A stretch of DNA of 31,882 nucleotides from an uncultured delta proteobacterium (lineage in GTDB: Bacteria; Desulfobacterota; RBG-13-43-22), in contig CAWDKY010000001.1 of assembly GCA_963802945.1 (NCBI GenBank), positions 1 through 31,882 on the forward strand, in the 5' to 3' direction. Made by a program: the position numbers and the translations under genes. Below the pieces are notes generated by a model that was not told the origin of the DNA, searched no databases, and saw nothing but the letters and a program-made list of their open reading frames with translations. The stretch's first letter is position 1; each line of letters starts with the position of its first letter. This document shows, piece after piece, positions 1-31,882 of the stretch.

Positions 1-37
1 CGGGTCTGAAAACAACCGAGTGAATGGGGCTGTTTTA

Positions 38-741
38 TTAACCAATGAACAGGCCTTCAAGTCTGATAAATAAACGGTCATTGAATTTATTAATAAAATT
101 TACAAGACCCGAATGACGCCATTGCAACATGCAACGATGAGGCATGAAAAAGTATCGCATACCGATCTTCAATTCAGATTGGGAGGCGGTAACCACTCCT
201 TCGTAAGCCTGGGCCGAATAATAACCCACATCCTTAAACCCTTTTGTCCGAGGATTGAGGGGGCCTGTGACGCACCAGGTGATGACGCCGTTTACCGGAT
301 CGATCTCTTTGGCAACTCCGCAGTGAGTAATCGGGCAACCAGATGACATCCCCATGGGCCTCCCGATCAAGGTATCTCCTTTCTGAATATCCAGGTCTTT
401 GGTGCGTGAAGGATTGTGAGGGATGATGATCTCACAGGGACACGGGTCTCCCGGAAGCGAATCGAGAATAAAATCATAATCCCGCCCAAGAGAGTCTTTC
501 CATGTCAAAGGAATATCCATCATACCTTCCTTGCAGGTCTGGCATGAGAAACCTGCTTCCATGGGTTTTTCTATCATGGGCTTAACGGTCTCTTTACCCA
601 GATGAATGCACTTTGCCAACTCATTCGGCTTTTCCTGCGGATCTCGGCGAAATTGACACATGTTCTGGATCCGCACAGCCCGCAGTCAAGTCCGGGCAAT
701 TGCTGAAGGATGTTCTCTTTTGATTCGGAATGATTATTCAT
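38..741 (-). CDS. Fe-S cluster-binding protein (N-terminal LPGLDCGLCG..TC..FA 'FeS' domain), frameshifted near 638-640
   Basis: ATG at 741 gives MNNHSESKENILQQLPGLDCGLCGSRTCVNFAEI; after one missing base it continues in the 38..676 frame (QEKPNELAKCIHL...DSLGRDYDFIL...GCPITHC...CMLQWRHSG). Confidence 0.75.
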
Positions 742-820
742 AATAGCGGCTCCTTTCTTAAACGGAAGTTGTCGGGACAATCTTAAAAATGGTCATGAAT
801 ATCTGGAGAACGAATATCAT

Positions 821-1521
821 CTATTCTCCGCGATAAAAAATTTCACCTTCCAGGGGACGAACGACCCCAAAGTGCTGCTTCCAGCCGACCTCCTTTTTCC
901 CTACACAGATCGTACAGGTTCCTACAGGCGGATTGCCTCTTAAAAATAGAGGAAACACAATTTCGTTGGCTTCCGAAATCGTTTTGATGAGAGGGTCGAT
1001 GCCGATCCCATAAAGAGCATTGGTTTCGACGATTCGGATACCGCTTGCACTTTCCTTGATCCTGGCGCGAACACTTCCCTCTCGGCCTGGGAGACAAGAT
1101 CGATTTTGGTGACGACGGCCATGTCGGCTAAGGTCAACATGGGACCTATTTTCCGGGGAAGGTTCATACCGCTGGTGGCTTCGAGCACCACCATTCCCAA
1201 AGACCCTTCAACATAGGGCGAGCATCGAAGGCAGAGTCCGGCGGTTTCCACAATCAGCAAGTCACTTTTTTGATTTTCTGCCCACTCCAATGCCTCTCCC
1301 AATACCATGACGTTACAATGGTCCGGGCATAACTCGCCGGAATAAACCGTTTTTGCCGGAATAGAAAATTCCCGCTCCATGATGGACTGTTCCTCGGCAT
1401 AGAGCACATCAATCTTTAAATAGGACGGGCTGGCCCCCCTTTTTTGCAGGCGGCGAATCACATGACGCAATACGCTTGTTTTTCCGGTCGTAGACGGGCC
1501 GGCGCAGATGACTAATTTCAT
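821..1521 (-). CDS. G3E/HypB-UreG-like metal-binding GTP-binding protein, frameshifted near 1068
   Basis: Walker A GPSTTGKT, CPDH, ETAGLCLRC and TKID motifs. Restoring one base after ..EREVF gives RARIKESASGIRIVETNALYGIG...GTCTICVGKKEVGWKQHFGVVRPLEGEIFYRGE with TAG at 821-823. Confidence 0.8.
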
Positions 1522-1543
1522 CCTTTCCTCCTCTTATACGATG

Positions 1544-1716
1544 CTGAAAAAGTCACTCTTTATGGCTCAAAAGATTTTTTCGGCAATACTAAGGCTCGCT
1601 TCACTGTAAAGGTAAAACTCGCCTCTCAGGCTCAAACATTACATTTACGGCCGTTTCGCTTGGCCAAGAATTGTTATCGAAAAATCTCAATTCGCTCTCC
1701 CAGCGACATTTTTCAG
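1544..1716. repeat. Intergenic nested-inverted-repeat element (MITE-like long hairpin)
   Basis: Ends CTGAAAAAGTC / GACATTTTTCAG; inner arms AGATTTTTTCGG / TCGAAAAATCT and TGTAAAGGTAA / TTACATTTACG. Confidence 0.55.
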
Positions 1717-1739
1717 TTTTTCAATAATCGGCTCATCAC

Positions 1740-2545
1740 TTAGGTCAGGTAGCCAAGGTTTTTTAAGTGGTTTTCCAATTCGTTCGAAGTAAGCTGTTCT
1801 CCTCTCCTGATTCTCATGCGGAAATGAAGGAGGACATCGTCCAGTTTACTGATCTCCTTGGCCACAACCTTTTCATCCCCATCGCCGATAATGATCTTGG
1901 TCATGGCGCCGTTCTCCATGACAATACGAAAATCGGAGAGCAAAGCAATGCGGGGGTCGTGGGTCACAAAGATAAAAATCTTTTCGTACTTCTTGAGAAG
2001 TTCAAGCGCCCTTGTCCGATGAATGCCGGCGTTTTCGATCTCATCCAAGAGGATGATAGGGGCATTCCCGATGATGACGGCATCTGCAATCAGAAGTGCA
2101 CGGGTCTGGCCGCCGGAAAGTTCAGTCATGGGACTTTCCTTGATAAGAGGTTCACCCGTGAGCTTATTGGCAAACTCCAGCGTTTCTTGGACAACGCTTG
2201 CGATGCTTTGATGTTGACGCACCCCGGCGTGAATCTCGAGGAAATGCTCCACGGGCAAGTCCGACAAAAAATTAGTATGCTGGGAAATTAAAGCGATAGG
2301 ATGGTCATGCTTTTCCGAAATGGCCTCGTCGGAACTCACCGCTAGATTATTAATCAACAGCTTTCGCCCAGAAGGAGTATCCCCATTGGCAAAAAGCTCA
2401 ATATCGTTAATGAGGGTCGTCTTGCCGCAGCCGGTCGGTAACCGATACTCGCGATATCTCCCATCCGAAAGACCACTTCTTCAACCGATTCTCTGGCCCC
2501 CGATTTATCGAAGCCACCGATAATTTTGATGCTGTCTATCTTCAT
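1740..2545 (-). CDS. Stand-alone ABC-type ATP-binding protein, frameshifted near 2440
   Basis: ORFs 2354..2545 and 1740..2357 join through a damaged Walker A (..PTGCGKTTLINDIE). Signature LSGGQ, Walker B ILLDEIEN and H-loop VTHD are present. Confidence 0.8.
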
Positions 2546-2559
2546 ATAAACTTTCTATA

Positions 2560-2581
2560 TATTATGATATTGTTTATAATA
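2560..2581. promoter_or_regulatory. Putative operator TATTAT-N10-ATAATA upstream of the ABC ATPase gene
   Basis: TATTATGATATTGTTTATAATA; a matching copy lies at 3079-3100. Confidence 0.35.
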
Positions 2582-2607
2582 TTTATCATAAATTACTTTA
2601 AAATTTT

Positions 2608-3011
2608 TTATTGCAGCAAATCTTTTAATGTGAAGTTTTCAAGCTTCCTTGCCGTATAATTCCGGATATCCAGGAGCATATCTTTCAGTTTTGGAATCTT
2701 TTCGATCGGGCTACGTTCATAGAAATAGATACTTACCGAGCTTACCGAGGCAAGCGGCCCATCAAGCAGGCGTATCACATCCGCAAGCTTTGTCTTTTCC
2801 GGAACTTTGGATAGGGCATAACCGCCGTTTGACCCCTTTTACTCTTGACAATGCCAGCCCATTTGAGTTGAAGCAGTATCTGCTCAAGAAATTTGGCAGG
2901 CATCTCATATTTTGAAGCGATATTTTCAACCTTCAGCAAATCTTTCCCATAATTTGCCGAAAGCTCATAAAGAGCAAGAAAGGCATATTCACTTTTCAGA
3001 GACAATTTCAT
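2608..3011 (-). CDS. Rrf2-family transcriptional regulator without Fe-S cysteines (CymR-like), frameshifted near 2828
   Basis: MKLSLKSEYAFLAL...KFLEQILLQLK.AGIVKSKRG; with one base restored it continues GGYALSKVPEKTKLADVIRLLDGPL...LENFTLKDLLQ to TAA at 2608-2610. Confidence 0.85.
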
Positions 3012-3078
3012 TAATGGGTATGCCTCAAGATGTCAATAATGTTTAAAGATATCACAACTTGAATAAATTGTCAATAAT

Positions 3079-3100
3079 TATTATTCAGATTATCATAATA
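3079..3100. promoter_or_regulatory. Putative operator TATTAT-N10-ATAATA upstream of the Rrf2 gene
   Basis: Minus strand reads TATTATGATAATCTGAATAATA, matching the 2560 site in the first 10 and last 6 nt. Confidence 0.35.
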
Positions 3101-3641
3101 TTATAAGACTTTTTTTTTGATGGGTGTAGTGTAAAATAATAAAAAGACAGAGTAAAGGTGGAAAAAAGGACAGAAGGTACGTGATCGGAATGTGTTTTTA
3201 ACCGAGAAAGAGTCTTCAAAGGGCAAAACTGCCCAAAGGAATGTGCGATCAAAGGATTTGAAAAGATCATCCTCTGAAATTTACAAAGACTTTTCCATCT
3301 CGGGCCTGCTATTATCTCAAACGGTCGAGTAATTCGAGAAATTTCCGAAATCCTGATCCTCGCAGAAAGGAAGCTGGGAGTCCGAGCAGTCTATTTGAAT
3401 TTCGAGGGATTTGAGTCTGGGTGGGGGTCTTTGGTTGGCTTGCCTATGGTTTTAATCACCCGCTGACTTGATAACGATTACCTACAAATGGTTTAAGAAG
3501 ATAGACCAGAAAGTTAACGATTACTGTCTGAACTATGCAATCCGCCCCTCGATCAGATGAGGCGGCTTGGAGAGTATTTCCATAAATGTAAAGGGAATCA
3601 CGGCCTCTTGATTTTCTATTGGACAAAGCCTCCGTGAAAAG

Positions 3642-4508
3642 ATGAACCATTTTCTAATTAAGTCTAGGGTAGTAATTGCTGTCCTCCTATTACTGCCGGT
3701 ACTTATCATATCTCCCTCCATTGCGGCGGAGAAACAGCAAAAGAATGTCATCCTGGCCACCACAACAAGTACCCAGGACTCAGGCCTTCTTGATGTCCTA
3801 ATCCCGATCTTTGAAAAAGAAACCGGTTACTTTGTCAAGACGATTTCAGTCGGCTCAGGCCAGGCCATGAAGATGGGGGAAAAGGGAGAGGCCGATGTGC
3901 TCCTGGTCCACTCCCCGAAGGCAGAAAAAGCCTTCATCTCCCAAGGGTTCGGGATCAACCGGTTGCTGGTCATGCACAATGATTTTATTATCGTCGGCCC
4001 GGCGGCCGATCCGGCCAGGATCAAAGGGATGAAATCATCAAAAGAAGCCTTGAAGCTGATTGCCCAGGCCGGAGCCCTGTTCCTGTCCCGTGGCGATAAT
4101 TCCGGGACCCACGCCAAGGAAAAGGTTCTCTGGAAGGCGGCCGGAATCAATCCGGAGGGCCAAAAATGGTTTCAGCAGACCGGGCTCGGCATGGGGCAAA
4201 CCCTCAACGTGGCCGCCGAAAAGAAAGGATATACCCTCACCGATCGGGGAACATACCTCTCTCTGAAAAAAAACCTGGGGCTGGATATCCTCTTAGAGGG
4301 TGAGCCGCTCCTGCTCAATATTTATCATGTCATCGAGGTGAATCCCGCCAATTGGCCCAAGGTCAATACTGCCGGGGCCAAGGCCTTTGCCGCCTTTATG
4401 ATTTCCAAGAAAACCCAGGAGATCATCGGCAAGTTCGGCGTGGACAAATACGGTTCCCCGCTTTTCTTCCCTGATGCCGGCAAAAAACCAGAGTCGCTCG
4501 GTCTGTAA
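3642..4508 (+). CDS. tupA: Tungstate ABC transporter substrate-binding protein
   Basis: Signal peptide, TupA signature ATTTSTQDSGLL, VLLVH and SRGDNSGTH motifs. Confidence 0.93.
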   Translation: MNHFLIKSRVVIAVLLLLPVLIISPSIAAEKQQKNVILATTTSTQDSGLLDVLIPIFEKETGYFVKTISVGSGQAMKMGEKGEADVLLVHSPKAEKAFISQGFGINRLLVMHNDFIIVGPAADPARIKGMKSSKEALKLIAQAGALFLSRGDNSGTHAKEKVLWKAAGINPEGQKWFQQTGLGMGQTLNVAAEKKGYTLTDRGTYLSLKKNLGLDILLEGEPLLLNIYHVIEVNPANWPKVNTAGAKAFAAFMISKKTQEIIGKFGVDKYGSPLFFPDAGKKPESLGL

Positions 4509-5206
4509 TGGAACTCATTCTTGACGGAATACTCAAGGCTCTCCAACTCCTCTTTTCTTTGAATCCAGAGGTGCTGGGAATTACCTTTCTCTCACTCGAA
4601 GTTTCCGGAGCGGCGACCCTCATCAGCGTGCTGATCGGCATCTCGATCGGGACAATCGTGGCCTTGAATCATTTCCCGGGGAAACGATTGGTAGTCAGCG
4701 TAGTCAATACGGGCATGGGCCTCCCTCCGGTGGTGGTCGGTCTGTTCGTGATGATCTTCCTCTGGCGAAACGGGCCCTTCGGTTTCCTCGGTATCCTTTA
4801 CACACCAGAGGCTATGATCATCGCCCAAGCGATCATCGCCACACCGATCGTGATGGGAATCACCATCGCCGCCATTCAGAACCTTCCGGCCAAACTGCGC
4901 TTGCAGATCCTTTCCCTTGGCGCCACGCGATTGCAGATGGTCTGGTTTCTCCTCCGAGAGGCGCGCCTGCCGCTTCTGGCAGCCATCATGGCCGGATTCG
5001 GCGGAGTCATCTCCGAGGTCGGCGCTTCCATCATGGTCGGCGGTAATATCAAAGGGTATTCCCGAGTCTTGACCACGGCCACGGTCATGGAATCAGGTAT
5101 GGGCAACTTTGATGTGGCCATTGCCCTTGGGATCATCCTCCTCCTGCTTATTTTCCTGGTCAACTACCTGCTCACTGTGATCCAACAGCGGGAACGGCCC
5201 CGATGA
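4508..5206 (+). CDS. tupB: Tungstate ABC transporter permease
   Basis: Hydrophobic; MGLPPVVVGL and ISEVGA..MVGGNI motifs; start overlaps the tupA stop. Confidence 0.92.
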   Translation: MELILDGILKALQLLFSLNPEVLGITFLSLEVSGAATLISVLIGISIGTIVALNHFPGKRLVVSVVNTGMGLPPVVVGLFVMIFLWRNGPFGFLGILYTPEAMIIAQAIIATPIVMGITIAAIQNLPAKLRLQILSLGATRLQMVWFLLREARLPLLAAIMAGFGGVISEVGASIMVGGNIKGYSRVLTTATVMESGMGNFDVAIALGIILLLLIFLVNYLLTVIQQRERPR

Positions 5207-6299
5207 GTACGGAATCCAAAATTATCGAGGCGGAAAATCTCAAGGTCATATTGGGAAAAGTGGAGGTGCTCGACATCCCCTCCTTTTTTTTAGGTGACCG
5301 GGAGATCGTCTCCCTGATCGGGCCGAACGGCAGTGGAAAATCCACTCTCCTTCTGACCCTCAATGGTCTGCTCAAACCGCTCACCGGCCGGATCCTTTTC
5401 CGGGGAAAAGAAATCGAATCAAACCAAGCCATCCTGGACTTTCGGCGCAGGATCGCTATGGTCTTCCAAGAGCCCCTCCTATTCGATACGACGGTCTTCA
5501 ACAACGTCGCTTCCGGCCTGAAGATAAGAGGGACTCCCAGGAGGAAATCAAGTCCAGGGTCATGGAGTGTCTGGAACGTTTTAATATTGTGCATCTGGCC
5601 GAACGCTCGGCCCGAAAACTTTCCGGAGGGGAGGCCCAGCGCACCTCCCTGGCCAGGGCTCTGGCCACAGGTCCTGAGGTGGTCTTCCTGGATGAGCCCT
5701 TTGCTGCCCTCGATCCGCCTACCCGTCAATCCATCATCGGCGATATGGAAAGAATCATCCGCGAAACCGGGATAGCCGCTGTGCTGGTTACTCACGATGA
5801 ATCTGATGCCCTGCGGCTTTCGGACCGGATCATGGTGATGAACGGCGGGAAAATTGTTCAGATTGGCCTTCCGGCCGAGGTCATGAACCGCCCGGTAAAC
5901 CGCTTTGTAGCCAATTTTGTGGGTATGGAGACGCTCATACCTGGTACGGTTCTAACCAGTAAGAACGGGACCGTCTCCGTCTCCATTCCCGGAGGCATAA
6001 TCGAAGCCGTCGGTGAACAAATGCCGGGAGAAGAGGTGTTTTGCGGCATCCGACCGGAAAATGTGGTCATCGATAGCTATGATCCGCCGAAGCTGGATCA
6101 TAACGGAAATATTTTCCCGGCCAAGATCGTAGGCATCACCTCCATCGGTCCTTTCCTGAAACTGACCCTGGACTTGGATTTCCTGCTGTTCTCCTATGTG
6201 ACCAGGGGATCCTTCGCTAAGCTCAAACTCGCCGTAGGAGAAAATATAATAATCTCTTTTAAACCAGAGGCCGTTCATCTCATTTTAATGAAGGACTAA
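5203..6299 (+). CDS. tupC: Tungstate ABC transporter ATPase with C-terminal TOBE region, frameshifted near 5540
   Basis: GPNGSGKST and Q-loop in the 5203 frame; LSGGEAQR, FLDEPF, VTHD and GIRPE in the 5562 frame; one base is missing at ..ACT CCC AG GAG GAA ATC.. Confidence 0.85.
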
Positions 6300-6362
6300 A
6301 AATACAAAGCCACACTTTCTCCATAAGACCCCCCCGTCCCCTTGCCTTCCCATTTCTTCTCA

Positions 6363-6392
6363 TTGACTTCCAGTCTATTTTTCCTTTATACT
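6363..6392 (+). promoter_or_regulatory. Putative sigma70 promoter for amrS
   Basis: TTGACT-N18-TATACT, about 50 nt before the ATG. Confidence 0.45.
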
Positions 6393-6442
6393 GGCTAAAA
6401 AGCAACACAGACGTCTGCAAGGAAAAATCATTCAAGGGTATC

Positions 6443-7684
6443 ATGATCTCAAGACGTGAGTTTTTATCCATAGCAGCCAGGGTTGCCGCAATAACCGGCG
6501 GGGCCGGTCTGGTGATGTCTGATCCGCTTTGGAAGGCGTTTTTGTTTGGGGATGGTTCAGGCGCTGCCTTGGCCCGTAATCCGATAGATGAAATCATCAC
6601 CTCGGCTCCCTTAGCCCGTTACTGGACATCGGTTGCCTCAGGAAAAGACAATTGTTTAGCCTGCCACAATAATCCGGAAAGTTTTAAGGGAAAGCCGTAT
6701 CACCATAGGGAAAACATCGTTAAATGTCTCCTGTGCGCTCACGGTTGCGTTATCGAAAGCGGACAGAGGGGTAAATGCCGCACTCGTATAAACCTAAAAG
6801 GAGAGCTGCGCAGCCTCGTCTATGGCCGCCCCATATCCATCCATATCGATCCGATAGAAAAAAAGCCTTTCTATCATTTCCTGCCGGGGGCCGCAGCCTA
6901 CTCTCTGGCAACCGCCGGTTGCCCGTTTCAGTGCAAATTCTGTCAAAACTGGGAAATCTCGCAGTCTTCGCCGGAAGATTATACCGTTCCTTATACGGCA
7001 CCGGCGAAGCTCGGCAAGGCTGCTTCCGACAGCAAAGCAACCGTCATTGCCTTTACCTACAATGAACCGACCGTCTTTACAGAATACCTGACCGACATCG
7101 CCCGAGAGGCAAAGAAAGGGGGGCTTCGGTCCGTTTTGATAAGCTGCGGCTTCATGAATGAGGCGCCTCTTACTGAAATGTGCCAAGTGCTTGACGCCAT
7201 TAAAATTGACCTTAAGGGTTACAGCGATCATTTTTATCGGTCTGTCTGTGGTGCAGAACTGAGGCCGGTGCTGAGAAGCATCAAACAGACGGCCAAAAGC
7301 CGCACCCACCTGGAAATTGTTAATCTGGTCGTCCCTACCTTAAACGATTCCGATAATATGCTCCTGGAGTTGATCAATTGGATATTGGGAGAATGCGGTC
7401 CTGACGTCCCGGTCCACTTCACCCGTTTTCATCCCGACTATCAACTGCTCAATCTCCCGGCCACGCCCGTTGCCACCCTGGAACGTGCCCGCGATACGGC
7501 CCTCAGCCGAGGCCTTCATTATCCCTATGTCGGCAATGTACCGGGCCATCCGGGTAATCACACCTACTGTCCGAAGTGTAAAAAAATGGTCGTACAAAGA
7601 GAGGGGTTTTTCATCGTGGAGATGAATATAAAGGGTGGTCATTGTAAATTCTGCAACCATAAAATTGCCGGTGTCTGGATGTGA
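6443..7684 (+). CDS. amrS: AmmeMemoRadiSam system radical SAM enzyme with twin-arginine-like leader
   Basis: CLLCAHGC...GKC, IDPIEKKPFYHF, CxxxCxxC (CPFQCKFCQNWEISQ), FTYNEP, C-terminal CPKC/CKFC. Confidence 0.9.
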   Translation: MISRREFLSIAARVAAITGGAGLVMSDPLWKAFLFGDGSGAALARNPIDEIITSAPLARYWTSVASGKDNCLACHNNPESFKGKPYHHRENIVKCLLCAHGCVIESGQRGKCRTRINLKGELRSLVYGRPISIHIDPIEKKPFYHFLPGAAAYSLATAGCPFQCKFCQNWEISQSSPEDYTVPYTAPAKLGKAASDSKATVIAFTYNEPTVFTEYLTDIAREAKKGGLRSVLISCGFMNEAPLTEMCQVLDAIKIDLKGYSDHFYRSVCGAELRPVLRSIKQTAKSRTHLEIVNLVVPTLNDSDNMLLELINWILGECGPDVPVHFTRFHPDYQLLNLPATPVATLERARDTALSRGLHYPYVGNVPGHPGNHTYCPKCKKMVVQREGFFIVEMNIKGGHCKFCNHKIAGVWM

Positions 7685-7703
7685 ATTGAAGGGATGACTG
7701 GAA

Positions 7704-9245
7704 ATGAAAATCATGCCTTGGTGTCTGATATTGATCGTCATTGGTTTTGGCCTTGCGCCGGCCTGTCAGGCCCAGAGGATGTCTGATTCCAAAGTTCGCG
7801 CCCCTGTCGTTGCGGGAAAGTTCTATTCCGATTCCCCAACCCGGTTGAAACTTGGGATCGAAAAATTTCTTCAGGATGCGGTTCCTTTAAGAGTTAAAAA
7901 CCCTGTAGCCATTATTGTTCCCCATGCCGGATACATCTTTTCCGGCCAGATTTGCGCTGACGGATTCAAGCAGGTAAGTAACCAAAATTATGATGTGGTT
8001 GTTATCCTTGGAACAAACCATACCACTCCGGGGTTCCAAAAAGTGTCTCTCTATCCGGGAGAAGGCTTCCGTACGCCATTGGGAACCGTAGCCATCGATC
8101 GAGAGCTTGTCTCTGCGCTTATGAATGCAGATCCTGCCGATTGCGATTTGGATAAATCACTGCACGAACAGGAGCATTCCGTTGAAGTTATCGTGCCCTT
8201 TGTCCAGGTTCTCTTTCCGAAAGCCCGCATTGTTCCCGCGGTGGTCGGATCACCATCTGTACCCATGTGCACCCGCTTCGGTCAAGCCTTGGCCAAAGTC
8301 ATTAGTAACAAACGGGCCCTGATCGTGGCCAGTTCCGATCTTTCCCACTACCCGGATGCCAAAGATGCCTCTGCCGTTGACCAAGAAACCCTCGAGGCCA
8401 TGACCAAGTTGGACCCGGCTTTATTACAAACAACCATCCGGGCACAAATGGAACGGCATATTGCTCAACTGGAAACCTGTGCCTGCGGAGAAGCGCCCAT
8501 CATGGCTGCCATGGCGGCCGCTAAATGGCTCGGCGCCGCACGTGGCCTGGTCGTAAGCTATGCGAACTCAGGAGATTCATTCGTCACGTTTGATCGTTCA
8601 CGCGTGGTCGGGTATGGCGCCGTTGTTTTGACGAAGGAAGCAAGCGAAATAAAGGGTGACAAGCAAAGTCAATGGTCTGCGGCTCCCACATCGGACGTGC
8701 TTCGACCCACCGATAAGAAGGCCCTGCTTCACTTGGCTAGGGAAACCATTACCCGGATCCTTTTGACGGATACGGTACCGCTGGCCAGAGGTTTTCCTCC
8801 CCATCTACAGAAGCCGCAAGGGGTTTTCGTCACTCTCAAGAAAAGGGGCGAACTGCACGGCTGCATCGGCAGAATAATCGGCGATGAGCCTCTGTATAAA
8901 CTGGTCGGGACGATGGCTGTTCAGTCAGCCCTGAATGATAAACGTTTCAGTCCCCTGGCAGCCGATGAACTCAAAGACATCGAGATCGAAATCTCGGTTC
9001 TGACCCCCTTGAAGCAAGTATCCGGCGCCGGAGCAATCGTTGTCGGCAGAGACGGCGTTCTGTTGGACAAAGAAGGGCTTTCAGCCGTCTTCCTTCCTCA
9101 GGTGGCCACGGAACAGGGATGGAAGCGTGAAGCATTGCTCGATAACCTCTGCCTCAAGGCCGGCCTAAGTACAGGCTGCTGGAAACAACACGCCCATTTG
9201 TCAACATTTCAGGCCACGGTCTTTAGTGAATCTGAATACAAATAG
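7704..9245 (+). CDS. amrB: AmmeMemoRadiSam protein B (MEMO1-like) fused to protein A (AMMECR1-like), with signal-peptide-like N-terminus
   Basis: VRAPVVAGKFY, VPHAGY, EHSVEV, SSDLSHY, CG and VVGY (MEMO); GVFVTL, LHGCIG, D.RF, IEISVLTP and FLPQV (AMMECR1). Confidence 0.9.
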   Translation: MKIMPWCLILIVIGFGLAPACQAQRMSDSKVRAPVVAGKFYSDSPTRLKLGIEKFLQDAVPLRVKNPVAIIVPHAGYIFSGQICADGFKQVSNQNYDVVVILGTNHTTPGFQKVSLYPGEGFRTPLGTVAIDRELVSALMNADPADCDLDKSLHEQEHSVEVIVPFVQVLFPKARIVPAVVGSPSVPMCTRFGQALAKVISNKRALIVASSDLSHYPDAKDASAVDQETLEAMTKLDPALLQTTIRAQMERHIAQLETCACGEAPIMAAMAAAKWLGAARGLVVSYANSGDSFVTFDRSRVVGYGAVVLTKEASEIKGDKQSQWSAAPTSDVLRPTDKKALLHLARETITRILLTDTVPLARGFPPHLQKPQGVFVTLKKRGELHGCIGRIIGDEPLYKLVGTMAVQSALNDKRFSPLAADELKDIEIEISVLTPLKQVSGAGAIVVGRDGVLLDKEGLSAVFLPQVATEQGWKREALLDNLCLKAGLSTGCWKQHAHLSTFQATVFSESEYK

Positions 9246-9303
9246 CGTCTATTAAGGGTCTTATAATTATCTTGACATGAAGCGGAAGGGTCTGCCTAAC
9301 ATA

Positions 9304-9518
9304 GGACTGGGCGTTCTTATTTTTTGGGGGTTTTCCACTATAACGCCCAATACTTCTTTGCCGGGCCAATTGTTTAACTAAATCTAAAGCAGGCCTTCAC
9401 CCAAGCTTGAAACGAGTAATGGTGTATGCCCTGCCTCGAATCAAACTTTGCTGGACAGGCCGGGATTGGGCGATAAGTTCCCCTTTGGACAACCCCCAAA
9501 AATAAAAACCCCCAGTCC
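9304..9518. other. About 215-nt rod-like inverted-repeat element (structured ncRNA or MITE)
   Basis: Roughly 30-nt imperfect terminal arms (GGACTGGGCGTTCTTATTT.. / ..AAATAAAAACCCCCAGTCC) with nested arms CGCCCAAT/ATTGGGCG, GCAGG/CCTGC and CACC/GGTG. Confidence 0.5.
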
Positions 9519-9549
9519 ATTATATCAATATTATTTTGAGACCATTAAT

Positions 9550-11711
9550 ATGATCATCTCACTCCTCTCAGTGGGCCTGATTTCCATTCTCGGTCAGGTT
9601 GTTCTGCTGAGGGAATTGAACGTTGCCTTCTATGGGGTTGAGCTGATTTACCTCTTTGCCCTGGGCATCTGGTTGTTCTGGACTGCCTCGGGTGCCCTGA
9701 TCGGCCGCCGGATTTATTTTCCATCCCCTAAGCACATTGCCTTTCTTTTTATGTCCTTTGCTGTCACCCTTTCTCTGGACGTGGTATTCATCCGTGCCAG
9801 CCGAATCCTTGTCGGCGGTGTGCCCGGTGCCTACCTCTCCCTCCTGCAACAATTGATGATTGCCGTCATATCCCTCCTCCCCGCAGGACTACTGTCCGGC
9901 CTTTTATTCCAGTGGTCGGCTAAAATATATGTAACCGGCGGCAGGACGCTGGCCATGGCTTATGCCATTGAAAGCGCCGGAGGACTGGTTGGTGGCTTAT
10001 TGGCCACTTTGTTCCTCAGATGGGGGATACAGAATTACACGATTGCCTTGGTGTGCGGCCTGGCCTTGGTTATTACACCGTTAGTCTTCTTGAGTGGTCC
10101 CGGGCAATCCACTCTGCGATGGACAGCGGTCATATTGACCGGTATTTTTCTTATGCTCCTGGGGAATGCGCCTCTACTGGACCGGCGGATGGACCGCTGG
10201 AACCATCCGAACCTCGTAGAAAGCAGGGATACGCCTTACGGCAGAGTTTCTGTCAGCAGACTCCATGGTCAGATATCTGTTTTTGAAAATGATGCTCTGG
10301 CCTTTGAGACGGAAGGAATCGAAGCCGAATACTTCGTCCACCTGGCGGCCCTCCAGCATCCCAGCCCCCAGCATGTTCTAATCCTCGGAGGGGGGATAGA
10401 AGGAACCGTAAGAGAAATGCTTCAGCATAGGCCGGAAAAAATCGACTACGTCGAACTGAACCCGGCGATGCTGAAGCTCGTTTCAGGACATCTCCCCGAT
10501 GCAATTCAAAAATCCCTCAAGGATCCACGTGTCCATATCATCTTTGCTGACCCCCGATTGTTCCTCAAAAAAAGCGGAACCTACGATCTCATATTGGTCG
10601 GGATGCCGGAACCGCAATCAGGACAAACCAACCGATTCTACACTAAGGAATTTTTTGAACAGTGCGCGGCAAAACTGAATTCCGGGGGCATCCTGGCCTT
10701 CAGGCTCCGCTCGGCCGAGAATCTATGGAGTCCTCAATTGCTGTGGCGCACGGCAAGTATTTACCGCGCTCTCACATCGGTTTATACCTGTGTGCTTTTT
10801 CTGCCGGGAACGACCAATGTTGTGACTGCTTCCCGCAAACCCCTATCGCGCCTGCCGGAGGCCATGTCCGGCCGCCTCCAAGAACGGAAGCTCAAGACCA
10901 GATTAATATCCGCCAACTACATTAAATATCTCTTTACAAACGATCGGTTCTTTGAAATCGAAAAGTTATTGCAGAAAGAAACGGCTCAGCCGAATACCGA
11001 CTTGAGACCTGTATGCTACCAGTATGCTTTCATGATCTGGCTGTCGAAGTTCTTTCCCCACATCTCTTTGCTAGATTTCTCTTTCTTCATTGACCAAGGG
11101 TCTCTAACACCTTCTTTTCAATGGTTGCTGTATATTGGTCTTCCTATTATTTTTCTGCTCAGCCGCCTCTGGCCGACTTGGCGCCGCGTATTGCTGGTCG
11201 CCGTTGCCGGCTTCATGGGCATGGTTCTGGAGACGATTCTCATTCTCTACTATCAAGCGAAACATGGCGTGCTCTACCAGGACATAGGGATTCTGCTAAT
11301 GAGCTTCATGGCCGGGCTCGCCCTGGGTTCCATGACCATCAATAAATGGATGGTCCGTTTAATGAATCAGCGAAAACCGGCCAGATGGTATGGGGTTGGC
11401 CTGCTTTTCGGTTTCGTTCTGCTTGGCCTTATTCTAACAACAATAATAACGCTGAGCCTTCATCAGGTTTAGCCCAGGCCTCATTGTTATTGGCAGCAGT
11501 AGGCATTTTAGTCGCGGGCATCTTCGCCTATGTCAGCCTTTATGAAATTCAAGATCAAAAGAGCGTGATTTCACCCCTGTATTCGGCGGACCTCATCGGA
11601 GGGTGTGCAGGTTCACTCCTTGCAGGCTTGATTTTAATCCCCGTGGCAGGGATCGATATAACGACACGAGCGATGGTTATGCTGGCCGTATTTTCTGTTC
11701 TTTTGGTCTGA
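9550..11711 (+). CDS. Membrane-bound spermidine synthase-like protein (multi-TM plus SAM/dcSAM-binding domain), frameshifted near 11460
   Basis: N-terminal TM bundle, TPYGRV, VLILGGG, DYVELNP, D.R.F, NRFYTKEFF and NTD.RP motifs. The C-terminal TM part (LYSADLIGG) continues in the 11346..11711 frame. Likely start is the ATG at 9550. Confidence 0.8.
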
Positions 11712-11742
11712 TTTAAAAGGTTGTAAGGAATTTCTTATCAAA

Positions 11743-12939
11743 CTACAGATTATTTACCGCCGATTCTATCCGAAGTAATGCCTTCTCAAGGATAACGCGA
11801 GGACAGGCAATATTCATCCTCTCAAAACCGGAACCGCCCGATCCAAAAAGAAATCCGTCGTCGAGACCTACCCTGGCCTTGTCCCGCATGAAATTTCTCA
11901 GTTCCATCTTATCCATTAGCAGGTCGCGACAATCCAGCCAGATGAGATAGGTGCCCTCTGGTTTAATGACCTTTATCCTGGGGATTCTATCGGCAAAAAA
12001 GGGCATCAGGAAATCCAGGTTGCCTTGTAAGTATTCCAAAAGCTGGTCGAGCCAATCATCCCCCAACCGATAAGCGGCTTCCAGGGCCGCATACCCGAAG
12101 AGACTCGGACCAGGTAAAATGCCGGCCCTGGCAGCGGCAAAATCCGTTCGAAGTTTCTTGTTTGGAATGATGATGGAGGAAACCCCCAGGCCGGCCAGAT
12201 TGAAGGTTTTGCTGGGTGCCATGCAGATAATGGAATTCTGCTCAAACTCTTCAGAGATGGAGGCGAAGGGGATGTGTTTATGGCCTTTGAACAGGAGTTC
12301 GCAATGGATTTCATCGGAAATAACCATTACACCATGGCGGATGGCCATCTCTCCCACACGGATCAGTTCTTCCTTGTTCCAGAGACGCCCTACCGGATTA
12401 TGGGGATTACAGAGTATAATAGCCTTAACCCGGCTGGGGATCGGGCGCATACCTGCCTTAGGTTGAAACCTGTTTTCTAGGTCTTCATAATCCATTTCGT
12501 AATGACCGCTTGTGAGTTTTAATTCATTGGTGGAGATTTGGCATCCGCTCGATGTCACTGCCGGGAAAAACGGGAAGTAAACCGGTTCCTGGATAATGAC
12601 CTCATCACCAGGATGAGTCAACATTCTGACGGCGGCATTGAGCGCTGGAACAACCCCGGGGGTAAAAACTACCCATTCCGGCTTGATCTTCCAGTTGAAT
12701 TTTCGTTGCATTCGCTCGACCACGGCCTGAACGACTCCCGTCCCCGGCATGGTATATCCATAAAAGGGATGCTCTGCCCTTTTTTTCAGGGCTTCAACAA
12801 TAGGCTGGGCCACCGGAAAATCCATATCCGCCACCCACATGGGAATCACATCCTCACTTCCGAAAAGTGATTGCACGGAATCCCACTTGGCACAGTCGGT
12901 GTTTTTTCTGTCACAAACCTGTTCAAAATCATATTTCAT
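11743..12939 (-). CDS. MalY/PatB-family PLP-dependent C-S lyase (cystathionine beta-lyase-like)
   Basis: PMWVADMDF, LCNPHNPVG, SDEIH, APSKTFNLAG (PLP lysine), R.NIACPR. Confidence 0.9.
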   Translation of the reverse strand: MKYDFEQVCDRKNTDCAKWDSVQSLFGSEDVIPMWVADMDFPVAQPIVEALKKRAEHPFYGYTMPGTGVVQAVVERMQRKFNWKIKPEWVVFTPGVVPALNAAVRMLTHPGDEVIIQEPVYFPFFPAVTSSGCQISTNELKLTSGHYEMDYEDLENRFQPKAGMRPIPSRVKAIILCNPHNPVGRLWNKEELIRVGEMAIRHGVMVISDEIHCELLFKGHKHIPFASISEEFEQNSIICMAPSKTFNLAGLGVSSIIIPNKKLRTDFAAARAGILPGPSLFGYAALEAAYRLGDDWLDQLLEYLQGNLDFLMPFFADRIPRIKVIKPEGTYLIWLDCRDLLMDKMELRNFMRDKARVGLDDGFLFGSGGSGFERMNIACPRVILEKALLRIESAVNNL

Positions 12940-12959
12940 TTAGGTTCCTTTTTCTCCCA

Positions 12960-13113
12960 TACAGGTTGCTGAAAAAGGCCCATCTACTGTGTTGCCCTTA
13001 TCCCTCGTCATTGCGACGTACTTCTCTGTACGACTCATTCCTCGGGATTTCGGGCGTCTTGTATCTGAGCCTTTTTGAACAACCTGTAAAAATGATTTTT
13101 CAGCATCCTATTA
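12960..13113 (+). mobile_element. MITE-like repeat, copy 1
   Basis: ACAGGTTGCTGAAAAAGGCCC...CATTGCGACGTAC...CCTTTTTGAACAACCTGT plus tail; near-identical to the reverse complement of 14497-14651 and to 30791-30980. Confidence 0.8.
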
Positions 13114-13205
13114 ATATGGAAATAACATCTTCGGCTCTACCCTCCCACCTTGAGAGGGGGGGTGAGATAAGATAAGGGAAAATTTACACAATAAAAAGCA
13201 GGAAT

Positions 13206-13841
13206 TTATTTTACGTCGGCCTGATTATCATAGCCCTGCTTTTCCCAAAATCCTTGATAGGGTTTATCGGAAAGCTCAATCCGGGTCACCCATTTGACCC
13301 ACTTATAGCCCAACTTGGATTCAGCCACAACCTGAAAGGGAAATCCTCTTTTGGCATCCAAAGTTCGGTCGTTAATTTCAAAAGCCAGCAATAGGTCAAG
13401 ATGCTCGACATCTTTAAAAGTCAAAGACGAGGAGTCGCCGTCGGTTGCATAAAAAATAATCGTTGCTGCTTCGGGTTTTACTTTGGCTCGGTTCAATAAG
13501 TCCTTTATCCGAACCCCTTTAAACAAGAGGGTTTCCGTCCAACCCTCCACGCAGTGCAGGGTAATCACCCTTTCCTGAATGGGTAGTTTCAAGACCTCCT
13601 GATAAGTCATCGACTGAGGAGATTCCACCAGACCGTTTATGGTCAACCGATAAGTTTTAGGATTCACCTTTTGTGGACCTTTAATGGAATTGTCATAGGC
13701 CCGATCAAAAGGATCAAGATGTTTCCCTTGATAATCTCTGATCTCTCTCGTTGTCACTGAACTGGCTGAAAATAGAAGGGCCGGGAAGGCCATTAGGAAA
13801 ATACCCAAAGCAAGAAACCATATTAAGGTTCGAGTATTCAT
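13206..13841 (-). CDS. Molybdopterin-dependent oxidoreductase (sulfite oxidase/MsrP-like Moco domain) with hydrophobic N-terminus
   Basis: YRLTINGLVE.P, LHCVEGW (Mo-ligating Cys), GFPFQVV, GYKWVKWV, GFWE..GY. Confidence 0.85.
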   Translation of the reverse strand: MNTRTLIWFLALGIFLMAFPALLFSASSVTTREIRDYQGKHLDPFDRAYDNSIKGPQKVNPKTYRLTINGLVESPQSMTYQEVLKLPIQERVITLHCVEGWTETLLFKGVRIKDLLNRAKVKPEAATIIFYATDGDSSSLTFKDVEHLDLLLAFEINDRTLDAKRGFPFQVVAESKLGYKWVKWVTRIELSDKPYQGFWEKQGYDNQADVK

Positions 13842-13871
13842 AATATCGCCTCCAATCGTTGTTCGGGTATC

Positions 13872-14462
13872 TTATTTATAATTTTCGGGATGAAAATGTC
13901 TTTCTACCAGCTCGATTAAGATATGAAGCACTTTGATGTGCAGTTCCTGAACACGGTCGGCAAATTGACCACCGGGTGTGCAAATGCAGACGTCTGCCCG
14001 GTTTTTCAATTCCGATCCGGCTTTCCCTGTCAAGACGATCACCTTGATCCCTGAGGACCGGGCCGTTTCAACCGCCTTAAGTACACTCAGACTTTTTCCG
14101 CTGGTACTTATGGCTAAGAGACAATCACCCTTGACCCCATGACTTTCCAGGTATCGGGAGAAAACATAGTCATAACCGAAGTCATTGGCTACACAAGTCA
14201 AATGGCTTGGATCGCTGATGGCCACGGCCGGATAGCCTTTACGGTTTTTTCGATAACGGCCGGTAAGCTCTTCAGCAAAATGCATGGCATCACACATGGA
14301 CCCGCCGTTTCCGCAGGAAAAAACACGGCCTTTATTCTTGAAGGTTTCGATCAAAATTTTAGCCGCCGATTTAATCTTCTCTAAGGTCCCCTCGTCGGCC
14401 AGTAATCCTTCAAGGGCATCCTGGGCCTCTTTCAGGCTTGCTGTAATATTTTTAATCATCAT
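13872..14462 (-). CDS. gmhA: D-sedoheptulose 7-phosphate isomerase
   Basis: [38 protein letters not shown]. Confidence 0.93.
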
Positions 14463-14496
14463 GAAATCTCCTCAAGAACTTTCATTATAGAACTAT

Positions 14497-14651
14497 TAAC
14501 AGAACTCAAAAAAAACTCCTTTTAAGGTTGCTCAAAAAGGTCCAGATACAAGGCGCCCAAAATCCCGAGGAATGAGTCGTACATTGAAGTACGTCGCAAT
14601 GACGAGGGATGAGGGCAACGCAGTAGATGGGCCTTTTTCAGCAACCTGTTA
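14497..14651 (-). mobile_element. MITE-like repeat, copy 2 (inverted)
   Basis: TAACAG...GGTTGCTCAAAAAGG...GTACGTCGCAATG...GGGCCTTTTTCAGCAACCTGTTA. Confidence 0.8.
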
Positions 14652-14690
14652 ATAACTTTTTAGAAATAGTATCAGAATCAGGATGTTATG

Positions 14691-15746
14691 TCAAACAGTA
14701 CAGGAAGGATGGAAACACTGGGGATCTTCGGCAAGAAAATCCCTCTCTCCTTTGGATTGAGAAAAGGCATAAGCAATGGCCCGGCAGCCGCGGCAGGCAG
14801 CCCATCGTTTACAAGAACCGCATTTCCCCTTATACTGACTCCTATCCCTCAGCCTTTCCAGGATAGGGGAAGTAACCCATAATTCCCGCAAAGAATCCTT
14901 TCGGATATTTCCAATAGGGATTGGAAGTCTTCGGCAGGGAGTGATCGTTCCATCGGGTAAGATGGTCATTCCCGACACTCCGGCGGCACATCCCCCTAAA
15001 GGGACATCGCCTGAATCCTGTCCATCGGCAAAACAATCCATTTGGGAGGCCACAGGGTCTCCGGTAACTATTTCAAGACCATCTAACTTGCAGGAAAAGA
15101 TTTGCCGATAGAGATCTCTGACCCTCTCTCTGGATAAGGTATGCGATAATAATCCAGCCCCTTTCCCCGACGGCACCAATCTGGAGAATCCCAGTCGGCT
15201 GACTCCAAGCGATTTTGCTAAATCGATCATTTCAAAAATGCTTCCGGCATTGAGTTCCGACAAGGTCATATTCAAGGTGATAGGAATTCTCTCTGACTTC
15301 AAATGGGCAACCCCCTTGAGTGAAGCGGAAAAACTTCCCTTACCCCTGATTGAATCGTGAATCTCTTCCGGCCCCTCCATGCTGATCTGAACCCCTTTTA
15401 TTGGCAGCCCGGCCAATTGTTTGGCCTTTTCCCGGTCAATCAAAATACCGTTAGACAGCAGGTAAAGATCAAATCTCTTTGCTCCCATAATCTCTAAAAT
15501 CTCAAAGAGATCAGGTCTTAAAAAGGGCTCCCCGCCGGTGACATTAAAACTGGGAGAAAAAGAGATTTCATGGGTCTCAGACCAGGCCTGGATCATCTCT
15601 GCAATTTCCACAACTACCGGCTTGATCTCCGATAAAGACATCTCACCTGGGAACTTCCCTTCCTGATAACAATGGCTGCACCTTAGGTTACACCGCTCGG
15701 TCAAGTGCCATTGGATAAAAAAATCAAAAAAATGATGGGTTAACAT
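14691..15746 (-). CDS. Radical SAM/SPASM-domain protein, probable peptide maturase
   Basis: QWHLTERCNLRCSHCY (CxxxCxxC) and TGGEP; SPASM cysteines CAAG...G.ITPC...CGSC..WAACRGCRA...DPQC; lies directly downstream of a small peptide gene. Confidence 0.88.
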   Translation of the reverse strand: MLTHHFFDFFIQWHLTERCNLRCSHCYQEGKFPGEMSLSEIKPVVVEIAEMIQAWSETHEISFSPSFNVTGGEPFLRPDLFEILEIMGAKRFDLYLLSNGILIDREKAKQLAGLPIKGVQISMEGPEEIHDSIRGKGSFSASLKGVAHLKSERIPITLNMTLSELNAGSIFEMIDLAKSLGVSRLGFSRLVPSGKGAGLLSHTLSRERVRDLYRQIFSCKLDGLEIVTGDPVASQMDCFADGQDSGDVPLGGCAAGVSGMTILPDGTITPCRRLPIPIGNIRKDSLRELWVTSPILERLRDRSQYKGKCGSCKRWAACRGCRAIAYAFSQSKGERDFLAEDPQCFHPSCTV

Positions 15747-15848
15747 GCGCGATTTGAATTTAGAATTTCAATTTCGGAACAAATAGGGGTCTCAAAATAA
15801 TCTTAAAAACTGTTCTCTGGAATTCGAGGCAGACCCTAATAAATAAGA

Positions 15849-15892
15849 AAGGGCGGATAAGACTTAGATCACCAGCTTGTTTATCCGCCCTT
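15849..15892 (-). terminator. Intercistronic stem-loop (terminator/attenuator or mRNA stabiliser) after the peptide gene
   Basis: Perfect 12-bp stem AAGGGCGGATAA/TTATCCGCCCTT followed by a U-rich TCTTATTT on the minus strand. Confidence 0.6.
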
Positions 15893-15898
15893 GATTTG

Positions 15899-15917
15899 CG
15901 TTGCTATCCAAGCAACG
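15899..15917 (-). promoter_or_regulatory. Putative bacterial SECIS hairpin
   Basis: CGTTGCT-TGGAT-AGCAACG: 7-bp perfect stem with G at loop position 2; the loop lies 26, 17 and 8 nt after the three in-frame UGAs. Confidence 0.55.
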
Positions 15918-16041
15918 TTCAGGATTTTCAACTCTTTCACTTGTGGCATACCTTTCCAGGATTTTCCTTTAAGACCTTCTTCACTTTATCCCAGTAGGCA
16001 GCCTCCTTGGCCATGACCTTAGGGGTCAGCTTATTGGTCAT
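15904..16041 (-). CDS. Putative selenocysteine-containing RiPP precursor (MTNKLTPKVMAKEAAYWDKVKKVLKENPGKVCHKUKSUKSUTLLG)
   Basis: GGAGGTGA Shine-Dalgarno (16048-16055), ATG at 16041, in-frame TGA at codons 35, 38 and 41 in register with Cys32, TAG at 15904-15906; flanked by two radical SAM genes. It is 34 aa if the first TGA is a stop. Confidence 0.72.
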
Positions 16042-16074
16042 CCCGATTCACCTCCCTTTACATAAAGTTTTTAT

Positions 16075-17730
16075 CTATGATACCAATTGATGGAAGGATG
16101 TCAAAGCTTTTTTTACCCTAATCACCTTTCCTTCTTGAGTTTTGATAAAATCCAGTCTGTTCCAAAAATTAAAAAATAAATCTTTGTTAAACCTGGAAAG
16201 CGGTTTACAACCTTCCTTGGTGGCCGCATATAGACGGCCTTCCTGCAATAGCTTTTCGAAAAGTTCGGCCCCGAGGGTCGATCTTTTCCCCCTGTTGCGC
16301 GCTATGTTTAGGGCTTCTTCCAGACCTGACGATTCATTTTCAAATCGGAGGCCTTTAAAAAAGTTGATGATCCGCGTGACCACGAAAAGGGTATAAATGT
16401 CTTTCCGCTTAAAATGATCGGTTTCAACCGACAGGGCGGTCAGCCGGGATTTAAAAATATCCTCTTCGGTTGGGTCCGGAAATATTTGGGCCATGGGGGA
16501 ATTGGGCGTCAAATAAAATGGCGAAGCGCCCAGAAGAACAGGAAGTTGAGAATTCAGACACAGAGTTTGGATCATCGAATCCAGGGATTCGCCCGGCAAA
16601 CCCAGTACCTGATAGGCAACGATTTTAAATCCCAACCTGGATGCTTCGTTTACGATTTGAAGATATTTTTCCATTCCTTGAGGTCGAAGGGTCTCTTTCA
16701 GGATTTTCGGATTGGATGTGACCAGAGAAAGATTAAGGTGTGTAAAATTGGCCTCTCTCATCAATTGTAACAATTCCGGGTCCAGACTTTGATAAGAGAT
16801 CCCGTTCATGGCCAGGCATTCGATCTCTCCAGGAGGAAAAGTCTGTTTCATTTTCCGGCATAAAGTTTTCATCTCCTCTTGGTCATAAGTGAGATTATCG
16901 TCTTCGAAATCGAACACCCGGTAGCCTTCTTGATAACGTCCGTAAATTTCTTTAAATACATTTTCAGCGGATCTCCTTCGGTGCAGAGGAAAGGTGCAGT
17001 GCACCGAGCAGAAAGAACATCGATGCGGACAGCCCCGGGAGGTAATGAGAAAACACAAAGGTCGTTTTTCATAACAATACTTTTTCAGTCCTAAATCTGA
17101 AAATTCCGGTAGGGAAAGTTCTTCTATGGGATAAGGTTCTCCCAATGGATTGAAAATCAACCGGCCTTCTTGTTTGTATCCCAATCCTGGAACCTGTTCC
17201 AACCCCCTTCCTCTCTGACAGACCTTGATCAATTCCACCAGGGGCCTCTCTCCTTCCCCCCGAATCACCCAATCGACCGCAGGATGTTTAAGCATCAAAT
17301 CCGGAACGGCCGAGACATGGGATCCGCCAATGACTATAGGACAACTGGTTTTCTTTTTGATCGCTCCGGCGCATTGCAACACCTCTTGATAGTAAGGGGA
17401 AAAGAGCGAAGATATGCCCACAAGGTCAGGTTTTTCATAGGCCACTGCCCGGGCAATAGTTTCAAAAGAGGCCCCAAAATGATAATAATAATGAAACAAA
17501 GAAAAAGGACTTTGGTCCGGCCAGGGATAATACGTTTTCAGATAAGTTAATGCCTTGGGTAAAGCAATCGTCCGCCTGCTCCAGCCCTGATGGAAATCCA
17601 TGATGACCACCTTGACTTCCGACAAATGTTTTTTGACCGCCGCCTTCAGATAAGCCAGGCCCAAAGGTTGAAGCCTTACCTTTGTATCGTAGAAATCCTG
17701 AATCGGGGGCTGGACAAGAACAAGTTTCAT
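16075..17730 (-). CDS. B12-binding domain radical SAM protein (class B methyltransferase-like)
   Basis: PLGLAYL, PDLVGIS, IVIGGSH and RGEGE (B12-binding domain); TSRGCPHRCSFC and FEDDN. Confidence 0.88.
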   Translation of the reverse strand: MKLVLVQPPIQDFYDTKVRLQPLGLAYLKAAVKKHLSEVKVVIMDFHQGWSRRTIALPKALTYLKTYYPWPDQSPFSLFHYYYHFGASFETIARAVAYEKPDLVGISSLFSPYYQEVLQCAGAIKKKTSCPIVIGGSHVSAVPDLMLKHPAVDWVIRGEGERPLVELIKVCQRGRGLEQVPGLGYKQEGRLIFNPLGEPYPIEELSLPEFSDLGLKKYCYEKRPLCFLITSRGCPHRCSFCSVHCTFPLHRRRSAENVFKEIYGRYQEGYRVFDFEDDNLTYDQEEMKTLCRKMKQTFPPGEIECLAMNGISYQSLDPELLQLMREANFTHLNLSLVTSNPKILKETLRPQGMEKYLQIVNEASRLGFKIVAYQVLGLPGESLDSMIQTLCLNSQLPVLLGASPFYLTPNSPMAQIFPDPTEEDIFKSRLTALSVETDHFKRKDIYTLFVVTRIINFFKGLRFENESSGLEEALNIARNRGKRSTLGAELFEKLLQEGRLYAATKEGCKPLSRFNKDLFFNFWNRLDFIKTQEGKVIRVKKALTSFHQLVS

Positions 17731-17742
17731 GGTTATTTTTTA

Positions 17743-17772
17743 TTGCATCGTTAATGGGAAAGCCGTTATACT
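17743..17772 (+). promoter_or_regulatory. Putative sigma70 promoter for the flavoprotein gene
   Basis: TTGCAT-N18-TATACT in the divergent intergenic region. Confidence 0.35.
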
Positions 17773-17853
17773 ATAGTCTAGAAAAAAGAAGGATTCAAGG
17801 GTCCTAGAGACCAAGGATTAGTTTTAATCTCAACATTTCAGGAGGCTGAACAC

Positions 17854-19050
17854 ATGATTTACATCATCATTGGAAACGGGGTTGCCGGAACGACCGCAGC
17901 CGAGACTATCAGAAAAAACGACCCCCAGGGTGAAATTAAAATCTTCAGCGCTGAAGCCTATCCTTTCTATAGCCGCATACGCCTGATGGAATACTTAGCC
18001 GGAGGGATAGAACTCCCGAAACTTCAGATCCGCTCTGATGCCTGGTATAATAATCAAAAAATAAAGCTTTTCCTGAACAGCAAAGTGGTTGATATTGATG
18101 CCGCCAAAAAAGAAGTCATAACTCAATCAGGAGAGCGACACGTTTTTGACAAACTCCTCTTGGCCGACGGCGCTCACTCTTTTGTCCCGCCCATAAAAGG
18201 GGCTGAAAAGAAGGGCGTTTTCACCCTGCGCAATATCAAAGACGCTCAAGAGATCAAGGCCTTTGCCGCAGGCAAGGCCCAGGCTCTGCTCATCGGAGGT
18301 GGACTCTTGGGGTTGGAAGCGGGAAACGGCCTTCGAAAAACCGGATTGAAGGTGTCCGTGGTTGAATTTTCTCCCCGCCTTCTTCCCCGTCAAACCGATC
18401 CGGCCTGTGCCTCCCTGCTTCAGACCCGTTTGGAGCAGATGGGTTTTTCTTTTTATCTGGGAGCGGCCTCCAAAGAAATCGAAGGTGAGGCTCAAGTGAA
18501 AGGGCTGCTATTGGAAGACGGCCGCCGGATAGAGGCCGATCTGATTATTATCTCCGCCGGGGTCAGACCCAATTTGGAACTGGCTCAAAAATTGGGCTTA
18601 AAAATAGGAAAGGGAATTCCGGTTTCAGATCAGATGGAAACCGAGATTCCGGGAATTTACGGGGCCGGCGACAGCATCGAACACCAGGGGAGGCTCTACG
18701 GCATCTGGCCGGCCTCGGAAAAACAAGGGGAAACTGCCGGTCTGAATATGGCCGGAAAGCCTACGGCCTATAAAGGCACCACCCCTTCCAACCTGCTCAA
18801 GGTGGCCGGTATCGATTTATTGGCCTCCGGTGACATTGATCCTGACGGTAAACTGGAATCCTTTGTAGATCAAAATCAAAAAATCGGGACTTATCGGAAG
18901 ATGGTCATCAGTGATAATACCATCGTAGGTTGTTTGCTTTTCGGCACCTTGGAAGGCCGTAAAAAAATATTAAAGGCCATGGAAGAAAAGAAAAATATTT
19001 CCGCCGTTAAAGACCGCCTGGCACAGTTTGATCTGGAAACTTTGAATTAA
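17854..19050 (+). CDS. NAD(P)/FAD-dependent oxidoreductase (NADH:rubredoxin reductase / NirB N-terminal-like)
   Basis: IIGNGVAG (FAD), YSRIRL, IGGGLLGLE (NAD), GVRPN, IYGAGD, LKVAGIDL. Confidence 0.88.
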   Translation: MIYIIIGNGVAGTTAAETIRKNDPQGEIKIFSAEAYPFYSRIRLMEYLAGGIELPKLQIRSDAWYNNQKIKLFLNSKVVDIDAAKKEVITQSGERHVFDKLLLADGAHSFVPPIKGAEKKGVFTLRNIKDAQEIKAFAAGKAQALLIGGGLLGLEAGNGLRKTGLKVSVVEFSPRLLPRQTDPACASLLQTRLEQMGFSFYLGAASKEIEGEAQVKGLLLEDGRRIEADLIIISAGVRPNLELAQKLGLKIGKGIPVSDQMETEIPGIYGAGDSIEHQGRLYGIWPASEKQGETAGLNMAGKPTAYKGTTPSNLLKVAGIDLLASGDIDPDGKLESFVDQNQKIGTYRKMVISDNTIVGCLLFGTLEGRKKILKAMEEKKNISAVKDRLAQFDLETLN

Positions 19051-19496
19051 AATATCAAAAACCATTCATAGCTCAAACCTGAAGGCTTAAGGAAAACGCT
19101 TTTTCTTTGTGCTATAATATCCAGAAGTTGACTTTATGGACATTACCAATTGAAATAACGACTTCTTCCTTGTAATGTTGATTTTGAAATTAGACCTTCC
19201 CTACCAGATTTCAGACGCAAATCAATTAGAAAAGTCCATCCCTGCAAAGTCCTTTTTCTCCAGAAGACCCCTTCTATCTCCTTACCTTTGGCCTTGTTTT
19301 TATCCTTGACCGTGCCTTTTTCTTATTTTATACTTCCCCCGTTCAAAAGCAATATCTTATCAAATAGCCTTTACCTTGGATACATCAGCCACGTTATCGG
19401 CGGACTACAGAAGGGGGCCATGCGCAGGCTGGACGATAGGCTTCAAACGAAGATACGAGCCAATGATTCCATTAGCAAAAAAGAGGATTTGAAGGG

Positions 19497-19568
19497 AGCC
19501 AGCGGGCAGAGTCGAACTGACGACCGGCGGTTTACGAAACCGCCGCTCTACCATTGAGCTGCGCTGGT
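19497..19568 (-). tRNA. tRNA-Thr(CGT), degenerate / possible pseudo-tRNA
   Basis: Cloverleaf ACCAGCG CA GCTC AATGGTA GAGC G GCGGT TTCGTAA ACCGC CGGTC GTCAG TTCGACT CTGCC CGCTGGC T; has an A1-C72 mismatch, C at position 8, a T-stem mismatch and no encoded CCA. Confidence 0.8.
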
Positions 19569-19823
19569 ACGTGAAGCTATCGATAATTGCTTGGCGTTAT
19601 TTTTCCGGGAAAATCCTGCAGGCAGTAATCCAACAAGGCCATGGCATCTTCCTGCAGGCCACTTATTTATATGAGAACAGGCACCCGTTGTAAAAGCTGT
19701 ATTTGCCGGGCCTGAGCCTCAGTGATCACCTCAGGTTTCGCACCCCTTATTAACATTAAACCGGCAAATTCATGGCGTTATATGGTCGAATCAACAGCCG
19801 TAGGAGAGGACTTGGTACTTACA

Positions 19824-19852
19824 TTGACGTAGGCGTTGCCAGGGGATATTAT
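19824..19852 (+). promoter_or_regulatory. Putative sigma70 promoter of the catabolic operon
   Basis: TTGACG-N17-TATTAT, about 100 nt before the TTG start. Confidence 0.5.
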
Positions 19853-19952
19853 CATAATCAATAGCAGTACTAATAATAATCACCCCGTGGTGAATTGTAA
19901 TGAGTCATCTCAGGTGATTGAGCAAAAAGCTTTAAAATATTTGAGGCGGTAA

Positions 19953-21836
19953 TTGAATTTCGAAGCCATTCGGACAGCCCGTGAGAAAAGGGCAGCTGTC
20001 ATTGCTGCCTGTGGCGGACTCATCGGCGCGGTCGGTCAGGGCAGGGTACCTTCAAAGCTCGATATTACGGTTTCTGAAGCGCTTGTCCTGGGACTGATCA
20101 AGCAGAACGTCCGAACCTTCTTCGCTGTATTCGGGCATGGAAGTACGGACCTGGCCGAAGTGCTCCGTATCTACCAGCAGCAAGGCCTGGTAAAGGTACT
20201 GAACACCCGCAGCGAGGTCGAGGCATCCCACGCTGCAACTGCCCTGCGCTGGGTCACCGATCAGAAATCTGCCGTTGTCACCTCCATAGGGCCGGGCGCC
20301 CTGCAGGCGCTGGCGGCCTCGCTGGTGCCGGCATCCGACGGTTTGGGCATCTGGTATATACTCGGGGATGAGACCACCGATGACGAGGGGCCAAACATGC
20401 AGCAGATCCCTCGCTATGAACAGGACCTGTTCCTACGCCTTTTTTCTACCATGGGGCAGGCTTATTCCCTGCATACTCCCGGGGCCATCTCGACAGCGCT
20501 GAGGCGGGGACAATCCGCCGTGGACCATCCCTTCCGGGCCGGTCCTTTTTTTCTACTCTTGCCAATGAATATCCAGCCTGTTTTGATCGACAGGTTCAAC
20601 CTGCGCGAGCTTCCTACAGCATTTACTGTTAAATCTGCAGCCGCGGAGGCCGATTATGCCACTGCCGCTGACTGGTGCCTATCAGCGAAAAAAGTAGCTT
20701 TGCGAGTCGGGGGCGGAGCGCGCCATGCGGGCCCTGAAATCGCCGAATTGCTCGATCTTGTGGATGGAATGGCAATAATCTCGCCGCTGGCCTCCGGCGC
20801 CATACCTTACAGCAATCCCCGCCATATGACGGTGGGAGGCTCCAAAGGCACCCTCTGCGGAAACTATGCTATGGAGCACGCAGACCTGCTGCTGGCCATA
20901 GGCTCCCGCTTCGTCTGCCAGTCCGACTGCTCACGCACCGCCTACCCAAAAGTTCAGCGTGTCATCAATATAAACACCGAAACTGAAGCGGCACTGCACT
21001 ACAGCGATACGCTGCCGCTGGTCGGGGATGCCCGGCTTACACTGCAAAGGTTGCTGAAAGAGCTAAAAAAGAAGCAGGCCAAGAGTAACAATCAGCCTTC
21101 GTCATGGTTTAAGGCCTGCAGCCGTCAGCGTCAGGCCTGGAAAAAATACAAGCAGCAACGTTATAATCACCCCACCCTTTTCGATGAGAAATGGAAAAGG
21201 GAATTGCTCACTCAGCCAGCTGCTATCAAGGCCGCCAGCGATTGGGCCGGGGCGAAAGGCGTGGTCAAGTTCTTCGACGCCGGCGATGTGCAGGCCAACG
21301 GTTTTCAGATCGTGGAAGACGAAGAGCCGGGCTTCACCTTCACGGACACCGGCGCCAGCTATATGGGGTTTGCCGCGTCAGCCCTGCTCTCAACTGCTGC
21401 CTCCGAGAAGAAATTTTTCGGCCTGGCCTTCACGGGAGACGGCTCCTTCACCATGAACCCGCAGATCTTGATAGATGGGGTACAGCATGGCGCCAGGGGT
21501 TGTATACTGCTGCTGGATAATCGACGCATGAGCGCCATCACGGGGTTGCAGAAAGCCCAGTACAATCACGAGTTTGCTACCGACGACTCGGTTGTTGTAG
21601 ACTATGTGGCCTGGGCCAAGGCAGTAAAAGGCGTACAGGCCATGAGCGGCGGATTTTCCAGGAGCTCGTTATTAAAAGCTCTGGAAAAAGCGTATAGGTA
21701 TGACGGGCTTTCGTTGGTACATGTGCCGGTATATTCAGGAGATAACGAACTGGGCGGGATGGGTGTCTTCGGGCGCTGGAATGTAGGAAACTTGTGCGAG
21801 AGCACTCAGGCTTTGCGTCACGAAATCGGGCTATGA
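19953..21836 (+). CDS. ThDP-dependent enzyme, IolD-like (trihydroxycyclohexanedione acylhydrolase family)
   Basis: FAVFGHG, TSIGPGA, QQI, DAGDVQ, SYMGF and the ThDP motif GDGSF...DN. Confidence 0.7.
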   Translation: MNFEAIRTAREKRAAVIAACGGLIGAVGQGRVPSKLDITVSEALVLGLIKQNVRTFFAVFGHGSTDLAEVLRIYQQQGLVKVLNTRSEVEASHAATALRWVTDQKSAVVTSIGPGALQALAASLVPASDGLGIWYILGDETTDDEGPNMQQIPRYEQDLFLRLFSTMGQAYSLHTPGAISTALRRGQSAVDHPFRAGPFFLLLPMNIQPVLIDRFNLRELPTAFTVKSAAAEADYATAADWCLSAKKVALRVGGGARHAGPEIAELLDLVDGMAIISPLASGAIPYSNPRHMTVGGSKGTLCGNYAMEHADLLLAIGSRFVCQSDCSRTAYPKVQRVININTETEAALHYSDTLPLVGDARLTLQRLLKELKKKQAKSNNQPSSWFKACSRQRQAWKKYKQQRYNHPTLFDEKWKRELLTQPAAIKAASDWAGAKGVVKFFDAGDVQANGFQIVEDEEPGFTFTDTGASYMGFAASALLSTAASEKKFFGLAFTGDGSFTMNPQILIDGVQHGARGCILLLDNRRMSAITGLQKAQYNHEFATDDSVVVDYVAWAKAVKGVQAMSGGFSRSSLLKALEKAYRYDGLSLVHVPVYSGDNELGGMGVFGRWNVGNLCESTQALRHEIGL

Positions 21837-21850
21837 GAAATTAGGGTTTT

Positions 21851-22693
21851 ATGACGATAGAATATAGCGATCAACAGATCAGGGAGCTTGAGCAGATTGC
21901 AGTAGCTTTGAGGCGCGATAGCTTGAGGATGATTTATCAACGTCAGGCAGGACATCCGGGCGGCTCGCTCTCGGCCGCCGATATCATGGCCGTGCTCTAT
22001 TTCAATACCATGCGGATTGATCCTCAAAATCCGAACTGGCCGGACCGAGATCGTTTCATCCTGAGCAAGGGACATGCCTCGGCGCTGCTATATTCCACTC
22101 TGGCGCGACGCGGGTTTTTCCCAGCCTCTGACCTCGATCACTGGGGCGAGCTGACCTGCCACCTGCAAGGACACCCGGACCGACTGAAAACCCCGGGGGT
22201 TGACCTGACCAGCGGTATATTGGGCCACGGCATAGCGGTTGGAGCGGGACTGGCGTTGGCGGCAAATCTGCAGAGCAGGAATTATCGAGTATACGTTCTG
22301 CTGGGGGACGGCGAGTGCCAGGGAGGCCTAGTCTGGGAAGGAGCCAACGCCTGCGCCAAATTCGGCCTGGCCAATCTGACAGCAATCGTGGACTATAACA
22401 AAGTCCAGCTCGACGGACCACTGCAAGAGATAATGCCGATGGAGCCTTTTGCTGATAAATGGCGTTCCTTCCGCTGGAATGTGATCGAAATCGATGGGCA
22501 CAGTATAGGGCAGATACTGGCTTCCCTGGATCAAGCCCATTATGTAAAAGAAAGGCCCAGCGTCATCATCGCTAATACCATTAAAGGTAAGGGTGTCTCC
22601 TTCATGGAAAACAAGGCCCAATGGCACGGCATAGCGCCGAACAAAGAGCAATTTGAGGCTGCCATGGCTGAACTGAGGGGAGGAGGCAAATAA
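21851..22693 (+). CDS. Transketolase, N-terminal (ThDP-binding) subunit
   Basis: GHPGGSLS, RDRFILSKGH, LQGHP, GDGECQGG..WE, KGKGVSFME. Confidence 0.92.
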   Translation: MTIEYSDQQIRELEQIAVALRRDSLRMIYQRQAGHPGGSLSAADIMAVLYFNTMRIDPQNPNWPDRDRFILSKGHASALLYSTLARRGFFPASDLDHWGELTCHLQGHPDRLKTPGVDLTSGILGHGIAVGAGLALAANLQSRNYRVYVLLGDGECQGGLVWEGANACAKFGLANLTAIVDYNKVQLDGPLQEIMPMEPFADKWRSFRWNVIEIDGHSIGQILASLDQAHYVKERPSVIIANTIKGKGVSFMENKAQWHGIAPNKEQFEAAMAELRGGGK

Positions 22694-22694
22694 C

Positions 22695-23639
22695 ATGAGC
22701 AACCCGGCCATGCGCGAAGCCTATGGCCAGGCCCTGGCGGACTACGGTGAGGCCAATCCTGCGGCGGTAGTGCTGGATGCCGACACGTCGTCCTCCACCC
22801 TCTCCAGCTATTTCGCATCACGTTTCCCCAGGCGTTTTTTCAATGTCGGCATTGCAGAGCCATGTCTGATAGATATGAGCGCCGGGCTGGCAATGGGGGG
22901 TATGCTGCCCTTCGTTAACGCCTTCGCCGCTCTGGTTGCACTGCGGGCGCTCGAGCCGATACGCACCTGTATATGTTATAACCGGGCCAATGTCAAAATT
23001 GCGGCCAGCTATGCCGGCGTCTCGGATTTCAAGGATGGGCCGACGCATCATGCCATCACGGATATCGCCATCATGCGTTCTTTGCCCGAGATGACCGTTA
23101 TCGTTCCCGCCGATGCGGGAGAGGCTGCAGCCCTGGTTAAATTGGTGGCTGAATATAATGGGCCCGTCTATTTACGGCTTAACCGCTCGGCTACACAACC
23201 CGTTTCACAACCCGGTGATAACCTGCATATAGGGAGGGGTATTGTGCGCAGACCAGGGAGTGATGTTACCATAATTGCCTGCGGATCCATGGTCGGGCGC
23301 AGCCTGCAGGCCGCAGACCTATTGGCTGATCGTGGAGTCGAGGCCTGCGTGCTGGATATGCACACCGTCAAGCCGCTCGATAATAACTTAATCCTGAAGA
23401 TGGTCGGAGATACCGGTAGAGTGGTCACAGCAGAGGAACATACGGTGATAGGCGGACTGGGATCGGCGGTAGCCGAACTTCTGGCGCAGGAGATGCCTGT
23501 GCCTCAGGCCTGCGTGGGCATCAAGGACACCTTCGCCTGCACCGGGCCCGACCCCGAGGCCATCATGGATGCCTACGGTCTTGGCGCCAGGGACATCGCC
23601 GATGCCGCTTTGAGAGTTATGGAGAAAAAAAAGAAATAA
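22695..23639 (+). CDS. Transketolase, C-terminal subunit
   Basis: FNVGIAE, DGPTHH, GPVYLRL, TVKPLD, EEH.VIGGLGSAV. Confidence 0.92.
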   Translation: MSNPAMREAYGQALADYGEANPAAVVLDADTSSSTLSSYFASRFPRRFFNVGIAEPCLIDMSAGLAMGGMLPFVNAFAALVALRALEPIRTCICYNRANVKIAASYAGVSDFKDGPTHHAITDIAIMRSLPEMTVIVPADAGEAAALVKLVAEYNGPVYLRLNRSATQPVSQPGDNLHIGRGIVRRPGSDVTIIACGSMVGRSLQAADLLADRGVEACVLDMHTVKPLDNNLILKMVGDTGRVVTAEEHTVIGGLGSAVAELLAQEMPVPQACVGIKDTFACTGPDPEAIMDAYGLGARDIADAALRVMEKKKK

Positions 23640-23651
23640 TCTGGAGGAAAG

Positions 23652-24287
23652 ATGCGTATAGCTGTTATCAGCGAGACCAGCGCCGCAGATAAAAATAGCG
23701 ATATCATAACGGCCCTGGACGGATTGGGACACGAGGTGGTCAACGTCGGCATGAAAAAAAGCGGCCAGCAGACCGAGCTATCTTACATTCATACCGGCTT
23801 GATGGCCGCCATATTACTTAATGCCGGGACTGTTGATTTTGTAGTAGGCGGCTGCGGCACGGGGCAGGGTTTCCTCAATTCGGTCATGCAATACCCGGGC
23901 ATCGCTTGCGGACTGATACGGTCGCCTCTCGATGGCTGGCTTTTCATGCAGATTAACGGCGGAAACTGCATTTCGCTGGAGCTCAACCAGGGATATGGGT
24001 GGGCGGGAGACATGAACCTGAAGTTCATCTTCGAAAAACTGTTCAGTGTGGAAAAAGGCTTCGGCTATCCGCCGCAGCGGCGTGAACCGCAGAGACAATC
24101 GCGATTGCTTCTGGAAAAACTCAACAACCTCACCCACAAAAATATGCCGGAAATTATCCCATTGCTTCCGGAAGATATCATAGGCACCGTCGTTAATTAT
24201 CCCGGGTTTTTACCTTTACTGGAATCAAGGGCGAAAGCCGGTCAGGCGATCTTATCCGCATTGAGGAAAAGAGCGCAAGGCAGTTAA
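23652..24287 (+). CDS. RpiB/LacAB-family isomerase with C-terminal extension (DhuI-like ketol-isomerase)
   Basis: MRIAVISE.S...KN, AILLN.G.VDFVVGGCGTGQG, QINGGN, GYGW, GYP..R.EPQ; 211 aa, longer than a plain RpiB. Confidence 0.8.
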   Translation: MRIAVISETSAADKNSDIITALDGLGHEVVNVGMKKSGQQTELSYIHTGLMAAILLNAGTVDFVVGGCGTGQGFLNSVMQYPGIACGLIRSPLDGWLFMQINGGNCISLELNQGYGWAGDMNLKFIFEKLFSVEKGFGYPPQRREPQRQSRLLLEKLNNLTHKNMPEIIPLLPEDIIGTVVNYPGFLPLLESRAKAGQAILSALRKRAQGS

Positions 24288-24325
24288 ATGAATTGAACAG
24301 ACCATGATAAAAAGGGGTTGGAAAA

Positions 24326-25402
24326 ATGAGCGCAAAACCAGTAAATGTCGCTATCGTCGGCTGCGGCCGTATCTCTGACCTGCATGAACTGGGGTATCGC
24401 GGACGGGAAGACGCCAAGATCACGGCCGTATGCGATACGAACAGAGGCCGCGCCAAGGCCAAAGCTAAAGCATGGGGAGTGGAAAAGGTTTTCCATGACT
24501 ATAACCGGTTGCTGGATGACAGGGACATAAATCTGGTTGAGCTGCTCGTGCCGCATCACCTCCATGCCGAGATGACCATAGCTGCCTGCAGGGCAGGCAA
24601 GCATGTCAGCGTGCAAAAACCTATGGCCACCTGCGTCGGCGACGCAGACCGCATGATAGAAGCGGCGCAGAAGGCCGGCGTATTGTTGCGGATATATGAG
24701 ACGTTCGTATTCTATCCCCCGGCCGTACAGGCCAAAAAAATGATCGACGCCGGAGAGATAGGGAAGCCGCAGATGCTGCGCATGCACGTCAATACCGGTA
24801 AAACTGCCAATGGCTGGGACGTTCCCTTAAGTGCCTGGGTCTGGCGTTTCAGTGATAAAAAGTGCGGCGGCGGTCCACTTGTTTTCGACCACGGATATCA
24901 CCTCTTCTCACTGGCCTATTACCTGATGGGACCGGTCGAAAGGGTACATGCCTGGATAGACCATACTGCCGTTATACCCGGCATCAACCTGGATGCGCCT
25001 GCGGTGATTTCATTTCAGTTCAAAGGCAAGAGGCGTTACGGCCTATTCGATGTCGAGCATACCCCCAATATGGAGATGGCGTCTAAATATTATGTCGATG
25101 ATGACAGAATTGAAATCATCGGCGACAGAGGGACCATTTTTATCAACCGCTATACCACTCGGACCGTTGATCTGCCCGAGTTGATGATCTTTTGCAATGG
25201 AAAAACGACGGCCTGCGAGGTGCCCCGGGTGGACTGGGCAGATAGTTTTATTGACTGTACACGGCATATGATCGATGTTATTCAAAAGGGCGGCAGGCCG
25301 GTCCTCGACGGCCCGCAAGGCAAAGCAGTATTGCAGTTCGCTCTGGCGGCGTTGGAATCGTCTAAAACAGGCCGAGAGGTAAAGCCGGACGATTTGAAAT
25401 AA
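24326..25402 (+). CDS. Gfo/Idh/MocA-family NAD(P)-dependent oxidoreductase
   Basis: [33 protein letters not shown]. Confidence 0.9.
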
Positions 25403-25430
25403 GCTATCGGGCAATCCGGGAGGTTTATCT

Positions 25431-26909
25431 ATGGGTCATAACCTTGAAATGCTGAACTATATCGGGGGAAAGTGGCAGCTTTCCAGTAGTGCTGATCACC
25501 AGGATGTGGTCAATCCGGCCACGGCCGAGGTGCTGGGACGCGTGCCGCTCTCACCGGCGGTTGATATTAACCTGGCCGCTCAAGCGGCTTCCGATGCTTT
25601 TATACAATGGAGACAAACTCCCGCTGCTGACCGTGTACAATTTCTCTTCAAACTGAAGATTCTATTGGAGGAGAGTTTCGAAGAGCTGGCACGCACGATT
25701 ACCATGGAATGCGGGAAGACGATCGACGAGTCCAGGGGCGAGATACGCCGCCTGATCGAAAATGTGGAGGTGGCCTGCGGTATACCTCTATTGATGCAGG
25801 GCTATAATTCAGAGGATATCGCTCCCGGCATAGACGAGTTTATGATCCGCCAGCCGGTGGGCGTCTGCGCAGTGATCGCTCCCTTCAATTTCCCCGGCAT
25901 GGTCCCTTTCTGGTTCCTGCCATATGCCATAGCCTGTGGAAACACCTACATCGTAAAGCCTTCGGAGAGAGTTCCTCTGACCATGCAGAAGATATTCAGT
26001 CTCGTGGAGAAAACGGGTTTGCCGGCCGGGGTGCTTAATCTCGTGAACGGTTCTAAAGTTGCGGTCGATGCAATCCTGGACCATCCGGCCATACGGGCTA
26101 TCAGCTTTGTAGGCTCAACGCCTGTAGCCAGGTACGTTTACAGCCGGGCCACGGCCAACGGTAAACGCGCACAGTGCCAGGGCGGGGCTAAAAATCCGGT
26201 GGTTGTTCTGCCCGATGCCGACATGGATACCGCTACGCGTATCATCGCCGACAGCCTTTTCGGCTGCGCCGGCCAGCGCTGCCTGGCCGCTTCACTGGTG
26301 ATAACCGTGGGCGAAGCGCGGGGCATTTTTACGGAGGCCATTACCGGAGCCGCCAGCAGCAGGGTGGTTGGCTATGGTCTCGATGAGAAGGTTCAGATGG
26401 GGCCAGTGATCACGCCGCAGAGCAAAGATCGCATTGAAGCCTTGATCGGAAAAGGGCAGCAAGAGGGAGCGAAAATCCTGGTGGACGGGCGCAATACCCA
26501 CATCCCCGGCTATGAGCACGGCAACTTCGTACGCCCGACTGTTCTACAGGATGTGCCCCCCGATGGAGAGATCGTCAGAACGGAGATCTTCGGTCCTGTT
26601 CTGGGGATGCTGCAGGCTGACAACCTGGATCAGGCTATATCCATGATCAACAGCGGCAAATATGGAAATATGGCCTGCCTCTTCACTGGCAGCGGGCCTG
26701 CGGCACGCAAGTTCCGCTACGAGGTCATTGCCGGCAACATAGGAATAAATCTCGGCATTGCCGCGCCCATGGCCTTTTTCCCTTTCACGGGATGGAAAGA
26801 GAGCTTTTTTGGCGACTTACACGGGCAGGGTATGGATGCCGTGGAATTCTTTACACAAAAGAAAGTGGTCATCGAGCGCTGGCCCAAAGATTGGAAACGT
26901 AAGTTCTGA
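25431..26909 (+). CDS. mmsA: CoA-acylating (methyl)malonate-semialdehyde dehydrogenase (IolA/MmsA family)
   Basis: [54 protein letters not shown]. Confidence 0.88.
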
Positions 26910-27186
26910 TAGTACATTAGATTATTTTACGGGTGCGAGTTAAATTGCCTGGTCTTTATATTGTTAATCTTACATTGAAAGAAGAAAGCGGTTAGCGCCT
27001 CTTATCCCGGCTTGATGATGTCTAAGTGATCGCCGGAATCCGGCGAGAGGTTGAACAATGATCTCGACCTGTGCAAGAATTGAGGATACCTAAGGTCTAC
27101 TAGATTGGATTTCAAACCGACGGTGTACCTTCAGCTCATTACACGGCCGGGCGAAATAATTTTCTAAGGCTAATGACGAGGAGTTT

Positions 27187-28563
27187 ATGATGGAAGAAAA
27201 GAAGCTTTCGGTGGGAGTGAAGCTCGGCTACGGCATCTGCGACTTTGGCGGGAACCTGTTTTTCACAGCCACAGCCTTTGTGCTGATGAACTACCTTACC
27301 GATTCGGTGGGCCTTTCGGCTGCGCTGGCAGGCATAGCGTTGATGGTGGGCAGGCTGTGGGACGCCTTCTATGACCCTGTCATAGGCTTTATTTCCGATA
27401 AAACGGCGACAAAAATGGGCCGACGCAGGCCTTTCATGCTGGGCGGCGCTATCCCCCTTTTCATCGCCATGGTGATCATGTTTACCAATCCGGCCCTCAT
27501 CGCCGGCGCCGGTATAAGCCAGACGATGCTTTTTATCTACGTTATGGTAGCTTACATTATACTGTGCACAGCCTACTCGACGGTGAACATCCCCTATTCT
27601 TCCCTGGCACCCGAGCTCACGACCGACTACCACGAGAGATCGTCGCTCAACGGTTACCGTTTCGGCTTCGCCGCCGTGGGTACGCTGCTAGGTGCCGGCC
27701 TGGCCCTGCCCATAGTGGGCCTGGCGCCGGACAAGAACCTGGGTTTTGTGCTGATGGGCATCGTCTTCGCTACGGTAATGCTGGCCTCCGCACTGGTTAC
27801 CATATTTACAGTAAAAGAACCGGTGCAATTGAAACCGGCCAAGACCACGGGCTTCGTCAAGACTTACACCCAGGTCTTTAAGAATCGACCTTACTTGTTG
27901 ATACTGCTTACCTACGTGTTACATATCCTGGCCATCACCATAGTCAGCGCTATCGCCATCTACTACTTCAAGTACATACTGGCCAAGGAGGGCATGACTA
28001 CCTTCGCCATGGTGATACTGATCGTTACGGCCATGATCTTTATCCCCGTCAGCGTCGTCCTGAGTAAGAAGGTAGGCAAGAAACTCGTGTACGGGGCAGG
28101 CTTTATCATCATGGCCGCCATGCTAATCACCATCTTCTTCCTGGGCCACATCCTGGGTGTAACCTTCATGCTTATAATAATGTTTTTCACCGGCATTGGC
28201 TTCGGTTTCACCTATGCCATGCCGTATGCCATCGTGGCCGATGCCATCGAGTTTGACTACTTGAAGACCGGTGAGCGCAGGGAAGGGGCATTTTTCGGCG
28301 CGTGGACGTGGGGACTGAAGATCGGTCAGGCGCTGGCCATCTTCGTCATGGGCGTGACATTGGAGGCCATGGGTTATGCGGCCAATGTCATGCCCCAGTT
28401 GCCCACCGCCCGGTTAGGCATAAGGCTTTTCCTGGGACCGATCTCCGCTGCTATATTTATCGCCGCCGCAGTAGTGCTGTATTTTTATCCGATAACCGAG
28501 CAGAGATATAAAGAGATCTGCAAGGAAATCGCTGAGATGGAAGCTAAAAGTCGCCAGGGCTGA
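27187..28563 (+). CDS. GPH-family (MelB/UidB-like) glycoside-pentoside-hexuronide:cation symporter
   Basis: GYGICDFG, RLWDAFYDP.IG.ISD, GRRRPF, NIPYSSL.PELT, TGERREG; about 12 hydrophobic segments. Confidence 0.9.
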   Translation: MMEEKKLSVGVKLGYGICDFGGNLFFTATAFVLMNYLTDSVGLSAALAGIALMVGRLWDAFYDPVIGFISDKTATKMGRRRPFMLGGAIPLFIAMVIMFTNPALIAGAGISQTMLFIYVMVAYIILCTAYSTVNIPYSSLAPELTTDYHERSSLNGYRFGFAAVGTLLGAGLALPIVGLAPDKNLGFVLMGIVFATVMLASALVTIFTVKEPVQLKPAKTTGFVKTYTQVFKNRPYLLILLTYVLHILAITIVSAIAIYYFKYILAKEGMTTFAMVILIVTAMIFIPVSVVLSKKVGKKLVYGAGFIIMAAMLITIFFLGHILGVTFMLIIMFFTGIGFGFTYAMPYAIVADAIEFDYLKTGERREGAFFGAWTWGLKIGQALAIFVMGVTLEAMGYAANVMPQLPTARLGIRLFLGPISAAIFIAAAVVLYFYPITEQRYKEICKEIAEMEAKSRQG

Positions 28564-28888
28564 CGAACCACGTCCGGCTGTTGTGCATTCACTACTGCGG
28601 TCCACGGTCACTAATGGCAAAAGAGTAATGGCAAAGAATATGCGTCCTCCAGGCACAGGCCTGTGCCTGCACCCGTATATCATCCCCGAAATCCCAACCG
28701 GACCCCTTACTTTCGCTGCGCTAAGACCCTATCTAAAGTTCTCCTAAAGGTGGTTAAATATTTCAGGTTGTGTTATACTGTTCAAGGTAATTCAAAATTT
28801 GCGTGAATATATACTTGATACATGTGAGTACTATATGTAGTATAATTTTTATTTTGACATCGTTATGCCAATAAAGGAGAATTAAAAG

Positions 28889-29230
28889 ATGGTAAAAATC
28901 GAAATCAAAACCTCCAACAAATCTCTATTTACCGACCTACAATCCGAGAATATTCCAGATTTAAAATTATCATTTCGAGCTCATACTTACGATTCTGTTG
29001 ACTTAGTTTCACCCGCAATAACAGTTCTTACTATTATTTTAGAATCATCTAAAATTATTACATTATCTATTCTTTCTACTTGGCTTTTTAATCGCTTTAA
29101 AAATAAAAATACCGAGAAAGCAACTATTGACAACATTGACATCGTGAAAAATCCCGAAAAAATAATTATTATCATTAATAATTACATCCAGATAATTAAG
29201 GATCAAACAAAAAATAATAAGAAAGATTAA
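28889..29230 (+). CDS. Hypothetical protein (AT-rich)
   Basis: 113-aa ORF with an AAGGAG RBS; no family recognised. Confidence 0.6.
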   Translation: MVKIEIKTSNKSLFTDLQSENIPDLKLSFRAHTYDSVDLVSPAITVLTIILESSKIITLSILSTWLFNRFKNKNTEKATIDNIDIVKNPEKIIIIINNYIQIIKDQTKNNKKD

Positions 29231-29406
29231 TATTTTTTTTTCAAATTTATCCATAACACATAAAAAAGCTAACCAATTTCTTGACCGGCTCTTGTTAAGG
29301 AATTAAAATACATTCCGTTGACGAGAGTAGGTCTATGGGTAGCCAAGCCCTTTCAACTGGGGGCTGCTTTGATGAATCTTTAGACAAAATAGGGGAAGAT
29401 TTGTCG

Positions 29407-30150
29407 ATGAAAAAACCTATGTGGATTTTAATTTCAATTTTTTCTTCATTTCTTATCTTGCTCTCTTGTTCTGACATTAAGGATTTAAAATTTACTTCAA
29501 AAAATAAAAATGAAATAGAGAATAAAATAAAGAACAGCAAAAGCTTAACACCAGAAGAATTAGGGCTTTTATCTATTGCTTTGTTTGGAGCAAGTCTCTC
29601 TGGAGAGAGTATAGAAGGGAAAACCGTAAGACAATTAATTGAAGAACAAAGAAGAATTTTTGCGGAAGAGGCCATAAAAGAAAAGGAGGCCAAAGAAGAA
29701 ACAAAAAAAGAAGCGTTTATTAGTTCTGGATTATCTAAATATTTAACAGTGGTACCCGATGAAAAAGGTTTTCGTCCAGCAAACCAATATGATGAAATCT
29801 ATGATCGGATCATGGTGCACTTTATTGTTGAAAATAAATTTATTAAAGACATAAGGGCCTTTAAAGGGGAGGCAATTTTTAAAGACTTATTTGGAAAAAT
29901 TATTTTAGATATTCCATTAGCTTATGATAACGTGATTCCACAAGGTCAAAAAATCACTCTTCGTTGGGAAACAAAATTCAACTCTCGATTTTCTGATACA
30001 TTTACAGAAGGTATCCTTTTTGGAGAAGAAGCAAAGAAAGATTTTAATAATAGAAAACTGGAAAATATGAAATTTGAATGGAAACCAGGAACAATTATAT
30101 TCACAGATGGAAATTATTTGGGGAAAGCCCCTGAAAAAATTGATGAGTAA
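29407..30150 (+). CDS. Hypothetical lipoprotein (AT-rich)
   Basis: From the ATG at 29407: MKKPMWILISIFSSFLILLSC (lipobox-like LLSC), then a charged coiled-coil-like segment and a KDIRAFKG...KDLFG beta-rich domain. Confidence 0.65.
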   Translation: MKKPMWILISIFSSFLILLSCSDIKDLKFTSKNKNEIENKIKNSKSLTPEELGLLSIALFGASLSGESIEGKTVRQLIEEQRRIFAEEAIKEKEAKEETKKEAFISSGLSKYLTVVPDEKGFRPANQYDEIYDRIMVHFIVENKFIKDIRAFKGEAIFKDLFGKIILDIPLAYDNVIPQGQKITLRWETKFNSRFSDTFTEGILFGEEAKKDFNNRKLENMKFEWKPGTIIFTDGNYLGKAPEKIDE

Positions 30151-30246
30151 CCCTTGATACTTTAAAATTTCTGAACGATATTATTAGAAATTAAAAATTG
30201 AAATGCCTATTGACTTAGTTCATAATGTTAATGTTCGCCTCGCTTA

Positions 30247-30618
30247 TTACAAGCCAAAATGCTGTTTTACTATCGCTTCTGCTATCGTTGCAATAACTTT
30301 AATACCAACCCCCGGCAAATCCTTTACTTTCTCTTTAGTCTTATCCCAGACACCAGAATCGCGAATATTGGCCTCAAATTCATGGCCTTCCCATGTAAGT
30401 GCCCTAATTATTTGCATAGGAACGGCCATGGTGACGCTACCATCTACAAAACCTGCATTAATTAACAATCCGAGATGATAGGCCACTTCTTTACGTGACC
30501 TGTTCTGAATGCCAAATTCCTCTGGTGTATCATAGCAAAATTCTCGTGTTCCATCATACTCAGGGCCATCATTTATCAAGATTAAAATTTCCCTAATCAA
30601 ATCCATGTTTCGTTGCAT
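30247..30618 (-). CDS. DUF2513-like winged-helix small protein
   Basis: MQRNMDLIREIL...YHLGLL..AGF...LTWEGHEF...IRD..VW.KTK pattern. Confidence 0.75.
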   Translation of the reverse strand: MQRNMDLIREILILINDGPEYDGTREFCYDTPEEFGIQNRSRKEVAYHLGLLINAGFVDGSVTMAVPMQIIRALTWEGHEFEANIRDSGVWDKTKEKVKDLPGVGIKVIATIAEAIVKQHFGL

Positions 30619-30790
30619 AGTGCAGCCTTCCTTGATTGAAAATGTGATCCAATGGTCGCATCTTAAATGTACACAAAATTCTCGATTTATTGCTGTCTTA
30701 GACGCTACTGACTAAGTTGCCCCACAAAGAAACCCTCAGTCAAAAGGCCCTTCCGCCTCAAATTCAACAAGTTCACCAAGAATAATTCAC

Positions 30791-30980
30791 TAACGGGTTG
30801 CTGAAAAAGGCCCATTTATCCCGCCAACGGCGGGATTGCCCTCATTCCTCCCCGCCTTTCGGCGGGGCAGGCTTATTGCGACGTACTTTTATGTACGTCT
30901 CATTCCTCAAAATTTCGGGAGCCTTGTATCTGAACCTTTTTGAGCAACCGGTAAAAAATGAGTTTTTCCGCAAACTGTTA
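30791..30980 (+). mobile_element. MITE-like repeat, copy 3, carrying two inserted GC-rich palindromes
   Basis: TAACGGGTTGCTGAAAAAGGCCC...TTGCGACGTAC...CCTTTTTGAGCAACCGGT...TTTTTCCGCAAACTGTTA. Confidence 0.8.
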
Positions 30981-31104
30981 GTGATTCGGATATGTTCGCT
31001 TAAACCTATTCTGAAAAAGATTGTGATTTGTTGGGGAAATCTCTATATTATAATTAAAAAGAGATAGATTTTGATCATTATGTCCGGCAAAAGAAGGAGA
31101 GGCC

Positions 31105-31569
31105 ATGCCTAAAAATGTCAGAAGAAAAGATAGGGAATTAAGTATTGAATCGGCAACCAAGCTGCTCGCCGAAGGAGAATACGGCGTTTTGTCCACGGCG
31201 GGACCGGATGGGCAGGCTTATGGAATTCCCTTGAATTATGTTTATAAAGAGAATCGCCTGTATTTCCATTGTGCCCTGGAGGGCCATAAACTGGACAACA
31301 TCAAGGCCAACAACAAGGTCTCTTTTTGCGTTGTCGGGCGGGCCAGGGTCCTCCCGGATAAATTTACCACCTCCTACGAGAGTACCATTGCCTTCGGAAC
31401 GGCATCCGAGGTGCAGGGGAGCGAGAAGCATGAAGCCCTTCTAAGTCTTTTAGAAAAATACTCCCCTGACTTCATAGAAGAAGGCCAAAAAATCATTGCC
31501 AAATATATTGACAAGACCACGGTTATAAAAATCGTCATTAATCATATAACCGGAAAAGCCAGGAAATAA
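31105..31569 (+). CDS. Pyridoxamine 5'-phosphate oxidase-like flavin-binding protein (NimA-like)
   Basis: RRKDRE, YGVLS, YGIPLNY, LYFHCA.EGHK, YES.IAFG, ITGK. Confidence 0.85.
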   Translation: MPKNVRRKDRELSIESATKLLAEGEYGVLSTAGPDGQAYGIPLNYVYKENRLYFHCALEGHKLDNIKANNKVSFCVVGRARVLPDKFTTSYESTIAFGTASEVQGSEKHEALLSLLEKYSPDFIEEGQKIIAKYIDKTTVIKIVINHITGKARK

Positions 31570-31761
31570 ATTACGCCGTTAAAGAGCTTACTAAAGCCTT
31601 TACCTTATTAATAACACACCGGCCAGACTGGCCTATGAGAAGCACGGATTTAAATTTGATAGTGAAAAAAGAAATCCTGAGTTCGATGCCATCTTTGGCA
31701 CTCCGGGGATAACCAAGCTTCTGCTTGATCTTTAGAGCACTACTGACAAAGGAGAAACAAA

Positions 31762-31882
31762 ATGGATATCCGATTTTATCAGATTGATGCTTTTACCGAC
31801 CGTGTATTCGCTGGGAATCCGGCAGGTGTTTGCTTTCTGGATCGATGGCTGGAAGATTCCATACTCCAATCCATAGCCACTG
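31762..31882 (+). CDS. PhzF-family protein, N-terminus (runs off the window)
   Basis: MDIRFYQIDAFTDRVFAGNPAGVC after an AAGGAG RBS; DAF...F.GNPAGV is the PhzF-family N-terminal motif. Confidence 0.85.
   Translation, partial: MDIRFYQIDAFTDRVFAGNPAGVCFLDRWLEDSILQSIAT

Follow-up and report, generated by a model that had tools for sequence, protein, structure and literature searches.

A predicted two-selenocysteine peptide paired with a radical SAM/SPASM enzyme in an uncultured delta proteobacterium and other anaerobic bacteria

The question raised by this locus is whether a very short reading frame, interrupted by three in-register TGA codons and lying between two radical SAM genes, encodes a selenocysteine (Sec) peptide, how many of its UGA codons would be decoded as Sec, and which neighbouring enzyme is its partner. 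The window, that is, the whole stretch of 31,882 nucleotides that was analysed, comes from an uncultured delta proteobacterium. A sequence-only reading had proposed a hidden, overlooked peptide gene that is read through UGA as Sec, and comparison with other genomes bears this out, with the same arrangement found in 41 loci of other genomes (40 distinct sequences) and on 50 metagenome contigs. The best explanation, and in our judgement a probable one, is a 40-residue peptide with two Sec residues, directed by a single SECIS element and modified by the adjacent radical SAM/SPASM enzyme.

The peptide gene (15919..16041, minus strand; 40 codons plus stop) was delimited by its reading frame and the comparison of homologues. 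The ribosome-binding site, ATG, frame and three in-register TGAs described earlier are all present on the minus strand. The ATG (16041..16039) lies 33 nt past the stop of a 551-aa B12-binding radical SAM ORF, and the ribosome-binding site GGAGGTGA (16048..16055, minus strand, read from the sequence) stands 6 nt 5' of it; AGGAGGTG occurs upstream of the peptide gene in all 17 homologues whose upstream strings were compared. The frame reads MTNKLTPKVMAKEAAYWDKVKKVLKENPGKVCHK and then TGA (15939-15937), AAG AGT, TGA (15930-15928), AAA TCC and TGA (15921-15919), with 34 sense codons ahead of the first TGA; past the third, ACG TTG CTT GGA and a TAG (15906-15904) follow in the peptide frame. The promoter scan gave a promoter-like site (16077..16104, minus strand) composed of TTGACA, a 16-nt spacer and a TG-extended TATCAT, in which 11 of 12 hexamer positions match the consensus and TG precedes the -10. 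This site overlaps the last codons of the B12-binding radical SAM gene, and a TGGTATCAT-like -10 is seen again upstream of several same-genus homologues. Between the peptide and SPASM genes, folding gave a terminator-like hairpin (15841..15890, minus strand; -20.3 kcal/mol) made of GGGCGGAUAA ... UUAUCCGCCC and followed by UUUCUUAUUU, which the consensus terminator scanner skipped because of its long loop. Its GGCGGAT arm is found again in same-family homologues, and the hairpin is missing in loci where the SPASM gene abuts the peptide gene. Because this hairpin separates the two genes in the window, their co-transcription is not assured.

The predicted peptide has a leader (residues 1 to ~29) with a conserved KEAA[YF]W helix and a core C32-H-K-U35-K-S-U38-K-S40; E13, W17, K21, C32 and K34 are invariant in an alignment of 18 peptides. 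That standard gene callers miss the full peptide, as had been suspected, is seen in all 10 database clusters, whose calls stop at codon 34 and finish ...VCHK or ...VCRK, and this truncation makes the family invisible to gene callers.

The sequence-only reading had pointed to Cys codons at the TGA sites, and to TAA or TAG at codon 35, as the telling comparisons among homologues. In the 41 genome loci, codon 35 (15937..15939, minus strand) is TGA in 40 and TGC in one (L016), and codon 38 (15928..15930, minus strand) is likewise TGA in 40 and TGC in one (L039); neither is ever TAA or TAG, and a TGA or Cys codon thus fills 82 of 82 cells. The two Cys replacements, CHK-C-KS-U-KS in L016 and CHK-U-ES-C-KS in L039, belong to paralogues in one genome (G008), and no all-Cys member was found among about 90 sequences. 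Codon 39 encodes Lys in all 41 homologues (AAA 23, AAG 18), and Ser is encoded by AGY in 20 and TCC in 5 at codon 37, and by TCN in 19 and AGY in 12 at codon 40. The window itself uses different codons for its two Lys-Ser spacers (AAG AGT and AAA TCC), as had been noted. The constant Lys and the switching of Ser codons between TCN and AGY after both UGAs argue for protein-level selection past the first UGA, and Sec insertion at codons 35 and 38 is what we infer from these comparisons. Global recoding of TGA was ruled out, since TGA terminates 6 of 25 long ORFs listed for the window. Frameshifting in place of Sec insertion was also rejected: both alternative frames are open across the TGAs in the window, but elsewhere they have different ends and unrelated tails, and in the core of L056, read by eye, the -1 frame stops just past the core.

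The SECIS element expected after the peptide UGAs was found as a covarying 7-bp hairpin (15899..15917, minus strand; stem CGUUGCU/AGCAACG, loop UGGAU). In the alignment, 92.5% of stem cells are paired, compared with 15.8-57.8% when the partners are slid, and four of the seven pairs change on both sides in a compensatory manner; the covariation is 0.344 versus 0.172 for shuffled alignments, and none of 500 shuffles reaches the score. This alignment-based pairing count was used because single-sequence minimum free energy (MFE) hairpin distances are noisy: by MFE, the first loop G falls 19-22 nt past UGA-38 in 63 of 82 distinct sequences, the others folding otherwise and one further sequence having no hairpin. 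The loop G is nearly invariant across homologues and lies 21 nt past the U of UGA-38 and 30 nt past UGA-35. Two selenoprotein genes of the same genome served as spacing controls, namely selD, with an in-frame TGA, a CGGGA loop and its G at +20 to +22, and an FDH-like gene with a GGU loop at +23, read from the sequence, whose MFE fold does not form the stem. The spacing of UGA-38 fits their range of 20-23 nt. The spacing of UGA-35 exceeds it in both controls, and efficient decoding of UGA-35 is therefore only presumed. The same genome's UxxU families gave no spacing control, their NF041115 and TIGR02605 homologues being without in-frame stops. The window loop is unlike the GGU(C) of most other lineages, and an Rfam scan of 15780-16100 returned two chance-level matches and no SECIS family.

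The third TGA (15919..15921, minus strand), 1 nt ahead of the SECIS stem, had been taken for another Sec codon in a 45-aa product ending TLLG, and this part of the sequence-only reading does not hold up. Past codon 38, the first stop falls at +3 in 29 of the 41 homologues (TAA 14, TGA 8, TAG 7), at +4 in 11 and at +5 in one; overall, the terminal stop is TAA in 19, TGA in 12 and TAG in 10. Since the next stop varies in this way, at 3, 4 or 5 codons, the comparison marks the third TGA as the real stop, and the predicted product has 40 residues, ends C-H-K-U-K-S-U-K-S and contains two Sec residues, not three. A precursor with all three UGAs read as Sec (C-x-x-U-x-x-U-x-x-U-TLLG, 45 residues) could draw on the TGA at codon 41 of the window, from which the frame is open to a TAG five codons on, and on the use of TGA as terminal stop in 12 genome homologues (8 at +3) and in 19 of the 50 metagenome members. 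But 21 of the 41 homologues have TAA or TAG at codon 41 and another 12 run one or two sense codons beyond codon 40 and then stop, the third TGA is only 12 nt from the loop G compared with 20-23 nt in the controls, and the TLLG codons are conserved because they form the SECIS hairpin, with compensatory changes. We give such a precursor very little credence, and no more to the opposite reading, in which the first UGA is an ordinary stop that yields a 34-residue product and the downstream conservation is that of an RNA element regulating, for example, the SPASM gene. All 10 database clusters are called as 34-mers, and a portion of 34-mer is probably produced in any case, since termination competes with Sec insertion in bacteria. 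An ordinary stop, however, would be expected to change between TAA, TAG and TGA over time, as the terminal stop has done and codons 35 and 38 have not; the Ser codons alternate after both UGAs, the hairpin suits a SECIS in both position and loop, and orphan copies of the peptide gene retain the whole arrangement without a downstream SPASM gene.

Decoding of both internal UGAs would call on Sec machinery in the source genome, which the sequence-only reading had named as a point to check. Its presence was confirmed for selA (627 bits), selD (392 bits) and tRNA-Sec. selB is present, but its integrity is uncertain: its N-terminal piece scores 266 bits and the gene is spread over three reading-frame pieces in the assembly, with two frame breaks that could be an assembly error or a real defect. 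selA was found in all five other carrier genomes tested.

The peptide cassette occurs in MAGs labelled Nitrospirota, delta proteobacteria, Geobacter, Deferribacteres, Syntrophales, Thermodesulfobacteriota and Chloroflexi/Dehalococcoidia, with a core that is nearly invariant across phyla. Metagenomes were searched with a pattern allowing TGA, TGC or TGT at both sites, which gave 80 loci from at least 119 stretches, many of the carriers being sediment, wetland and groundwater contigs. Fifty of these loci were classed as family members by the leader motif alone, and all 50 have TGA at both sites. Among the 30 outside the leader-pattern class, 16 are TGA/TGA, several being by eye members with variant or truncated leaders, whereas nothing resembling the leader is seen in the other 14, which have a Cys codon at one or other site. 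Additional orphan copies of the peptide are present in some genomes; two of these have no enzyme nearby and keep the whole arrangement. Scanned against NCBIfam and Pfam, neither the 45-aa read-through nor the 34-aa peptide had a match at E up to 10, and the searchable literature yielded no description of a C-x-x-U-x-x-U peptide family. The string CxxUxxU has no occurrence in the main text of a 2026 selenoproteome review (PMC13188914), whose supplements could list the family. Overall, the family is widespread in anaerobic bacteria and apparently undescribed.

The conserved partner of the peptide is the 351-aa radical SAM/SPASM enzyme encoded downstream (14691..15746, minus strand), which its domains, gene linkage and a complex model mark as a likely maturase. 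It has a CxxxCxxC motif at C19/C23/C26 and, in its C-terminal part, seven invariant Cys residues (C253, C271, C309, C312, C318, C321 and C344); Pfam returned only Radical_SAM and SPASM, so there is no sign of an RRE domain in that scan. No NCBIfam cut-off is passed by this enzyme or by four homologues from other phyla, and its best HMM scores, all far under cut-offs, are to AhbD and NirJ2 of haem pathways, not to peptide maturases. The SPASM gene is downstream of the peptide in 15 of 17 loci, with its first 35 residues at the contig end in a 16th, and in 34 of the 39 metagenome loci with enough room, the other five having no enzyme nearby. Conversely, the peptide lies upstream of 22 of 23 SPASM homologues at 44% identity or more and its motif is found in none of 14 homologue loci at 37% identity or less, in an inspection that covered L044-L080 (37 of 80 loci). 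One enzyme homologue, L049 (59% identity), is not accompanied by a peptide gene in the ~1 kb ahead of it or the ~0.9 kb that follows.

In a structural model of the 34-aa leader with the SPASM enzyme, the complex scored 0.87, compared with 0.08 for the best of three controls. Of 80 solved complexes, 58 reach the score mark used, as do 2 among 110 mismatched pairs; these counts are rough because our own alignments were used. The runs agree in at least 73% of contacts, with a partner pLDDT of at least 73, and place leader residues 12-24 against enzyme residues 55-61 and 285-292, including the invariant W55, R287 and W290. The model supports, but does not show, binding of the leader by the enzyme, and the peptide would be its substrate. 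The AlphaFold model of the enzyme alone is of moderate quality (pLDDT 70.3, with the SPASM part below 50) and was used for fold search only; its nearest solved relatives, SkfB, anSME, SuiB, CteB and PqqE, modify peptides. Solved leader-maturase complexes such as SuiB-SuiA are among these structural relatives, and the complex model score may owe something to them.

The link to a radical SAM enzyme made in the sequence-only reading stands for the downstream SPASM enzyme, but the conserved partner is not the 551-aa B12-binding radical SAM enzyme encoded directly upstream (16075..17730, minus strand; Pfam B12-binding and Radical_SAM, no NCBIfam model above cut-off), which neighbourhood comparison marks as a lineage-specific accessory. 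Among 17 loci it precedes the peptide gene in 9, which belong to just two genera (g1 and g4), and of the 37 metagenome loci that extend far enough upstream only 2 have it. A divergently transcribed 398-aa pyridine-nucleotide-disulfide oxidoreductase (17854..19050, plus strand; NirB N-terminal/rubredoxin-reductase-like by domain scan) accompanies it in the same two genera, with the same cluster in the window, L043, L039 and L042, and an oxidoreductase of this type also lies beside one orphan peptide copy. No conserved protease or transporter/exporter neighbour was found in the 11 loci mapped.

Two further readings concern what the peptide does once translated, or whether its translation itself is the signal. 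The ORF could mainly be a selenium-sensing leader, in which Sec-tRNA-dependent progress of the ribosome through the UGAs sets the terminator and hence SPASM expression; in this genus the two UGAs are followed directly by the hairpin that resembles a terminator and then by the enzyme gene. Such a leader would not account for an amino-acid sequence conserved across phyla (E13, W17, K21 and C32 invariant in 18), for a peptide modelled with high confidence on conserved enzyme residues, or for the orphan copies, and SPASM genes of the Syntrophales and Dehalococcoidia types start a few bases from the hairpin, which leaves no room for a terminator; we hold this reading to be quite improbable. Better placed, though still unlikely, is a small selenoprotein that docks on the enzyme unmodified, its C-x-x-U-x-x-U serving as a redox, metal-binding or selenium-carrier site. 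The absence of a conserved protease or exporter nearby and the near invariance of the core would suit it, as would the oxidoreductases beside the cassette in g1, g4 and one orphan copy, and UxxU motifs are tabulated for predicted metal-binding and redox selenoproteins in the accessible text of PMC13188914. Against this, the solved enzymes closest to this one all have peptides or proteins as substrates, the leader plus C-terminal core layout and tight gene pairing are traits of RiPP precursors, and the oxidoreductase neighbours are conserved in two genera only.

In the preferred reading, a peptide modified by the SPASM enzyme, a helical leader (KEAAYWDKVKK) would precede the C-terminal core C32-H-K-U35-K-S-U38-K-S, and SelB with Sec-tRNA would decode both internal UGAs under the direction of one SECIS (15917..15899). 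With its own strong promoter and, in this genus, the terminator-like hairpin, the gene would be expected to yield a short transcript in abundance, a fraction of it reading on into the SPASM gene. The SPASM enzyme would most likely bind the leader directly and modify the Cys/Sec core by radical chemistry, the two most plausible outcomes being chalcogen-to-carbon (thio/selenoether) cross-links, as in sacti-/ranthipeptides, and oxidation at the Cys/Sec beta-carbon of the kind carried out by anSME and SbtM. Three observations make us lean toward a peptide cofactor with a redox or metal-binding role inside the cell, and away from a secreted antibiotic: the enzyme is the sole conserved partner, neither a protease nor an exporter being conserved; the core hardly varies between phyla; and some genomes have extra orphan copies. 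A bolder form of this view is that the peptide is a widespread, obligately selenium-dependent cofactor of anaerobes, an intracellular selenoether or selenoheterocycle made by the radical SAM/SPASM enzyme with redox or metal-binding function, in which one SECIS serves two UGAs 9 nt apart; we offer it as a tentative possibility. It would be a selenium counterpart of mycofactocin, not a bacteriocin; among natural Sec-RiPP families it would be just the second, and the first to span Nitrospirota, Desulfobacterota-type lineages and Dehalococcoidia.

We read the locus as representing a new Sec-containing RiPP-like family, for which the closest known system is SbtA/SbtM ('selenobiotic' or 'selenobacteriocin', TIGR04081 and TIGR04082), a thio(seleno)oxazole system of Geobacter and Desulfobacteria according to the accessible text of PMC9204691. 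It is the only natural Sec-containing RiPP system found in searchable papers, and is said there to be limited to those two groups (PMC9204691). As far as the accessible text of PMC9204691, PMC11002830 and PMC13188914 describes it, it shares with the window locus a short UGA-containing precursor that probably has two or more Sec residues, a SECIS close behind the UGA and a radical SAM/SPASM maturase alongside. The earlier likening of the window peptide to this Geobacter system holds as an analogy but not as membership. The peptide has no TIGR04081 match, and its Sec residues stand in K-U-K and not in the GGUG/SGUG given in the accessible text of PMC9204691 and PMC13188914. The window enzyme can be aligned to the last 320 residues of the SbtM model, but it scores 139.9-140.4 bits against a cut-off of 350, matches only positions 188/199-515 of the model's 516 and is without its ~200-residue N-terminal part; the four enzymes from other phyla score 127 to 145 bits. 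The source genome has no true SbtM, and the window family is broader in taxonomy. By these sequence comparisons, the peptide-enzyme pair is to be regarded as distinct from SbtA/SbtM.

Other systems resemble the pair in part. The sacti-/ranthipeptides (SCIFF/CteB, PapA/PapB, Tte1186 and SkfA/SkfB) likewise combine a Cys-periodic C-terminal core with a leader that a radical SAM/SPASM (or Twitch) enzyme binds. Of the solved structures, SkfB and CteB are among the closest to the window enzyme, and PapB and Tte1186 accept Sec for Cys and form Se-C bonds in vitro, as stated in the accessible text of PMC10177961. The sacti-/ranthipeptides found in nature rely on Cys, whereas the window peptide is predicted to have Sec at two of its three chalcogen positions, and the window enzyme stays under the cut-offs of this class (PapB 78.1/340, StsB 87.3/625, AlbA 69.4/850, SkfB 67/300). 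anSME is similar in size and layout (radical SAM plus SPASM, no extra N-terminal domain), ranks second in the structure search and acts on the beta-carbon of Cys/Ser in a peptide; it differs in having only ~20% identity and a sulfatase as substrate instead of a dedicated small peptide, with no involvement of a leader. Predicted UxxU selenoproteins (for example metal-binding NF041115 and the FmdB family) have two UGAs 9 nt apart and probably one shared SECIS, according to the accessible text of PMC13188914, but are unrelated folded small proteins without radical SAM linkage. Mycofactocin (MftA/MftC) and PQQ (PqqA/PqqE) also start from a short conserved precursor with reactive residues at its extreme C-terminus, in a vertically conserved cassette; the window enzyme scores 135.8 bits against the MftC model, and PqqE is among its solved relatives. 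These two pathways need a PqqD/RRE chaperone and tailoring genes, none of which is conserved at loci of the window family, and they involve no Sec. If confirmed, the window pair would bring a new class of natural products or cofactors that contain selenium, a compact test case from nature of one bacterial SECIS serving two close UGAs and a defined substrate for new radical SAM/SPASM chemistry on Sec, and it would show that selenoproteome surveys miss very short ORFs.

On the minus strand, our reading of positions 16060-15900 agrees with the layout that the sequence-only reading had proposed: a ribosome binding site (GGAGGTGA, 16055-16048), an ATG at 16041, 34 sense codons from there (MTNKLTPKVMAKEAAYWDKVKKVLKENPGKVCHK), TGA at codon 35 (15939-15937, followed by AAG AGT), TGA at codon 38 (15930-15928, followed by AAA TCC), a third TGA (15921-15919, followed by ACG TTG CTT GGA) and a TAG ending the frame (15906-15904). 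The gene lies between two minus-strand ORFs, a 551-aa B12-binding radical SAM (rSAM) enzyme upstream (16075-17730) and a 351-aa rSAM/SPASM enzyme downstream (14691-15746). A near-consensus promoter (TTGACA, 16-nt spacer, TG-TATCAT; 11/12 matches) is found at 16104-16077 and a strong hairpin with a T-tract at 15890-15841 (fold -20.3 kcal/mol), both on the same strand. Since 6 of the 25 long ORFs listed from the window end in an ordinary TGA stop, TGA is not globally recoded in the source organism.

We searched the source genome and 60 relatives (61 genomes) in six frames with the read-through peptide as query and obtained clear matches at 20 places, in the window's genus, three more genera of its family and one other family, and every one of these contains in-frame stops. 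Three extra copies and the peptides located 5' of enzyme homologues bring the set to 41 loci (40 distinct). The latter peptides come from MAGs named as Nitrospirota, 'delta proteobacterium', Geobacter, Deferribacteres, Syntrophales, Thermodesulfobacteriota and Chloroflexi/Dehalococcoidia. At codon 35, 40 of the 41 loci have TGA and one has TGC, and the same counts hold for codon 38; TAA or TAG, named beforehand as the outcome at codon 35 that would speak against the proposal, occurs at neither codon (0/41). The terminal stop lies three codons past codon 38 in 29 loci (TAA 14, TGA 8, TAG 7), four codons past it in 11 (TAA 5, TGA 3, TAG 3) and five in one (TGA). The first two TGAs, being fixed as TGA or TGC, thus behave as selected sense codons, whereas the third, variable in both stop type and distance, acts as an ordinary drifting terminator. 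The claim of a multi-selenocysteine peptide is therefore supported for codons 35 and 38 and not for the third TGA: this is an overlooked selenopeptide gene with two Sec residues, not three, and the third TGA is where it truly ends.

Sec sites are typically marked by Cys/Sec interchange, and the two TGC codons are found in paralogues within one relative's genome (G008), with cores CHK-C-KS-U-KS (L016) and CHK-U-ES-C-KS (L039). The second answers the proposed search for Cys at the TGA sites of homologues beside the SPASM enzyme. G008 carries three copies: L039 (C15:128570), which lies in a cassette and has Cys at codon 38; L040 (C10:222850), an orphan that keeps both TGAs and is followed 240 nt on by a 471-aa dihydrolipoyl-dehydrogenase/MerA-like flavoprotein; and L016/L038 (C10:534955), an orphan with Cys at codon 35. 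All 41 loci encode Lys at codon 39 (AAA 23, AAG 18), and Ser at codon 40 is written TCN 19 times and AGY 12 times; as judged from the codons, selection at the protein level extends beyond the first TGA. A degenerate core pattern permitting TGA, TGC or TGT at both Sec sites matched at least 119 metagenome stretches. Among the 80 loci listed from these matches, 50 (46 distinct) were family members by leader sequence alone, and all 50 have TGA at both sites; a leader-like sequence was present in none of the 14 with a Cys codon at either site. No all-Cys peptide was found among the listed metagenome loci or among 10 database clusters. As the sequence-only reading had anticipated for standard gene callers, all 10 clusters miss the full peptide, being called as 34- or 42-residue ORFs that end at the first TGA.

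The hairpin CGUUGCU-UGGAU-AGCAACG (15917-15899, minus strand) starts one base past the stop codon. On a MAFFT alignment of the 41 loci, standard pairs fill 92.5% of cells, against 15.8-57.8% when the partners are slid, and four of the seven stem pairs show double-sided change (e.g., G-C 25 / A-U 12, U-A 18 / C-G 15). The covariation score was 0.344 versus 0.172 for shuffled alignments, reached by none of 500 shuffles, a control that is inflated by sequence relatedness, a weakness the slid control does not share. The 'TLLG' previously taken for the peptide's tail is SECIS RNA. The loop G is nearly invariant, mostly within GGU(C); in the window its distance to the U of UGA-38 is 21 nt, and UGA-35, 9 nt further away, is at 30 nt. 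In the source genome, selD has a hairpin after its UGA with the loop CGGGA at +20 to +22, and in an FDH-like gene a GGU loop stands at +23, read from the sequence in a hairpin that the MFE fold does not form. Relative to UGA-38, the hairpin thus stands where SECIS elements of this organism do. The third TGA, at 12 nt from the loop, is too near for the hairpin to serve it. Published bacterial SECIS searches allow roughly 16-37 nt. In L030 and L053 the hairpins (GUUGCAGGUCUGCAAC) presumably resemble the E. coli fdhF SECIS; the hairpin region matched no Rfam family. In four Syntrophales / Thermodesulfobacteriota-type loci (L058, L060, L063 and L065), the conserved SPASM N-terminus DFFIQWH begins a few bases from the hairpin (at about 2444-2500 in L058 and L063), leaving no space for a terminator; the hairpin and the region where translation of the enzyme starts overlap, an arrangement that suggests translational coupling.

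The sel genes that the proposal calls for were found in the source genome, namely selA (627 bits), selD (392 bits, with its own in-frame TGA), tRNA-Sec and selB, the last (G000:C30:178945-180834, minus strand) being split over three reading-frame pieces of 266, 242 and 282 codons. The two frame breaks that this implies in the source assembly could be an assembly error or a damaged gene, and the state of selB bears on whether the source MAG can insert Sec. selA was found in all five other carrier genomes tested. In G008, an intact selA on C20 is accompanied by a second copy fragmented into four pieces (C13:443305-444664), of which one contains an internal TAA.

An rSAM/SPASM gene stands 3' of the peptide gene in 15 of the first 17 loci, the remaining two being L029, where a contig end cuts the enzyme after its first 35 residues, and the orphan paralogue L016. 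Conversely, of 23 enzyme homologues at 44% identity or more, 22 have the peptide 5' of them, and none of the 14 inspected at 37% or less does; among the metagenome loci listed, the enzyme follows in 34 of 39 with room for it. A Nitrospiraceae MAG contig (L049) has an enzyme homologue (2501-3565, 59% identity) with a small membrane protein upstream; no peptide gene could be recognised in the roughly 1 kb before the enzyme gene or the 0.9 kb after it. No other neighbour is conserved across the 11 loci whose genes were mapped, and specifically no protease, exporter or PqqD-like gene. The B12-rSAM enzyme and a divergent flavoprotein oxidoreductase (in the window NirB-N-terminal/rubredoxin-reductase-like, 17854-19050, plus strand) adjoin the cassette only in the window's genus (g1) and one other (g4), with the B12 enzyme upstream in 2 of the 37 listed metagenome loci that extend far enough in that direction; the pair may be an extra tailoring step there. 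For the window's B12 enzyme no NCBIfam cut-off is reached; its top score is 110.8 bits, to a P-methyltransferase model (cut-off 575). On the 3' side of the cassette (11743-14462, minus strand) lie gmhA (sedoheptulose-7-phosphate isomerase), a 211-aa molybdopterin-binding oxidoreductase domain protein and a PatB-family C-S lyase; gmhA alone recurs, in one other locus (L039), and no link between these genes and the peptide was seen. A 674-aa ORF at 9448-11472 (plus strand) has a mid-protein spermidine-synthase domain and is weakly similar to fused MFS/spermidine synthases.

A CxxxCxxC motif spans residues 19-26 of the rSAM/SPASM enzyme, which also has seven invariant Cys in its C-terminal part. 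Neither it nor four homologues from other phyla pass any NCBIfam cut-off, its best scores being AhbD 175, NirJ2 165, ACGX 161, GeoRSP 146, SbtM 140 and MftC 136 bits. The nearest solved relatives by sequence (SkfB, PqqE, CteB, anSME) and by fold (SkfB, anSME, SuiB, CteB, PqqE) all act on peptides or proteins. When the 34-residue peptide (18 aligned sequences) was modelled in complex with the enzyme (8 aligned sequences), the score was 0.87 against 0.08 for the best of three controls. That mark is attained by 58 of 80 solved complexes and by 2 of 110 mismatched pairs, counts that are approximate for alignments of our own. Runs share at least 73% of contacts, with partner pLDDT of at least 73. 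In the model, the leader touches the enzyme at residues 55-61 and 285-292 through its own residues 12-24 (KEAAYWDKVKKVL), and the invariant leader residues E13 and W17 pair with positions adjoining the invariant W55, R287 and W290. The model supports leader binding to the enzyme, though its pass may be partly due to likeness to solved leader-maturase complexes, SuiB-SuiA being among the fold-search matches.

The following account of how both UGAs receive Sec, of the peptide as the enzyme's substrate and of the chemistry is inferred. A short transcript from its own promoter would be translated, SelB on the single SECIS supplying Sec-tRNA at UGA-35 and then at UGA-38, and release at the third TGA would yield a 40-mer. 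Its leader helix would dock onto the rSAM/SPASM enzyme and the C-x-x-U-x-x-U tail enter the active site, where a Cys or Sec residue probably becomes a ligand of an auxiliary cluster, as Se XAS demonstrated for Sec-substituted substrates of PapB and Tte1186 (PMC10177961). The 5'-deoxyadenosyl radical could then initiate S/Se-C cross-linking or, alternatively, beta-carbon oxidation as proposed for SbtM and anSME (PMC9204691). The Lys that invariably follows each Sec may be an acceptor or serve in recognition. Based on the near-invariant core, the peptide's presence in most searched g1 genomes (9 of 14 at E < 1e-15, the window's own included) and the lack of export or protease genes, we lean towards a housekeeping cofactor rather than a bacteriocin.

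The earlier observation is thus confirmed and its interpretation is correct in part; the peptide/rSAM-SPASM family is widespread and apparently uncatalogued. UxxU proteins and a 'selenobacteriocin' appear in a 2026 review of prokaryotic selenoproteins, and its main text contains no C-x-x-U-x-x-U peptide (PMC13188914); no description of such a family was found in the literature searched, a scope excluding supplements and Haft's 2011 paper. Among described systems SbtA/SbtM, with reports from Geobacter and Desulfobacteria (PMC9204691), comes closest; in it, a precursor with a GGUG or SGUG motif and probably two Sec is acted on by a 516-position rSAM/SPASM maturase that makes a thio(seleno)oxazole (PMC9204691, PMC11002830, PMC13188914). 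The window's pair falls outside the models that define SbtA and SbtM, and its motif, the architecture of its enzyme and its distribution are different; it works like SbtA/SbtM but is not a member of that system.
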